DNA of 64,000 nucleotides from Thermodesulfobacteriota bacterium (lineage in GTDB: Bacteria > Desulfobacterota > Desulfobacteria > Desulfobacterales > SURF-7). The notes under the pieces were generated by a model. It ran no database searches. It worked only from the letters and a program-made list of their open reading frames with translations, and had not been told where the DNA came from. The stretch covers positions 23,626 to 87,625 of the forward strand of contig JBMORA010000033.1 of NCBI GenBank assembly GCA_049320885.1. The letters are read 5' to 3'. The number at the start of each line of letters is the position of its first letter. Position 1 is the stretch's first letter. Positions 1 through 64,000 of this stretch are shown here, one piece after another. The position numbers and the translations under genes were made by a program.

Positions 1-452
1 ATGGAAACCTGGGCCTCGGTGATCTGTTTCAATCTTTCCGCCTGGGCGGCGATCATGGAATTGGTGGCGATGGAAAGCTTCAGGTGCAGGCGCACTCTTG
101 CCAGTACTTCCCGGGGATGAAACGGTTTGGTGATATAATCGACGGCTCCGAGCTCGAATCCCGACAGCTTGGCATCGATTTCGCTGACGCCGGTCAGAAA
201 AATCACCGGAATGGCGGAGGTGGCGGCATTGTTTTTCAGGGCCTTGATGACCTCGAAACCATCTTCCCCCGGCATGCGGATATCCAGCAGAATGAGATCC
301 GGACGTTCCTCCAGAGCGGCTTTTCGGGCTGCCGGGCCGTCAGCGGCCGCGATAACCCGGTAGCCTTCCTTGGTCAATGTCGTTTCGAGCAGCTTTACGT
401 TGACCGGAGTGTCGTCAACGACAAGAATGGAAAAAGGATGGTTGGAATCCAT
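1..452 (-). CDS. Response regulator, receiver domain (N-terminal part; gene continues past window start)
   Basis: Reverse translation from ATG at 452-450 gives MDSNHPFSILVVDDTPVNVKLL...PDLILLDIRMPGEDGFEV...AVDYITKPF, with the canonical DD/D/T/K receiver residues. The frame is still open at position 1. Confidence 0.8.
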   Translation of the reverse strand, partial: MDSNHPFSILVVDDTPVNVKLLETTLTKEGYRVIAAADGPAARKAALEERPDLILLDIRMPGEDGFEVIKALKNNAATSAIPVIFLTGVSEIDAKLSGFELGAVDYITKPFHPREVLARVRLHLKLSIATNSMIAAQAERLKQITEAQVS

Positions 453-470
453 GATGGTTTTGCCGGTGTT

Positions 471-800
471 TCAAGAGGGCTGCAAATCGTTCAGGGCTTT
501 TTCAACGGCCTCCAGTTTTTCCGTCAGCACGGTGAGGCGTTCCGTCATGAAGTGGGGCTGCTTGTTGTTAGCATTCTTTTCCAATTCCCTGGCCTCGGCG
601 GCGAGAACGGAAAAACCGAGATTGCCCGCCGAGCCTTTCAGGGAATGGGCGGTTTCTTTTATCGCTTCATAATCCCCGTCAGCCAGAGACGCCTGGATAC
701 GAAGAATGTCGTTACGGGCCGTCTCCAGGAAAAGCTGCACCAATTCACTGAATTCACGGATATCCAAGCCCAGGTTGGCGGCCAGCTCCTGAAATTGCAT
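471..800 (-). CDS. Hpt (histidine phosphotransfer) domain protein
   Basis: 109-aa ORF with the Hpt signature AHSLKGSAGNLG. It lies 18 nt upstream of the receiver gene on the same strand. Confidence 0.75.
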   Translation of the reverse strand: MQFQELAANLGLDIREFSELVQLFLETARNDILRIQASLADGDYEAIKETAHSLKGSAGNLGFSVLAAEARELEKNANNKQPHFMTERLTVLTEKLEAVEKALNDLQPS

Positions 801-931
801 GCACTATTCCTCCCGAGGTTGCGGTAGGCCGCTCCGCCGTAAAATCATTGCGGAAGCGACATAATACACTATCTTAGCGGACGGGATAATCGATTGCAAT
901 ACCCAATATTGAACAGCGATAAGGTTGGGGG

Positions 932-980
932 TTGACAAATACCATTCCAGCCGCTATCATATCAAGAAATCTAGATATGA
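932..980 (+). promoter_or_regulatory. Sigma-70-like promoter with overlapping inverted repeat (candidate ArsR-type operator)
   Basis: TTGACA (932-937), 17-nt spacer, TATCAT (955-960). Inverted repeat TCATATC (957-963) / GATATGA (974-980) sits just before the ATG at 985. Confidence 0.45.
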
Positions 981-984
981 TAAT

Positions 985-1899
985 ATGAAACCCATTGCCT
1001 ATTTCAAAGCCCTTTCCGACAGTACCCGCGTCCGCCTGGTCAACGCCCTTGGAGATCACGAACTGAGCGTCAACGAGATGGTATCGCTGCTGGGAATGGG
1101 TCAATCCCGGATTTCCCGCCATCTCAGGATACTGATGGACGCCGGATTTCTTCGATGCCGGAGGGACGGCGCCTGGGCTTTCTATGGCATCAGTCCGGAT
1201 GGCGAGGCCAGACGACTGCTGGAGGCTGTTCAATTCACCCTTCAAGACGAACCGTTGTTGCTGGCAGACCGGAAGAGGGTTTCCACTTTGGTGGAAGACC
1301 GCCGGCGGAATACCATGCATTTCTTTGATACCATCGCCCCGGACTGGGATCTGCTCAAACAGGAAATCATCGGCGACGTCGATCTGAACGGCGCCATCGC
1401 GGACTGGATTCCGCCCGGCGTCACGGTGGTGGATCTGGGCTGCGGCACCGGAGATTTCCTGGTGGTTGCCGCCGCCCGGGCGGGCAAAGCCATCGGTGTC
1501 GACAGTTCCGCCAAAATGCTGGAGCTGGCCCGGCGGAGATTCCAGGGAAACCGCAACAAACCGGAATTCCGCCTGGGGGAATTGGAACATCTGCCCCTGG
1601 GAGACGGTGAGGCGGACTGCGCCGTGGTTTCCATGGTTCTCCATCATGTCCCGGATCCCGGCACGGCCATCGCCGAAATCAGGCGCACCCTGAAACCGGG
1701 AGGCCGGCTGCTCATAGCGGAACTGGAAAAACACGGCAGCGAAGAAATGCGGGAGCGCTTCGGGGACCGATGGCTGGGATTCAGCCGTCATGAAATGGAG
1801 CAATATCTGAGCGGCAACGGTTTTGTATTGGATACGCAGCGTTCCCTCGCGTTACGGAAATCGCTGTGTCTGGGATTATTTATTGCATTGAAATCATAA
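985..1899 (+). CDS. ArsR/SmtB-family HTH regulator fused to a class I SAM-dependent methyltransferase domain
   Basis: The N-terminus [22 protein letters not shown]...[25 protein letters not shown] is an ArsR wHTH. The C-terminus [11 protein letters not shown]...LKPGGRLLI carries SAM-methyltransferase motifs I and post-I. Start chosen at the internal Met (ORF track start is 925). Confidence 0.85.
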
Positions 1900-1918
1900 C
1901 TTATTCAGGAGAAAACAG

Positions 1919-3373
1919 ATGACTTCACCCACCTTTTCGACCAACGGCAACAATTTTTTGGAACTGGATCTGACCCTGCCCTACCGGGTGGCCGACATCT
2001 CCCTGGCGGATTTCGGCAACCGGGAAATGCAGCTGGCGGAAAATGAAATGCCCGGCCTGATGGCTGTCAGGGAAAAATATGGCCCGAAGAAACCATTGAA
2101 GGGACTGAAAATAATGGGAAGCCTCCACATGACCATTCAGACCGCCATGCTCATCGAGACCCTGAAGGCGCTGGGAGCCGATATCCGCTGGGCGACCTGC
2201 AACATTTTTTCCACCCAGGATCATGCCGCCGCCGCCATTGCCAAGAACAAGTCCGCCGCCGTGTTTGCCTGGAAAGGCGAAACCCTGCAGGAATTCTGGT
2301 GGTGCACGGAACAGGCCCTGGTCTGGCCGGACGGTTCGGGCCCGGATCTGATCGTGGACGACGGCGGTGATGCCACCCTGTACGTCCATCAAGGCGTGGC
2401 CGTGGAAAAGGACCCCTCCCTGCTGGACCAAAAATACACCAACGCGGACATGCACTGCCTGATGGAAAGACTGGCGGCGTCCCATCGCCGCAATCCGGAA
2501 TTCTGGACAAGCATTGCCGCCAGGATCCGGGGGGTTTCCGAGGAAACCACCACGGGGGTGCATCGGCTCTATCATCTGGCCAGGGAAGGCAACTTGTTGT
2601 TTCCGGCGATCAATGTCAACGATTCCGTCACCAAGTCCAAATTCGACAATCTTTATGGCTGCCGGGAATCCCTGGCCGACGGCATCAAACGGGCCACGGA
2701 TATCATGATCGCGGGCAAGGTCGTGGTGATCTGCGGTTATGGCGATGTGGGCAAGGGCTGCGCCCAGTCCATGCGCGGCTTCGGTGCCCGGGTGCTCATC
2801 ACCGAGGTGGATCCGATCTGCGCGCTCCAGGCGGCCATGGAAGGCTACGAGGTGGTGACCATGGAAGCGGCCGCGCCCCTGGGCGACATTTTCGTGACCG
2901 CCACCGGCTGTATCGACGTCATCACCGGTGCCCATATGGAACAAATGAAAAACGAGGCTATTATCTGCAATATCGGCCATTTTGATAACGAGATCCAAAT
3001 GGGGTACCTGCAAAACAACCCGAAGTGCCAACGGCTGACCGTCAAACCCCAGGTGGACAAATGGACCCTGCCTTCCGGACGGTCGCTGGTGGTGCTTGCC
3101 GAAGGCCGCCTGGTCAACCTGGGTTGTGCAACCGGGCATCCCAGCTTTGTGATGAGCAACAGTTTCACCAACCAATGCCTGGCCCAGATGGAGCTGGCCG
3201 CCAAGCCCCACGAGAAAAAAGTGTATACCCTGCCCAAGACCCTGGATGAGGAAGTGGCGCGTCTTCACCTGGCCAGACTGGGCGCAAACCTGACCCGTCT
3301 GAGCGCTTCCCAGGCGTCTTATCTCGGGGTTCCGGTGGACGGACCGTTCAAGCCGGATCATTACCGGTATTAA
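1919..3373 (+). CDS. ahcY: Adenosylhomocysteinase
   Basis: 484-aa ORF with full-length family resemblance: [36 protein letters not shown]-binding motif, C-terminal KPDHYRY. Confidence 0.95.
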
Positions 3374-3483
3374 CCGCCGCTTTCGGCTCGGGCGGTTGAC
3401 TTGAATCCGGGGCGGACTTATGTTCGTACAAATGTTCGATACCGATGTGCTTGACCGGACAACCCACTATAAAAGGGGGTGCG

Positions 3484-4944
3484 ATGATGGAAGCCCTGAT
3501 AAGACTGCCCGAACTGGAAAAAAAACGATCCGAAAACGAACAGATCCACTACATGGACCATATATTCGACACCCAGAAAGCTGCTTTTGAACGAAATCCG
3601 GTGCCGGACGCCGGGGAACGCATCCGGCACCTGACAACCCTCAAGGAAAAACTGCTCGAACATCAGGAAGCGATCATTGCGGCCATCGACCAGGATTTCG
3701 GCGGCCGCTCCCGGAATGAGTCCCTGCTGGCTGAAATCCTTCCCAGCGTGGAAGGCATCCGCTACACCGTGAAGCGGGTGCGGAAATGGATGCAGCCTTC
3801 CCGCCGGAAAGTCGGCCTGCTCTTTCAGCCGGGCGGCGCCCGCGTGGTTTACCAGCCCCTGGGCCTGGTCGGTATTATTGTTCCCTGGAATTATCCGGTT
3901 TATCTGGCGCTGGGCCCTTTGACCGGCGCCCTTTCGGCCGGCAACCGCGTCATGATCAAGATGAGCGAATACACACCCCGAACGGCCGCCGCCCTGAAAA
4001 AAATGCTATACGAGGCCTTTGACGAAGACCATGTGGCGGTGGTGACCGGCGAAGCGGACGTGGGCGTGGCTTTCTCCCGCAAGCCCTGGGATCATCTGGT
4101 CTTTACCGGTTCCACTGCCGTGGGACGGCAGGTGATGAAATCCGCGGCGGACAACCTCACACCGGTGACGCTGGAGCTGGGCGGCAAATCTCCCGCCATT
4201 ATCGGACCGGATGCGCCCATCCGGGATGCGGCACAGCGGATTGCCTTCGGCAAGGTATTCAATGCAGGCCAGACCTGCGTGGCCCCGGATTACGTGCTCT
4301 GCCCGCGTGGGGCGGTGGACCGCTTCGTGGAAAGCTTTTCCTCGGCGGTTGCCGGCATGTATCCCTCCTTGGTGGACAACCCGCATTACACCGGCATCAT
4401 CAATGAGCGTCAACACCAGCGCCTTCAGGGCCTGGTGACGGACGCCGCCGAAAAAGGCGCGCGGATCACGACCATCAACCCGGCGGGGGAGGATTTCTCG
4501 GAGACCCGCAAAATGCCGGTCCGGGTGATGACGGAAGTGGACGAATCCATGCGGATTCTCCAGGAAGAAATCTTCGGACCGCTGCTGCCGGTGATTCCCT
4601 ACGATACGCTGAAGGATGCGGTGGCTTACGTCAACAAGCATCCCCGTCCGCTGGCCCTCTATTACTTCGATTACGATCGGGAAAAAGTGGACTATGTGGT
4701 ATCCAGAACCTTTGCGGGCGGAATGGTGGTCAACGACACCCTCGCCCACGTGGCCCAGGACGATCTGCCCTTTGGCGGAGTCGGCCCCTCGGGGATGGGG
4801 GAATACCATGGGCATGAGGGATTCCTGGCGTTTTCCAAGGCCAAGGGTGTCCTCTACAAACAGCGCCTGAACAGCACCGGATTGATCTATCCCCCCTACG
4901 GACGATGGATCCACCGGCTGATTTACCGGTTGTTCCTGCGATGA
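3484..4944 (+). CDS. NAD(P)-dependent aldehyde dehydrogenase (coniferyl-aldehyde-dehydrogenase-like)
   Basis: ALDH motifs VTLELGGKSP and FNAGQTCVAPDY (catalytic Cys). GGGGG Shine-Dalgarno-like run lies upstream of the ATG at 3484. Confidence 0.9.
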   Translation: MMEALIRLPELEKKRSENEQIHYMDHIFDTQKAAFERNPVPDAGERIRHLTTLKEKLLEHQEAIIAAIDQDFGGRSRNESLLAEILPSVEGIRYTVKRVRKWMQPSRRKVGLLFQPGGARVVYQPLGLVGIIVPWNYPVYLALGPLTGALSAGNRVMIKMSEYTPRTAAALKKMLYEAFDEDHVAVVTGEADVGVAFSRKPWDHLVFTGSTAVGRQVMKSAADNLTPVTLELGGKSPAIIGPDAPIRDAAQRIAFGKVFNAGQTCVAPDYVLCPRGAVDRFVESFSSAVAGMYPSLVDNPHYTGIINERQHQRLQGLVTDAAEKGARITTINPAGEDFSETRKMPVRVMTEVDESMRILQEEIFGPLLPVIPYDTLKDAVAYVNKHPRPLALYYFDYDREKVDYVVSRTFAGGMVVNDTLAHVAQDDLPFGGVGPSGMGEYHGHEGFLAFSKAKGVLYKQRLNSTGLIYPPYGRWIHRLIYRLFLR

Positions 4945-5717
4945 AGGAAAACGAAAACCCGGAAGGGGCCTATACGTTTCGCCCCATCGGCTATTTTCAT
5001 TCCTGTTTCAAGGAAAAATTCGGCATTCCCCGCCAGCCGGGCATCGTGGAAAACGCCCGGGGCCAGCTGGAGCTGTTGCCGGACCACGGCAGTCCGGATA
5101 CCGTGCGGGGACTGGAGGATTTTTCGCATATCTGGCTGCTGTTCGTTTTCCACGCCGTGACGCATCGGCGGCAACGGACGACGGTCCGGCCGCCGCGACT
5201 CGGCGGCAACCGCCGGATGGGCGTCTTTGCCACGCGCTCGGGATTCCGGCCCAATCCCATCGGCATGTCCGTGGCGGAACTGGAAGGCATCTCGCGCCGG
5301 CAAGGAAGTCTGCTGCTGCATCTGAAGGGGATCGATCTGTTGGACGGAACGCCGGTCCTGGATGTGAAGCCGTACCTGCCTTACGCCGACGCGGTCATGA
5401 AAGCCACCGGCGGGTTTGCCGAAACGGAGCAGCCGCCCCTGCTGCGCGTTGAATTCGATCCGGAGCCTCTCCGGCATTGCATGGACCGGGAGGCGGCCGA
5501 TATTCCGGAACTGCACCGCTTCATCGTCCAGATGCTGGAAAACGATCCCCGGCCGGCTTACCACCGGAAACATCCTCAACCGAAAACCTTCGGTACGAAG
5601 GTCTTCGATCTGGAGGTGAGATGGGTCGTATCGGGAGATCAGGCGCGGGTGATTGAAATCCGGCAGCAGCCGGTGCCGCATGAACCCGGCATCATCGCCG
5701 CCAGAAAAAACTGCTGA
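4941..5717 (+). CDS. trmO: tRNA (N6-threonylcarbamoyladenosine-N6)-methyltransferase TrmO/TsaA (YaeB family)
   Basis: YTFRPIGYFHSCFKEKFGIPRQPG...FSHIWLLFVFH...LDGTPVLDVKPYLPY is typical of the family. ATGA start/stop overlap with the upstream ALDH gene. Confidence 0.85.
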   Translation: MKENENPEGAYTFRPIGYFHSCFKEKFGIPRQPGIVENARGQLELLPDHGSPDTVRGLEDFSHIWLLFVFHAVTHRRQRTTVRPPRLGGNRRMGVFATRSGFRPNPIGMSVAELEGISRRQGSLLLHLKGIDLLDGTPVLDVKPYLPYADAVMKATGGFAETEQPPLLRVEFDPEPLRHCMDREAADIPELHRFIVQMLENDPRPAYHRKHPQPKTFGTKVFDLEVRWVVSGDQARVIEIRQQPVPHEPGIIAARKNC

Positions 5718-5970
5718 TCACCAGGAGAACACCGCCGATGACAAAACAGACGAGGTAAATCGGTAAATCCAGAAACCAGTCCGCCCCGCGCTGCATTCCA
5801 TACCAGCCGATGGTGTCCATGCGGTCGATGAAATCCATGTTGAAAAGGTCTATCATGTGCAGGGTTTTATAGACCGATTTCGGGGTCATGACCGATTGGA
5901 TCGCCTGGTAACCGAGGGCCATGAATCCGAACAGACAACTGATGATACCGGCGATGGCAATTCTTGACAT
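5692..5970 (-). CDS. Small membrane protein, unknown function
   Basis: 92-aa ORF with hydrophobic N- and C-terminal segments. No recognisable family. Confidence 0.4.
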   Translation of the reverse strand: MSRIAIAGIISCLFGFMALGYQAIQSVMTPKSVYKTLHMIDLFNMDFIDRMDTIGWYGMQRGADWFLDLPIYLVCFVIGGVLLVISSFFWRR

Positions 5971-6105
5971 AGGCGTCCTGCCTCCTGATGGTCTTGGTGA
6001 ACAGATGGAACGGCTGGCGTACGATACCGTTTCGGCCGTTTTCTTTCAAGTCAAAAAGGGAAACGGCTCCGCCCGCCTTTTGACCGGCACCCCGATGCGG
6101 TCCGG

Positions 6106-7356
6106 TTATTCTCCCGGGGGCTCCGCCTTGTCCTGGTACCGAAGCTGAATGGAGCGGATCATATCCAGGGTGTTGAAAAAGATTTCCACCAGCTCCGGAT
6201 CGAACTGGGTACCGGCTCCGGCTTCAATGGTCGACAATACCTTCGCTTCCTCCCAGGCTTCCTTGTAGACCCTTGCGGAGCACAAGGCGTCATAGACATC
6301 CACCAGGGATACCACCCGGCCGTAAATGGGGATTTCATTCCCCTTTTTACCGTTGGGCCGTTGAACCGGGAAACCGGTCTCGCCCAGCCGATGCCCCCTG
6401 TCGGTATCGATATGGCCCGGGTATCCCTCGCCGTTCCACCATTCATGGTGGTTCAAGGCCACCTGGGCCGCCATGTCGTCAAAATCGGACTGCCGGTCCT
6501 GAAACAGCTGGGCCCCCAGCACCGTATGCTGTTTCATGATCTCGTATTCCGCCGCATTGAACCGCCCCGGTTTTTTCAGAATCTGATCGGAGATGGCGAT
6601 TTTCCCCACATCGTGGAGCATGGCGGCCATGCGGAAGATATCGCGGTTTTTTTCGATTTCGCGGGTGTCATATCCCTGTTTGCGCGCCCATTTTTCATAG
6701 ATTTCGATGGCGTATCCGCCGACACGGTTGACATGGGCGCCGGTCTCCTTGGGGTCGCGCATTTCCGCCATGCGGATCATGCGCAGGATCATGGCGCGGG
6801 TCATCTGGGCCCGTTTCAGGGCCACGGCGGCGATGCTCGCGAAATGCATCATCATCCGTTCATCCTTGTCGGAAAAAGCCACGAAATGACCAGCCTCATC
6901 CCTGGCATTGATGATCTGAAGCACGCCGATGACGTTCCCCTTGGCGCTTTTCAGCGGCAGGGTCAATGCGGAACGGGTCACATAATGGGAGGCTTCATCG
7001 AATTTTCGGCCGAAATGATAGGGTTTTGAGCTGTCGATGGCGTACACGTCCGGAAGGTTCAAGGGCCGGCCGGTGGCGGCCACGTATCCGGCGATGCTCG
7101 TTTCGTCCACCGGTATGCTGAATATGGAATAGATCAGTTTTTCGCCCGGAGAGCATCTTTTCTGCAGGGTATCGTTCTGGGTATAATTGAAATGCAGTTC
7201 ATCCCCCTCGCGGATATAAATGGAACCGGCGTCGGCGTTGACAAAACGGCGCGCCTCGGTGAGGATCTTCTCCATCAGGATATCCAGATCCTGGACCTGG
7301 TTCAGCTCGATCCCCAGAACGGTGAGGACATCCAGTTTTTCCGCTTCACTCAACAT
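6106..7356 (-). CDS. GAF domain / HD-GYP domain protein (putative c-di-GMP phosphodiesterase)
   Basis: N-terminal GAF-like region. C-terminal motifs HDVGKI ... HHEWWNGEGYPG are HD-GYP signatures. Confidence 0.85.
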   Translation of the reverse strand: MLSEAEKLDVLTVLGIELNQVQDLDILMEKILTEARRFVNADAGSIYIREGDELHFNYTQNDTLQKRCSPGEKLIYSIFSIPVDETSIAGYVAATGRPLNLPDVYAIDSSKPYHFGRKFDEASHYVTRSALTLPLKSAKGNVIGVLQIINARDEAGHFVAFSDKDERMMMHFASIAAVALKRAQMTRAMILRMIRMAEMRDPKETGAHVNRVGGYAIEIYEKWARKQGYDTREIEKNRDIFRMAAMLHDVGKIAISDQILKKPGRFNAAEYEIMKQHTVLGAQLFQDRQSDFDDMAAQVALNHHEWWNGEGYPGHIDTDRGHRLGETGFPVQRPNGKKGNEIPIYGRVVSLVDVYDALCSARVYKEAWEEAKVLSTIEAGAGTQFDPELVEIFFNTLDMIRSIQLRYQDKAEPPGE

Positions 7357-7417
7357 GGAAAGCCACCTGCCGGTTTATCGTGATCCACGCGGACATGATC
7401 CCGATTCCCTTTCGACA

Positions 7418-8275
7418 TCACTTGCCGCCGGAATTCATCAGCCCCCTGACGGCGGCCGGGATGTCCGCCGGCAACAGGACGATCTTGGCATTCTGCCCGC
7501 CGGAAATCTCCTTGATCGCCTCGATGTATTTTTCCCCCAGCAGAAACATGACGGGCAGTTCGTTCTGGGCAATGGCCTCGGTCACTTTCTGAATGGCGCG
7601 CTGGCTGGCCTCGGCCAGAACCACCTGGGCCTGGGCGTCCCGCTTGGAGGCCTCCAACCGGCCTTCGGCCTGCAGGATGGCGGCCGATTTGTCCCCCTCG
7701 GCCCGGGTGACCGTGGCCCGGCGGGCCCGTTCGGCGGCGGCCTGCTCCTCCATGGCCCGCTGCATGGTTTCGGAAGGGTTGATATCCTGAATTTCCACGG
7801 TTTTCATGGTAATGCCCCAATCGGAGATGTCGTCGGAGATGGCGGTTTTCAATTTGGCCTTGATGGCGTCCCGGGAGGAAAGGGCATCATCCAGATCCAT
7901 TTCGCCGATAATGGAACGCAGGGAGGTCTGGACCAGGTTTTGAATGGCGATGCGATAATCCTCGACGCCGTATACCGCTTTTTCCGGTGACACCAGATTG
8001 ATATAGGCCACCGCATTGACGATGATCACGGCATTGTCCTTGGTAATGACGTCCTGGGAGGGAATATCCAGAACAATATCCTTGGTGGTCACCTTGTAGG
8101 CGACCATATCCATATAAGGGATCAGGATGTTCAAGCCGGGGCCCAATGTTTTGTGGAATTTTCCAAGTCGCTGGATGACATACTTGCTGCCCTGGGGAAC
8201 GATGCGGACACCGAGGGCGATGGTCACGATGACCAGAATGACGAAAACCAATACCACGACGGTGGTTCCTTCCAT
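7418..8275 (-). CDS. SPFH/Band-7 (stomatin-like) membrane protein
   Basis: N-terminal TM segment followed by an SPFH core (VIQRLGKFHKTLGPGLNILIPYMD...) and a coiled Ala/Glu-rich region. Confidence 0.9.
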   Translation of the reverse strand: MEGTTVVVLVFVILVIVTIALGVRIVPQGSKYVIQRLGKFHKTLGPGLNILIPYMDMVAYKVTTKDIVLDIPSQDVITKDNAVIIVNAVAYINLVSPEKAVYGVEDYRIAIQNLVQTSLRSIIGEMDLDDALSSRDAIKAKLKTAISDDISDWGITMKTVEIQDINPSETMQRAMEEQAAAERARRATVTRAEGDKSAAILQAEGRLEASKRDAQAQVVLAEASQRAIQKVTEAIAQNELPVMFLLGEKYIEAIKEISGGQNAKIVLLPADIPAAVRGLMNSGGK

Positions 8276-8323
8276 GAGTTTCCTCCGTTAGCGTTGAGTT
8301 GAATCAGGTTGACGGTCAAGCAG

Positions 8324-8782
8324 CTATCGGTCGCGCTTTTCCACAATGAGGGTGTTGCCGGAAATGTCCGTGACAAACACCCGGTCGCCTGTTGCCACCT
8401 CCTGGTTGCAGATGAACATCCATTCGTCCGCCCCGATCAGGGGTGCGGAAAACCGGACGACGCCCCGTTTTCCTGCCACCGGTTCACTGATCACCAGCCC
8501 CCCCTGTCCCAAAACGGCCTCCCGGGGGATTCCGGCTTTGGTATTGTCCGTCATCCGCGGTTTGATGTAGCGGAACCAGAAAACCGCGAGACCGATCGAT
8601 GCCAGTGCCCAGACCAACAATTGCCATGAAAGCTTCAGGGAGGGAAGCACCCAGAGCAGCGCCGCCACCAGCACGCCGGCAAGCCCGAACCAGAATATCG
8701 TGAAGCTGGGGATGAAGATTTCGCAGATGATCAGAATCGCGCCGAAGATCAGCCAGTGCCAGTACAGCAATTTGAACTCCAT
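8324..8782 (-). CDS. NfeD-family membrane protein
   Basis: Several N-terminal TM helices plus a C-terminal OB-like tail (GDRVFVTDISGNTLIVEK). Classic position upstream of an SPFH gene. Confidence 0.8.
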   Translation of the reverse strand: MEFKLLYWHWLIFGAILIICEIFIPSFTIFWFGLAGVLVAALLWVLPSLKLSWQLLVWALASIGLAVFWFRYIKPRMTDNTKAGIPREAVLGQGGLVISEPVAGKRGVVRFSAPLIGADEWMFICNQEVATGDRVFVTDISGNTLIVEKRDR

Positions 8783-8849
8783 GACAGGTCCTTTCCCGCA
8801 GGCGAAGCCGCAGAATAATGCCGGCTTTGCCTGTCGAACGGCCGGATGA

Positions 8850-9248
8850 TTAGCGTGTCGAAACCACCAGCCGCTGATCCATGACCTCGAGGCGCAGGAG
8901 CGTCAGCGGTTCTTTCCCGGGCCCGCTCAGCACGTCGCCCTTGGAGCTGTAAGTGGTTTTGCTGACACTGCAGCAACGAAAATTGTCGGTCCCGGCCAGG
9001 GGATCGATCCGCCTCCCCATATGCGTGCATTTGTTTTTGATCGCCGTATATCCGCCCCGGGGATCATGGTAAATCATCAGGCGATCCGGAAGCCCCCGGC
9101 CCTCCAGGCGAATGGCGCCATGGGGCGGATTCAGTTCGGGGGTGCGGCGCAGATCGATGGTGACTTTCCCGTCACGGTGGTCCCAGCAGCCCGGATCAGC
9201 CGGCGGTTTGGTTTCACAGATGCCGAAAATACGCTTTAACAGGCCCAT
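8850..9248 (-). CDS. Rieske-like domain protein (atypical ligand set)
   Basis: CTHMG box followed 16-17 residues later by CCSVS instead of CxxH. Start chosen at MGLLKR (ORF track start is 9359). Confidence 0.55.
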   Translation of the reverse strand: MGLLKRIFGICETKPPADPGCWDHRDGKVTIDLRRTPELNPPHGAIRLEGRGLPDRLMIYHDPRGGYTAIKNKCTHMGRRIDPLAGTDNFRCCSVSKTTYSSKGDVLSGPGKEPLTLLRLEVMDQRLVVSTR

Positions 9249-9283
9249 GTCCCCTCTCCAGGTGTTTGTCCATGATGGTTCTG

Positions 9284-10141
9284 TCAGCCATCGAACTCCT
9301 CCTCCAGAAACATTTCCGCGGCCAGTCTTCCCTCGCAGATTTTGACGGCCGGTCCGCACAGGGTGACGGCATAATCGTCCGCAATCACGAGACGGATGGT
9401 TCCGCCGGGCATATGCACCGTGATGCGGCCGTCACAAAGACCCAGGCGACGCGCAACCGCACCGGCAGCCGCGCTGCTGCTGCCGGAAGCCAGGGTATAC
9501 CCGGCCCCCCGCTCCCAGATTTCAAGCCGGATGTTGGCCCGATCCAGTACTTCCATAAACTGGACATTGATTTTATTGGGAAACATCGGGTCCGTTTCAA
9601 TTGCCGGCCCCAGACGCCGCGCCTCATCCGGCAACGCCTTCGCCCGCTGGATCACACAGTGGGGATTGCCGATGGTGGCTGCGCAGAAGGTTAAGACTTC
9701 GCCTTTCACCGCAATGGATTCGTTGATTACCTCCCGGGCAGGTCCGGCCACCGGGATGTCCGGGCTGTAAAAACCGACCCGGCCCATCTCCACGGTAATC
9801 ATCCGGCCCCCTTCCTGAACCTGGGACGAAACCGTCCCGCCCGGTGTGCGGATGGTAAACGGCTCGGTGCCGACAAGACATCTGTCCCAGAGGTAGCGGG
9901 AAAAAATGCGCAGCCCGTTGCCGCTTTTTTCCGCTTCACTACCGTCCGGGTTGAAGATCCGCAGCGAAAAGCCGCTGGTTTTTCCCGGCAGGGGCCCCAG
10001 CAGGATTCCGTCCGACCCGACGCCGTAATGGCGATGGCAGATACGACGAATCTGATCGGCCGTCAGCGCCTCAATTCCCGACTCCGCCGGATCGATGAGG
10101 ATATAGTCATTGCCCAGTCCGTGGTATTTGTGGAAAATCAT
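9284..10141 (-). CDS. dapF: Diaminopimelate epimerase
   Basis: FHKYHGLGNDYILID, NPDGSEAEKSGNGLR and GNPHCV motifs. Start at internal Met 10141 gives 285 aa, the typical length; the longest ORF starts at 10234. Confidence 0.9.
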   Translation of the reverse strand: MIFHKYHGLGNDYILIDPAESGIEALTADQIRRICHRHYGVGSDGILLGPLPGKTSGFSLRIFNPDGSEAEKSGNGLRIFSRYLWDRCLVGTEPFTIRTPGGTVSSQVQEGGRMITVEMGRVGFYSPDIPVAGPAREVINESIAVKGEVLTFCAATIGNPHCVIQRAKALPDEARRLGPAIETDPMFPNKINVQFMEVLDRANIRLEIWERGAGYTLASGSSSAAAGAVARRLGLCDGRITVHMPGGTIRLVIADDYAVTLCGPAVKICEGRLAAEMFLEEEFDG

Positions 10142-10422
10142 GGATCGTTCCGTAAACGGATGTCCGGGCGCCCCTGACGCGAGGATGGTCCGCCGCCCGC
10201 CTGAACTCTTTTCAGATATGACGGATTCTGTCACGGGAAAACCATCGGGTCAAGCAAAATGAATGCGTCCTTCTGTGGCCGCCCCATGTTTACCGTTATT
10301 AGCTATTGAAAGCGGGAACGCGCAGCGGTATGCTGGCGGCAAGGATCGTCAGCGGCCGGTTTTCGGGACAGGATGCCATCTTCCCGGAATGGCAGGTCAA
10401 ACCAGGATATGCGGAAGCGGAC

Positions 10423-13281
10423 ATGAAAACGAATTTGCCGGAGGAAATCGAGCGGGAAACAGAGGACAAATGGCAGCGTCTGCTCGAGTCGGCCGGCACC
10501 GGGACAGCGGGAAAATCCATTCCGGGGGAACTGAGACAGATCCTGGCTTTTTCCAATTTCGTGGCCAACCATCTGATCCATAAACCCGAATTGTTGCAAG
10601 ACCTGCTGAATGGCGGAGATCTGGAGCGATCCTACGGGGATGGTGAATATCAGCAGCGGGCAATCGCCCTTGCGGAGCAGACGGACGATGAAACCCGCCT
10701 GGGAAACGCCTTGCGCCGGTTCCGTTGCCGGGAAATGATCCGGATCGCTTTCCGGGACTTGACCGGCCGGGCGGAATTGTCGGAAACCATGCGGGATCTC
10801 AGTGCCCTGGCGGATGCCTGCATTGACGCCGCCATGTCGCGCCTGTATCGCTGGCTGGAGGAAAAATACGGAACCCCGGCGGACGAAAACGGTGACCATC
10901 AGCCCATGATCGTCATCGGGCTTGGAAAGCTCGGGGCCAAGGAACTGAATTTTTCATCGGATGTGGATCTCCTCCTTGCCTATCCCCGGTCCGGACAAAC
11001 CCGCAATGGACCCCGCATCATGGACAATGAGGAATTCTTTCTGCACTTGAGCCGCCGTTTCCTGGCTCTTTTCAGCGCCACGTCGGAGGAAGGCCTGCTG
11101 TTCCGGGTGGATTTGCGCCTGCGACCCTTCGGAGAAAACGGGCCGCTCATCATGAGCTTCAACGCCCTGGAAGACTATTACCAGGCCCAGGGCCGGGAAT
11201 GGGAACGGTACGCCCTGATCAAGGCCAGGGTGGTATCCGGCGACAAGACAGCCGGCAAGGAAATCCTGACCCGCCTGGAGCCCTTCATCTACAGAAGGTA
11301 TTTCGATTACGGCACCTTTGAGTCCCTGCGCCTGATGAAAGAAAGCATCGCCCTTGAGGTCAACCGGAAAGGCATGCAGGACAATATCAAGCTGGGGCCA
11401 GGGGGCATCCGGGAAATCGAGTTTTTCGGGCAGGTCTTCCAGCTGATCCGCGGCGGAGTGGAACCCGAACTGAAAGAGCCCGCCATTTTGAAAGTGCTGC
11501 AACTGCTGGTGGATAAGCGCTATATCGAGCAGGCCACCTGCGACGAATTGACCGCGGCATATCGGTTCCAGCGCAATACGGAACACCGCCTGCAGATGCG
11601 GGACGATCTTCAGACCCATCTGCTGCCGCAGCAGATGAAGGAGAAATCCCGCCTGGCCTTGGCCTCCGGCTTTGCCGCCTGGGAAGAGTTCGCCCATCAC
11701 CTCTCGGTTCACATGGGCAATGTCAATCGCCATTTCAACGGTCTGCTGGCGGTTGAAGACCACGGAGCGGCGGCGGATGACCGGCTGAAAACGCTGGAGG
11801 GTCTCTGGCTGAATCTGCTGGATGCCCAGAAAGCCAGGCAGGAGCTGAAGGAAATCGGATATGACTCGCCGGACGACATCCTGAAGGTCATCGACTACCT
11901 GCGCAATGATCCGGAAACCAGGGCCTTGAGCCCCGAAGGCCGCAAACGCCTGAACCGGCTGATCCCCATGATCCTGAAACGCGCGGCGGAATCCGGGAAT
12001 CCGGGAATCGTGTTCAAACGGCTCATGGAGCTTGTCAAAGCCATTGAAAGACGCACCTGCTATATCGCCCTGCTGCTGGAAAGCCCCGAGACCATCGACC
12101 AGCTGGTCAAACTCGGCCAGGCCAGCCCCTGGATCGTTTCTTTCCTGGCGCGACACCCGGTGCTGCTGGATGAACTCCTCGACGCCCGCAATCTGTACAA
12201 ACCGCCGTCCCGGCCGGAGCTGGAGCAGGAACTCCATCTGCGCATGGCGCGGATCCCGGACCGGGATCTGGAGTTTCAGCTGGAATCCCTGTGTATTTTT
12301 AAACAGATCAATATATTGCGGGTCGCCGCAACGGACATATCCGCCGTCTATCCGCTGATGCGGGTCAGTGACCACCTCTCGGACATCGCGGAAATCGTGA
12401 TCAACCGGATATTCGATCTGGCCTGGGAACATCTGGCTGCCAAACACGGAATCCCCAGGGCGGAAATAGGGGGGAACCCCTGCCGGACCGGATTCGCGGT
12501 GGTGGCGTACGGCAAACTGGGGGGGCTCGAGCTGGGATACGGCTCGGATCTGGATATCGTCTTTCTTCACGCCGCTTCTCCGGGCCAGACCTCCGGTGGC
12601 CCCGCTCCCACTGAAAATGTTCAGTTCTACAGCCGCATCGGACAGCGGATCATTCATCTGCTGACCGCCCCCACCCGGGCGGGGGTCCTGTACGAAATCG
12701 ACACCCGCCTGCGTCCCAGCGGCAATTCCGGCCCCCTGGTCAGTCAAGTGGAAGCATTCCGGGAGTACCAGCTGAACCAGGCCTGGACCTGGGAGCACCA
12801 GGCCCTGGTCAGGGCCCGGGTGATTTGCGGGGATGCTGATTTGGCCGGACGCTTTCAGGAAATCCGCCGGGAAATCATCTGCCGGCCGAGGAATCGCAAG
12901 GAACTGGCGGAAGAAATCCGGAACATGCGCGGCCGCATGCGGGAAAACCTCCCGCTCCCCCCCGCCGGCATGTTTGACCTGAAACAAGGGCCGGGCGGAA
13001 TCGTGGATATTGAATTCCTGGTGCAGTATCTGGTGCTGCTGCATGCCCATCAGCATCCGGAACTGGTTCGCTGGACCGATAATGTGCGCCAACTGGAAAC
13101 GCTTTCGGAAACGGGAATCATCGACCCGGCCACGGCCCTTTTCCTGAAACAGGCCTATCTGCATTTCCGGGGGGCGGTGCATCGGCTGAACCTGCAGGAA
13201 ACCCCCGCCGTGGCTCCGGAAGAAGCGTTCCGGGACAACAGCCTGCGGGTCGGCGGACTCTGGCGGGAATATATCGAATGA
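10423..13281 (+). CDS. glnE: Bifunctional glutamine synthetase adenylyltransferase / adenylyl-removing enzyme
   Basis: Two nucleotidyltransferase repeats (GLGKLGAKELNFSSDVDLLLAY and AYGKLGGLELGYGSDLDIVFLH). About 950 aa from the Met at 10423. Confidence 0.9.
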   Translation: MKTNLPEEIERETEDKWQRLLESAGTGTAGKSIPGELRQILAFSNFVANHLIHKPELLQDLLNGGDLERSYGDGEYQQRAIALAEQTDDETRLGNALRRFRCREMIRIAFRDLTGRAELSETMRDLSALADACIDAAMSRLYRWLEEKYGTPADENGDHQPMIVIGLGKLGAKELNFSSDVDLLLAYPRSGQTRNGPRIMDNEEFFLHLSRRFLALFSATSEEGLLFRVDLRLRPFGENGPLIMSFNALEDYYQAQGREWERYALIKARVVSGDKTAGKEILTRLEPFIYRRYFDYGTFESLRLMKESIALEVNRKGMQDNIKLGPGGIREIEFFGQVFQLIRGGVEPELKEPAILKVLQLLVDKRYIEQATCDELTAAYRFQRNTEHRLQMRDDLQTHLLPQQMKEKSRLALASGFAAWEEFAHHLSVHMGNVNRHFNGLLAVEDHGAAADDRLKTLEGLWLNLLDAQKARQELKEIGYDSPDDILKVIDYLRNDPETRALSPEGRKRLNRLIPMILKRAAESGNPGIVFKRLMELVKAIERRTCYIALLLESPETIDQLVKLGQASPWIVSFLARHPVLLDELLDARNLYKPPSRPELEQELHLRMARIPDRDLEFQLESLCIFKQINILRVAATDISAVYPLMRVSDHLSDIAEIVINRIFDLAWEHLAAKHGIPRAEIGGNPCRTGFAVVAYGKLGGLELGYGSDLDIVFLHAASPGQTSGGPAPTENVQFYSRIGQRIIHLLTAPTRAGVLYEIDTRLRPSGNSGPLVSQVEAFREYQLNQAWTWEHQALVRARVICGDADLAGRFQEIRREIICRPRNRKELAEEIRNMRGRMRENLPLPPAGMFDLKQGPGGIVDIEFLVQYLVLLHAHQHPELVRWTDNVRQLETLSETGIIDPATALFLKQAYLHFRGAVHRLNLQETPAVAPEEAFRDNSLRVGGLWREYIE

Positions 13282-13365
13282 TCGTCCGCCTCTTGAAAAA
13301 ACGGATGGAAACAAATACGCTGCGTTCGGTAACCGTCAAACAAACGCAACCCCAAGGGAGAGGCA

Positions 13366-14373
13366 ATGGCTGAACGAATTCTGCTGGATCACGGCAGCGG
13401 TGGCAAGATCGCCAACCGGTTGATCCGGGATCTGCTGCTTCCGGCCTTCGACGACCCGGAGCTGTCCCGTCTCAACGACGGCGCCATTCTGGAAACGAAT
13501 GGCCTGCGGATCGCCTTTTCAACCGACTCCTTTGTGGTGGAACCGCTTTTTTTCCCCGGCGGCAACATCGGCGACCTGGCCGTCAACGGCACGGTGAACG
13601 ACATCGCCATGTGCGGGGCCGTTCCGTTATACCTGAGCACCGGTCTGATCCTGGAGGAAGGCTTCGACATGGGCGAACTTTCCGTCATCGTCGACACCAT
13701 GGGCCGGGCGGCCCGCGGGGCCGGGGTCCGGGTGGTCACCGGGGACACCAAGGTGGTCCCCGGGGGCGCGGCGGATAAACTGTTCATCAACACGTCCGGT
13801 ATCGGGATCATTCCGGCGGGCGTGGATATCGCGGCCCGGCGGGCCGAACCCGGTGACCTGATCCTGCTCAGCGGTACCATCGCCGATCACGGCATGGCGG
13901 TTTTGGCCCGACGGGAAGGGCTCACCTTTGAAACCACCATCGTGAGCGATACGGCCCCCTTGAACCGGATGGTGGCCGCCATGCTGGCCGTCACCCGGAA
14001 TATCCACACCCTGCGTGACCCCACCCGCGGCGGTGTCGGGGCGATCCTGAACGAAATCGCCCAGAGCGCCGGAGTGGGCATCCGGATCTGGGAGGAAAAA
14101 ATTCCCCTCCGGCCGGAAGTCGGAGGGCTTTGCGAATTGCTCGGCTTCGATCCGCTCTTTGTCGCCAATGAAGGCAAACTCGTGGCTTTTGTGCCCGAGG
14201 CGGAAGCGGAAGCCGTCCTGGAGGCCATACGCCATGATCCCCTTGGGGAAAACGCCTGTATCATCGGCCGGGTGCTGGCGGATTCCCCGGGCCGGGTGGT
14301 CATGGAAACCCGTATCGGCGGGACACGTCTGATCGACACTCCCGCCGGAGAACAACTGCCGAGGATTTGCTGA
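13366..14373 (+). CDS. hypE: Hydrogenase maturation protein HypE
   Basis: AIR-synthase-like fold motifs and the diagnostic C-terminal ...PRIC. Confidence 0.9.
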   Translation: MAERILLDHGSGGKIANRLIRDLLLPAFDDPELSRLNDGAILETNGLRIAFSTDSFVVEPLFFPGGNIGDLAVNGTVNDIAMCGAVPLYLSTGLILEEGFDMGELSVIVDTMGRAARGAGVRVVTGDTKVVPGGAADKLFINTSGIGIIPAGVDIAARRAEPGDLILLSGTIADHGMAVLARREGLTFETTIVSDTAPLNRMVAAMLAVTRNIHTLRDPTRGGVGAILNEIAQSAGVGIRIWEEKIPLRPEVGGLCELLGFDPLFVANEGKLVAFVPEAEAEAVLEAIRHDPLGENACIIGRVLADSPGRVVMETRIGGTRLIDTPAGEQLPRIC

Positions 14374-14376
14374 TTC

Positions 14377-15411
14377 ATGAAACCGTTTCGCATTCCGATT
14401 TTCTGTTGTCTGTGCTGGCTGATCGCCGCCGGTTGCGGCCTGAAAAAGGAACTGGTGTTCAGCGGCAAGACCATGGGGTCGACCTATCAGGTCAAGGTGG
14501 TGGCCGGATATTTCCAGAGTGCCGGAGATCTGGCCCAGGCCATCGAACGCCGCCTGGCGGAAATCAACCAACACCTGTCCATCTATCGCAAGGACAGTGA
14601 GATCAGCCGTTTCAACCGCCATGCCGCCAGCGACCCTTTCCCGGTTTCGGACATGTTTGCCGAGATCCTGGAGATATCCCGGCCCTTGTACGAACTGACC
14701 GGCGGCGCCTGGGATCCGACGGTGGCGCCGCTGGTGGAACTCTGGGGATTCGGCGCCGGGGAACCCACCGGCCGGATCCCCCCCCGGGCCGCCATTGAAC
14801 AACGGATGGCCGCCGTCGGTTTCCACCGGCTTGAATTCAAGGACCGCGCGTTTATCAAAGAGCAACCGGGGCTTTCCCTGGACCTGGGCTCCGTGGCCCA
14901 GGGATTCGGGGCGGACCAGGTCGCGAAAGTCATCGAGGCGGCCGGATTCCGGGATTATCTGGTGGAAATCGGCGGAGAAGTTATCGCCTCCGGCGTCCGC
15001 CGGGACGGCACGGACTGGCGCATCGGTATCAACACCCCGGTCCAGGGCTCGCCCTTCGACAAGGTCTACAAGATCGTAACCCTGCGCAACCATGCCCTGG
15101 CCACCAGCGGCGACTACCGCAATTTTTTCGTCGTGGACGGCAAAACCTATTCCCACATCATCGATCCCCGCACGGGTTATCCGATCGCAAACGGCGTGGT
15201 CAGCGTGTCCATTCTCGCCAAAAGCTGCACCTTCGCCGACGGCCTGGCCACGGCCCTGATGGTCATGGGCCGGAAGGAAGGCCTTGCGCTGATCCGCAAC
15301 CTGCCGGACGTCGAAGGGATGATCGTGGAAAGAGATCCGGACGGCCGGCTCACGGACTACTACTCTGAGGGGTTCAGGCCGGTGCCGGAAAATAAAGCAA
15401 TTACAAATTAG
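14377..15411 (+). CDS. apbE: FAD:protein FMN transferase (ApbE family lipoprotein)
   Basis: Signal peptide with lipobox-like LIAAGC. ApbE motifs SIYRKDSEISRFN, GSVAQGFGAD, ATSGDYRNFF, YSHIIDPRTG. Confidence 0.9.
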   Translation: MKPFRIPIFCCLCWLIAAGCGLKKELVFSGKTMGSTYQVKVVAGYFQSAGDLAQAIERRLAEINQHLSIYRKDSEISRFNRHAASDPFPVSDMFAEILEISRPLYELTGGAWDPTVAPLVELWGFGAGEPTGRIPPRAAIEQRMAAVGFHRLEFKDRAFIKEQPGLSLDLGSVAQGFGADQVAKVIEAAGFRDYLVEIGGEVIASGVRRDGTDWRIGINTPVQGSPFDKVYKIVTLRNHALATSGDYRNFFVVDGKTYSHIIDPRTGYPIANGVVSVSILAKSCTFADGLATALMVMGRKEGLALIRNLPDVEGMIVERDPDGRLTDYYSEGFRPVPENKAITN

Positions 15412-15608
15412 GAATTACGAATGGTGGATTGAACACGCCCCGCAACCAGCCGGAATAGAATTGGTCGGTGTCGGTGCCGGCAGGAATCCGGCCCAACAGA
15501 TCAAAGCCATCATCCGGGGTGACTCGATAGACCGCAAGGCCGTTGAAGGCGTCGGCTTGACGTTCTTCAGCGGCATAGGGGTAGACCGCCATCGGAATGG
15601 CCAGCTCC

Positions 15609-15956
15609 TTATCGTACCTGTTTGGATAGGGGGAAAACCTGAAAATTGACTTGAATGACCTGATCCGCGGACTCGTCCCGGCAGGCCATCATCAACAATT
15701 CCTTACGCAACGCCGCGATCAGCTCCTTGATGCGTTGGATCCGGCTGCCGCTGACGCCCAAGGTCAGTCCAGTGATGTCCCGCTCAGCGGATGGATGGCG
15801 ATCGATGGATTCGGCGGTGAGCCGCAGCATTTCCTTGTGAAAATTGGCAACGGCCAAGGAATGAACTTCCGGCCCGGTGGTGACTGCCTGATCGGCCTGC
15901 TGCCATTTTCCCTCCCCGTCCTGTTGGATGAGGCCGAGTTCCGCGAGCAGTTTCAA
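15609..15956 (-). pseudogene. C-terminal half of a TIGR02147/DUF4423-family protein (N-terminal half missing)
   Basis: LAVANFHKEMLRLTAESIDRHPSAERDITGLTLGVS...VIQVNFQVFPLS matches my recollection of the C-terminal half of that roughly 270-aa family. No N-terminal half was found upstream in any frame. Confidence 0.55.
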
Positions 15957-16145
15957 GGTATAATAACATTATCGCCGATTGTTCCGATTCATGATACCCC
16001 TTGACCGTCATCGTCAAAGGAGGCTTGACCTCCCGGCCGGATTGGGATAGAGATTCTCCTGTTCCCGGCAATACCGGAAACGGGATGCGTTGCGCCCGAT
16101 AATCGGTTTTGCCGGATGTGATCAACCGAGTTATGCACTAGGCAG

Positions 16146-16183
16146 AAGCCACCCAGACTCCGGTCCGGTGGCTTTTTATTTTT
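16146..16183 (+). terminator. Intrinsic-terminator-like hairpin with T-run, immediately upstream of the pabA start
   Basis: AAGCCACC (16146-16153), 13-nt loop, GGTGGCTT (16167-16174), running into TTTTTATTTTT. No intact plus-strand gene ends upstream of it. Confidence 0.4.
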
Positions 16184-16200
16184 GGAAACACGGGGGGAAT

Positions 16201-16818
16201 GTGCCAAGCCCGGAAACGGCCAGACTGCTGGTCATCGACAACTATGACTCGTTTACCTACAACCTGGTGCAGATGTTCCGGCAATACCCGCTGGATATCC
16301 GGGTTTATCGCTGCGACCGCCTGACGCTGGAAACCGCAGAAAATTATCGTCCCGACTACGTGCTGATCAGCCCCGGCCCCAAAGATCCCCAGCATACCGG
16401 TGTTTCCGTGCCCATCATCCATGCATTCTGCCACCGGATACCCATCCTGGGGGTCTGCCTGGGAATGCAATGCATCAATGCAGCTTTCGGCGGCGCGACC
16501 GTCCGGGCGCCCCTGCCCGTTCACGGCAAGACCAGCCTGATCCGGCACGAAGGTCGCTTCCTGTTTCACGACCTGCCGTCACCCTTCCGGGCGGCCCGGT
16601 ATCATTCCCTGATGGTCCGGCCGCGGAACGATGAGCTGACCATCACCGCCGAAAGCGAAGACGGCGTGATCATGGGGTTGTCCCACCTTCGCCACCCCCT
16701 GCACGGCGTCCAATTTCATCCGGAAAGCTTTTTGACGGAATATGGTTTCCGGCTGGTGGAGAACTTTCTGCGCCTGGGACCGCTGGCCCGGCCGGAAAAA
16801 CAGAGGAGGCCATCATGA
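16201..16818 (+). CDS. pabA: Aminodeoxychorismate/anthranilate synthase component II (glutamine amidotransferase)
   Basis: LLVIDNYDSFTYNLVQ, GVCLGMQ (catalytic Cys) and HPES motifs. In-frame GTG at 16201 is preceded by GGGGGG; the ORF track ATG at 16090 would add an atypical leader. Confidence 0.85.
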   Translation: MPSPETARLLVIDNYDSFTYNLVQMFRQYPLDIRVYRCDRLTLETAENYRPDYVLISPGPKDPQHTGVSVPIIHAFCHRIPILGVCLGMQCINAAFGGATVRAPLPVHGKTSLIRHEGRFLFHDLPSPFRAARYHSLMVRPRNDELTITAESEDGVIMGLSHLRHPLHGVQFHPESFLTEYGFRLVENFLRLGPLARPEKQRRPS

Positions 16819-19091
16819 AACCGGAGCCGATGGAACTGACGGAAGTCATCCGGGGAATCCATGTGGAACCCCTTGAGCTGACGCAACCCCTGCCGGAAAT
16901 CGCCGGTCATTTTGCCGCCGAACCGGGAACCGTATTGTTGTTGAGCGGCGGCGATCTGGATTGCGCCCGCTATCACTTCCTGGCCGTAGATCCCTGGCTG
17001 CAGTTGCGCGGCAGCGGCCGCGACATGACCCTGGTCACCGGCAACCGGCGGACCGAATTTGCCGCCGACCCCTTCGAGACCCTCGATTTCCTGCTCTCCG
17101 CTTGCCGGCTGCCATCGCCGGACCTGGCCCTGCCGGTGGGGGCCGGGCTCTTCGGCTATCTGTCCTATGACCTGAAAGACCGCCTGGAAAACCTGCCCCG
17201 GACCTCCATGGATGCAGCGGGTTTGCCCCAGATCTGCCTGTATGCTCCCGGAATTCTAGTGGTTCAGGACAAGCTCGCGGACCGCTCCTGGCTGTGTTTG
17301 CCGAAATTCGAGGGGCGGAATGAAGCCTCGGTTCAGCGGCAAATCGCGGCCTTTCGGGAGAAAATCTGCCGGCCCCTGCCGCCGGACGGGGGCTTTTCCG
17401 GCAATCCGGACGGGTTCCGATCGGATTTCACCAGGGAAGAATACGAGGCCGCCGTGCAAACCATCCGGGAATACATCGCCGCCGGCGATGTCTACCAGGT
17501 CAACATGTCCCAGCGCTTTGAAATGACGTTCCACGGCGACGGGTACCATCTGTTCAAATCCCTTTACCGCCGGAATCCGGCTCCTTTTTTTGCCTACATC
17601 CAGGCCGGCGATCACCAGATCGTTTCCACCTCCCCCGAACGCTTTCTGAAGCAGCGGGGCCGCGCCATCGAAACCCGGCCCATCAAGGGCACCCGGCCCC
17701 GGGGAACCACAGCCGAGGAGGATGCCGCCTCCGGCGAACAGTTGCGGAACAACCCCAAGGACGATGCCGAGCTGTCCATGATCGTGGATCTGCTGCGCAA
17801 CGACCTGGGCCGGGTTTGCCGGGCCGGCTCCGTGCAGGTTACGCAGCACAAACGCCTGGAGGCCTATCAGAATGTATTTCACCTGGTTTCCGTGGTGGAA
17901 GGCCGCCTGGAGGAAGACAAAACCGCGGTGGATCTGCTCCGGGCGACGTTTCCGGGGGGCTCCATCACCGGCTGCCCGAAAATCCGCGCCATGGAAATCA
18001 TCGACGAACTGGAACCGGTGCGCCGCCATATCTATACCGGCGCCATCGGCTATTTCGGCTTTCATGACACCATGGATCTGTCCATCGCCATCCGCACCGC
18101 CGTCATCCACGAGGGCCGGATTGTTTTTTCCGTGGGCGGCGGCATTGTCTTTGATTCGGTTCCGGCCGACGAATACGCCGAAACCCTGCACAAAGGCAAA
18201 ACTTTGATGGAGGCTTTTGCCGGCGAAGGAACCCCATCCGCGGAACCGTCCCCGGTGGTCTGGATCAACGGCCGCTGCCGGAATCCGGACCAGGCCGGGA
18301 TTCCCATTACGGATTTGGGGGTTCAATACGGCTTCGGTTTCTTTGAAACCATCCGGGTCCATCATGGGACGCCCCTGCACCTTGCCGATCATCTCCGGCG
18401 TTTCAATCGGACCTGGGGCCGGCTGTTTCCTTCGTCTCCGCCGGATCTCACCTGGGACGACATCATCCGGGAAACCGTCAGACGCAATGGGCTGGAAGAT
18501 CGGGTCAGCGCCGTGAAAATCATCGCCACCCGAGGTACCCGGCTGCGGCCGCCCGTGGATCATACCCTGGCGGTCCTGGCCCGGCCCTATGTCCACCGCC
18601 TGGAGGCGACCCAAAAGAACGGCCTGGATCTGGCCACCTATCCGGAACCCCGCCGGACGCCCCTGGCGGATTATAAAACATTGAATTATCTGTATTATCA
18701 TCTTGCCGGCGAGTGGGCCCGGGAAAACGGGGCGGATGAGGCCCTGATCCTGAATCCGGACGGCACGGTTTCCGAGACCAACTCCGCCAGCCTGGTGGTC
18801 ATCCGGGACCGGGACCTGATTCGCCCGGAATCCCCTGCGGTGCTGCCGGGCGTCATGGCTGAACAGGTGTGCGGGCTGCTGTCCAAGGAAGGGTTTAGCG
18901 TGCAGACCCGGCCGGTCCATCCCCGGGAGTTGACCACCGCCGACATGGTGCTGATGACCAATGCCCTCATCGGGGCGGTGCCGATTCTGCACCTGGACGG
19001 CTTTGCCCTGAAGCCGCCGTCCGATCTCTGGCGCCGGATCAACGCGCAAGTGCTGGCGCCGCCCCCCATGGACGAATATCCAGCCGGATGA
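16815..19091 (+). CDS. pabB: Aminodeoxychorismate synthase component I fused to a class IV aminotransferase-like (aminodeoxychorismate lyase) domain
   Basis: Chorismate-binding core (SPERFL, IKGTRPRG, GGSITGCPKIRAMEII, YTGAIGYF) in the first roughly 470 aa. The last roughly 270 aa resemble PabC/IlvE-fold proteins (LADYKTLNYLYY..., TNALIGAVPI). Confidence 0.85.
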   Translation: MKPEPMELTEVIRGIHVEPLELTQPLPEIAGHFAAEPGTVLLLSGGDLDCARYHFLAVDPWLQLRGSGRDMTLVTGNRRTEFAADPFETLDFLLSACRLPSPDLALPVGAGLFGYLSYDLKDRLENLPRTSMDAAGLPQICLYAPGILVVQDKLADRSWLCLPKFEGRNEASVQRQIAAFREKICRPLPPDGGFSGNPDGFRSDFTREEYEAAVQTIREYIAAGDVYQVNMSQRFEMTFHGDGYHLFKSLYRRNPAPFFAYIQAGDHQIVSTSPERFLKQRGRAIETRPIKGTRPRGTTAEEDAASGEQLRNNPKDDAELSMIVDLLRNDLGRVCRAGSVQVTQHKRLEAYQNVFHLVSVVEGRLEEDKTAVDLLRATFPGGSITGCPKIRAMEIIDELEPVRRHIYTGAIGYFGFHDTMDLSIAIRTAVIHEGRIVFSVGGGIVFDSVPADEYAETLHKGKTLMEAFAGEGTPSAEPSPVVWINGRCRNPDQAGIPITDLGVQYGFGFFETIRVHHGTPLHLADHLRRFNRTWGRLFPSSPPDLTWDDIIRETVRRNGLEDRVSAVKIIATRGTRLRPPVDHTLAVLARPYVHRLEATQKNGLDLATYPEPRRTPLADYKTLNYLYYHLAGEWARENGADEALILNPDGTVSETNSASLVVIRDRDLIRPESPAVLPGVMAEQVCGLLSKEGFSVQTRPVHPRELTTADMVLMTNALIGAVPILHLDGFALKPPSDLWRRINAQVLAPPPMDEYPAG

Positions 19092-19121
19092 ATTTTTGGG
19101 TCTTGCAATCCGGCGGTTCAT

Positions 19122-19622
19122 TTGCTAACGAACGTTCGTATGCGAACGAACCATCCCGAACCGAAATATTTCATTTGCTCCCTGGCTTCCCAGGCTGTCC
19201 GCAAGATGGTGGCGTATTACAACAGCGTCCTGGAACCCCTGGGATTGACGGCCCAGCAGGTGATGGCCCTGGGGGTGCTCTGGCGGGGGGAAAATATGAG
19301 TCTGGGGGAATTCGCCGGCCGGGCCGGCATCGGCAAGGCCGCCGCCGTCACCATGATTCAGCGCCTGGAAAACATGCAACTGGTCCGGCGCAAGCCGCAT
19401 CCGGAAGACGCCCGCCTGAATGTGCTGACCCTGACCGAAAAGGCGCGGGGCCTGGCACCCGGACTCCTGGCAACCGGCGGCAAACTGGAGCGCTCCATCG
19501 AGGCCGCCGTGGGACCGGAAACCATGGCAGCCCTGATCAAAGGCCTCACCACCATCTGCGAACTGGATATCGACCACCTGAAATCCGCATCCAAAAATCG
19601 TGAACAAAGGAACAGCTCATGA
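19122..19622 (+). CDS. MarR-family transcriptional regulator
   Basis: LGLTAQQVMALGVLW...MSLGEFAGRAGIGKAAAVTMIQRLENMQLVRRKPHPEDARL is a winged-HTH MarR pattern. Confidence 0.85.
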   Translation: MLTNVRMRTNHPEPKYFICSLASQAVRKMVAYYNSVLEPLGLTAQQVMALGVLWRGENMSLGEFAGRAGIGKAAAVTMIQRLENMQLVRRKPHPEDARLNVLTLTEKARGLAPGLLATGGKLERSIEAAVGPETMAALIKGLTTICELDIDHLKSASKNREQRNSS

Positions 19623-20323
19623 ATCCCGTTTCGTCAGCTCTTGCCCAAGGACAGCGGGCTCTTTCCGAATATCAATCCAAGGAACTGCTCCGCGCCTATG
19701 ACATCCCCGTAACCCGGGAAATTCTCACCGAACATGTGGCGGACGCCATCCGCGCCGCCGGGGAAATCGGCTATCCGGTTGCCTTGAAAGCCTGCGCGCC
19801 GGAACTGATGCACAAGAGCGAATCCGGGGCCGTCGCCCTGAATTTGAAAAACGAGGAAGACATCCGGGAAGCCCATGAACGGATCAGCGCCGGGCTGGCG
19901 CCGGCCAAAACGGCCATGCTGGTGCAGGAAATGATCGCGGGTCAGCGGGAGCTGGTGATCGGACTGACCCGCGATCCCCAATTCGGTCCCTGCGTCATGC
20001 TGGGGCTGGGCGGGATTCTGACCGAAATCCTTCAGGACACCGTCTTCCGGGCGGCGCCGTTCGATCTCATCGAGGCCCGGGACATGGTCCGGGAACTGCG
20101 CGGGAAGGCCATCCTGGAGGCCTTTCGCGGTCAACGGCCGGCGGATCTCGATACTCTTCTGCGGGCCCTGGTTGCCGTGGGCCGGATCGGTCTGGAACAA
20201 CCGGCCGTGACCGAGCTGGATATCAACCCGTTGATCATCGATCCTGCCGGGCGTATCGTGGCCGTGGACGCCCTTGTGGTCCTGAACCCGAATCCGGCGG
20301 CAGCAGGAGGGCAGAACACATGA
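19619..20323 (+). CDS. ADP-forming acyl-CoA synthetase, ATP-grasp (beta-like) subunit
   Basis: LSEYQSKELLRAYDIPV...YPVALK...SESGAV is an ATP-grasp pattern. ATGA overlaps with both flanking genes. Confidence 0.8.
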   Translation: MNPVSSALAQGQRALSEYQSKELLRAYDIPVTREILTEHVADAIRAAGEIGYPVALKACAPELMHKSESGAVALNLKNEEDIREAHERISAGLAPAKTAMLVQEMIAGQRELVIGLTRDPQFGPCVMLGLGGILTEILQDTVFRAAPFDLIEARDMVRELRGKAILEAFRGQRPADLDTLLRALVAVGRIGLEQPAVTELDINPLIIDPAGRIVAVDALVVLNPNPAAAGGQNT

Positions 20324-21792
20324 TTCCGTCGATCCAGGAAAATCCGCTTTACGCCATCGCCAATCCGGGCAGCATCGCCTTCTTCGGCGCGTCCAACAAT
20401 TTCAGCGCCATGGGAACCAATATCCTCCAATCCGTTCAGTCCCTGGGATATGCCGGCCGGATCTATCCGGTCCATCCCAAGGAAAAACGGGTCATGAACC
20501 TCCCGGCCCACGCGGATGTGGCCGATCTCCCGGAAACGCCGGACATGGCCTTCATCGTTCTGCCCACGGATATCGTCATTCCGACACTGGAGGCCTGCGG
20601 CCGTAAGGGCATCCGCCATGCCGTGATCGTTTCCGCCGGATTTAACGAGGTGGGCGGCAAAGGCGTCGACCTGCAGCAAGAACTGCTCCGGGTGGCCCGG
20701 CAATACGGCATCCGTTTTTCCGGACCGAACTGCATCGGCGTGGTGAACCCGCATCACCGCTTGAACGCCACTTTCCTGCCCTATGAAGCTCGGCCGGGGT
20801 TCATCGGCATCGCTTCCCAGAGCGGCAGCTTCGTCACCCAGATGTTCAACTACCTGGATCGCTTCGGGCTGGGCTTCAGCACCGGCTTCAGCCTGGGCAA
20901 TGAAGCCGATATCGATCTGGTGGACGCCATCGAATATCTGGGAGCCTGCCCGCACACCCGGGTCATCGCCATGTATGTGGAATCCATCCGCCGGGGCAGG
21001 GCCTTCATCGAAGCCGCGAGATCCATCATCCCCCGGAAGCCGGTGGTGGCCTTTTATGTGGGCGGCTCCGAAGCCGGCAAGCGCGCCTGTTTTTCCCATA
21101 CCGGCGCGCTGGCCGGATCGGACCGGCTGTATGACGGCATTTTCCGGCAAAGCGGGGTGATCCGGGCCCGCTCCATCGAGGAAATGTTCGATTTCTGTTA
21201 CGCCTTCGGCGCTTCGCCCCCGCCCCGGGGAAACCGGGTCATCATTCAAACCCATTCGGGCGGACCGGGGGCGGCCGCGGCCGACGCCGGGGGTCGGGCC
21301 GGGCTGGCGCTGCCGGCCTTGACAGATGAAACCGTCCGGAAACTGGCGCCGTATATGCCCCACACCGGCAGCAGCGCCAATCCCATCGATCTCACCTATA
21401 CCAAAAACCCCCTGGACTATTTCCACACCATTCCCGATATCCTGCTGGAGGATGCCGATGCGGATGCGCTGCTGGTGTATTTTCTGGCCTCCTCCGGCAT
21501 GGTCCGCCGCGCCCTGGAGGGCCTGGGAATCCCCCAGGAAGAATCCGCGGCCCATGCGGAAAAAATCATCGCCGATCAATGCAAGGCCATCGCTTCCCTC
21601 GTGGAAAAGCACCGGAAACCACTCATCGGCTATTCGTTCCTGACCCGGGAGAATCCTTTTATCCGGGGCCTCCAGGATCTCGGCGTGCCGGTCCTGGGCA
21701 GCCCGGAACGGGCCGCGCGGGCCGCCGGGGCCATGGCAACCTACGTGCAGCTGAAGCAGAAAATTCTGGAAAGCGAGAAATCTTCGAGCTGA
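20320..21792 (+). CDS. ADP-forming acyl-CoA synthetase, CoA-binding / CoA-ligase (alpha-like) subunit
   Basis: IAFFGASNN...YPVHPKE...GPNCIGV...SQSGSF...SHTGALAG (phospho-His loop) is typical of the NDP-forming acyl-CoA synthetase family. Confidence 0.8.
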   Translation: MIPSIQENPLYAIANPGSIAFFGASNNFSAMGTNILQSVQSLGYAGRIYPVHPKEKRVMNLPAHADVADLPETPDMAFIVLPTDIVIPTLEACGRKGIRHAVIVSAGFNEVGGKGVDLQQELLRVARQYGIRFSGPNCIGVVNPHHRLNATFLPYEARPGFIGIASQSGSFVTQMFNYLDRFGLGFSTGFSLGNEADIDLVDAIEYLGACPHTRVIAMYVESIRRGRAFIEAARSIIPRKPVVAFYVGGSEAGKRACFSHTGALAGSDRLYDGIFRQSGVIRARSIEEMFDFCYAFGASPPPRGNRVIIQTHSGGPGAAAADAGGRAGLALPALTDETVRKLAPYMPHTGSSANPIDLTYTKNPLDYFHTIPDILLEDADADALLVYFLASSGMVRRALEGLGIPQEESAAHAEKIIADQCKAIASLVEKHRKPLIGYSFLTRENPFIRGLQDLGVPVLGSPERAARAAGAMATYVQLKQKILESEKSSS

Positions 21793-21934
21793 AATCGAAA
21801 ACGGATAAGTGTAGCGAGTGGTTGAATAGATCAGTGATGACGTTTGACCAAGATCTTCATTTTTATGATCGGTTCACCCCTTCACCCCTCCCATTGTCGA
21901 ACCAGGAAATAGGCGCGTGCCGAGAATTCGGGGT

Positions 21935-21976
21935 TTGACTTATTAAATGACCATGGTATTATGACCTTGTCATAAT
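21935..21976 (+). promoter_or_regulatory. Sigma-70-like promoter with palindromic operator for the Phd/VapC operon
   Basis: TTGACT (21935-21940), 16-nt spacer, TATTAT (21957-21962). Perfect palindrome ATTATGAC-CTT-GTCATAAT (21958-21976) overlaps the -10 element. Confidence 0.5.
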
Positions 21977-22033
21977 GGTCAGTCCAAGGCCTGAAGGACC
22001 AGTTGCGGGGAAGCGTAAAGAGGAATCGGCAAC

Positions 22034-22267
22034 ATGGAAAAGCAGATATCGAAATCACAATTTAAACCTAGGGTTTTGCAACTTTTCAGGGAAATTGAAC
22101 GAACGGGCAGGGCGCTGATCATCACCGACCGGGGCAAACCGGTGCTGAAGATCGAACCCTATGCTGAAAAGCCGTCCGACATCTTGAAAATACTTAGAAA
22201 TACGGTTATCAAATATGAAGATCCAACCGCACCTGTTGGCCTGGATGACTGGGAATCGCTAACATGA
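22034..22267 (+). CDS. Type II antitoxin, Phd/YefM family
   Basis: 77 aa. SKSQFKPRVLQLFREIERTGRALIITDRGKPVLKIEPY is the Phd/YefM N-terminal pattern. 4-nt overlap with the toxin gene. Confidence 0.85.
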   Translation: MEKQISKSQFKPRVLQLFREIERTGRALIITDRGKPVLKIEPYAEKPSDILKILRNTVIKYEDPTAPVGLDDWESLT

Positions 22268-22659
22268 TCGTCCTCGATACGCATGCTTGGGTATGGTATG
22301 TCAGCAACCCCGAAAATTTTTCCCGAAAAGCAAAAAAAGCGATAGATGACGCGCTGGATCAGCAACAAATCTATATTTCCTCAATCAGCGCATGGGAAAT
22401 TGCGATGCTGGCTTCCAAAAAACGGTTGGAACTGGCTCTCACAGTAGAGGACTGGATTGCAAAATCAGAAAAATTACCTTTCTTTCATTTTATTCCGGTT
22501 GATAATGCCATTGCGGTTAAGTCGGTTGGTTTACCCCAGCCTTTCCATAATGATCCGGCAGACCGGATCATTATAGCGACCGCGTTATTATTGGGTGCGG
22601 CGGTCATCACCAAAGATGAAAAAATACGGAATTACCCGCATGTAAGAACCATCTGGTAG
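22264..22659 (+). CDS. vapC: Type II toxin VapC (PIN-domain ribonuclease)
   Basis: MIVLDTHAWVWY..., SAWEIA and DPADRIIIATA contain the PIN acidic residues. Confidence 0.9.
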   Translation: MIVLDTHAWVWYVSNPENFSRKAKKAIDDALDQQQIYISSISAWEIAMLASKKRLELALTVEDWIAKSEKLPFFHFIPVDNAIAVKSVGLPQPFHNDPADRIIIATALLLGAAVITKDEKIRNYPHVRTIW

Positions 22660-22796
22660 AATTACAACACGAAAAAAGTCCCGCTTACTTTCAACTAATC
22701 GTATGTTCAGAGGGAAACGGTTTAGCGGCGTTACACCACCCACTGCGTTCAAAAAGAAATGGACATAACCTGATTAACGGATATAATGGGAAGCAG

Positions 22797-22915
22797 GGGC
22801 ATGTGGTCGCATCTTAAAAATTAATTATTTTCTTTCCGATCCGATCGACCCGCACTATCTTAACGGCACCACATTATCAATACTTGATATTTTAGATGCG
22901 ACCCTTCTGTTTCCT
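22797..22915. repeat. Repeat A, left copy (about 119 bp; partner at 27440-27558)
   Basis: Hand alignment to 27440-27558 gives about 15 mismatches in 119 nt. It carries a short RHS-like remnant, a stop, and the first few codons of an orphan cassette on the minus strand. Confidence 0.75.
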
Positions 22916-22959
22916 CATTATCAATACTTGATATTTTAGATGCGACCCTTCTGTTTCCT
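22872..22959. repeat. Exact 44-bp tandem duplication (2 copies)
   Basis: CATTATCAATACTTGATATTTTAGATGCGACCCTTCTGTTTCCT occurs at 22872-22915 and again at 22916-22959. Confidence 0.9.
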
Positions 22960-23109
22960 TTCCGTTTTGTTGCCGTAGTGATCCGTGACAGTGAGAAGAT
23001 CCGATGCGGCATCATAGGCATAAAAGGTCGAAAAGACCGCTTCGCGCTCGTCGGCTTCATTGTATTCGTCAACTTCGATGATCCTGCCGAGATAGTCGCG
23101 TTTCTCCAC
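22936..23109 (-). pseudogene. RHS core fragment, about 57 codons (duplicate of the N-terminus of the 23791-26052 ORF), truncated by junction with repeat A
   Basis: The minus strand reads (V)EKRDYLGRIIEVDEYNEADE...DLLTVTDHYGNKTE, then the out-of-context residues RKQKGRI and a stop at 22938-22936. Confidence 0.7.
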
Positions 23110-23271
23110 TTTCCGGTTATTGTCCGGGTCGGTGATGTTTGGAAAATCACATCTTCCGCTCTTAAAACGCTTTTTTCAGCCCCAAAAACATCATTCTAAG
23201 ACCTCAAAATGGTCTGTTTTTTATCCTAACCAATTGATAGTAATAGGTTCTACTTGGTCCGACAAGAAATC
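22959..23271. repeat. Repeat B, copy 1 (313 bp; partner at 25902-26214)
   Basis: I count 8 mismatches in 313 nt against 25902-26214, with no indels. Confidence 0.9.
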
Positions 23272-23342
23272 CAGAAATCGTTTGCAAGCAGTTACCTATG
23301 TCCGGCAAGAAATCAAAATCATTCTCTATTGGCCTGTCTTCT

Positions 23343-23798
23343 TCACTTCATCTTAATTAATTTACCATTATTTTTATCTATACGCCATCTTGTTGTATTG
23401 CTATCTCTATTGGTGTGCTCTATAAACTCAAGAACATTATCCTTGCTATAAAAGTATTTAAAAATATCTGTTATCTTATCTTCGACTTGTCCGTTATTTA
23501 AATTCCACTTTTGATGTTTTTCATAATAATCGATAGTACCATCTTTATTGTAGTAAACAGTTAAATAAGCGTCTTTATAATCCGCTATTTCTTCTGAAGT
23601 CATCTCATAACTAGGATCAGGTTCAATTGGTATTGTCATAAGATTAGCTCTTTTATAGTAATATGGGCCACCGATGCGATCGCTATGTGCATTGCATGAA
23701 AAATTTATCAATAAAACTAAAAATATAAAAAAAAAGATACAAATATTAAATTTTAGCATTGAAAATTTTCCTCTCTTATAATGTAGCTTCTTATTCAT
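23343..23798 (-). CDS. Putative immunity protein 1, predicted secreted/lipoprotein
   Basis: AT-rich ORF directly after the RHS toxin tip. The ATG at 23798 overlaps the RHS stop (ATGAATAA); an alternative ATG at 23759 has a GAGAGGA Shine-Dalgarno. N-terminus ...MLKFNICIFFFIFLVLLINFSCNAHS is a signal peptide with a Cys after the hydrophobic core. Confidence 0.6.
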   Translation of the reverse strand: MNKKLHYKRGKFSMLKFNICIFFFIFLVLLINFSCNAHSDRIGGPYYYKRANLMTIPIEPDPSYEMTSEEIADYKDAYLTVYYNKDGTIDYYEKHQKWNLNNGQVEDKITDIFKYFYSKDNVLEFIEHTNRDSNTTRWRIDKNNGKLIKMK

Positions 23799-26052
23799 TT
23801 TTCCGAGAACGTTCCTGGGCTTTTTCATTAAGATGATTGACCATATCGGATTGAAATGTTTGGCATTCTTGAGCAAATGAATCAACTCCAATTCTATAGC
23901 TTCCCTCAAATGAGTGCGCATAGTTCTCCATCTCTTGTTTAGCTTCTTCACAAGTCATCTCAGAATTTCTTATTTCTAAATTATACACTCTATCCGCTGG
24001 CTTCCCCTCATATGGATCATGATCTTCTTCTCCGCCAGGAAAAACACCGACACCGTTTACAATTCCTCTAACGCCAGTCAGCGCTTCATAGTTACTGACC
24101 CGCTTCTCAGGGTACAATCCCCAACTTTTTACATCAGGAGTTCTAGGATTAGCTTCGGACCAATAATGACCCCACTTGGTTCTCTCTGGATCTTTTTTAA
24201 ACAGATCAGGATCAATTTGCTTAAATTCAATATCTGTGCAAACCACAATCGATTCTGAAACCGATTGACTGCTATTCCCCTCACTATTATCGTTTCCTGA
24301 TTCACTCGATCCATTTGAGTTGGAGCCACCAAAAAGTCCTGCCACACCTCGACAGAAATTTCCTATAGCTCCGGATATTCCTTCGCCGTCGTCCCAAGAA
24401 TGGCCAGTCGGATCAATATATTTTAGCGGATTGTTTCTTGCATAAGCATATCGGTTCAAACCTTGCGGATCATAGTAATTAGGCCAAATATTATCCGCAC
24501 TAACAAACACCCCCAATATCGGATCATACAACCGCGCCCTATAGTTGTAGAGCCCGATCTCGGCATCCTGCTCCTGGTCCGTGAACTTATAGTTCGATAC
24601 GGTCTGATGATTGCCGGAGCGGTTCTGGCCGAAGGGCATGTATTGGGTGGTTTCGCTGCCGGTAGCGGGATTGCCGCTTGCGTCGGTGACGATGGTGGAG
24701 CTGCCGAGGTGGTCCTTGTGATAATAATGGATTTCTTCCCCTTCTCCGGTATTCGTTATCTTCGCGATCCGCTGGTTGTTGGCGAATATATATCTTACCG
24801 GCACGCCGTTGACAATCTCGTATTCCCTGGTGACGTAGAGGGTCGTACCGGCGGTTGTCTCTTTCCTGACCCTGCTGTTGTCCGCATCATACAAGAGGTG
24901 GGTTGTACGGGTCTCGCCGTTTTTGGTGTAATCGATCTTCTCCGCCATGTTGTCGATGCTGAAGGTGATCTCGCGCACGGCCGGAGCGGTGATGTCGCTC
25001 AAATCCCAGCCCCTGGTCATGTTGCCTTTGCGGTCGTATTCGAATTGATAGGACGCGCCGTTCCGCTTGATGGTTTTCACCGCATGGGGGTGGGTAGAAT
25101 CATAACCGTATTCCATGACGAAATCGGCCGGGTATTTCGGATCGCGTTCCGGGGCCTCCTGCTTCAAGCGATGCAGGCTGTCGTAATTGTAATACGCTTC
25201 AAGCTGATTGGGATTATCCCGGATAAACCGGACGTCTCCCGCCGGAGAATATTGGTATTCCAATTCCTGCAAAATGCCGGCTTCAGAAACAGTATATGTC
25301 TGGGCCGACGTCATGCGCAGGGAATACGGATCGTACCCGTAATTCGTATAGACGACCCCACCGCCGTATTTTATGGAACCGACACTGCCGGACGGATTGT
25401 ACCCCTCGAACTCGGCATAACCAACATTCCTGACCAGCCCGGTTTTAGGGTAATAGTCGTAGGTCACCGTCCCGAGCTCATCAGGCCACAGGATGCTCCG
25501 CAATTTTCCGGCGACATCGTATTGGTATTTAATCAGATAGCTTTGCTCGCCGATCGCCTTGCCGGTTTTGACGACCCGGCCCATGCTGTCATATTCATAG
25601 GCCGCCATAACCGTTGCGGGGGTCCGGTGATCCTCCGAGTAATGCAGCCGGCCGACGCCGTTTTCCGGGGATGTGTCGTAATGAAATTCCACATACCCTT
25701 TATCGACGCCGCCGGATAGATAGGCACGCCGGGTGATCCGGCCCAGGGCGTCCGGCGTGAACGCAACGGATTCCACCACCGCATCGCCTTCGCCCAGCAG
25801 ATACTGGCCGGTCAGCACGCCGTTGCGGTTATATTCATACCGCCGGTTGCCCATGTCCGGATCGCTCATCCGGGTCTTGCGGCCCAGCGTATCGTAAATC
25901 ATTTCCGTTTTGTTGCCGTAGTGATCCGTGACAGTGAGAAGATCCGATGCGGCATCATAGGCATAAAAGGTCGAAAAAACCGCTTCGCGCTCGTCGGCTT
26001 CATTGTATTCGTCAACTTCGATGATCCTGCCGAGATAGTCGCGTTTCTCCAC
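23791..26052 (-). CDS. RHS/YD-repeat protein, N-terminally truncated, with RHS-associated core end and a 203-aa unassigned C-terminal toxin domain
   Basis: Many YD repeats (YDxxGR/GN..., YEYD, YxYD). Core end is ...YRARLYDPILGVFVSADNIWPNYYDPQGLNRYAYARNNPLKYIDPTGH. Only GTG (26052) is available as a start, and the in-frame stop lies 37 codons upstream (26164-26166). No N-terminal delivery domain. Confidence 0.9.
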   Translation of the reverse strand: MEKRDYLGRIIEVDEYNEADEREAVFSTFYAYDAASDLLTVTDHYGNKTEMIYDTLGRKTRMSDPDMGNRRYEYNRNGVLTGQYLLGEGDAVVESVAFTPDALGRITRRAYLSGGVDKGYVEFHYDTSPENGVGRLHYSEDHRTPATVMAAYEYDSMGRVVKTGKAIGEQSYLIKYQYDVAGKLRSILWPDELGTVTYDYYPKTGLVRNVGYAEFEGYNPSGSVGSIKYGGGVVYTNYGYDPYSLRMTSAQTYTVSEAGILQELEYQYSPAGDVRFIRDNPNQLEAYYNYDSLHRLKQEAPERDPKYPADFVMEYGYDSTHPHAVKTIKRNGASYQFEYDRKGNMTRGWDLSDITAPAVREITFSIDNMAEKIDYTKNGETRTTHLLYDADNSRVRKETTAGTTLYVTREYEIVNGVPVRYIFANNQRIAKITNTGEGEEIHYYHKDHLGSSTIVTDASGNPATGSETTQYMPFGQNRSGNHQTVSNYKFTDQEQDAEIGLYNYRARLYDPILGVFVSADNIWPNYYDPQGLNRYAYARNNPLKYIDPTGHSWDDGEGISGAIGNFCRGVAGLFGGSNSNGSSESGNDNSEGNSSQSVSESIVVCTDIEFKQIDPDLFKKDPERTKWGHYWSEANPRTPDVKSWGLYPEKRVSNYEALTGVRGIVNGVGVFPGGEEDHDPYEGKPADRVYNLEIRNSEMTCEEAKQEMENYAHSFEGSYRIGVDSFAQECQTFQSDMVNHLNEKAQERSRKNE

Positions 26053-26214
26053 TTTCCGGTTATTGTCCGGGTCGGTGATGTTTGGAAAATCACATCTTCC
26101 GTTCTTAAAACGCTTTTTCCAGCCCCCAAAACATCGTTCTAAGACCCCAAAGTGGCCTGTTTTTTATCCTAACCAATTGATAGTAATAGGTTCTACTTGG
26201 TCCGACAAGAAATC
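25902..26214. repeat. Repeat B, copy 2 (313 bp)
   Basis: Partner of 22959-23271. It covers the first roughly 50 codons of the 753-aa RHS ORF plus about 160 nt upstream of its GTG. Confidence 0.9.
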
Positions 26215-26261
26215 GGAGCGCAGTACCGCACGCGGCGGGCTCGGCACAAGGCATTCGTCGG

Positions 26262-26582
26262 TTAAAAGGGAGACTCTTCTGCATCACGATTCCACCCCCA
26301 ATCTTTTAGCATTTCAATAAAACTTTGCCTATCGTAGGGTTCTTGGCCATACGAATTATCGATAATCGATACTCCATATCCCATGTTAATAATTTCATTT
26401 GTAAATAATTTAACAGAGTCAAATTTATTAACGATAAGCATGCCATTAGGTGGCCCGAAATCCTTTACTAATAATTCTGCGAATATTTGGTCACCGGATG
26501 GCAGCTTCAATCTATAAGGTGTGACTATTATAAAGCCTATATCTTCTGCAGCCAATTGCCACCTTTTAATTATATCACTCAT
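26262..26582 (-). CDS. Putative immunity protein 2 (cytoplasmic, acidic)
   Basis: 106-aa AT-rich ORF 18 nt downstream of RHS tip 2, preceded by GAGGA. No signal peptide. Confidence 0.6.
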   Translation of the reverse strand: MSDIIKRWQLAAEDIGFIIVTPYRLKLPSGDQIFAELLVKDFGPPNGMLIVNKFDSVKLFTNEIINMGYGVSIIDNSYGQEPYDRQSFIEMLKDWGWNRDAEESPF

Positions 26583-26600
26583 AATATTACGTCCTCACGA

Positions 26601-27461
26601 TTATCTGATAGGAATATGTCTTACAGGGCCAACATGTCCGTGCCAAATATTGATATTCCTATCAGGATGTATTTCAGGGCCTCTTACCGTATTTTCTGGA
26701 AAAGGATCTTCAAGTTGTTTATTCAACTCTTTATAAGTACTCATATCATCAGCAGAAATGCCGCCTTTCTTTTTATCTTGCTTAGCCATTTCTACTAATG
26801 CCTGTTTTTCATCACTATGTTTTCCACATTCAGTGTCAGTCGAGCCTTGATTTTGTTTGACTTGAGGCAAACTTTCAAGAAGATTATAAAGATCCAATGT
26901 GGCCGCGCCTGTCATGAGTCCTGCAGCGAGAATATCACCGAAAGGTAATGGGCCATCCATAATAGCCATATACCCCGCAATAGGAGCTGCTGCTTGCAGA
27001 TAAAATTCACCCGTTGGATCAATCAGGTTCACCGGATTATTCAGGACATATCCATACAGATCAGTATCCCCACCGTCAAAAAGGATCGGATCTTTAGCGG
27101 TCCATCGACCTGTCTCCGGGTCATAGTCGCGGTAGCCGAATCGCACCAGCCCGGTGTCCCGGTCATGCAGGCCGCCGGCAAATCCGAACGGAATTGTGAA
27201 GGCGGGGTTCGTGTCCGCGAGTATATACCCGAAGGCGTCGTAGTCAACTGTTTTGATGAGATTGCCTAACGCATCCGTCACCGCGCGTAAGGACCCCACT
27301 TGATCGTAGAGGAGATAGTAGCGCTGGCCGGAGCGGGTCAGGGAGACGGGCAGGCGGCTGTCCGCGTATTCCAGGCGCAGGATCAGGTTGTCGGCGCCAT
27401 CATAAACCGCCAGAAGTTGTGTCAACCCCTGCCAGGGCGGGGGCATGGGGTCACATCTCAA
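26601..27461 (-). CDS. Orphan RHS C-terminal cassette: RHS-associated core end plus a 134-aa unassigned toxin domain
   Basis: ...YDAFGYILADTNPAFTIPFGFAGGLHDRDTGLVRFGYRDYDPETGRWTAKDPILFDGGDTDLYGYVLNNPVNLIDPTGE, then a divergent AT-rich tail. The only possible starts are TTG 27461 or ATG 27446, and an in-frame TAA lies two codons upstream. Confidence 0.85.
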   Translation of the reverse strand: MRCDPMPPPWQGLTQLLAVYDGADNLILRLEYADSRLPVSLTRSGQRYYLLYDQVGSLRAVTDALGNLIKTVDYDAFGYILADTNPAFTIPFGFAGGLHDRDTGLVRFGYRDYDPETGRWTAKDPILFDGGDTDLYGYVLNNPVNLIDPTGEFYLQAAAPIAGYMAIMDGPLPFGDILAAGLMTGAATLDLYNLLESLPQVKQNQGSTDTECGKHSDEKQALVEMAKQDKKKGGISADDMSTYKELNKQLEDPFPENTVRGPEIHPDRNINIWHGHVGPVRHIPIR

Positions 27462-27558
27462 AATTTAAGTATTTTCTTTCCGATCTGATCGACTCGCGCT
27501 ATCTTAGCGGCACCACCATATCAATCCTTAATATTGTAGATGCGACCGTTCTGTTTCC
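27440..27558. repeat. Repeat A, right copy
   Basis: Partner of 22797-22915. On the minus strand it ends in the first codons of the 26601-27461 ORF. Confidence 0.75.
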
Positions 27559-27726
27559 CCCGCCGCCGTATTTTATGAGCATTTTCAGGTCCGCGGAACT
27601 TCAAGGATTGAATCCTGTCGAGAAAACCATCGAAGACGCCAGGACTTTGCGCCAAGGTAAAAATGATGATAGGGTCGGATTCGAATTGGCAGCCTAATTT
27701 TCAAAGAGCCAAACTGTTACGAAAAG

Positions 27727-28170
27727 ATGAGGAGGATGCAAGCGGTGTCCATGTCCGATCTGCGAAAAATCGTCGAACCCTTTGTGCGGAATGTGCTGGG
27801 ATGCGGCTGTCCGGATGCGGTTTTTGACGATATCCGGATGGTCGATCCAAAGGACGGATTGGCGGGAATGCCGATCGATTATCTGCTCCTAATCGGCGGC
27901 CGCCTGCTCATTGTCGTCTGCGCATCCGATCCTGATGCGGATATGGCGGCGCATCTGGCACAACTGGTCCATTCCGGCAGGCAGTTGCGCGACGAGCTTG
28001 GCTTCAATCGCTTCCGGTTGGTGGTGCCGCTTGCCGATATGGAATCAACCCGGAAACTCCGGCAGGCCTTCGCAGCCCTGACCGGATTGGATGATCGCAC
28101 CCACCTGCATGTCCTGGCGCCGTCCATGCTGCCGACAATCCAGTTCCCGTCGCACCCGCTTCAGGGATGA
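27727..28170 (+). CDS. Hypothetical protein
   Basis: High-GC ORF with coding-like composition. GAGGAGG at 27729-27735 favours GTG 27745 or ATG 27751 as the true start. No family recognised. Confidence 0.5.
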   Translation: MRRMQAVSMSDLRKIVEPFVRNVLGCGCPDAVFDDIRMVDPKDGLAGMPIDYLLLIGGRLLIVVCASDPDADMAAHLAQLVHSGRQLRDELGFNRFRLVVPLADMESTRKLRQAFAALTGLDDRTHLHVLAPSMLPTIQFPSHPLQG

Positions 28171-28182
28171 TCCCTGAGCCAG

Positions 28183-28656
28183 TCATTTCAATTTTTTTTC
28201 CATGAAAAGTGCTGTGGGGTCCGGGTTAAATCGATAGGTTCCTATTTCCTTGAAGCCCACGCTTTTATACAACGCTATCGCTCTGTCGAGCTTCCGGAGC
28301 GTGTCCAACCGTACTGCCGTGTAGCCCAGGTCTGTGGCTGTTTCAATAAAACGATCGGTGAGTGCTTTTCCGATTCCCTTACCTTGAAAGGAAGGAAGCA
28401 CATACATGCGTTTCATTTCCGCGATGCCTTCGCCAAGATCGCGCAGCCCAACGCACCCGACAAAATCACCGCCAACGCTGGCCAGCAACAGCGCCCCTCT
28501 TGGCGGTCCGTACATGACCGGCAAAGAATTCAATTCGGCTTCAAACCCCTGGAAGCACAGATCCACTTCGAGGAATTGCTGGTATAACTCAAAGAGCCGC
28601 CTTGCTTCGGCGAACTCTGCTGGTTGCGTTGCGGTGATGATCAGCAATTCCGTCAC
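28183..28656 (-). CDS. GNAT-family N-acetyltransferase
   Basis: RMYVLPSFQGKGIGKALTDRFIE is acetyl-CoA binding motif A (Q/RxxGxG/A). Confidence 0.85.
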   Translation of the reverse strand: MTELLIITATQPAEFAEARRLFELYQQFLEVDLCFQGFEAELNSLPVMYGPPRGALLLASVGGDFVGCVGLRDLGEGIAEMKRMYVLPSFQGKGIGKALTDRFIETATDLGYTAVRLDTLRKLDRAIALYKSVGFKEIGTYRFNPDPTALFMEKKLK

Positions 28657-29483
28657 CGCACGATGAATTCAACCCGGCGGTTCTGGGAGCGCCCGTCGGC
28701 GGTGCCGTTGCCGGCAAAGGGCTTGTCGTAGCCGAACCCCATGGTGATAATCCGGCGGGCGGCGATGCCGTTCCGGATCATGTACTGCCTCACGGCCTGG
28801 GCGCGTTTCCGCGAGAGATTCAGGTTGTAGGTCTGGGAGCCGATGCTGCATGTATGCCCCTGCAACACCACCTGCGCCTCCGGATCGGCCTTCAGGTCCC
28901 GGATGATGTTATCGATGATATAGAAATAAGGCGGCTTGACGATATCCTTGTCAAAATCGAAAATGACGTAGTTCTCCGGCTCCCCGCCGGCCCCGGAACC
29001 ATCCCGGGACATTCCGCCCGGCCCGCCGGTTCCATCTGCCCCGCCAGCTCCGCCCGGACCACCGGATGAACCCCCGGAGCCGCCCCACCGCCCTCCCCGG
29101 CCCTGGCGGCCCGGGCAATCGTCGCATATTTTGGTGAGTTGGAACTTATCGCCCTTAGCCGGCGCATATCCGCAATCTTCGAAACGGAATTGAACTTCGC
29201 CGCCGTCGATCCTCACCAGCCAATGATCCGGGTCCAGTTTGTACATCAGGACCCGCTTGCCTTCTTCCGTTTGCGGACATATCTTGCCGAATTTAATCGG
29301 GTCCTGCACCGTGGCCACATAACTGCCCCCATCGGAAACCAGGGTCAAGGTCTTTGAAACCGGACAGAGCCCCAGATAGTCGTTGAATTCATAGAAATCA
29401 AGGCCGAAGACCGGCTGCGGAAACAGCAGAAAAAAGCCGGCCGCCAGAATCATCGCCATGGAATAAGAACTCTTGCTGCGCAT
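28653..29483 (-). CDS. OmpA-family (peptidoglycan-associated) protein with Gly-rich linker
   Basis: N-terminal signal peptide, a Gly/Ser-rich linker, and a C-terminal OmpA-like domain (LQGHTCSIGSQTYNLNLSRKRAQAV...NRRVEF). Confidence 0.85.
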   Translation of the reverse strand: MRSKSSYSMAMILAAGFFLLFPQPVFGLDFYEFNDYLGLCPVSKTLTLVSDGGSYVATVQDPIKFGKICPQTEEGKRVLMYKLDPDHWLVRIDGGEVQFRFEDCGYAPAKGDKFQLTKICDDCPGRQGRGGRWGGSGGSSGGPGGAGGADGTGGPGGMSRDGSGAGGEPENYVIFDFDKDIVKPPYFYIIDNIIRDLKADPEAQVVLQGHTCSIGSQTYNLNLSRKRAQAVRQYMIRNGIAARRIITMGFGYDKPFAGNGTADGRSQNRRVEFIVR

Positions 29484-29808
29484 GCGTCATGATCCGCTCT
29501 GGAGTGATTATAGTGGACTCTATCCCCGGATTTATCACCGGATGGCATTGCCCGTATTATAGTGTCCCCTTTTTGTTTTTGCAACTCCTTGTTTCAATTT
29601 GCCTTCTGCATGATCTGCGTGAATCGGCGTAATCTGCGGATAGAAAAAATGGGCGGTTGGGCATTCATCGTCCTTAAAATTGTGGGAAGATGCTTTTTAC
29701 TTGTGATGTCCATGTCCCGCAGTACCGCCAAACTTGACAAGGTCCGGGCTTGTCTGTAAATGTTTCCTTACGTTTTGATCCCTTTTTGTAAGTGAACAGG
29801 AAAATGTC

Positions 29809-30876
29809 ATGAGCCGTTTCTGGAGCGAAGTCGTCACCGGCCTGAAACCCTATGTGCCGGGCGAACAACCCAAAATCACCAATCTGATCAAACTCAACAC
29901 CAATGAGAACCCCTATGGGCCTTCTCCGAAAGTGATCGAGGCCTTGAAAGCCGAGGTCGCCGACACCTTGCGGCTGTATCCGGATCCCAATGGCGATTTG
30001 CTGAAACAAGCCGTGGCGGACTATTACGCGCTTCCACCCGGCCAGGTTTTTGTCGGCAACGGGTCCGACGAAGTCCTGGCCCATGCGTTCCAGGCTCTCC
30101 TGAAGCATGAAAACCCCCTGCTGTTTCCGGACATCTCCTATAGTTTCTATCCGGTGTATTGCGGATTATACCGCATCGACTTCGCGACGGTGCCCCTCAC
30201 GGAAACATTTGAGATCGACCTGCGGGATTACCTGCGGCCCAACGGCGGCATCATTTTCCCCAACCCCAATGCACCCACGGGTATCGCCCTGCCCCTCGGC
30301 GCGGTGGAAGAACTCTTGCGCCGCAATACGGAATCCGTTGTCGTGGTTGATGAAGCCTATATCGATTTCGGCGGGGAAACCGCCGCACCGCTGGTGAACC
30401 GCTACCCGAACCTGCTGGTGGTCCAGACATTGTCCAAATCCCGTTCCCTGGCCGGCCTCCGGGTGGGCTTCGCCATGGGCCGGGAAGACCTCATCGAAGG
30501 CCTGGAACGGGTCAAAAACAGCTTCAACTCCTACCCCCTGGACCGGCCGGCCCTGCGGGGAGCGGCGGCGGCCATGGCGGACCGGGCCTATTTCGATGAA
30601 ACCCGGAACCGCATCATCCGCACCCGGGAAAAGCTGGTGGAAAATCTGAAAAACCTGCACTTCCAGATATTGCCGTCCAAGGCCAATTTCATCTTTGTCC
30701 GGCATCCGGAGCGGGATGCGGCGGAAATCAGCCGCCGGCTGCGGGAAAAATCCATTATCGTCCGCCATTTCCGGCAACCGCGCATCGAGCAGTTCCTGCG
30801 CATCACCATCGGCACGGATGGGGAATGCGACCGACTGGTCGAGGCCCTGGAGACCATCCTGGCGGATCGTTGCTGA
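29809..30876 (+). CDS. hisC: Histidinol-phosphate aminotransferase
   Basis: [22 protein letters not shown] and [15 protein letters not shown] (PLP lysine) motifs. Confidence 0.9.
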
Positions 30877-30900
30877 TTGTCCCTGTTACAAGGCCGACGC

Positions 30901-32349
30901 TCACTCCTCCGGTCCTTTCACCCCGGTCTGGATTTTCAGGCCGTACCGCTCGATGCGGGCCAAAAGGGTCGGCCGGGAAAGCCCCAGCATTTTCGCCGCC
31001 TGGGTGCGATTGCCCTCGGTGATCTTCAGGGCCTCCCGGGTGACAATGCCGCCGAAATAATCCATCATGCTGTCGAACAGGTTCTCCTCACCGGAGGAAA
31101 CCAGCAACTCGTGGACCCACTCCCGCAGCCCGGCCTCGAACCCCTCGGCGGAATTGGCCCGGGATGGTTTCCGGGCGCCGTGATATTCATCCATGGTGTG
31201 GAGGATATCCTCCTCGGTGAGCGGAGCCCCCTGGCTGAAGATCAACGCTTTCTGAATGGTGTTGGAAAGCTCCCGGACATTTCCCGGCCAGGCGTGCCGC
31301 CGCAAGGCGTGCAGGGCGGCATCCGACCTGCCGGGATCGGGGATATTCATCTCCCGGCTGTATTTCTGCAAAAAATAATCGATGAGCAGCGGCAGGTCCT
31401 CCGGTCGCTCCCGCAGCGGCGGCAGGTTCAGGCTGACGACTTTCAGGCGGTAATACAGATCTTCCCGGAACCGGCCCTCGGCCACCGCCGCCTCCAGGTC
31501 GCGATTGGTGGCCGCGATGATCCGGACATCCACGGGAATCGGCTGCCGCCCGCCCAGACGTTCGATGCTCCGTTCCTGCAGCAGCCTCAGAATCTTCGCC
31601 TGGATGTTGTACGGCATATCGCCGATCTCATCCAGAAAAACCGTTCCATTGTTGGCCTGCTCGATTTTGCCCACCCGCCGCGTCACGGCGCCCGTAAAGG
31701 CGCCCTTTTCATAACCGAACAATTCGCTCTCCAGCAGCGTGTCCGGAATGGCCACGCAATTGATCACCAGAAACGGCTTGTCGGATCTCAGGCTGTGCTG
31801 ATAAATGGCCCTGGCCACCAGTTCCTTGCCGGTTCCGGACTCGCCACGGATGAGAATCGTGGCGTCGGTGGGCGCGGCCCGGCCGATGGCCTTGTAAACT
31901 TCCTGCATGGGTGCGCTCTGGCCCACAATGGCGTCCTGGGTCATGGATTTGGCGGGGGCGTTCATCGTGACCTGGGAACGCATGAACCGGCCGGCCTGCA
32001 GGGCCTTCCCGATGAGTTCGAGTATTTCCGGGATTTCAAACGGTTTGATCACATAATCAAAGGCCCCCATTTTGGTGGCCTCGATGGCCGTTTCCGTGGT
32101 TCCGTAGGCCGTCATGATGATCACCGGCAATTTGGGATTGATCCGGTGCATGATTTCAAACGCCTCCAGACCGCTCATTCCCGGCATGCGCACGTCCATG
32201 ATCACCAGGTCCGGCCGGTTCTCCTTGACCACGGCGATGCCGGCTTCGCCGGAATTGGCTGTCAACAATATATGCCCCTCGCTTGACAGAATCTTCTGAA
32301 AGCTCTGCCGCAGTTGCGGATCATCGTCGACAATCAGAATTCTAGCCAT
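30901..32349 (-). CDS. Sigma-54-dependent response regulator (NtrC family: receiver, AAA+ and Fis-type HTH domains)
   Basis: Receiver ILIVDDD...LVIMDVRMPGMSG. AAA+ domain with GESGTGKE and the GAFTGA loop. C-terminal NRTQAAKMLGLSRPTLLARI. Confidence 0.9.
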   Translation of the reverse strand: MARILIVDDDPQLRQSFQKILSSEGHILLTANSGEAGIAVVKENRPDLVIMDVRMPGMSGLEAFEIMHRINPKLPVIIMTAYGTTETAIEATKMGAFDYVIKPFEIPEILELIGKALQAGRFMRSQVTMNAPAKSMTQDAIVGQSAPMQEVYKAIGRAAPTDATILIRGESGTGKELVARAIYQHSLRSDKPFLVINCVAIPDTLLESELFGYEKGAFTGAVTRRVGKIEQANNGTVFLDEIGDMPYNIQAKILRLLQERSIERLGGRQPIPVDVRIIAATNRDLEAAVAEGRFREDLYYRLKVVSLNLPPLRERPEDLPLLIDYFLQKYSREMNIPDPGRSDAALHALRRHAWPGNVRELSNTIQKALIFSQGAPLTEEDILHTMDEYHGARKPSRANSAEGFEAGLREWVHELLVSSGEENLFDSMMDYFGGIVTREALKITEGNRTQAAKMLGLSRPTLLARIERYGLKIQTGVKGPEE

Positions 32350-33811
32350 GAATCGCCTCCTTCATCGGCAGGGCGATGACGAAGGTCGCCCCGGCACCTT
32401 CTCCGGGCCGGACATCGATCTCACCACCGTGCTCTTCAATGATGCGTTTTGCTATACTGAGCCCCAACCCGGAACCTTCTTCCTTGGAGCTGAAAAACGG
32501 CTGAAAAACCTTTTCCTGGAGCGTCTCCGGTATCCCCGGGCCATTGTCGTGAATCTGGATCAGGGCCACCGCCCCAAGGTTTTCCCGCAGCCCGGTCTCC
32601 TCCACGATCTGAATCATGCCACCTTCGCCCATGGCCTCGCAGGCGTTCACCAGCAGGTTCACCAGCACTTCCTTCAGCTGGTCCGTATCGATGGAAATCT
32701 CCGGCAACCGTCCGATCCGCTTCACCTGCACTTCCGTTCGGTAGGAATCGAACCGATGCCGCAGCAACTGCAAGGTCATATCCACCACGTCCGAGGGACT
32801 GGCCGGATGCATTTTCAGCTTCGGCGGCCGGGAATACTCGAGGAAATTCCGTAGAATGGTGTCGATATGGCGGATTTCCTCGGAAATGACATCCAGATCT
32901 TCCTTCTGGGTCGGCGTCAGCCGCAGGCTGCGTTCCAAGGTGAACAGCCTCATCTTGACGGAGGTCAGCGGATTCCGAACGCTGTGGGCCACACCGGCCG
33001 CCAGCTTCCCCACCATGGCCAGTTTTTCCGACTGAATCAGGTGGGTCTGGCTTTCCACGAGCTTGGCCCGGGTCTGCCCGATGTTTTCCACCAGGTGGTC
33101 CAGCCGGTTCTTGACGGCCTTGACTTCGTCCCCCATGGGTTTCCGCCATTCGCCGTTTTCCATGGCCAGTTCGCGGATGGGCGTCAAAATCTGCCGCAAC
33201 AGGACAAGCGTGAGCAAAATACTGATCAAGAGGACGCAGGGAATGGCGGCCCAGGCGAATATCACCATTTTGGAATTGGATTTCCGGAACTGGTTGCGCA
33301 GATCCTCGATCTGGTTTTCATGGGCGGCCTTGAATTTTTCAGCCAGATCGAAAACGGCGAAAAATTGCTCCCGGACCCGCCAGTGACGGTTTTCCCCCTC
33401 CTCGCGCTTGCCGTCCTTGTACAGGGCGACCACCTGGTCCCGCTCGAAGACATATCGGATATATCTGGATTCGATTTCGTTCAGGATTTCCGTGGCCGCC
33501 TCGATGTTGTTGGCCGCCCGGGCGCGGCTCAGCCAGCTTTTGAAATTATTGTGCCGCCCGCCCAGCTGTTCCAGCCATTTGTCATCACGGGTAAGTAAAT
33601 AATAGGTGGCCAGGCCTTTCTGCATGACCAGCTCGGTTTCCATCTTCTGGGCCGCGGTCAAGGATTTCACATCCCGATCCAGCATATCGGCATAGATGCT
33701 CTGGACCCGGTAGGTGTACCAGACCGTTCCCAGGGAACCGAAAAGGTTCAACAACGCCAAGGCCGTGATGAGCAATAGCAGCCGCTGCCGCAAACTGATG
33801 GTTTGAAACAT
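32342..33811 (-). CDS. Sensor histidine kinase (two TM segments, HisKA and HATPase domains), cognate to the NtrC-type regulator
   Basis: H-box LAAGVAHSVRNPL; N and G boxes (NLLVNACEAM, DNGPGIP, GSGLGLSI). 8-nt overlap with the regulator gene. Start chosen at MFQTISL (the longest ORF starts at 33847). Confidence 0.85.
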   Translation of the reverse strand: MFQTISLRQRLLLLITALALLNLFGSLGTVWYTYRVQSIYADMLDRDVKSLTAAQKMETELVMQKGLATYYLLTRDDKWLEQLGGRHNNFKSWLSRARAANNIEAATEILNEIESRYIRYVFERDQVVALYKDGKREEGENRHWRVREQFFAVFDLAEKFKAAHENQIEDLRNQFRKSNSKMVIFAWAAIPCVLLISILLTLVLLRQILTPIRELAMENGEWRKPMGDEVKAVKNRLDHLVENIGQTRAKLVESQTHLIQSEKLAMVGKLAAGVAHSVRNPLTSVKMRLFTLERSLRLTPTQKEDLDVISEEIRHIDTILRNFLEYSRPPKLKMHPASPSDVVDMTLQLLRHRFDSYRTEVQVKRIGRLPEISIDTDQLKEVLVNLLVNACEAMGEGGMIQIVEETGLRENLGAVALIQIHDNGPGIPETLQEKVFQPFFSSKEEGSGLGLSIAKRIIEEHGGEIDVRPGEGAGATFVIALPMKEAIHG

Positions 33812-33924
33812 GTCGCCCTTTCTTTCCTGAATGACCCGCCATCGCATTCATTGGAAATCCGGTGTATGGGGTAGGAAGGTTGCCAAACGGGCCTATTCTA
33901 TTCGCCGTCACCCGCCCTGTCTAC

Positions 33925-33973
33925 TGTAAAAAAATCCGACACTCCAACGGAAGACCTGTAAAAAAACCAAACA
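33925..33973. promoter_or_regulatory. Two candidate enhancer (UAS) sites, TGTAAA-N8-ACA, spaced 32 bp apart
   Basis: TGTAAAAAAATCCGACA (33925-33941) and TGTAAAAAAACCAAACA (33957-33973), about 145 and 113 bp upstream of the -24/-12 element. A third similar site lies at 46356-46372. Confidence 0.4.
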
Positions 33974-34069
33974 CCCGGAGCCGGACAGACCGCCCATTTG
34001 CCACCTGCCGATGAAATAATTTTCCTTTATATCAAAATATTATTTCAAACCCCAGCCGCACCGACTCCC

Positions 34070-34084
34070 TGGCATGCTCATTGC
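34070..34084 (+). promoter_or_regulatory. Sigma-54 (-24/-12) promoter P1
   Basis: TGGCATGCTCATTGC versus consensus TGGCACG-N4-TTGC, with correct GG/GC spacing. An AT-rich IHF-like TATCAAAATATTA lies at about 34029-34041. It sits 120 nt upstream of the ATG at 34205. Confidence 0.65.
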
Positions 34085-34204
34085 CACCATCCATATCGAA
34101 CCCATTGCCGGCCGTGCTATTCTGTATGGCAAGCAAAAGTCGTACAAAACCGGATATGGGAAGAAAGGCCATGAAAAATAAACACTGCGGCAGTTATAAA
34201 GCTC

Positions 34205-34630
34205 ATGACCAGTAGACAGTTTACCATATTGATCGCCGATCGGAACCCCCATGTCCGCGAACTGCTGAAACGGGAGTTGACCGACAGCGGATACCGGATA
34301 CATCTGGCGAAAACCGCCCAGGAGGTCGTGGACGTGGCTTTCCGATCCGAGCCGCCGGATCTGCTGATCCTGGATCCGGATCTGCCGGACAACGGACGTC
34401 TTTCCCCGCTGCGAAAGCTGAAGGAGTGCGCCCCGGCCTTGCCGCTCGTTCTCCACCTCCATAGCCCGGACACCACGGCCGGCCTGGAAGGGCTGCTCGT
34501 CTGCGGCATCATTGAAAAAACCGGGAACAGCATCGAAAACGTGAAAAAGACCGTCGCCGAGCTTTTTAACCGCCGGAATACGTCTGAAAATCCACCAGGG
34601 CACCGCGGCCTTGCGCCGGGTCCGGGATGA
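34205..34630 (+). CDS. Single-domain response-regulator-like protein with atypical acidic pocket
   Basis: FTILIADRNP (D-R instead of D-D/E-D), LLILDPDLPD (phospho-Asp position retained), IIEKTG. No output domain. Confidence 0.7.
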   Translation: MTSRQFTILIADRNPHVRELLKRELTDSGYRIHLAKTAQEVVDVAFRSEPPDLLILDPDLPDNGRLSPLRKLKECAPALPLVLHLHSPDTTAGLEGLLVCGIIEKTGNSIENVKKTVAELFNRRNTSENPPGHRGLAPGPG

Positions 34631-34637
34631 ACCGCCC

Positions 34638-36353
34638 ATGAGTCAACCCATGATCCGTTCGGAAGCCCATTTTTACCAGAACCTGACCCGCAGGATTATT
34701 TCGACCATCCTGATCGTGTCGTTCACCCCCATGATTCTGGCCACCGTAATCCTGCTCTACCAGTTCCGGGAGGCCTATATCGAAAAAACCAACGAACATC
34801 TGGTGGAAGTGGTGATGAAGCACAAGCAGAACATCGACGCCTTTCTGAAGGAGCGCCTGAGCAATCTGCGCTTCCTGTCGGCCAACCGAAGCATAGAGGA
34901 ACTGATCGATGAACCCTTTCTGCAGGAAAAACTGAATCTGCTCAAAAGAGAATACGGCCTTGTTTTCACGGATCTGGGCCTCATCAATGACGAAGGGATT
35001 CAGATGGCCTATGCAGGCCCCTTCAACCTTGCCAATGCCCGTTATTCGGAAGCCGCCTGGTTTCATCAGGCGATCAAGACCAGCTACTATATCAGCGATG
35101 TGTTCCTGGGTCTGCGGGGGCATCCCCATTTCATCATCGCCGTCCGGCATACATACAGGGGACGATATTGGATTCTGCGGGCCACCATCGATTTCGCCGC
35201 CTTCAACTCCCTGGTGGAAAACCTGCGGGTCGGCAAAACCGGCATCGCCTTTTTGATCAACAAGGAGGGCCAGCTCCAGACAAAGCCCTCCTTTGATGTC
35301 TCCCCGGAAAAAATCGACTACCTGCTGAAAATCTCCCAACAGAATGACAGCGAATTTCATGTGTTCCGGGATTCGTACGAAGGCGGCGAGCATGTCTTTG
35401 TGACCGCCTTTCTGAAAAACCATAACTGGCTGCTGATATTTCAGCAGGACACCAATGACGCCCTGGCGGATGTCGATCGTACCGCAAAAATCGCCGCCGT
35501 GATCTTTCTGCTGGGCGCCTGCGCCATCCTGCTTATGGCCTTGATTCTGTCCCGGCGGATCGTGCGCATTATCCGTTCCGCCGACAAGAAAAATGAACTG
35601 ATGCAGCAACAGGTGGTGGAGACCGGCAAACTGGCCTCCCTGGGAGAACTTGCCGCCGGCATCGCCCATGAAATCAACAATCCGGTGGCTATCATGGTGG
35701 AAGAGGCCGGCTGGATCGGCGATCTGCTGGAAGAGGAAGACCTTCGGCAAAGCAGCAACCTGGAGGAATTCCAAAAATCCCTCCGGCAAATCCACACCCA
35801 GGGCAAACGGTGCAAGGACATTACCCATAAACTGCTCAGCTTCGCCCGAAAAACGGACAGCCAGACCAAGGATGTTCAGGTCAACGATCTGATAACGGAA
35901 ATCGTGGCCCTCAGCGCCCAGATGGCCAAATACAACCGGGTGGATATCCGGACCCACCTGCAGAAGGATATCCCGCGCCTGAACATTTCCCCATCGGAAA
36001 TGCAGCAGGTGCTGCTGAACATGATCAACAACTCGCTGTATGCGCTGGAAAAACGCGGAGGCGTCATCGATATAACCAGCAAGCAGTCCCAGGATCAGGT
36101 CTTTATCGATATCGCAGACAACGGTCCGGGAATTCCGGAATCCATTCTGCCACGGATTTTCGATCCTTTTTTTACCACCAAACCGGTGGGCAAGGGAACC
36201 GGTCTGGGTCTGTCCATCTGTTTCGGCATCATACAGAAAATGGGAGGTGATATCACGGTCAACAGTGCGGTGGATATCGGAACACGGTTCCGGATCAAGC
36301 TGCCGCTGAAAGCAGGAACACAGGTTGCAGGAGCTGCCTCCGCGGGCGCCTGA
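34638..36353 (+). CDS. Sensor histidine kinase with extracytoplasmic Cache-like domain (HK1)
   Basis: TM, a roughly 270-aa periplasmic region (GPFNLANARYSEAAWFHQA...[19 protein letters not shown]...GKTGIAFLINKEG), TM. H-box AAGIAHEINNPV; G boxes DNGPGIP and GTGLGLSI. Confidence 0.85.
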   Translation: MSQPMIRSEAHFYQNLTRRIISTILIVSFTPMILATVILLYQFREAYIEKTNEHLVEVVMKHKQNIDAFLKERLSNLRFLSANRSIEELIDEPFLQEKLNLLKREYGLVFTDLGLINDEGIQMAYAGPFNLANARYSEAAWFHQAIKTSYYISDVFLGLRGHPHFIIAVRHTYRGRYWILRATIDFAAFNSLVENLRVGKTGIAFLINKEGQLQTKPSFDVSPEKIDYLLKISQQNDSEFHVFRDSYEGGEHVFVTAFLKNHNWLLIFQQDTNDALADVDRTAKIAAVIFLLGACAILLMALILSRRIVRIIRSADKKNELMQQQVVETGKLASLGELAAGIAHEINNPVAIMVEEAGWIGDLLEEEDLRQSSNLEEFQKSLRQIHTQGKRCKDITHKLLSFARKTDSQTKDVQVNDLITEIVALSAQMAKYNRVDIRTHLQKDIPRLNISPSEMQQVLLNMINNSLYALEKRGGVIDITSKQSQDQVFIDIADNGPGIPESILPRIFDPFFTTKPVGKGTGLGLSICFGIIQKMGGDITVNSAVDIGTRFRIKLPLKAGTQVAGAASAGA

Positions 36354-36441
36354 AGAGAATCGAGTAGAAACAGGCCGGCCCGGCCGGAGGCGGTTTTTGG
36401 AAAGGACGGTTTACAACAACGCATTGAAGGGAGAACAAGGT

Positions 36442-36873
36442 ATGACCATCGCTAATATATTGCTGGTTGACGACGAAGTCCCATTCGTGGAGGCCATTCA
36501 AAAACGTCTCGTCAAGAGGGAACTCCATGTCCTCTCCGCCCATAGCGGCAAGGAAGCCTTGGCATTGCTGGAAAAATCCAAGGACACCGAAGTTGTCATC
36601 CTGGACGTCAAAATGCCGGAAATGGACGGAATCCAAACCCTGACGGAAATCAAAAAACGCCATCCCCTCGTGGAGGTGATCATGCTCACCGGGCATGCCA
36701 CGGTGGAATCCGCCATCGATGGAATGAAGCAGGGCGCCTATGACTACCTGATGAAGCCTTGCGACATGGATATCCTCATCACCAAGGTCAAGGAGGCCGC
36801 GGACAAGAAAAGAAAGCATGAGGATAAAATCGTCGAGGCGCGCATGAAGGAAATCACCCAGCGCATGGCGTAA
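36442..36873 (+). CDS. Single-domain response regulator (receiver only) RR1
   Basis: ILLVDDE...VVILDVKMPEMDG...VIMLTGHA...YDYLMKP. No output domain. Confidence 0.85.
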   Translation: MTIANILLVDDEVPFVEAIQKRLVKRELHVLSAHSGKEALALLEKSKDTEVVILDVKMPEMDGIQTLTEIKKRHPLVEVIMLTGHATVESAIDGMKQGAYDYLMKPCDMDILITKVKEAADKKRKHEDKIVEARMKEITQRMA

Positions 36874-36884
36874 GGACCCGGGGT

Positions 36885-37307
36885 ATGACGGCACAGTCAA
36901 CAACAACACGGAATTCGAGACAAAAGCCCATCAGGCTGCTGTTGGTGGACGATGAAATCGCCTACGCCAACGTGCTGGCCAACCGTCTCGAAAAACGGGG
37001 CTGCCGGGTGGTGAAAAGCTACAGCGGCACCGAAGCCGTCCGTGCTCTTCGCCATCAGGAATTCGATGTGGCGGTTCTGGACTTGAAAATGGAAGACATG
37101 AGCGGCATCGAAGTGCTGAAGATTTTCAAAAAACTGGCGCCCGAAATGGAAGTCATCATGCTCACCGGCCATGGTTCCGAAACAGCGGCCAGGGAAGGCA
37201 TGGAAACCGGCGCTTTTGATTATCTTACCAAGCCATGTGAAATAGACGAATTGCTGCCGAAAATCACGGCGGCCTATCAGGCGAAACAAGGAAGCATGGA
37301 AGGATGA
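36885..37307 (+). CDS. Single-domain response regulator RR2
   Basis: LLLVDDE...VAVLDLKMEDMSG...VIMLTGHG...FDYLTKP. Confidence 0.85.
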   Translation: MTAQSTTTRNSRQKPIRLLLVDDEIAYANVLANRLEKRGCRVVKSYSGTEAVRALRHQEFDVAVLDLKMEDMSGIEVLKIFKKLAPEMEVIMLTGHGSETAAREGMETGAFDYLTKPCEIDELLPKITAAYQAKQGSMEG

Positions 37308-37392
37308 ATCCCCCTTGCCGGGGGACGACGGTCACCCATGGCCGCAACAACGGCAACGGAAGATTCAAAGAACGTGAGGAGAGACGGAAGCA

Positions 37393-37791
37393 ATGGAATC
37401 CATTACGGTGCTGCTGGTGGATGACGAGGAACGTTTTGTCACCTCAAATGCAAAACTGCTGAATAAGTTGGGATTTAGAGTTCTGACCGCCATGAGCGGG
37501 GATGCGGCCATACAAATCCTGGAAAGCAATGACGTGGATGTGGCCGTTGTGGATGTCAAGATGCCGGGCATGGATGGAATCACCCTGCTGACCGTCATGA
37601 AAAAACGATTCCCCTTGGTGGAAGTGGTGATGCTCACCGGGAACGCCACGTTTGAATCCGCTGTTTCCGGTCTGAAAATCGGCGCCAGTGATTATCTCAT
37701 GAAGCCGGCGGATCTGGACGAACTGGTTCTGAAGATACGGGAGGCGAATGAAAAACGCAAAATCCAGCTGGAAAAAACCCGCCCGCGTTAA
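37393..37791 (+). CDS. Single-domain response regulator RR3
   Basis: VLLVDDE...VAVVDVKMPGMDG...VVMLTGNA...SDYLMKP. Confidence 0.85.
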   Translation: MESITVLLVDDEERFVTSNAKLLNKLGFRVLTAMSGDAAIQILESNDVDVAVVDVKMPGMDGITLLTVMKKRFPLVEVVMLTGNATFESAVSGLKIGASDYLMKPADLDELVLKIREANEKRKIQLEKTRPR

Positions 37792-37836
37792 TGGAGACGG
37801 GGACAGCTTCCCCGGGAAAGGGATCGAGGTGCGTAA

Positions 37837-38253
37837 ATGAAAGTTCTATTCGTCGACGATGAGTCCGTTTTTCTGGATGTCATTCTCCGTCGCATGAAAA
37901 AACGCAATATTGACGCCCATGGCGCAACCGACGGTGATCGGGCCATCGAACTGATGGAAAAAAACAATTTCGATGTCGCGGTTCTCGATGTCAAAATGCC
38001 CGGGAGCAGAAGCGGCATTGAATTGCTGAAGGAGATTAAAGTTCGTTGGCCTCTCATCGAAGTGATCATGCTCACCGGCCACGCCATGCTCGAGGCAGCC
38101 AGAGACGGCATGGAAAACGGGGCGTTCGACTATATCGTCAAGCCGGCGGACACCGACGAACTGTTCTATAAAATCAATGACGCTTATCAGAAGAAGTCCC
38201 TGCAGGAAATGAAAATCAGGCATATCGATAGTATCATGAAGGACAAGAAATAA
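37837..38253 (+). CDS. Single-domain response regulator RR4
   Basis: VLFVDDE...VAVLDVKMPGSRSG...VIMLTGHA...FDYIVKP. Confidence 0.85.
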   Translation: MKVLFVDDESVFLDVILRRMKKRNIDAHGATDGDRAIELMEKNNFDVAVLDVKMPGSRSGIELLKEIKVRWPLIEVIMLTGHAMLEAARDGMENGAFDYIVKPADTDELFYKINDAYQKKSLQEMKIRHIDSIMKDKK

Positions 38254-38285
38254 AAAACAAGCAATTTATCAAGGAGGTTTGCAAC

Positions 38286-39566
38286 ATGAATTGGTTAACG
38301 ACAACAGGCCGATTTCTCATGGCCGGCGCGAAAGCCCACGCGGACTGGGAAATCAGTACGGCCAACACCATTCTGACATCCAGAAAGCGCCTGGCGGTAC
38401 TGGGCCTGATGCTGCTCCCGATCCTGATCGGCGGGATCGTGTTCGCCGAGGATATCGCCACCGAACTCCCCAAATACCTGGGAGGAAAAACCGCTTACAG
38501 TCCATCCTTTTTCACCATGGGGGTTTTTGTTTCCTCCATTTTCATCGGGCTTTGCGCCGGTTTGATCACCGGCTGCATCGGCGCGGGCGGCGGGTTCATC
38601 ATTGCCCCGGCGTTGATGAGCGCGGGCATCAAGGGTATCCTGGCGGTGGGCACCGATCTCTTCCATATTTTCGCAAAAGCCATCATGGGCAGCGTGCTGC
38701 ATAAGAAGCTCGGCAACATCTCCGTGGCCCTGGCCCTCATTTTTCTGATCGGCTCGGTTTTCGGCGCCACCCTCGGCGGTTATATCAACCGCGTCCTGTA
38801 CGAACTGAATCCGATCATCAGCGACGCCTTCATCACCACCATCTATGTGCTGATGCTGGGCGCCCTGGGAGCCTATTCCCTCCTGGATTATTTCAAGGCC
38901 AGAAAAGCCGGCGGCGGCGGCGATGCCCACGGCGGGAATGCCGAAGGCACCGAAATGGGCAATCTGCCGAAAAAACTCCAGGCCATCAATCTGCCCCCCA
39001 TGGTATCCTTTGACCAGGGCATCATCCCCGGCGGGCGCCATATCTCCTCGTGGTTCCTGATCTTGAGCGGATTTGCGGTGGGTCTTTGCGCCGCCATCAT
39101 GGGTGTGGGCGGCGGCTTCCTGACCTTCCCGATTTTTGTATATGTTCTGGGTGTTTCCTCCATGACCACTGTGGGAACGGACATTTTCCAGATCATTTTC
39201 ACCGCCGGGTATGCCGCCATTGGACAATACGCGATCTACGGTTTTATTTTTTACACCCTGGCCATGGGCATGCTGCTGGGTTCCCTGCTGGGCATTCAAA
39301 TCGGCGCCATGGCCACCAAGGTCGTAAAAGGCATCACCATCCGCGGCTTTTACGCCATGGCGGTTCTGGCGGGATTCATCAACCGCTTTTTCGCCCTGCC
39401 GTCCAAATTGTCCTCCGTGGGCGCCTTTCCACTGTCGAAAGAACTCGCCGGCACCCTGGATACCATCGGTATCTGGCTTTTCTTCGTGTTTATTTCCATT
39501 TTCGCCGTCTGGGTGATCGGTACATTTGTGATGAACATTAAAAAATTAAAAGGTGAGGAGGCGTAA
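38286..39566 (+). CDS. TSUP/TauE-SafE-family (DUF81) permease, elongated two-half form
   Basis: The two halves carry the family motifs GAGGGFIIAPALM and GVGGGFLTFPIFV. They are separated by a Gly-rich hydrophilic loop (KARKAGGGGDAHGGNAEG...). At 426 aa it is longer than the roughly 250 aa I recall as typical. Confidence 0.75.
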   Translation: MNWLTTTGRFLMAGAKAHADWEISTANTILTSRKRLAVLGLMLLPILIGGIVFAEDIATELPKYLGGKTAYSPSFFTMGVFVSSIFIGLCAGLITGCIGAGGGFIIAPALMSAGIKGILAVGTDLFHIFAKAIMGSVLHKKLGNISVALALIFLIGSVFGATLGGYINRVLYELNPIISDAFITTIYVLMLGALGAYSLLDYFKARKAGGGGDAHGGNAEGTEMGNLPKKLQAINLPPMVSFDQGIIPGGRHISSWFLILSGFAVGLCAAIMGVGGGFLTFPIFVYVLGVSSMTTVGTDIFQIIFTAGYAAIGQYAIYGFIFYTLAMGMLLGSLLGIQIGAMATKVVKGITIRGFYAMAVLAGFINRFFALPSKLSSVGAFPLSKELAGTLDTIGIWLFFVFISIFAVWVIGTFVMNIKKLKGEEA

Positions 39567-39571
39567 GCGTT

Positions 39572-40264
39572 ATGATAACCGACAAGAAAGAATTCTATGG
39601 CGGCGCCGCCATGATGGCCGGTTTTTTGGCCGTACTGTTCATTATGTTTCTGCCCCTGTTCGAGGGCCAAAAAAACAGCTTGAATTATCTGGACGACTTG
39701 TTTAATTCCATATCCAAAAACTCGGCTTACTATATTCCGACAATCAAAACGAATGTGGCCAAATCGGAAACCGGAAAAAATCTGACCCTCGATCTTTCAT
39801 TGGATTCGGACACCCTGGCCAAGGAAGGCGCCCTGCTGCTCCAGAAAAGCGGCGCTTCGGTCGCTGTGGATGGCAAATCCATACATGCCGTCGGAGATCT
39901 GGGTCTGATGCTGGGTAATTGCCTGGATGACGCGGACACCCTGTTTAACAACAATGGACAGGCCCTTCAGGACAAATACGGAATCGAAGGGAAAAAAACC
40001 CTCTTCGTCTGGCACAGCATTTTGAAGTCTTTACAAAAGGCCTTGGACAAACAGGAAAAATTCGATGAAAGCAAGGTCGTTTACACGGTCATGACCAAGG
40101 CCGTGGAATGCGCCTACAATTATTATCGGGTGGTGCCCCAGAAAATGTCCGAACGCCTGGGAATGGTCGTTTTTTCGCTTGTCTTTTATGTCATTTACAC
40201 CATGTGGTACGGCTATGCGATTTTATATTTGTTTGAAGGCTGGGGACTTCAGATCAGTCACTAA
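39572..40264 (+). CDS. Membrane-anchored protein of unknown function (TM at each end)
   Basis: N-terminal hydrophobic segment AAMMAGFLAVLFIMFLPLF and C-terminal LGMVVFSLVFYVIYTMWYGYAILYLF, with a roughly 150-aa hydrophilic middle. 5-nt gap from the permease gene. Confidence 0.6.
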   Translation: MITDKKEFYGGAAMMAGFLAVLFIMFLPLFEGQKNSLNYLDDLFNSISKNSAYYIPTIKTNVAKSETGKNLTLDLSLDSDTLAKEGALLLQKSGASVAVDGKSIHAVGDLGLMLGNCLDDADTLFNNNGQALQDKYGIEGKKTLFVWHSILKSLQKALDKQEKFDESKVVYTVMTKAVECAYNYYRVVPQKMSERLGMVVFSLVFYVIYTMWYGYAILYLFEGWGLQISH

Positions 40265-40273
40265 TCCGGCGAT

Positions 40274-42895
40274 TTGTATCCCATGAAGTGGATAACGGAT
40301 TTTTTCAAGCGCCGTTTCGGAGCGAGGAAGCAGGAAGACGATCCGGGCACCGAAGAACTGCGCATCGCGTTCAAGGAGCGCTATAATCATTTTAAATTGT
40401 TGCTGAGCGCCAACAACAAAGCGCTCGAAATCATGACCGGCATCGAGCAGGTGCTGCAGGGAAAACAGCCTTTCGGCATGGCGTTTGTCAGAAGCAATTG
40501 CATCGCCATCACGGTGAACCTGCTGCGCCTGCTCAAAAGCCTGGAGCATATCAGCGCGGGAAAATACAATGCATTGTATGCGCGTTTTGACGAGATCTGC
40601 CACACCATCCAAACCATCATCGAACAGAAACGGGAGGAAACGGACGAGCGCTTCATCATTCCGCTGAACACCATCACCCGCACCATGTCCGATCTCGTGG
40701 GCAACAAGATGGCGAATCTAGGCGAAATCCAAAACCGCATCCACCTGAAAGTGCCGGATGGATTCGCCATTACCGCCCACGCCTACCGGCGGTTCATCGA
40801 ATTCAACGACCTCCAGACGGAAATCGACCGGCGCTACATCGCCACCGATATCACCGACATGGAAGCGCTTTACAGCCTGAGCGCCGGAATCCGAGAACTT
40901 ATCCTTTCATCCTCCCTGCCCGGGGAACTCGAGGCGGCGATTCGCCAAGCCACCACCATCCTGGAAAAGGGGATGGATCGAAAAATCACCCTGGCCCTCC
41001 GCAGCAGCGCCATGGGCGAAGACTCGGCGGAGAATTCCTTTGCCGGTCAGTATCATTCGGAACTGAACGTCCTCCCGGAAAACGTGTTGACGACCTACAA
41101 GGAAATCATCGCCAGCAAATACAGCCTGACCGCCGTCACCTATCGGCTCAACAAAGGAATCCGGGATGAAGACATCGCCATGAGCGTCGGCTGCATCGCC
41201 ATGGTGGACGCCCGCTCCGGCGGGGTCATGTATTCGCGCAATCCCATCGACATCGCCGACACTTCCGTCTTCATCAACGCCGCCTGGGGCCTGCCCAAGG
41301 CAGTGGTGGACGGCAGTATCGACGGGGATTTGTTTGTCGTCAACCGAATGAATCCATTGCAGATCGTGCATAAGGACATCCGGCGGAAAGACGCCCGGTT
41401 CCTGTGTTTTGCCGAAAACAGCGCCTGCCGTTTTGAGATCACCGGGCAATCCGGCGAGCAGCCCTCCATTCGTGATGACGAGGCCCTGACCTTGGCGAAA
41501 CTCGCCTTGAGCATGGAACAGTATTACGGTTCGGCCCAGGACATCGAGTGGGCCATTGATCAGAAGGGGACGGTCTTCATCCTTCAAACCCGCCCGCTGC
41601 AGCAGATGGACCGTGTCCCGCCGAATTACCCGGATGAAGTAAAATGGAAATCGGAAGAAAACGTGCTTGCCGGCGGTGGAATCGCCGTCTGCCCCGGGGT
41701 CGCCAGCGGGGAAGTGTTCATCGTGAATCATCCGGGCGACATGGTTCATTTCCCCCGGGGCGGCATCCTGGTCGCCCGCCAGGCGCTGCCCGTCTGGGCA
41801 TCCCTGCTGAGCCGGGCAGCGGCCGTTATCACCGAGCAAGGCACTTTTGCCGGACATCTCGCCAATGTGGCCCGTGAATTCAAAGTCCCCGCCCTCTTCG
41901 GGTTGAAGGACATCACCACCCTTCTGAAAAACGGCGATCTTGTCACCCTGGACACGTCTTGCCTGTGCCTTTATAAAGGCAAGATCGATCTGCCTGCCGT
42001 GGAAACGGAAACCGTCCGCGGCTCCATCGAGGGCAGCCCTGTATATAAAATCCTGCTGGAAGCCAGTAAGCACATAATCCCCTTGACCCTGCTGGATCCC
42101 TATGCCCCGGAATTCAAGCCTGAAAACTGCCTCACTTTTCACGATATCACGCGCTTTTCCCATGAAAAGGCCGTCCAGGAGATGTTCGATTTCGGGAAGT
42201 CCCATAATTTCTCCGAAAGATCCAGCAAACAGTTGTATTACAAAGTCCCCATGCAGTGGTGGGTCTTGAATCTGGACGATGGTTTCACGGAAGAAGTCAA
42301 AGGCAAATACATCCGGCTCGACAACATCGCCTGCATCCCCATGCTGGCCTTATGGGAGGGAATCGTCGCCGTTCCCTGGAGCGGACCGCCGCCCATCGAC
42401 GGCAAGGGGCTTGTCTCCGTCATGTTCCAATCCACGGCCAACCGGGCCCTGGAACCGGGCCTTCGTTCGGCCTACACCGAACGCAATTACTTCATGATTT
42501 CCAAACATTTCTGCAGCTTCACCTCCCGCCTGGGATATCATTTTTCCACCGTGGAGGCCCTGGTCAGCGAAAGGACCTCTGAAAATTATATCAATTTCCG
42601 GTTCAAGGGCGGCGCCGCGGACAGCCAGCGGCGCATCCGGCGGGTCCAATTCATCGGCGATATCCTGACGGATAACTCCTTCCGGGTCGAAACCAAGGAG
42701 GACAACCTGGTGGCCCGCATTGAAGGCTACGAAATCGGTTTCATGCTGGAGCGGGTTAAAATCCTCGGATACCTGACCATGCATACCCGCCAACTGGATA
42801 TGATCATGTCGAACAGTGTGGCCATCCAACACTATCGAACCCAGATCGATCACGATATTAAAACCCACCTGCTGAGTAAGCCGCCACTTGTCTAG
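40274..42895 (+). CDS. PEP synthase/PPDK-like phosphotransferase (ATP-grasp PPDK_N domain plus mobile His domain) with unassigned N- and C-terminal regions
   Basis: LVGNKMANLGEIQNRIHLKVPDGFAITAHAYRRF (nucleotide-binding domain). GGILVARQALPVWASLLSRAAAVITEQGTFAGHLANVAREFKVPALFG (swivel domain with a His). The last roughly 300 aa are not recognisable to me as a PEP/pyruvate TIM barrel. Confidence 0.75.
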   Translation: MYPMKWITDFFKRRFGARKQEDDPGTEELRIAFKERYNHFKLLLSANNKALEIMTGIEQVLQGKQPFGMAFVRSNCIAITVNLLRLLKSLEHISAGKYNALYARFDEICHTIQTIIEQKREETDERFIIPLNTITRTMSDLVGNKMANLGEIQNRIHLKVPDGFAITAHAYRRFIEFNDLQTEIDRRYIATDITDMEALYSLSAGIRELILSSSLPGELEAAIRQATTILEKGMDRKITLALRSSAMGEDSAENSFAGQYHSELNVLPENVLTTYKEIIASKYSLTAVTYRLNKGIRDEDIAMSVGCIAMVDARSGGVMYSRNPIDIADTSVFINAAWGLPKAVVDGSIDGDLFVVNRMNPLQIVHKDIRRKDARFLCFAENSACRFEITGQSGEQPSIRDDEALTLAKLALSMEQYYGSAQDIEWAIDQKGTVFILQTRPLQQMDRVPPNYPDEVKWKSEENVLAGGGIAVCPGVASGEVFIVNHPGDMVHFPRGGILVARQALPVWASLLSRAAAVITEQGTFAGHLANVAREFKVPALFGLKDITTLLKNGDLVTLDTSCLCLYKGKIDLPAVETETVRGSIEGSPVYKILLEASKHIIPLTLLDPYAPEFKPENCLTFHDITRFSHEKAVQEMFDFGKSHNFSERSSKQLYYKVPMQWWVLNLDDGFTEEVKGKYIRLDNIACIPMLALWEGIVAVPWSGPPPIDGKGLVSVMFQSTANRALEPGLRSAYTERNYFMISKHFCSFTSRLGYHFSTVEALVSERTSENYINFRFKGGAADSQRRIRRVQFIGDILTDNSFRVETKEDNLVARIEGYEIGFMLERVKILGYLTMHTRQLDMIMSNSVAIQHYRTQIDHDIKTHLLSKPPLV

Positions 42896-42934
42896 CGGGC
42901 GGATTTCAGGTACGGGCAAGCCCGAAAAGAAATA

Positions 42935-42949
42935 TGGCACGAGGGTTGC
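42935..42949 (+). promoter_or_regulatory. Sigma-54 (-24/-12) promoter P2
   Basis: TGGCACGAGGGTTGC, a perfect match to TGGCACG-N4-TTGC, 107 nt upstream of the ATG at 43057. Confidence 0.65.
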
Positions 42950-43056
42950 TTTTCGTTATTCCGTCACTGCAGTGGAACTGACCGCCCATAAGCCGGAGAA
43001 CCCATCGATTCCCCCGGCCATGGCGGTCCAAGAAAGGAGCCAACCGCATAATAACG

Positions 43057-44529
43057 ATGAATGAACCTATCGCCATCTGCGATTCGGAGACCAATCCCAT
43101 CCCGTATCGGCAGATCCTTTCCATGATCAGCCAGGGCATCGCCGTTCTCTCGGAAGGGATTGTCGTTTACGCCAACGCCGCCTTATGCGACATCGCCGGA
43201 AAGAACCGGGGTGAGATGATCGGCCATATGTTTTTGGACCTCGTCGCCGACATGGACCGTTCCAGAATCGCATTGTATTTGCAGAACCTGCATGAAACGA
43301 CGGGCGAGGATATCATTTTCCGCGTTCATCGGAGCAAGACCGCCGGCAGGGATGTGATGATGAAAGCCCTGCCCGTCCATCTCCAGGGCGTCTATTGCCA
43401 TAACCGGGGCATCTGCTGCTGTGTAACGGATATCACCCTGCACCTGGATCATTTCCAGGCGCTGCAGCGGGAGAACCGCCGCATGAGAAGTCTTCTGGAC
43501 GATACGGAAAGCGTTCTCCTGTCGCTCGCCCCGCATGATTGCGAGGATATCCTGTCGGTCAATCGGCATGTGGAGGCCATGATCGGCTGTTCGGTAAAGG
43601 ATCTGAAAAACGGTCGGAGGCACTGGTTCGATTTTGTTCATCCGGATTTTTTGAACCAGGTGACGGCGTTTTACAAAAAGTTTCCGGACACCTTCGAAAA
43701 CGAAACCCTGGAATACGTCGTTATCGGCAACGACAAGAGCCCCAGATGGGTCCGGGATACCGGGAATGTACTGTTTGTGGAACGGGGACACGGCATGCCC
43801 CGCCGCGTCGACCATACCATCGTGGATATCACCGAACAGAAACAACGTGAAGTTGAGTTGGAGGCGGAAAGGACCAAACTGGCGAGCATTATCCGTAACA
43901 GCACGGACATGATCTACCGCGTGGATTATGAAGGTAATTTCCTGGATCTCAATCCCGCCGGAATTCAATTGCTCGGTCTGGAGGAAGGCTTCCGCACCAG
44001 AAAAATATTGGATTTTTATGTCGATCCGAAACAGCGCGACCGGCTGCTGAAAAACTGTGAAACAACCGCAGGCTGTGCCCAGCAGGTGGCCAAATGGCGA
44101 CTCGGTGACGGGAAACAGATTGACGTGGTCATCAACGTCGTGGCGGAAAAGGATATGACGGGCCGGATAGTCTCCTTTCACGGAATCGTCCACAATGTCA
44201 CCCAGACCCTGGAGATGCAAAAACTGGAATCCGTCAAGAAAATGGCCGGCGGTCTGAGCGATCACATCAACACGCCGTTGATGATCATTTCCGTCAACAT
44301 ATCCCAGATGAGAGAGATTCTGGATGCCGCAACCATTGACAAGGAAGAGCTCATCACCTGCCTGGACGAAATGAAGATCGCCTTCTCGAAAATCGTCGAA
44401 CCCCTGAAAGCCGTCCGCGATACCTACTGGAAAATAGAAGAAGTGCCGGACGGCGTCGGCGGAACCATATACGAGATCCATGACGGCAGGGAAGCAAAAC
44501 GAAAGGGCCTCCCCGGATATGCCGAATAG
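43057..44529 (+). CDS. Triple-PAS protein with C-terminal DHp-like helix and no ATPase domain
   Basis: Three PAS-like segments (about aa 20-120, 140-260 and 280-400). The C-terminal MAGGLSDHINTPL aligns with the kinase H-boxes AAG(I/F)AHEINNP(V/L). No N or G boxes follow. Confidence 0.75.
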   Translation: MNEPIAICDSETNPIPYRQILSMISQGIAVLSEGIVVYANAALCDIAGKNRGEMIGHMFLDLVADMDRSRIALYLQNLHETTGEDIIFRVHRSKTAGRDVMMKALPVHLQGVYCHNRGICCCVTDITLHLDHFQALQRENRRMRSLLDDTESVLLSLAPHDCEDILSVNRHVEAMIGCSVKDLKNGRRHWFDFVHPDFLNQVTAFYKKFPDTFENETLEYVVIGNDKSPRWVRDTGNVLFVERGHGMPRRVDHTIVDITEQKQREVELEAERTKLASIIRNSTDMIYRVDYEGNFLDLNPAGIQLLGLEEGFRTRKILDFYVDPKQRDRLLKNCETTAGCAQQVAKWRLGDGKQIDVVINVVAEKDMTGRIVSFHGIVHNVTQTLEMQKLESVKKMAGGLSDHINTPLMIISVNISQMREILDAATIDKEELITCLDEMKIAFSKIVEPLKAVRDTYWKIEEVPDGVGGTIYEIHDGREAKRKGLPGYAE

Positions 44530-44575
44530 TCTATCCGAGCCAACCGTCTCACCCCTCATCGGCAGGAGCGGAAAC

Positions 44576-46327
44576 ATGACCCATCCATCGGTAATCAATC
44601 CCGGAATCATTCGCCCCGAAGATCCATATGGACCATTACGACGCATATTGCTGGTCAGTATGATCGTCATTCCCTTCATGCCGTTTCTGCTGGTTCTGGC
44701 CAGTGGCGGGTATTTTTTCTATTCCTCCATCGAAAACAAAACCATTGAAAGCATGAAGCGGATTGTGGAAGACCATCGCCAGGTGATCGAATTTTTCCTG
44801 GAAGAACGCAAAACCGACCTGGCATGGGTGCTGAACACTTATCCGGTTGAAAAACTTCGCCAATCGGACCAGCTTCATGGTGTCATCATGGATCTGCAAC
44901 GGAAATCCCCGGCTTTCGCCGATATCGGTCTTTTTGACGAAAACGGAGTCCACCTGGCCTACTGGGGCCCCTACGAGCTCAGCGGCAAAGTCTACAGCGA
45001 CGCCCCCTGGTTCAAAAAAGTGATGAAGAGCGGCTGGTATATCAGCGATGTCTTCCTTGGATTTCGCAAGGAGCCGCATTTCATCATCGCCGTGCGGAAG
45101 AAGGATGGAGACCATCAATGGGTGTTGCGATCCACCATCGACAGCCGCCTTTTCACGGATTTCGTGGAAAGGGTCCGCATCGGTAAAACCGGCGAGGCCT
45201 ATATCCTCAACAAGGAAGGTTTTTTTCAAACCGAGCGCCGATCCGGCGGCAGCCTCATGACCCGGGATCCGGAACATGAAATCCATCCCGCTTATCATTC
45301 CGGAATCGAAACGTTCATCCAGAAAGACCATAGCGGGGATGAATATCTGTACGCCACCGCCTGGCTGAAATCCAACGATTGGCTGCTGGTGGTCCGCAAG
45401 GAGAAGTCGGATGCCTTTCAATCCCTGCGCATGGCTTCCTTCTTCAGCCTGCTGATTTCCACTGTCAGCGGCATGCTGATTATTCCCCTCGGGTTCTATG
45501 TGACCGGACGGATCATCCGGCGGATGGAAAAGATGGAGACCGACAAGGGATTTCTGGAACAACAATTGATCGGTGCCAGCCGCCTCGCGGAGCTGGGGGA
45601 AATGGCGGCAGGCTTCGCCCATGAAATCAATAACCCCCTCCAGATCATGAAGAGCGAAAAGGCCCTGATCGATATGGTGTTGGACGAAATGCGAAAAACC
45701 GGCGAGCTCAAGGAATCCGATGACCTGGCCACCGTTCTGGATTGCATGAACCAGATCCAGCTGCAAATCAACCGGTGCGCCAAAATCACCCAGGCGATCC
45801 TGAAATTCGGCCGCCAGGGAGAACCCGCCCCCCAGACCATTGCATTGCAGGAATTCGTTCCCGAAGTCACCGCCATGATCGAAAAGCAGGCCGCTGTTGC
45901 CGGAATTCACATCTCCCAGGATATCCATGAAAACACACCGAGGATTTATGCCGACCCGGCCCAGCTCCAGCAGGTGCTCTTGAATTTATACAACAACGCC
46001 ATGGATGCCATTACCGAAAAAAATCCGACGGAAGGCGGCAGCCTGGAGATCCACGCCAAACGGAGCCAGGAGGGCAGAGCGGAAATCACGGTCACCGATT
46101 CGGGAGCCGGTATCCGACCGGAAAACCTTGAAAAAATCTTTTCGCCGTTTTTTACCACCAAGCCCGTGGGCAAAGGAACCGGTCTGGGACTGTCCGTATG
46201 CTATGGAATCATCCAGAGCATGGGAGGGAACCTGGCGGCCTCCAGCAGGGAAGGCGTCGGAACTACATTCACCATTACACTACCGCCTCAAAAAGGACAA
46301 GTTCGCCCCGGAGTAAAAAAAATCTGA
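44576..46327 (+). CDS. Sensor histidine kinase with Cache-like domain (HK2, paralog of HK1)
   Basis: [19 protein letters not shown]...[19 protein letters not shown]...[13 protein letters not shown] parallels HK1. H-box [12 protein letters not shown]; DSGAGIR; GTGLGLSV. An alternative start at ATG 44519 would overlap the PAS gene stop by 11 nt. Confidence 0.85.
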
Positions 46328-46355
46328 CCGGTCTCACACCAGTTTTTTTTCACTC

Positions 46356-46372
46356 TGTAAATAATCCTGACA
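46356..46372. promoter_or_regulatory. Candidate enhancer site TGTAAATAATCCTGACA
   Basis: Same TGTAAA-N8-ACA pattern as the two sites at 33925-33973. It lies about 96 bp upstream of P3. Confidence 0.35.
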
Positions 46373-46467
46373 GCGGGGGTATCCCGGACAGACCCGCGTT
46401 GGCTATGCCCGTGGATAATTCACATATTTTTATACAGATCCACTCCTGCCGGACCATTCACTCCGGT

Positions 46468-46482
46468 TGGCACAAAGGTTGC
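46468..46482 (+). promoter_or_regulatory. Sigma-54 (-24/-12) promoter P3
   Basis: TGGCACAAAGGTTGC with correct GG/GC spacing, 113 nt upstream of the ATG at 46596. Confidence 0.65.
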
Positions 46483-46595
46483 TGTTTTTGAATGGCAGTG
46501 TGGAAACCACACCGGCAGACCCGTCATCGTCCTTCCGGGAACGATGACGCTGGAAACACACAGGGTCAAGACAAGAGAATGAAAGAACCAATCCA

Positions 46596-47003
46596 ATGAA
46601 CTTGATGCTTGTCGATGATGAGGAGCGCTTTCTGGAGACCACCCGGAAATTGCTCGAAAAAAAAGGCTACCGGGTCGTCACGGCCACTAACGGCGCCGAG
46701 GCCATGCAACTGCTCAACAGCCAAACGGTTCACGTGGTCATCCTGGATGTCAAAATGCCCGGGAAGGACGGCAATACCGTCTTAAAAGAAATCAAAAGCC
46801 AGTTTCCCCTGGTGGAAGTCATCATGCTGACCGGTCATGCCACCATGGAATCCGCCATTGACGGTCTGAAATTCGGCGCCACCGACTACCTGACCAAACC
46901 CGCGGATATGGAGTTGCTGATTCAAAAAGCCGAGGATGCCTATGAAAAAAGGCTCCGTCATGAAGAAAGAATTCAAAAGGAGGTTCCGCATGCAATTCTT
47001 TAA
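46596..47003 (+). CDS. Single-domain response regulator RR5
   Basis: LMLVDDE...VVILDVKMPGKDG...VIMLTGHA...TDYLTKP. Closely resembles RR1-RR4. Confidence 0.85.
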   Translation: MNLMLVDDEERFLETTRKLLEKKGYRVVTATNGAEAMQLLNSQTVHVVILDVKMPGKDGNTVLKEIKSQFPLVEVIMLTGHATMESAIDGLKFGATDYLTKPADMELLIQKAEDAYEKRLRHEERIQKEVPHAIL

Positions 47004-47925
47004 AAGGATTTTCTTCCCGCTGGATCTCTCGGAAACATCCGCGAAACTGGCACCCTATGCGCTTTCCATGGCCCGGAAATTCTCCGCCAAACTTCACATC
47101 GTTTTCGTGGCCAGAATGTTCGACCATTTTTCGGAAATGTATGTCGCCGATACCATGATCGCCAATTTCCAGAAAGCGGTGATGGAAGGCGCCAAAAAGC
47201 GTTTGCAGGAATTCACCACGGAACATCTTGCTTCCTGGCCCCATGTAGAAACAACCGTACTCGCCGGAGATATCGCCGAAGAAATCCTTGCCTATTTGGA
47301 AGCAAACACCTTCGACTTGATGATATTGGGAACCCATGGTCGAAAAGGCCTCGAGAAAATTTTCTTCGGCTCCGTGGCGGAACGGCTGCTGAAAGCCTCC
47401 CCCGCGCCGGTTTTGCTGATCAACCCCTATCGTCTGGAATCCATCCGCGGTGCCGGTTTTCCGGATACGCCCTTCCGTAAGATCATGTTTCCGGTGGATC
47501 TGTCCACCATTTCACCCGTCATTGTTCCCTTTGTCAAAGCCGTTGCCGGCGCTTTCGGCGCCGACATCGAACTGCTGCGGGTCATGCGCTCGGTCAATTA
47601 TTTCAATTCGCTTTACGTACCGGACAACTCGATTTTTACCTTCGAGGAAGAACTGCGACTGGGCGCCAAGCGGAAGATGGAAGAATTCAAGCAAGCACAT
47701 TTCGCCGATGCCCCCGGTGCCAAAACCAACGTTCTTGTCGGCGATATATCGGAATGTATCCTGGATTTCGCCCGTTCCAAGCAGGTGGATCTTATCGTCA
47801 TGGGCACGCATGGCCGGAAAGGATTGGACAAGATCATGTACGGTTCCGTTGCCGAACGGGTGGCCAAGGCCTCACCGGTTCCGGTGCTGCTGGTCAACCC
47901 CCATCGGGTCTCCCGGCAAGCATGA
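46990..47925 (+). CDS. Universal stress protein, tandem USP domains
   Basis: Two USP-like halves, each ending in the pattern ...DLMILGTHGRKGLEKIFFGSVAERLLKASPAPVLLI / ...DLIVMGTHGRKGLDKIMYGSVAERVAKASPVPVLLV. AAGGAGG lies upstream of the ATG at 46990. Confidence 0.85.
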   Translation: MQFFKRIFFPLDLSETSAKLAPYALSMARKFSAKLHIVFVARMFDHFSEMYVADTMIANFQKAVMEGAKKRLQEFTTEHLASWPHVETTVLAGDIAEEILAYLEANTFDLMILGTHGRKGLEKIFFGSVAERLLKASPAPVLLINPYRLESIRGAGFPDTPFRKIMFPVDLSTISPVIVPFVKAVAGAFGADIELLRVMRSVNYFNSLYVPDNSIFTFEEELRLGAKRKMEEFKQAHFADAPGAKTNVLVGDISECILDFARSKQVDLIVMGTHGRKGLDKIMYGSVAERVAKASPVPVLLVNPHRVSRQA

Positions 47926-47991
47926 CCGAAACGGGATCTGAAATCTGACATTTCAAATCACCAGAAGTGGTTTTTTCTTGGAGGTTCCGCC

Positions 47992-48942
47992 ATGAAACAA
48001 AAATACCTGCTGGCGGTGGATCGGTTTGACCAGTCCCTTTCGGTCGTCCGCTATTTCAGCAAAATTGTCCCCCCCGACCGGGCTGAAGCGGTGCTGTTCC
48101 GGGTGAATCCCCCGGTCCCGGAATGTCTATTCGACCTGGAGAAAGATCCCCATCCGGGAATCGACCTCCTGCCCATCGATGGCTGGAGTTCCCATGAAAA
48201 AGAAGCCGCCGAAGCCTTTTTCGATGCCGCCAGGATCATGCTGCTGCAGAAAGGCTTTGCACCGTCAGCCATTACCGTCCTTCACCAGCCGCGCCAAAGA
48301 GGTATCGCCAGGGATATCGCGGACGAATCCAGAAAAGGATATGCGGCTCTGTTGATCGGACGCTCGGAAACCCATGACATGAACGACATATCCCTGGGCA
48401 GCGTAACCACCAAACTGGTTCACCTGTGCGATCATCTCCCCCTGGCGGTAATCGGCGCCAACCCGCCGACGGACAGGTTTCTTATCGGTATGGATCGTTC
48501 CGAAGGCGCGCGGCGTGCCGTTGAATTCGTCGCCGGCATTCTTCACAACCCGGGTATCGACGTAACCCTTTGCCATGTGATCCGGTCGCTCAAACTGAAA
48601 CAGCTGCGCAACCGTCCCGCCGGAAAACAGGCGGCTGTTTTTTCACCGGAACATGAACTCAAGTGGCAGAAAATCAACCAGGAAGGCATCCGGCCGGTAC
48701 TTCATCTTGCCGAACGCCAATTTGTAGATGCCGGCTGGGCGCCCCATAAAGTTCACAGCAAAGTGATTCTGGAAGTCGAAAAACGTTCCCAGTGTCTGGT
48801 GAATGAAATGCTGACCGAAGGCCACGGCAGCATCGTGCTCGGCCGCAGAGGCGCTTCCGTTGTAAAAGAATTTTTCATGGGCCGGGTGGGCCAGAAAGTG
48901 TTGAATCTGGCCGCAAACCGGGCTGTATGGATTGTCAATTGA
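47992..48942 (+). CDS. Universal stress protein-like, tandem domains (divergent)
   Basis: ALLIGRSETHDMNDISLGSVTTKLVHL... and SIVLGRRGASVVKEFFMGRVGQKVLNLAANRAVWIV are USP C-terminal patterns. Confidence 0.7.
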   Translation: MKQKYLLAVDRFDQSLSVVRYFSKIVPPDRAEAVLFRVNPPVPECLFDLEKDPHPGIDLLPIDGWSSHEKEAAEAFFDAARIMLLQKGFAPSAITVLHQPRQRGIARDIADESRKGYAALLIGRSETHDMNDISLGSVTTKLVHLCDHLPLAVIGANPPTDRFLIGMDRSEGARRAVEFVAGILHNPGIDVTLCHVIRSLKLKQLRNRPAGKQAAVFSPEHELKWQKINQEGIRPVLHLAERQFVDAGWAPHKVHSKVILEVEKRSQCLVNEMLTEGHGSIVLGRRGASVVKEFFMGRVGQKVLNLAANRAVWIVN

Positions 48943-48943
48943 C

Positions 48944-49852
48944 ATGCGCGCGATATTAGACCTGTTTCGCCGGCCCGAACCGAAAGCACAAGGCCTTGGC
49001 GCTTCCCGCCTTTCAAGGGGGCTTGTTTTCGCGGTTTCCCTGCTCCTGACCGCGGCGATCGGATATCTGCGGCATCTCACCGGACCGGAGTACGCCTTGT
49101 CGGCCTTCTATATTTTCCCCATCGCATTATCCGCCTGGCTGGTGGGCATCTGGGGCGGGGTCTCTATTTCCGCGGCCGGAGCCCTTTCCTGGCTGACGGC
49201 GGATCTTTCCATTATCGAGTCCTTCTCAAATCCCTATGTGCCGTATGTGAACGAAACGTTTCGCTTGCTGGTATTCCTGTTCATCGCCCTGCTGATCTCC
49301 AAAATGAAAGCCCTGGTCGAATCCCAGAAGCAGCTGGCCAGAACCGACCCCCTGACCGGAATTTCCAACCGGCTGGCGTTTTTTGAATTCGCCGAAAGCG
49401 CGATCCAGCATGCCCGGAGGTTCGGCCACCCGGTTTCCATCCTTTCCCTCGACCTGGATAATTTTAAAAGCGTCAACGATTGTTACGGCCACCGGGAAGG
49501 CGACAAGCTCCTGCGCCTGGTTGCCGGGACCATCCGGGCCAATATCCGCGTCATCGATATCGTCGCCCGCTTCGGCGGCGATGAATTCGTGATTTTACTC
49601 TCCCGAACGGACAGCGACGCCGCCTTTCAGTTGGGGGTCAAGCTGCAGCGCAAACTCCTCGCCCTGATGAAACAAAACAACTGGCCGGCCACCGCCAGCA
49701 TCGGCGTCGCCACCTATGAAGACGTTCAGACAAGCATCCATGAAATGGTCGCTTCCGCCGATGCCCTGATGTATTCCGCCAAACAGAACGGCAAAAACCT
49801 GGTCCTGAGAAAAATCAGCGATCAGACCAAAACCTCTTCCGGTATTCATTAG
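48944..49852 (+). CDS. Membrane-anchored diguanylate cyclase (GGDEF)
   Basis: Three to four N-terminal hydrophobic segments, then DPLTGISNR...SLDLDNFKSVNDCYGHREGD...RFGGDEFVILL. Confidence 0.85.
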   Translation: MRAILDLFRRPEPKAQGLGASRLSRGLVFAVSLLLTAAIGYLRHLTGPEYALSAFYIFPIALSAWLVGIWGGVSISAAGALSWLTADLSIIESFSNPYVPYVNETFRLLVFLFIALLISKMKALVESQKQLARTDPLTGISNRLAFFEFAESAIQHARRFGHPVSILSLDLDNFKSVNDCYGHREGDKLLRLVAGTIRANIRVIDIVARFGGDEFVILLSRTDSDAAFQLGVKLQRKLLALMKQNNWPATASIGVATYEDVQTSIHEMVASADALMYSAKQNGKNLVLRKISDQTKTSSGIH

Positions 49853-49864
49853 AAAGGAGGAATC

Positions 49865-50140
49865 ATGGCGGCCAACTCAAAAATCCGTTTTTATAAAGAT
49901 GGGAAACAGGTGCGGTTTCAACTGAACGGCGATTTCGACGGTTCCATGGCATTGCAGCTGATCGGCATGATCGGCGATCATTGCGGCCGTTCCGATGCCG
50001 TCGTGATCGACACCGACGATCTCAGGGATTTGTTACCATTCGGGGTGGAAGTTTTTCACAAACGCTTGCGGACGGATCTCGGTTTCCCCCTTCATTGCCG
50101 GGTGGTCGGTTCCAAATCAGCCCTCCTGCAGCCACATTAA
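49865..50140 (+). CDS. Small protein, possibly STAS-like
   Basis: 91 aa. RFQLNGDFDGSMALQL...DAVVIDTDDLRDLLPFGVEVF loosely resembles the anti-sigma-antagonist/STAS pattern. GGAGG lies upstream of the start. Confidence 0.4.
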   Translation: MAANSKIRFYKDGKQVRFQLNGDFDGSMALQLIGMIGDHCGRSDAVVIDTDDLRDLLPFGVEVFHKRLRTDLGFPLHCRVVGSKSALLQPH

Positions 50141-50367
50141 AAAACTGCTGAATTACTCCCCCAGGGAACTGGAGGAATACCTGGAGTTGGAAAACCAAAC
50201 CCTGCTGCGGGTTTTGCGTTGCTCACCGGAATGGAAAAACCGGGTGGCTTGACTTTTTCTCCAGGCCGGTTTTTCCTGTTTTTCGATTGTTACCAGCAGC
50301 GGATTCAGTTGAAACCGCGCTGAAGCATCGGAGCTCCAGGCGATTTCAACCTGTCCATGAGAGGGAA

Positions 50368-51204
50368 TCAGACGAGCTTGCCCATTTTTCCCGCGATGCT
50401 GTCAAATGCCTTGGTAACGGGTGAATCCACATATTTTTCCTGGTAGGAGACACCGGCATCGCCGCAGGTCACCATGGCCGTGTCAAACGGAATCCGGCCC
50501 AAAAAGGGGATGCCGGTTTCGAGGGCCGTGCGTTCTCCGCCGCCGGAGCCGAAAATCTCGATCAGTTGATTGCAGTGGGGGCATTGCAATCCGCTCATGT
50601 TTTCGATGAGCCCGAAAATGTCCATCTTGACGACCCGGCAGAAATTGATGGACTTGCGGACATCCGCAAGGGACACTTCCTGGGGCGTGGTCACGATGAC
50701 GGCCTTGGCGTCCTTGATGATCTGGGCCACGGTCAAAGGTTCGTCGCCGGTCCCCGGAGGAGCGTCGATGAGCAGAAAATCGAGGTCTCCCCAGGCGACA
50801 TCGCCGATGAATTGGCGGATGGCCGAATGCTTGACCGGACCCCGCCAGATAATGGCGTCATCCTTGTTGACGCTCAGGCTCTCAATGGAAATCGCCGCCA
50901 GTCTGTCCGAATAACGCAGTGGAACCAGCTTCTGATCCCGATCCACATCCAGCATGCCGGACAGCCCCAGCATGCGGGGGATATCGGGGCCATGAATATC
51001 CACATCCATGATGCCGACACGGAAGCCCTTCTTGGCCAGAGCCATGGCCAGATTCACCGTGACACTGGTTTTCCCGACGCCGCCCTTTCCGCTCATGACA
51101 ATCAATTTGTTTTTTATTTTTCCAAGCGAAGCCTTGACCGGCGCATCCGGGTCGGGTTTGGCCTCCGCCGGGCAACTCGCGATATTGATACCGTCCTGTT
51201 TCAT
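50368..51204 (-). CDS. Mrp/NBP35-family Fe-S cluster carrier ATPase
   Basis: Deviant Walker A SGKGGVGKTS and a CPHC motif. Start chosen at MKQDGIN (the longest ORF starts at 51318). Confidence 0.85.
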   Translation of the reverse strand: MKQDGINIASCPAEAKPDPDAPVKASLGKIKNKLIVMSGKGGVGKTSVTVNLAMALAKKGFRVGIMDVDIHGPDIPRMLGLSGMLDVDRDQKLVPLRYSDRLAAISIESLSVNKDDAIIWRGPVKHSAIRQFIGDVAWGDLDFLLIDAPPGTGDEPLTVAQIIKDAKAVIVTTPQEVSLADVRKSINFCRVVKMDIFGLIENMSGLQCPHCNQLIEIFGSGGGERTALETGIPFLGRIPFDTAMVTCGDAGVSYQEKYVDSPVTKAFDSIAGKMGKLV

Positions 51205-51271
51205 ACTGTCTTCCTTTCTTTTTCTTGGCAAAATAGATGATACGGCTGCATTGCGGAACCGGCCTTCGAAT

Positions 51272-51700
51272 TTATCCCCCGGCTTCCAGATGCGGGAGAC
51301 GATAAATGTTTTCGTCATGACAAGCCGGGCAGCATCCGGGATGGCCGCTGCCCTGGGGCTCCTCCCACTGTGTGTTGCAATGCTGGCAGACGAATATTCT
51401 TTTTACGTCCCCGATCCGATAATTGCCGCCCTGGACATTGATGGCCTTGCCGTTGATCAGGGCATCGGCGATGATCCCCCGCGCGCGGTTGACGATTCGC
51501 CCGAAGGTGGCCCGGGAGACACCCATCTGTTGCCCGGCCTCTTCGTGGGACAGGCCTTCCAAATCCGCGAGACGGATGGCTTCGCGTTCATCAACGGTCA
51601 GGGCGACTTCCTCCAGCTCGATCATGGGAATTCCGCGGGGCTTGAAATAACTGACGTTGGGATTGAAGGTGACAATTCGATCTTTCTGGGGACGGACCAT
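51272..51700 (-). CDS. DUF134 (UPF0251) family putative DNA-binding protein with C-terminal Cys-rich segment
   Basis: YFKPRGIP...LTVDEREAIRLADLEGLSHEEAGQQMGVSRATFGRI is the DUF134/sigma-70 region-4-like pattern. The C-terminus has CQHC...CCPAC. Confidence 0.8.
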   Translation of the reverse strand: MVRPQKDRIVTFNPNVSYFKPRGIPMIELEEVALTVDEREAIRLADLEGLSHEEAGQQMGVSRATFGRIVNRARGIIADALINGKAINVQGGNYRIGDVKRIFVCQHCNTQWEEPQGSGHPGCCPACHDENIYRLPHLEAGG

Positions 51701-51771
51701 ATGTTATCCTTTATGGGAAAATACTCATAACAGGAAAATAGTGGCCGTCGCCCGGAAAGTCAAGGCCTTTT

Positions 51772-53025
51772 TCAGGCGGGGAAAACGTGCGGGGGAAATG
51801 AAGATTTTTCGAAATGCTTCCCGAGGGCCTCGAATAAATCGCGGATCAAACGCCGGGGGTTTTCGATTCGACCAAGGGCCGGATCTTTCAGCAACCGGTT
51901 GGTGCGCTCCATTCCCAGGCGGAATTGGTCGAGCATATCCGCCGGAATTGCATTCGATCCCGTCCCCTGGTGTCGCTCTTCTCCGCTGTACGCCCGGTTT
52001 TCCAGAACGGCTGCGTATCGGGTTTGCTGAACGTCCATGTCCAGAGAGAAGCCGGACAGTTCCGTGGAATCGAAATCGATGGATGCCGCCTGGGAGATGG
52101 TTTTCCCCATATCGAAGGCATAAAAGGTTTTGGCCAGTCCGGCAATGTCGCCGATGAGTTCCCGGATGGCCGTGATTTCATCCTCGTCCAGGTCGCCCCG
52201 GATGCTATAGGCGAGGTTCTTTTCCAGGTAGCCGTATTGTTCCGTACGCATGGTACCGCCGTCGGATCCGGCGGCTGCAAATTGGCTTTGCCCGGCTCCC
52301 GCAGTCTGGTGAATATCGATGCTCACCCGGTCGCCGTCACGGGTCATGATGGTGAGACTCAGATTGCGGGACTCATCGAAAGCCATCGTTGAATACGAAT
52401 AACTGCCGGAATCAGCACCGGCGGTTCTGGTCTTGATATCCTGAACCCCCTGCTTGATCAATCCGTACGCCTGATCCACCGCATCCATGATCTCTTGAAA
52501 ATGCTCCGCGCCGGAAAAATCGCCGCGGGTTTGGGAATATCCCCGATCCACTCCCTGCTCCAGACGGCCCGCCCATTCATTCCCGCTTGTGGAAGGAGAA
52601 ATGGCCGGTTTCGTCGCGGCCGGCAGTGACGCTCCCGTTGCTTCGCTCCGGGAAACGGGCCCCGACCCTGTTTCCACTCCGCCAGCTGCGGTTCCGGACG
52701 AAGCCGTTGGTCCAGCCGGAGCTTCTCCGAAGAGCCGGTTCTCAAGCGCTCGCAGAAACCGTCCGGCGATGGATGCGGGACTTGTCTTCGCCCGATACGG
52801 GCCGGTCTTCCCGATGGCTTGACGATCCATCACCCGTCCCAACTCACCTTCGATCCGGTTGATGAAATGCAGCAGCCCGGCGTCCGGTTCCGGCTGACTC
52901 AGCGAAACCGCGTCCGTTTCCATGGGAAAGGGGGTCGGCCCCGCAATGGGCTGTTCCGTTGTGGTGATGCTTTCCGGATATCGGGAAGATACAGCCGGGA
53001 CATGGGATTGGATAGGGTTCAACAT
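51772..53025 (-). CDS. Hypothetical protein (about 417 aa, Ala/Gly/Ser-rich N-terminal half)
   Basis: Long ORF with coding-like composition. AGGAGG lies 6-7 nt upstream of the ATG at 53025. No family recognised. Confidence 0.55.
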   Translation of the reverse strand: MLNPIQSHVPAVSSRYPESITTTEQPIAGPTPFPMETDAVSLSQPEPDAGLLHFINRIEGELGRVMDRQAIGKTGPYRAKTSPASIAGRFLRALENRLFGEAPAGPTASSGTAAGGVETGSGPVSRSEATGASLPAATKPAISPSTSGNEWAGRLEQGVDRGYSQTRGDFSGAEHFQEIMDAVDQAYGLIKQGVQDIKTRTAGADSGSYSYSTMAFDESRNLSLTIMTRDGDRVSIDIHQTAGAGQSQFAAAGSDGGTMRTEQYGYLEKNLAYSIRGDLDEDEITAIRELIGDIAGLAKTFYAFDMGKTISQAASIDFDSTELSGFSLDMDVQQTRYAAVLENRAYSGEERHQGTGSNAIPADMLDQFRLGMERTNRLLKDPALGRIENPRRLIRDLFEALGKHFEKSSFPPHVFPA

Positions 53026-53227
53026 GGGGACGCCTCCTTCCATGGACGCAAGGTCGTTGGGACTGCCGTGTCCCGGGGGAAAAGCATACCGCCCGCGTCA
53101 CGAACGGGAATAGCGCTCCCCGCGAAAAAACGAACAGAATGCAATGCTGATTTGTTGATTTTCATATCGGACGATTTGTGATAGAACTTTAGCAATACTT
53201 TTTTAACCCCAACCGAAACGAATAAAC

Positions 53228-53437
53228 ATGCTGTACTATTCAAAATATCTAGCTGTTTTACTGGCCGCCCTGATCCTGGGCCGCTGGTTCGATCAGGAAC
53301 GAAAACGTCTTCGCGCCCAGGGTTTGCCCTGGCATCATGCCTGGCGGACCACCCCCGGTGTGATCATCATCATCTGCATCGGTCTGCTGATCGCCCTGCG
53401 ACTGTTGCTGTCATTCCGTCTCCCTGGCGGATGGTAA
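53228..53437 (+). CDS. Small membrane protein
   Basis: 69 aa with two hydrophobic segments separated by a basic loop. Weak support only. Confidence 0.35.
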   Translation: MLYYSKYLAVLLAALILGRWFDQERKRLRAQGLPWHHAWRTTPGVIIIICIGLLIALRLLLSFRLPGGW

Positions 53438-53472
53438 GAAGCTGTCAACCAAATCCAGAGGCATTGCATGCA

Positions 53473-53880
53473 ATGGAACACATGAAAACCGTGGTTGATC
53501 ACGATCGTTTTGCCGCCCATGTGGGAATCCGTCTGACGGCGGTGGGTGCGGGATATGCCCGCGCCGAGCTGGATGTGGCGGATTGTCATCTGAACGGTCT
53601 GGGAACCGCCCATGGCGGCGTCATTTTCACCCTGGCGGATCTGGCGTTCGCCGCGGCCTCCAATTCCCATGGTATCGACGCCATGGCGGTGACCGTCCAT
53701 ATTTCCTATTTCAAGGCCGTGCGGGAAGGGACATTGATCGCCGAAGCCACGGAATTGTCCCTGAACCGGAAACTCGCCACCTATGCCGTCCACGTTTCCG
53801 AAAAAAACGGTGACCGGGTGGCCGCCTTTGTCGGAACCGCCTACCGCAAATCACCAAAGGACGGGGCGGGCCGTTCATAG
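53473..53880 (+). CDS. PaaI-family hotdog-fold thioesterase
   Basis: NGLGTAHGGVIFTLADLAFAAA is the PaaI/4HBT class II motif. Confidence 0.8.
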   Translation: MEHMKTVVDHDRFAAHVGIRLTAVGAGYARAELDVADCHLNGLGTAHGGVIFTLADLAFAAASNSHGIDAMAVTVHISYFKAVREGTLIAEATELSLNRKLATYAVHVSEKNGDRVAAFVGTAYRKSPKDGAGRS

Positions 53881-53895
53881 CTCCCGATGCCGGGG

Positions 53896-55320
53896 TCAGC
53901 AGATCTTCTCCAGGCAATCCTTCGAGAGCGTGCCGTCGAAGTCCACGGCATAGCATCCGTCGAAACAGGCCTTGCAGAAATTGTTTCCCGGATCATTGGT
54001 TCCCGTTGACTCCAGCAATCCTTCCAGGCTGAGATAATGGAGGCTGTCCAGCCCGAGAAACTCCCGCAATTCGGGGATGGTCTTGGTGGCGGCGATCAGC
54101 TCGCCTTTGGTGGAAAAATCAATGCCGTAATGGCAGGGGAACCGGTGGGGCGGACAGGCGATCCGCATGTGCACCTGTTTGACACCCAGCTCGCGCAGGG
54201 CCTTGACCCGTGTTTTGGCGGTGGTGCCGCGGATGATCGAATCCTCGATGATGATGATGTCCTTGCCGGCCAGCAGTTGTTTGACGGGATTCAGCTTGAT
54301 CCGCACTCCGAAATCCCGCATGTTCTGGGTGGGCTGGATAAAAGTCCGGCCCACGTAGTGGTTGCGGATCATGCCGATTTCAAATGGGATGCCGGAAGCC
54401 TCGCTGTATCCCAGCGCCGCGTAATTTCCGGAATCCGGAAAAGGCATCACCAGATCCGCCGCAACGGGCGCCTCCAGGGCCAGTCGCCGGCCGTGATCCT
54501 TGCGGACCATGTACACATTCTTATCAAAAAAAGTGCTGTCGGGCCGGGCGAAATAGATATATTCGAAAATACAGAAGGCCCGTTTGACCGCCGGATGGGG
54601 TTTGATGCTGCGGATGCCTTCCCGCGAGATAATGACGATCTCCCCGGGATCCAATTCACGGACGAATTCGGCTTGCAGCAGATCCAGGGCGCAGGATTCC
54701 GATGCCAGAATGTAATTTCCGTTGAGCCTGCCGAGACACAGGGGGCGGAAACCGTTGGGGTCCTTGATGCCGATGATCTCTCCCTTGCCGGTCAAGACCA
54801 CGAACGAATAGGCCCCCTTGAGCCGCAGCACCGTCCGGGTGAGGGCTTCTTCCAACCCGCCGTATTTCAAGTTTTTGACAAACAGGTGCAAGGCCACTTC
54901 GCTGTCCATGGTGGTTTGGAAGATGGAGCCTTCCTCCTCCAGTTCTTCCTTCAGGATATGCGCGTTGACCAGGTTGCCGTTGTGGGCCACGGCATAGGAT
55001 TTTCCACGGTGGTGCACCACGAAAGGCTGGGCGTTGGCAAGGGTGGAACTGCCGGTGGTGGAATACCGCACATGACCGATGGCGCTGCCGCCCTGAAGTT
55101 GTTCCAAATGGTTGATGTCGAACACATCCGCCACCAGTCCCATCCCTTTATGGGCCGTAATGCGTTTGTCCCGGGCGACCGTGATGCCGGCACTTTCCTG
55201 GCCCCGGTGTTGAAGCGCGTACAGGCCGAAATACGTCAGTTTGGCGGCTTCCGGATGGTCGAAAATCCCGAAGATGCCGCAGGCTTCCCGAGGTCGCTTG
55301 TCGATGGGGGTGCTAGGCAT
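53896..55320 (-). CDS. purF: Amidophosphoribosyltransferase
   Basis: The N-terminal ...EACGIFGIF Ntn Cys is preceded by a propeptide-like leader. PRTase motif [12 protein letters not shown]; C-terminal Cys ligands. Confidence 0.95.
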
Positions 55321-58300
55321 GGTATTCCTGTATGGTCCTTACGGACAGTTTTTTGTTTTTCAGCGCGGCGATCCCTTCGCAGACAGCCCGGGCCCCCGCC
55401 ACCGTCGTGGCGTAGGGAATGAAGTATTTCAGCGCCGCCCGCCGGATCAGATACCCGTCCTGCCGGGGTTCATCCCCCAGGCCGGTATTGATAATCAACT
55501 GAATTTCACGATTTTTAATGGCATCCACCGCATGGGGCCGGCCGATGGAAACCTTGTTGATTCGCGCATTCTCAATGCCGTGCTCCGCGAGATAACGCGA
55601 AGTCCCCCGGGTGGCCATGATGCGGAAGCCCATATCCCGAAACTTTTCCGCCACCTTCAGAATGGACGGTTTGTCCTCGTTTTTGACGCTGATGAACACG
55701 GTCCCCTCGGTGGGCAGGTTCTGCCTTGCTCCCAGTTGGGCCTTGGCGAAGGCCGCACCGAAATCCTCTCCCAGACCCATGACTTCTCCAGTGGATTTCA
55801 TTTCCGGACCCAGCAGCGTATCCACTCCCGGGAACCGATCGAAGGGCAGCACAGCTTCCTTAACCGACACATGGGTTGGAATGATTTCCTCGGTAAATCC
55901 GAGCTCCTGCAGCGTGCGGCCGATCATCACCTTGGTAGCCAGCTTGGCCAGGGGAACTCCGGTGGCCTTGCTGACAAAGGGGACGGTCCGCGACGCCCGG
56001 GGGTTGACTTCGATCACAAACAGCTGGTTGTCCTTGATGGCGTATTGAACATTCATCAGGCCGACGACGTTCAGCTCGGCAGCCATGGCTTTGGTGGCGC
56101 GCGTGATCTCGGCCTGCATTTCCGGCGCCACATGCGCGGGCGGAAGCACGCAGGCCGAATCACCGGAATGAATCCCGGCCTCCTCGATATGTTCCATGAT
56201 CCCGCCGATGATGGTGGTCCGGCCGTCGGAAATGGCGTCCACGTCCAGCTCCACCGCATCTTCCAGAAACTTGTCGATGAGCACCGGGTGTCCCGGCGAA
56301 GCCTCGATGGCGAGACGGGTGAAGTTCTCCAGCTCCGATCTTTGATAAACGATTTTCATGGCCCGGCCGCCGAGCACATAGGATGGACGCACAATGACGG
56401 GATAACCGATTTCTTCGGCGATGACGACGGCCCCGGCCGCATCCACGGCGGTTCCGTTCGCTGGCTGCTTCAGCCCGAGCTTTTGCAGCATGGCCTGAAA
56501 CAAGCGCCGGTCTTCGGCCCGATCGATGCTTTCCGGCTGGGTGCCGAGGATGGGCACACCGGCCCGATGAAGTGGAACCGCGAGGTTCAGCGGGGTCTGT
56601 CCGCCGAATTGGACGATGACGCCCATGGGCTTTTCCGTTTCGATGATATGGAGGACATCTTCTTTCGTCAGGGGTTCGAAATACAATTTGTCCGACGTGT
56701 CGTAATCGGTGCTGACCGTTTCGGGATTGCTGTTGACCATGATGCTTTCGACGCCCTCCTCCCGCAGGGCGAAGGAGGCCTGAACGCAGCAATAATCGAA
56801 TTCAATACCCTGACCGATGCGGTTGGGTCCGCCGCCGAGGATCATCACTTTCCGCCGGTCCGTGACCCTTACCTCATTCTCCGTTTCGTAGGTCGAGTAG
56901 TAGTACGGAGTGGCGGCGCGAAACTCGGCCGCGCAGGTATCCACCAGTTTATACACCGGACGGATGCCGGCCGCGTAACGTTGTTGCCGGACAGCCTCAT
57001 CGGTTGCAGCGGTGATATGCGCCAGCTGAATATCGGAAAAGCCGTGGGACTTGGCCTTGCGCAGCAATTCATCCGGCAGGCGTTTTCCCGCATGGGTTCT
57101 CAATTCCGTTTCGAGATCGACGATCTGCCGGATCTGGTATAGAAACCAGGGGTCGATCCGGGTCATCTCGTGGATCTCCTCAATGGACCTGCCGCTCAAC
57201 AGGGCGTCCCGCAGATAAAAATAGCGCTGGGAATTGGGCGTGGACAGCTTCTGTTCGATTTCCGATTTGGACGCCCGGAACGGGTCGATCAGGTCTTTGC
57301 CGTCGGCGCCCAGGCCATGACGGCCGATTTCCAGCGACCGGATGCCTTTCTGAAAGGCCTCCTTGAAGGTTCTGCCGATGGCCATGGTTTCCCCCACGGA
57401 TTTCATGGCGGTGGTGAGATAATCATCGGTCTCGGGAAATTTTTCAAAGGCCCAGCGCGGAATCTTGACCACGCAATAATCCAGGGTCGGCTCAAAGGCC
57501 GCCAGGGTTTCGCCGGTGATATCGTTGGGGATTTCATCCAGGGTATAGCCCACGGCCAGCTTGGCGGCGATCTTGGCGATGGGGAAACCGGTGGCCTTGG
57601 AAGCCAGGGCGCTGCTCCGGGAAACGCGCGGATTCATTTCCACTACGATCATTTCGCCGGTGCGGGGATTGATGGCGAACTGCACGTTGGAGCCGCCCGT
57701 ATCCACTCCGATCTCCCGCATGATGGCGATGGAGGCGTCCCGCATCATCTGGTATTCCCGGTCCGTCAGTGTCTGGGCCGGCGCCACCGTAATGCTGTCC
57801 CCGGTATGAATACCCATGGGATCCATATTTTCGATGGAACAGATGATCACCACATTGTCGTTGTGATCCCGCATGACTTCCAGCTCATATTCCTTCCAGC
57901 CCAACACGGATTCTTCCAGCATCACCTGTCCGATGAGGCTGGCGTCCAGACCGGATTTGGCCAGCAGCTCCAGATCGTCCGGATTGTAGGCCACTCCGCC
58001 GCCGGTTCCCCCCAGGGTGAAACTGGGCCGCACGATGATCGGATAGCCGATTTCCTCGCCGATGGTCCGGACCGCATCCATGTCCTTGGCAAAACCGCTT
58101 TTGGGAATCCGCAGGCCGATTTTCTCCATGGCGTGGCGGAAACGCTCCCGATCCTCCGCTTTCTGGATCGATTCGATGGAGGCCCCGATCAGTTCCACGC
58201 CGAAAAGGTCCAGGATCCCCATCCGGGCCACTTCCACGGCGGTATTCAACCCGGTCTGGCCACCCAGGGTCGGCAACAGGGCGTCGGGACGCTCCTTTTC

Positions 58301-58534
58301 GATGATCTGGGCCACCACCTGGGCGGTGATGGGTTCGATATAGGTGGCGTCGGCCATTTCCGGATCGGTCATGATGGTGGCCGGGTTGCTGTTGATCAGA
58401 ATCACCTTGTAGCCTTCTTCTTTCAAGGCTTTACAGGCCTGGGTGCCGGAATAGTCGAATTCGCAGGCCTGGCTGATGATGATGGGCCCGGCGCCGATGA
58501 TCATGACTTTGTGGATATCTGTACGTTTCGGCAT
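55313..58534 (-). CDS. carB: Carbamoyl-phosphate synthase large subunit
   Basis: 1073 aa with a duplicated ATP-grasp architecture and family-wide similarity from [30 protein letters not shown] onward. Confidence 0.95.
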
Positions 58535-58575
58535 GGTGTCAACTCACATGGCAATGTCCGTTCCCGGCTGACCGC

Positions 58576-59721
58576 TCATCGGGAACGATGCTGTTTCATC
58601 ATGGTGGCAAACTCTTCAAACAGGTATCCGCTGTCATGGGGGCCGGGGGCAGCCTCGGGATGGTATTGCACGGCGAACAGGGGACAGGTGCGATGCCGGA
58701 ACCCTTCGAAAGTGTTGTCGTTCAGATTGATATGGGTGACCTCGATGTCCTTTCCCACCATGCTGTCCGTGTCCACCGCAAAACCATGGTTCTGCGACGT
58801 GATTTCCACCCTTCCGCTGATCAGGTTCTTCACCGGCTGATTGGCGCCCCGGTGACCGAATTTCAGTTTGAAAGTTTTTCCCCCGAGGGCCAGCCCCAGG
58901 AGCTGATTGCCCAGACAAATACCGAAAATCGGACGAAAACCGATGAGGTTGCGGATGGTCGCCACAATATGGGTCAACGGTTCCGGATCCCCTGGACCGT
59001 TGGAAAGAAAAATGCCGTCCGGTTCCAGCTGCTTGACGATTTCCGCCGGGGTGTCGGCCGGGACCACCAGAACCTCGCATCCGGCCCGTTCAAGGCTTCT
59101 CAATATATTGTATTTAATTCCGAAATCGAAGGCCACCACCGAAAAACGGGTATCCCGTTTTTCCCAGATATGCCGGTCCAGCCGGATGTCTTCAGGGTCG
59201 AAGTGAACTTTATCCCGATCCCAGAAATACGGTTTCGGGGTGGTCACCTTGTGTACGAGGTCCAGCCCCGCCATACCGGGAATGGAACGGGCTTTGGCCG
59301 CCAGGGAGACAGGATCCAGATCGGCAGTGGATATCACCGCCCGCATGGCGCCCGCATTGCGGATATGCAGGGTCAGCGCGCGGGTGTCGAAGCTGTCGAC
59401 GCCCATCACGTTTTGGGCCCTCAAATAATCCGCCAGTGAACCGGTGGCGCGGAAATTGCTCAGCCCCGCCTGGTATTCCCTGACCAGAAAAGCCGCCACC
59501 TGAACCCTGTCCGACTCCACATCCTCCGGGTTGACCCCGTAATTGCCGATGAGCGGATAGGTCATGGCCACCATCTGTCCACGGTAGGAAGGATCGGTCA
59601 ACACCTCCTGGTAACCGGACATGGCCGTGTTGAAAACAACCTCTCCGGCGGTTTCCCCCGCGCCCGTGAAACTGCGGCAGGGGAAGGTCCTTCCGTCCTC
59701 TAAAACCAACAGTGCTTCCAT
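58576..59721 (-). CDS. carA: Carbamoyl-phosphate synthase small subunit
   Basis: LVLEDGRTFPCRSFTGAGE..., GICLGNQLL (catalytic Cys), QYHPEA. Start chosen at MEALLVL (the longest ORF starts at 59814). Confidence 0.9.
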   Translation of the reverse strand: MEALLVLEDGRTFPCRSFTGAGETAGEVVFNTAMSGYQEVLTDPSYRGQMVAMTYPLIGNYGVNPEDVESDRVQVAAFLVREYQAGLSNFRATGSLADYLRAQNVMGVDSFDTRALTLHIRNAGAMRAVISTADLDPVSLAAKARSIPGMAGLDLVHKVTTPKPYFWDRDKVHFDPEDIRLDRHIWEKRDTRFSVVAFDFGIKYNILRSLERAGCEVLVVPADTPAEIVKQLEPDGIFLSNGPGDPEPLTHIVATIRNLIGFRPIFGICLGNQLLGLALGGKTFKLKFGHRGANQPVKNLISGRVEITSQNHGFAVDTDSMVGKDIEVTHINLNDNTFEGFRHRTCPLFAVQYHPEAAPGPHDSGYLFEEFATMMKQHRSR

Positions 59722-59904
59722 CGTCAACCCCGTTTTTGACTGATCAGGCGGTATGTCCATGCGCCGAAACCGACGCGAAAGCCTTTTCGGCCGGCAGCCA
59801 TCACCCTGCTTCAACCCCTCCTGAAAAGCATGTCTCCCTTAGCACATTCTGATGATAAATCAATATAAATAGTGCCAAGGCTTCCGTCCACGGAAGGCCA
59901 CCCA

Positions 59905-62265
59905 TCACCCAATGGGCTCATTGGCCGTCAAGCCCCATACTCCGCAGGGGCAGGCCCCGGCGCAGAACCCGCAGCCGATGCATTTATCCCCGTCCACCTC
60001 GTAGGCGTATTCCCCTCCGCCTTTGTCCGTCCGCCGGATGGCTCCCTGGGGGCAGATGGAGACGCAGATTCCGCAATCCCGGCAGTTGCCGCAGGAGGCG
60101 CACTGGGAGCCACATTTTTCGGGGCTCTCCAAATCCGTGATCCTGGGGTCGAAATATTCCAGGGATATCCTGCCGCGATCGATAACACTGCCGGCGGCAA
60201 TCGCGGCTTCACGTCCGGAAAGCAGCGCGTCGATGACCGCGGCGGCTTTCCTTCCGGCGCCGATGGCGTCCGTCAGCAATCCCGGCTTAACGATATCCCC
60301 CACGGCGAAAATTTTCGGATCCGACGTCTGAAAGCGGTCGTCGACTTTGACATATCCTCTCTCCGTATCCACGCTCTCCGGCAGGAAATCCAGGTCCGGA
60401 ATATCCCCGATGGAGATCACCACCAGATCCGCGGGCAATACTTCACCGGTGGTCAACAGAACCCCCTGATCGAGGATTTCCTGTGTGAAACACGGCCAGC
60501 GGAAAACCGCGCCGGCGGCTTCGGCTTCCCGGCGCTCCTTGCCGAAGGAAGCCGGTTCCTGCACATCGATGAGCAGAAGATCCGTCGCGCCCAACCGGTG
60601 GGCTTCCGTGGCGACATCGCAACCGACGTTGCCGGCGCCGATAACCACGACCCGCTGGCCCGGTTTGATCCGGTTTTCCTTGGCGGCCGCCAGGAAGTCC
60701 TGGGCCGTAACCAGTTTCTCCTTGCCGGGTACGGACAGCGTGCGGGCCTTCCGGGCTCCGGCGGCCAGCACCAGATAGTCGAAATCCTGCTTGAGGCGCT
60801 CGGTTTCTTCGCGGGAGAGCCGCTGTTGCAGATGGACATGCGGGATCACCTTGCGGACCCGGTCGAGTTCCGCCGCGAGGACATCTTTCGGAATCCGGGT
60901 CTCCGGAATCAGATGGGAAATCTTGCCGCCCAGGACCGATGACATATCATAGACCACGGCCTCATGTCCCCCGCGGCGCAGCTGCCAGGCAATGGAAATC
61001 CCGGCGGGCCCCCCGCCTACGACGGCAATGCGCCGGCCGCTCAATTCCGGCATTTCCGGCAGCCCGGCCTTGACACTGGCTTTACCGATCTGAGTGGTAT
61101 CCACCGGCATCATCCCGGCAATCTGCCGGGTGCATGCCTGCATGCAGGGGTTGGGGCACAAATAACCGCAAACGGTCGCGGGAAAGGGCGTGTAGGCCAG
61201 GGCCAGATCAACGGCTTCATCAACCCTTCCTTCCCGGATCAGCCGCCAGCGTTCATGGATGGGAATCCCGGTGGGACAGCTGGCTTCGCAAGGCGCCAGA
61301 TAGGTGCGGTTTTCCCAAACCGGGATGAAACGGCGCATATCGCCGGTGGTAATCAGGGGGATCGGACTGCGGTCATTTGTGACCAGATCGCCGATCAACC
61401 CTCCAGCACCGAGCTCCGCATCCCATATATCCTTACGAAAGGAAGCCATGGAACGTCTTTGGGCGGCACCACGCTCCTGGGGCGAACGGGCCCGCAACAG
61501 CTGCCACGACTCCCGGATCCCCAGTTCCCAAAACAGCTCGCTGCGATGGATCCGGGCAAGAAATTGTTTCAAATTTTCCGTCAGCCAGGCCCAATCCTCA
61601 TCCGAAATGGCAATCAACCTGGCGTCACTCTGGCTGAAACCGGCATGGGGGCCCCGGAAAAACACCTGCCCCCCCACCATGCCCACAAAGGGACGATGTC
61701 CAAGGATGTTATTCGGATCCTGAGGGTTCACGCCGCAAATGACCGCCACCCCGCCGGCCATGAACTCCCCGAAATAATCCCCCACCGAACCGAGCACCCA
61801 GACTTGCGGAGGCTCAAAGCGGGGATTGCGCTTGGTCATGGTCATCCCGCGCGCGCCGATATTTCCGGCCACAAAGATTTTCCCCTGGGCCATGGCATTG
61901 GCCAGGCCGTTTCCGGCATGCCCATGAACGACGATTTCAGCGCCGGCATTGAGCCAGCCGACATCATCGGATGCCGGCCCCATGACGTCGATCATCGTAT
62001 TGGGAAAACCGAAAGAGCCAACCCGCTGCCCGGCCTGACCCTCGATTCGGACATGAACCGGATCCGTTCCGGCTTTCCAGAGTCGCCCTCCCAGTCCATG
62101 CTGACCATAGGCTTGAATCAACAGGCGCCGCTTTCCATCGGCCACCGCCCGTTGGATCGTCTCTTCCAGCACCCTCGATTCCAGACGATCGCCCTGCACT
62201 TTTCCCGTTATAACAGTGTATTCATTCTGCATTCCTGCCTCCGAATCACGGCCCGGATTTTCCAT
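59905..62265 (-). CDS. Glutamate synthase-like fusion: GXGXG (GltB C-terminal) domain, GltD-like FAD/NAD(P) oxidoreductase and 4Fe-4S ferredoxin domain
   Basis: N-terminal GQHGLGG...GNGLANAMAQGKIFVAGNIGARG. Central RIAVVGGGPAGIS and VVVIGAGNVGCD dinucleotide folds. C-terminal CxxCxxCxxC clusters. Confidence 0.8.
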   Translation of the reverse strand: MENPGRDSEAGMQNEYTVITGKVQGDRLESRVLEETIQRAVADGKRRLLIQAYGQHGLGGRLWKAGTDPVHVRIEGQAGQRVGSFGFPNTMIDVMGPASDDVGWLNAGAEIVVHGHAGNGLANAMAQGKIFVAGNIGARGMTMTKRNPRFEPPQVWVLGSVGDYFGEFMAGGVAVICGVNPQDPNNILGHRPFVGMVGGQVFFRGPHAGFSQSDARLIAISDEDWAWLTENLKQFLARIHRSELFWELGIRESWQLLRARSPQERGAAQRRSMASFRKDIWDAELGAGGLIGDLVTNDRSPIPLITTGDMRRFIPVWENRTYLAPCEASCPTGIPIHERWRLIREGRVDEAVDLALAYTPFPATVCGYLCPNPCMQACTRQIAGMMPVDTTQIGKASVKAGLPEMPELSGRRIAVVGGGPAGISIAWQLRRGGHEAVVYDMSSVLGGKISHLIPETRIPKDVLAAELDRVRKVIPHVHLQQRLSREETERLKQDFDYLVLAAGARKARTLSVPGKEKLVTAQDFLAAAKENRIKPGQRVVVIGAGNVGCDVATEAHRLGATDLLLIDVQEPASFGKERREAEAAGAVFRWPCFTQEILDQGVLLTTGEVLPADLVVISIGDIPDLDFLPESVDTERGYVKVDDRFQTSDPKIFAVGDIVKPGLLTDAIGAGRKAAAVIDALLSGREAAIAAGSVIDRGRISLEYFDPRITDLESPEKCGSQCASCGNCRDCGICVSICPQGAIRRTDKGGGEYAYEVDGDKCIGCGFCAGACPCGVWGLTANEPIG

Positions 62266-62295
62266 CCCCCATGCCGTTGACCTTCCGCCTGCCGT

Positions 62296-63930
62296 TTACA
62301 CCACATATTTGATTTTCAATCTCTCGGCGGCATTGACATCGTCAATCCCCAGGGCGTCTGACATCCCCACCGGCAGAGAAGTGGAGCGCCCCAGCGGAGC
62401 GATGATCTTTTTCAGTTCCGTATCAAAACTCAAATAGACGTCCACCACCCGCTGGGCCACGTCCTCGGCATTCAGCCGCCGGTAAAGACGGGGATCCTGG
62501 GAGGTGATGCCCTTGGGACAGAGCCCGATGTTGCAGATGTTGCAACGGTCGCCTTCCGATCCCAGGCAACCGGCGGCGGCCTGCATGATATATTTGCCGA
62601 TCTGCACGCCGCTGGCCCCCAGCATGATCAAGGCCGCCGCATTGGCCGCCAGGTTGCCGGTTTTGCCCACGCCGCCCCCGGCAAACAGGGGGATCTCGTT
62701 CTGTTTGCCCAGATTGACCAGGTTCAGGTAACAATCCCGGATATTGCTGGCGATGGGGTGACCCATGCTGTTCATGGAAACATTGTAGGCCGCTCCGGTA
62801 CCGCCGTCCTCGCCGTCAATGGCCAGTCCGGCCGCGTAGGAATTGCGGGTCAGGTTGTTGAGCACCGCCAGGCTTGTCGAGGTCGCGGATATTTTGGGAT
62901 AAACCGGCACCCGGAAGCCCCAGGCCATGTACATGGACTGAATCATCTTGGCCACGGCCTCCTCAATGGAATATTTCGTCTGATGGGTCGGCGGACTCGG
63001 CAGGCTGATCCTCTCGGGAACCCCCCGGATGGCGGCGATCAGCTTGTTGACCTTGTACCACATCAAGAGCCCGCCATCCCCCGGCTTGGCGCCCTGTCCG
63101 TATTTGATTTCCACCGCGCAGGGATCTACTTTCATTTCCGGAATCGCATGAATGATTTCATCCCAGCCGAAATAACCGCTGGCGATCTGCAGGATGACAT
63201 ACTGCAAAAAACGGCTGCGCAACAACCGCGGAGGGCAACCGCCCTCGCCGGTGCACATGCGCACCGGCATTTTCAGCTCCTCATTCAGATACGCCACCCC
63301 CATTTGAAGCCCTTCCCACATGGGCGGAGACAAGGCGCCGAAAGACATGCTGCCGATCACCAGCGGATAGATTTCCCGGACCGGAGGAATCCAGCCGTTT
63401 TCCCGCATATGCTGCAAGCCCTGCTCCGGTGGCAGCACCCTGCCCAGCAATGTCCGGATTTCAAATTCATGCCGGCCGGCATCCAACGCCGGATCTGTCA
63501 GCATGGAAATGCGGATGAATTTGATGCGATCCAGAATCCCGCCCGGCACATTGCGGCGGCCGCCTCGGCTGCGCGGCTGTCCGCCCCGGTTGATGTGATA
63601 AACCAGTTTATCCGCCTCGTCGCTCTTGACGGGGATGATGGCGCCGTTGGGACAGACCAGATTGCACATGGCGCATCCCACGCAGGCATACCCGGGATCG
63701 GTTTTCTGGCGGATACCGTGATACACCTTGAATATGCTGGACGACGCCTTCTCGATACCCAGGGCCGTCTCCACCACCCGTTTGCGGTGGACCCCGAGTT
63801 CAATGGCATTCACCGGGCAGACCGCTGTACAGCTGCCGCACAGGGTGCATTTTTCCTTGTCCCACAGAACCTGCCACGGCAGATCCTTGACGCTCAGTGT
63901 AGATGGGGTAATCGGTCTGTTTGACGGCAT
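62296..63930 (-). CDS. Glutamate synthase-related protein (2x[4Fe-4S] domain plus FMN-binding GltB central domain)
   Basis: N-terminal CTLCGSCTAVCP and CVGCAMCNLVCP. FMN-domain motifs GSMSFGALS, KYGQGAKPGDGG, DGEDGGTGAA. Confidence 0.85.
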   Translation of the reverse strand: MPSNRPITPSTLSVKDLPWQVLWDKEKCTLCGSCTAVCPVNAIELGVHRKRVVETALGIEKASSSIFKVYHGIRQKTDPGYACVGCAMCNLVCPNGAIIPVKSDEADKLVYHINRGGQPRSRGGRRNVPGGILDRIKFIRISMLTDPALDAGRHEFEIRTLLGRVLPPEQGLQHMRENGWIPPVREIYPLVIGSMSFGALSPPMWEGLQMGVAYLNEELKMPVRMCTGEGGCPPRLLRSRFLQYVILQIASGYFGWDEIIHAIPEMKVDPCAVEIKYGQGAKPGDGGLLMWYKVNKLIAAIRGVPERISLPSPPTHQTKYSIEEAVAKMIQSMYMAWGFRVPVYPKISATSTSLAVLNNLTRNSYAAGLAIDGEDGGTGAAYNVSMNSMGHPIASNIRDCYLNLVNLGKQNEIPLFAGGGVGKTGNLAANAAALIMLGASGVQIGKYIMQAAAGCLGSEGDRCNICNIGLCPKGITSQDPRLYRRLNAEDVAQRVVDVYLSFDTELKKIIAPLGRSTSLPVGMSDALGIDDVNAAERLKIKYVV

Positions 63931-64000
63931 AGGTAAGCCTCCTGGCGGTCCGGCGCCACCATGACGGTGTCCAGATGCATGGGTTGAAAGTCCTTGCTCT

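Follow-up and report, generated by a model that had tools for sequence, protein, structure and literature searches.

The low-GC insert at 21.8-27.7 kb of the window (the whole 64-kb stretch of DNA that was analysed) is probably horizontally acquired DNA, in which a displaced, partly decayed array of orphan RHS toxin cassettes lies beside a Phd-VapC module; its immunity genes are the likeliest reason for the array's retention. Read along the minus strand, the first cassette opens with leader A and continues with the final 142 aa of a teneurin-like YD shell, after which come toxin 2 and immunity 2. The second opens with leader B, carries the final 551 aa of a different RHS shell and closes with toxin 1 and immunity 1. 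Behind these stand a B-type stub and then an A-type stub, their bodies lost. The features are collected in Table 1.

Table 1. Features of the low-GC island, with window coordinates
Feature	Position	Strand	Evidence
Phd/YefM-like antitoxin gene, 77 aa	22034..22267	+	Pfam PF02604, E 4e-6, 26.9 bits (Pfam cut-off 29.8 bits)
PIN-domain VapC toxin gene, 131 aa	22264..22659	+	Pfam PF01850, E 5e-20; GC 0.44
Repeat A', left copy	22793..22956	-	Repeat families D2, D3; inverted repeat GGTCGCATCT/AGATGCGACC; three-frame translation
Repeat B', left copy	22956..23271	-	Non-RHS leader plus first 51 RHS codons
Putative immunity gene 1, 151 aa from ATG at 23798	~23343..23798	-	Position and sequence reading
753-aa RHS fragment ORF	23791-26052	-	TIGR03696 end at aa 551, '..DPTGH'
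Toxin 1 tail	23794..24399	-	83 distant homologs
RHS1 core fragment, final 551 aa of RHS shell	24400..26052	-	RHS_repeat, TIGR03696, NF041261
Repeat B, middle copy	25899..26214	-	Leader plus beginning of RHS1 ORF
Immunity gene 2 (putative), 106 aa	26262..26582	-	L081 homolog, 28% identity, E 1e-12
286-aa RHS tip ORF	26601-27461	-	TIGR03696 end at aa 151, '..DPTGE'
Toxin 2 tail, 135 aa	26604..27008	-	52% identity to L081 positions 50-271
RHS tip 2, final 142 aa of teneurin-like YD shell	27009..27446	-	TEN_YD-shell, TIGR03696
Repeat A, right copy	27437..27558	-	87% identity to 22793-22914
Possible RHS1-type remnant, 20 nt ('IKYGGGG')	27558..27577	-	19/20 bases match 25356-25375

The insert spans 5.9 kb with housekeeping genes on both sides, and is bordered by an acetyl-CoA synthetase gene and a 147-aa ORF. 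GC drops from about 0.62 to 0.28-0.46, unevenly: the RHS-core segments were found at 0.54-0.58, the toxin tails at 0.40-0.42, and the immunity ORFs at 0.28 (immunity 1) and 0.36. It contains one Phd/VapC pair, nested repeats and, on the minus strand, two RHS genes that have lost their 5' parts; each of these runs through the RHS core motif into a variable toxin tail, and a small gene comes next. An earlier note on this DNA had described a low-GC island made of a TA module and orphan RHS cassettes between high-GC housekeeping flanks. The GC profile, the ORF list and the Pfam and NCBIfam matches bore out the island, its set of ORFs and its flanks, the Pfam-matched neighbours being housekeeping or regulatory. 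The absences reported there held as well: PAAR, VgrG, T6SS, integrase and transposase genes were absent among the Pfam-matched neighbours (the other ORFs of the window were read by eye), and the 64-kb window contained no tRNA and no full-length rhs gene. No Rfam match was obtained at 21-29 kb, and terminator matches did not exceed the shuffled expectation. An integron or attC cassette array was rejected, since no integrase turned up among the Pfam-matched neighbours; Rfam matched neither repeat A nor repeat B.

That the layout is an assembly artefact or a chimeric join in a metagenome-assembled contig was considered extremely unlikely. The source contig is 111 kb long and its housekeeping proteins are database singletons, so that it is possibly a MAG, and RHS repeats are a frequent cause of broken or muddled assemblies; however, such an error would have to join the island cleanly to high-GC housekeeping DNA at both ends, the repeats are short, with 9 and 16 substitutions between their copies, and complete genomes contain real arrays of similar layout.

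The antitoxin gene precedes vapC and overlaps it by 4 nt. This is the arrangement of type II Phd/YefM-VapC pairs, two small overlapping genes of which the second has a strong PIN-domain match, and it differs from them in that the antitoxin match lies below the Pfam cut-off. The TIGR01552 match of the antitoxin gene was also weak, and its GC is 0.46. As an addiction module, the pair probably aids retention of the island.

The shorter RHS gene, tip 2, matches only positions 760-892 of the 909 in TEN_YD-shell. Homology within its family, which numbers 4797 homologs, begins immediately after repeat A. Full-length relatives come from Desulfobacterales, are 2,000-3,200 aa long, and carry a Sec signal, TTR, FN-plug, NHL and YD-shell; their ends share 70-80% identity with tip 2. 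Among related loci, the full-length tip matches range from 64 to 80% identity, the best match being 77-80% identical across these loci and 5.8 billion protein clusters, a collection that includes the source contig's own proteins. Bacterial teneurin-like proteins, a family found in Thermodesulfobacteriota including Desulfosudis oleivorans, have polymorphic C-terminal toxins followed by immunity genes (PMC13018210, 'Ancestral neuronal receptors are bacterial accessory toxins'). They are defined by TTR, FN-plug, NHL and YD-shell in one superfold with an N-terminal export signal. Tip 2 resembles their shell ends at 64-80% identity, but keeps the last 142 aa of the shell only, with TTR, FN-plug, NHL and the export signal gone. 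It is a fragment derived from this family and not a member protein.

The toxin 2 tail has two hydrophobic helices and then a domain of ~70 aa with the motifs DPFP..N.VR and HGHVG.V.HIP. It gave no Pfam match and no PDB sequence match, and its AF2 model from a single sequence was unusable (pLDDT 46). The immunity 2 ORF begins 19 nt past the toxin 2 stop, and this adjacency recurs in one metagenome contig (L081), where an immunity-2 homolog stands directly after a toxin-2 homolog.

The second RHS gene starts with GTG and encodes the fragment RHS1, whose aa 2 corresponds to aa 349 in a homolog of 1174 aa and to aa 437 in one of 1182 aa. The absence of an N-terminal domain from both RHS ORFs, claimed previously, was confirmed by homolog alignment and domain matches. 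Among the 5.8 billion protein clusters, the best non-self match of RHS1 was 42% identical. Its relatives carry DUF6443, TcdB_midN and FG-GAP, and the shell is of the DUF6443/TcdB-type lineage. The toxin 1 tail consists of a Gly/Ser/Asn-rich linker and a ~115-aa domain. The family of this domain has no name; its invariant residues include His, Asp and Cys, and toxin 1 keeps all 12 of them. The AF2 model of toxin 1 was confident (pLDDT 91.5), and the fold search found no PDB neighbour for it. Pfam, NCBIfam and PDB sequence searches and a word-indexed search were all empty, and a literature search with the motif returned physics papers only. Assignment as a Neprosin was rejected; 11 of 27 relatives gave weak matches, the best at E 1.3e-4, and the fold search gave no backing. 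Both toxin reading frames are intact, which would be unexpected for a long-dead relic and counts against the preferred reading.

The ATG of immunity 1 overlaps the toxin 1 stop, and its N-terminus resembles that of a lipoprotein or of a protein with a signal peptide (MNKKLHYKRGKFSMLKFNICIFFFIFLVLLINFSC). Pfam and NCBIfam gave no match for it, no homolog occurred in 81 loci, and its putative role is assigned from position. Since immunity 1 looks exported, toxin 1 would act outside the cytoplasm. Neutralisation of the adjacent tails is likewise a putative role for both small genes.

The nested repeats allowed the history of the island to be considered. The two copies of repeat B (316 nt) differ by 9 mismatches (97.2% identity), with a longest exact run of 123 nt. 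Repeat A (22793-22914 versus 27437-27558; 122 nt, 16 mismatches, longest exact run 16 nt) is known from these two copies only, so its boundaries carry no information; neither the rest of the window nor the 80 related loci contained a further copy. The A' copy holds a tandem duplication of a 44-nt unit of repeat A and ends in an ATG opening a 17-codon stub (MPLLPIISVNQVMSISF, then a stop). From the junction sequences, B' joins A' directly, giving a 57-codon stub ORF (22936-23109, minus strand). Some 110-160 nt of repeat B is non-RHS leader, and RHS homology begins near 26085. Repeat A was also considered as a structured RNA, a terminator or a MITE, and was rejected as such because it had no Rfam match and its fold z-scores were inconsistent, ranging from -0.4 to -3.7 between copies and strands. 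The repeat comparison and ORFs reproduced the minus-strand order of cassettes, repeats and stubs given previously. The RHS remnant placed upstream of the right repeat A comes down to a possible trace of only ~20 nt, with a stop codon just upstream.

Because the exact run shared by B and B' is 123 nt, recombination between them should still be possible and could delete or amplify the RHS1 cassette, while A and A', sharing at most 16 nt, would effectively be unable to recombine. The order A..B..B'..A', with the outer pair at 87% and the inner pair at 97% identity, would fit two successive insertions or duplications, the outer (A) event being older than the inner (B) event, an order read from two repeat pairs only. 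The leader-to-codon-1 junction of RHS1 is duplicated in B', and the truncation of RHS1 is therefore older than the duplication. This argues against the view that a main RHS locus resident here was wrecked in place, leaving the 753-aa ORF as the 3' half of its gene after the 5' half was lost on arrival of the tip-2 cassette. The 551 aa of core, more than in any short orphan of the tip-2 family (~85-355 aa), and the RHS1-type trace upstream of the right repeat A could be explained in this way. However, RHS1 has a GC of 0.54 against 0.62 in the flanks and sits inside foreign DNA, and N-terminal fragments are missing throughout the window; a wrecked resident locus was deemed quite unlikely.

A displaced array is consistent with the finding that the cassettes derive from two RHS lineages that are not related, tip 2 and RHS1 being 29% identical over the core end. 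A single main locus thus cannot serve both cassettes. Neither ORF nor the scanned neighbours contained a domain of T6SS PAAR-Rhs effectors, which are marked by a PAAR or VgrG-binding N-terminus or by a T6SS, VgrG or chaperone gene close by; part of the window was read by eye. For the tip-2 cassette the absence of PAAR, VgrG and T6SS genes is uninformative, since its full-length relatives are Sec-exported teneurin-like proteins.

The anatomy of the cassettes is that of the orphan rhs-CT/immunity arrays of enterobacteria (Poole 2011, PMC3150448; Koskiniemi 2014, PMC3967940), as the earlier note had proposed. Both ORFs keep only the 3' core, which closes with the PxxxxDPxG(L/H/E) motif and is followed by a variable tail and, immediately downstream, a small gene. 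As in the orphan rhs-CT/rhsI of Salmonella, E. coli, Dickeya and Serratia (PMC3150448, PMC3967940, PMC10539506), the tails are low in GC and there are direct repeats able to mediate deletion or duplication. In contrast to these, no main rhs sharing the core lies upstream within the 64-kb window, there is no T6SS context, two unrelated core lineages are present (one cassette with 551 aa of core), and each fragment has a non-RHS leader repeat, A or B, in front of it. The orphan cdiA-CT/cdiI modules and Neisseria maf/tps arrays are also promoterless toxin-tail/immunity pairs with short homology to a main toxin gene, and are thought to be a recombination stock or an immunity stock (PMC3150448, PMC4436062); they differ in carrier family and delivery route, and they adjoin their main gene.

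A recombination reservoir, with full-length genes of both lineages elsewhere in the genome into which the cassettes are swapped via the retained core, was judged possible but of rather low probability. It is the established role of orphan rhs in Salmonella, where cassettes are swapped into main genes via retained core (PMC3967940, PMC3150448). Core homology is retained in both cassettes (142 aa and 551 aa), tips inside related arrays reach 96% DNA identity, and both toxin ORFs are uninterrupted. However, two separate main genes would be needed, and among the 5.8 billion clusters, the source contig's own proteins included, no protein exceeded 42% for RHS1 or about 80% for tip 2. A genome scan with RHS1 had no match, and the genome collections, whose scan returns did not include the window's own locus, likewise yielded no near-identical core or recombination partner. 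The suggestion that the main locus lies elsewhere finds no support in these collections for this reason, though it may still hold for the source genome itself; a search for further full-length rhs genes did find the teneurin-like relatives of tip 2, but no near-identical partner in the collections.

Orphan cassettes are routine in this family and, by sequence comparison, common in related sulfate-reducing bacteria. Eighty related loci, nearly all from genomes of Desulfobacterales and other Desulfobacterota, held 116 tips, 47 of them full-length and 44 short orphans, with up to 11 tips in one array. Main-plus-orphan layouts were seen in loci L010, L014, L022, L057, L059 and L073; L036 and L028 have orphans without a main gene within 10 kb upstream. 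Arrays of this kind, of whose study in such organisms the earlier note was not aware, are consequently not rare (44 of 116 tips), but they do seem undescribed: the words orphan, cassette and recombination are absent from the 2026 paper on bacterial teneurin-like toxins (PMC13018210), whereas the related loci are full of such cassettes.

Self-expression from internal starts, as TA-like modules acting without delivery, has a precedent in the orphan Rhs of Salmonella (PMC7043789). Repeat A provides tip 2 with an ATG at 27446 (MPPPW...). This start lies five codons inside the ORF as listed and is identical to the start of database entry P0129, so the claim that both RHS ORFs lack a normal ATG applies to the 753-aa ORF and not to tip 2. 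The island already has one TA pair, and the databases contain thousands of tip-only ORFs of 170-490 aa. Self-expression was nevertheless considered unlikely. A clear ribosome-binding site is absent before either ORF, as had been read from the sequence earlier, promoter-like matches were not enriched (16 against 10.8 +/- 3.1 expected from shuffling), and the exported appearance of immunity 1 implies an action of toxin 1 outside the cytoplasm. It is also doubtful, and a little more so, that tip-plus-toxin genes form a free-standing class in which portable leaders A, supplying the ATG, and B permit carrier-free expression as toxin/immunity or addiction modules. If this were true, the thousands of short RHS-tip ORFs in Desulfobacterales would be working genes through which teneurin-like toxins diversify.

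Under the preferred reading, a displaced array kept for immunity, neither toxin should be deliverable, since the signal peptide and plug have been lost together with the greater part of the shell. The loss would amount to ~1,900 aa for the tip-2 cassette and at least 350-440 aa for the RHS1 cassette. The surviving function is probably that of the two immunity genes, which would guard the cell against neighbours deploying these toxins. Cassettes from different RHS lineages can meet in one small island away from any carrier gene, and such a mixed-lineage island fits the keeping of immunity genes for defence after the weapon has been lost. Two uncharacterised toxin domains are flagged, each with a candidate immunity partner, and one with a confident predicted fold that has no solved relative. 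Orphan cassettes, a pattern described chiefly for the T6SS Rhs and CDI systems of Proteobacteria, extend to the Sec-exported teneurin-like toxins of sulfate-reducing Desulfobacterales.

The earlier note's account of the island was found to be accurate, apart from small corrections; its features are listed in the table. The mean GC content of the window was 0.56 and that of the genes flanking the island was 0.57 to 0.62. The drop across 21.8 to 27.7 kb was uneven, with values of 0.28 and 0.36 for the immunity ORFs, 0.40 to 0.42 for the toxin tails, 0.44 to 0.46 for the toxin-antitoxin (TA) genes, and 0.54 to 0.58 for the RHS-core segments. Neighbors with a Pfam match were all housekeeping or regulatory, the remaining ORFs of the window being read by eye, and no tRNA was found in the 64-kb window.

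Features of the island and its end flanks, with minus-strand elements in reading order
Feature	Position	Strand	Description
ADP-forming acetyl-CoA synthetase, two subunits	19619-21792		End of left flank
Phd/YefM-like gene		+	Pfam score below cutoff; overlaps PIN/VapC gene
PIN/VapC gene		+	Strong match
RHS trace		-	20 nt, resembles a segment from inside RHS1
Repeat A	27437-27558	-	
Tip 2, 286-aa ORF	26601-27461	-	RHS core end, first 151 aa (..DPTGE); 135-aa tail (toxin 2)
Immunity 2 candidate, 106-aa ORF	26262-26582	-	
Repeat B	25899-26214	-	
RHS1, 753-aa ORF	23791-26052	-	RHS core, first 551 aa (..DPTGH); 202-aa tail (toxin 1)
Putative immunity 1, roughly 151-aa ORF	about 23343-23798	-	Signal-peptide-like N terminus
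Repeat B', second copy	22956-23271	-	Ends after 51 RHS codons, fused straight to A'
Repeat A', second copy	22793-22914	-	44-nt unit doubled; terminal ATG opens 17-codon stub
147-aa ORF, GNAT acetyltransferase, OmpA-family protein, hisC			Right flank, from island outward

The core ends of tip 2 and RHS1 were only 29% identical, and by sequence the two are assigned to different lineages. Homologs of tip 2 numbered 4,797, and the best 120 of these were all 170 to 490 aa long and aligned to the tip only (51 to 77% identity). A genome scan gave 79 loci, almost all in Desulfobacterales or elsewhere in Desulfobacterota, with genera including Desulfosudis, Desulfosarcina, Desulfoluna, Desulfatitalea, Desulfatirhabdium, and Desulfobacula. 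Full-length relatives carried Sec-type signal peptides at the N terminus, as well as TTR, FN-plug, NHL, and YD-shell domains, and the family is that of the bacterial teneurin-like toxins, reported in 2026 (PMC13018210). The earlier note had seen no PAAR/VgrG/T6SS or other export partner in the window. For the tip 2 cassette a T6SS is not the missing partner: since the full-length relatives are Sec-signal-bearing teneurin-like proteins, what is missing is about 1,900 aa of the same protein. One such relative, of 2,664 aa (Desulfoluna limicola chromosome, L021 2780-10774), had a Pretoxin-HINT/intein-like domain at aa 1002 to 1133, in the N-terminal half and well upstream of the YD shell.

Residue 2 of RHS1 aligned with residue 349 of a 1,174-aa homolog and residue 437 of a 1,182-aa homolog; therefore, at least one-third of the shell and the entire N-terminal region are absent. 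Relatives carried DUF6443, TcdB_toxin_midN, and FG-GAP domains. The closest nonself match among 5.8 billion protein clusters was 42% identical, and no relative turned up in any of the 185,579 species genomes scanned. Neither truncated protein retains the parts on which export and encapsulation of RHS or teneurin-like toxins depend.

The toxin 1 tail had no sequence match in Pfam, NCBIfam, or PDB. An exhaustive HMMER search recovered 83 distant relatives. The domain, of roughly 115 aa, was C-terminal in most of these, and its carriers included RHS proteins, eCIS-core (DUF4157) proteins, and a secreted protein that also has an M23 peptidase domain. All 12 invariant alignment columns, including a His, an Asp, and a Cys, were retained in the window copy. 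The family motifs were YGHWW.E, SYGWWP, G.LNG, DPHHG, and QNC.TFQ (window 23794-24264, minus strand; alignment of toxin 1 relatives). An AlphaFold (AF2) model built from the alignment reached a pLDDT of 91.5 and a pTM of 0.85, and Foldseek against PDB returned nothing at an E value of <1; weak Neprosin matches were seen in 11 of 27 family members. The tail belongs to an unnamed family of C-terminal toxin domains, and its confidently predicted fold is unmatched in PDB. Action in the periplasm is suggested because the downstream ORF looks exported and one relative carries the M23 domain.

The last 70 aa of toxin 2 shared 52% identity with the end of a truncated ORF on metagenome contig OEAS01023225.1 (L081), and the next gene there was 28% identical (E value, 1e-12) to the 106-aa ORF. 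This conserved adjacency supports the prediction that toxin 2 and the 106-aa ORF are a real toxin-immunity pair. On the same contig (L081 1-2538), these homologs were followed by a further cassette, in whose ORF ..NNPVKYTDPMG precedes a different tail, and additional small ORFs came next; this is a second polymorphic-toxin array.

The repeat order is nested, A..B..B'..A'. The inner copies (316 nt) had 9 differences (97% identity) and an exact run of up to 123 nt; the outer copies (122 nt) had 16 differences (87% identity) and an exact run of up to 16 nt. Recombination would still be possible for B/B', not for A/A'. The nested order and these identities fit two successive events, the outer being older. 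Such events could have been either insertion of circular DNA by a single crossover or duplication followed by deletion. Repeat A has a 10-nt terminal inverted repeat (GGTCGCATCT/AGATGCGACC), and the tandem duplication of its 44-nt unit (window 22869-22956, 98% identity) is confined to the left copy.

No recombination-competent partner core was found in the 5.8 billion clusters or 185,579 species genomes, a search that lay outside the island's own genome, whose assembly is perhaps incomplete. All eight tested window proteins present in a collection of 15 billion sequences, including CarB, PurF, and adenosylhomocysteinase, were singletons at 90% identity, and the organism is therefore without a close sequenced relative. 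The most economical reading is that a displaced orphan array was acquired horizontally along with the TA pair. Its immunity genes would be the main reason for its present retention, and slow decay is proposed because of the two stubs.

Elsewhere in the window, a 115-aa ORF (15609-15956, minus strand) between apbE and a glutamine amidotransferase gene, in a stretch slightly lower in GC (0.56), matched only positions 57 to 165 of the 165-position DUF4423 model and is possibly a truncated gene. A 153-nt repeat occurred in five copies (36646-38184 and 46788-46940; 61 to 71% identical to the reference copy), located at or adjoining three tandem response-regulator ORFs (36885-38253) and at one further site; the copies are probably paralogous coding sequence.

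Tips were counted in the 79 scan loci plus one Desulfonema ishimotonii locus. Among the 116 tips, 47 had an upstream open frame of 800 aa or more (mostly 1,800 to 3,000 aa), and 44 had one of <200 aa. Layouts included a main gene with one or two orphans after it and arrays of tips alone, as many as 11, in alternation with small ORFs; in other loci, such as L036 and L028, no main gene preceded the orphans within 10 kb. The D. ishimotonii locus (L001 1-21383; BEXT01000001.1, 1150281-1171663) had an alternating series of small ORFs and at least 11 teneurin-like shell-tip ORFs (164 to 475 aa); the tip copies were 62 to 96% identical in DNA to the reference copy, and a DDE transposase gene lay near the upstream end of the array. 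In L037 (3256-10438) and L052 (8023-10420), homology to a full-length teneurin-like protein extended upstream of short tips in separate alignment pieces, and these loci resemble main genes disrupted by frameshifts or stop codons. The words orphan, cassette, and recombination are absent from the paper on the teneurin-like toxins (PMC13018210), which does report immunity genes downstream of them. The points that stand out are the abundance in Desulfobacterales of teneurin-like orphan arrays, which seem to be undescribed, the unnamed toxin 1 domain with its unmatched predicted fold, and, in this organism, a mixed-lineage array without a carrier gene.
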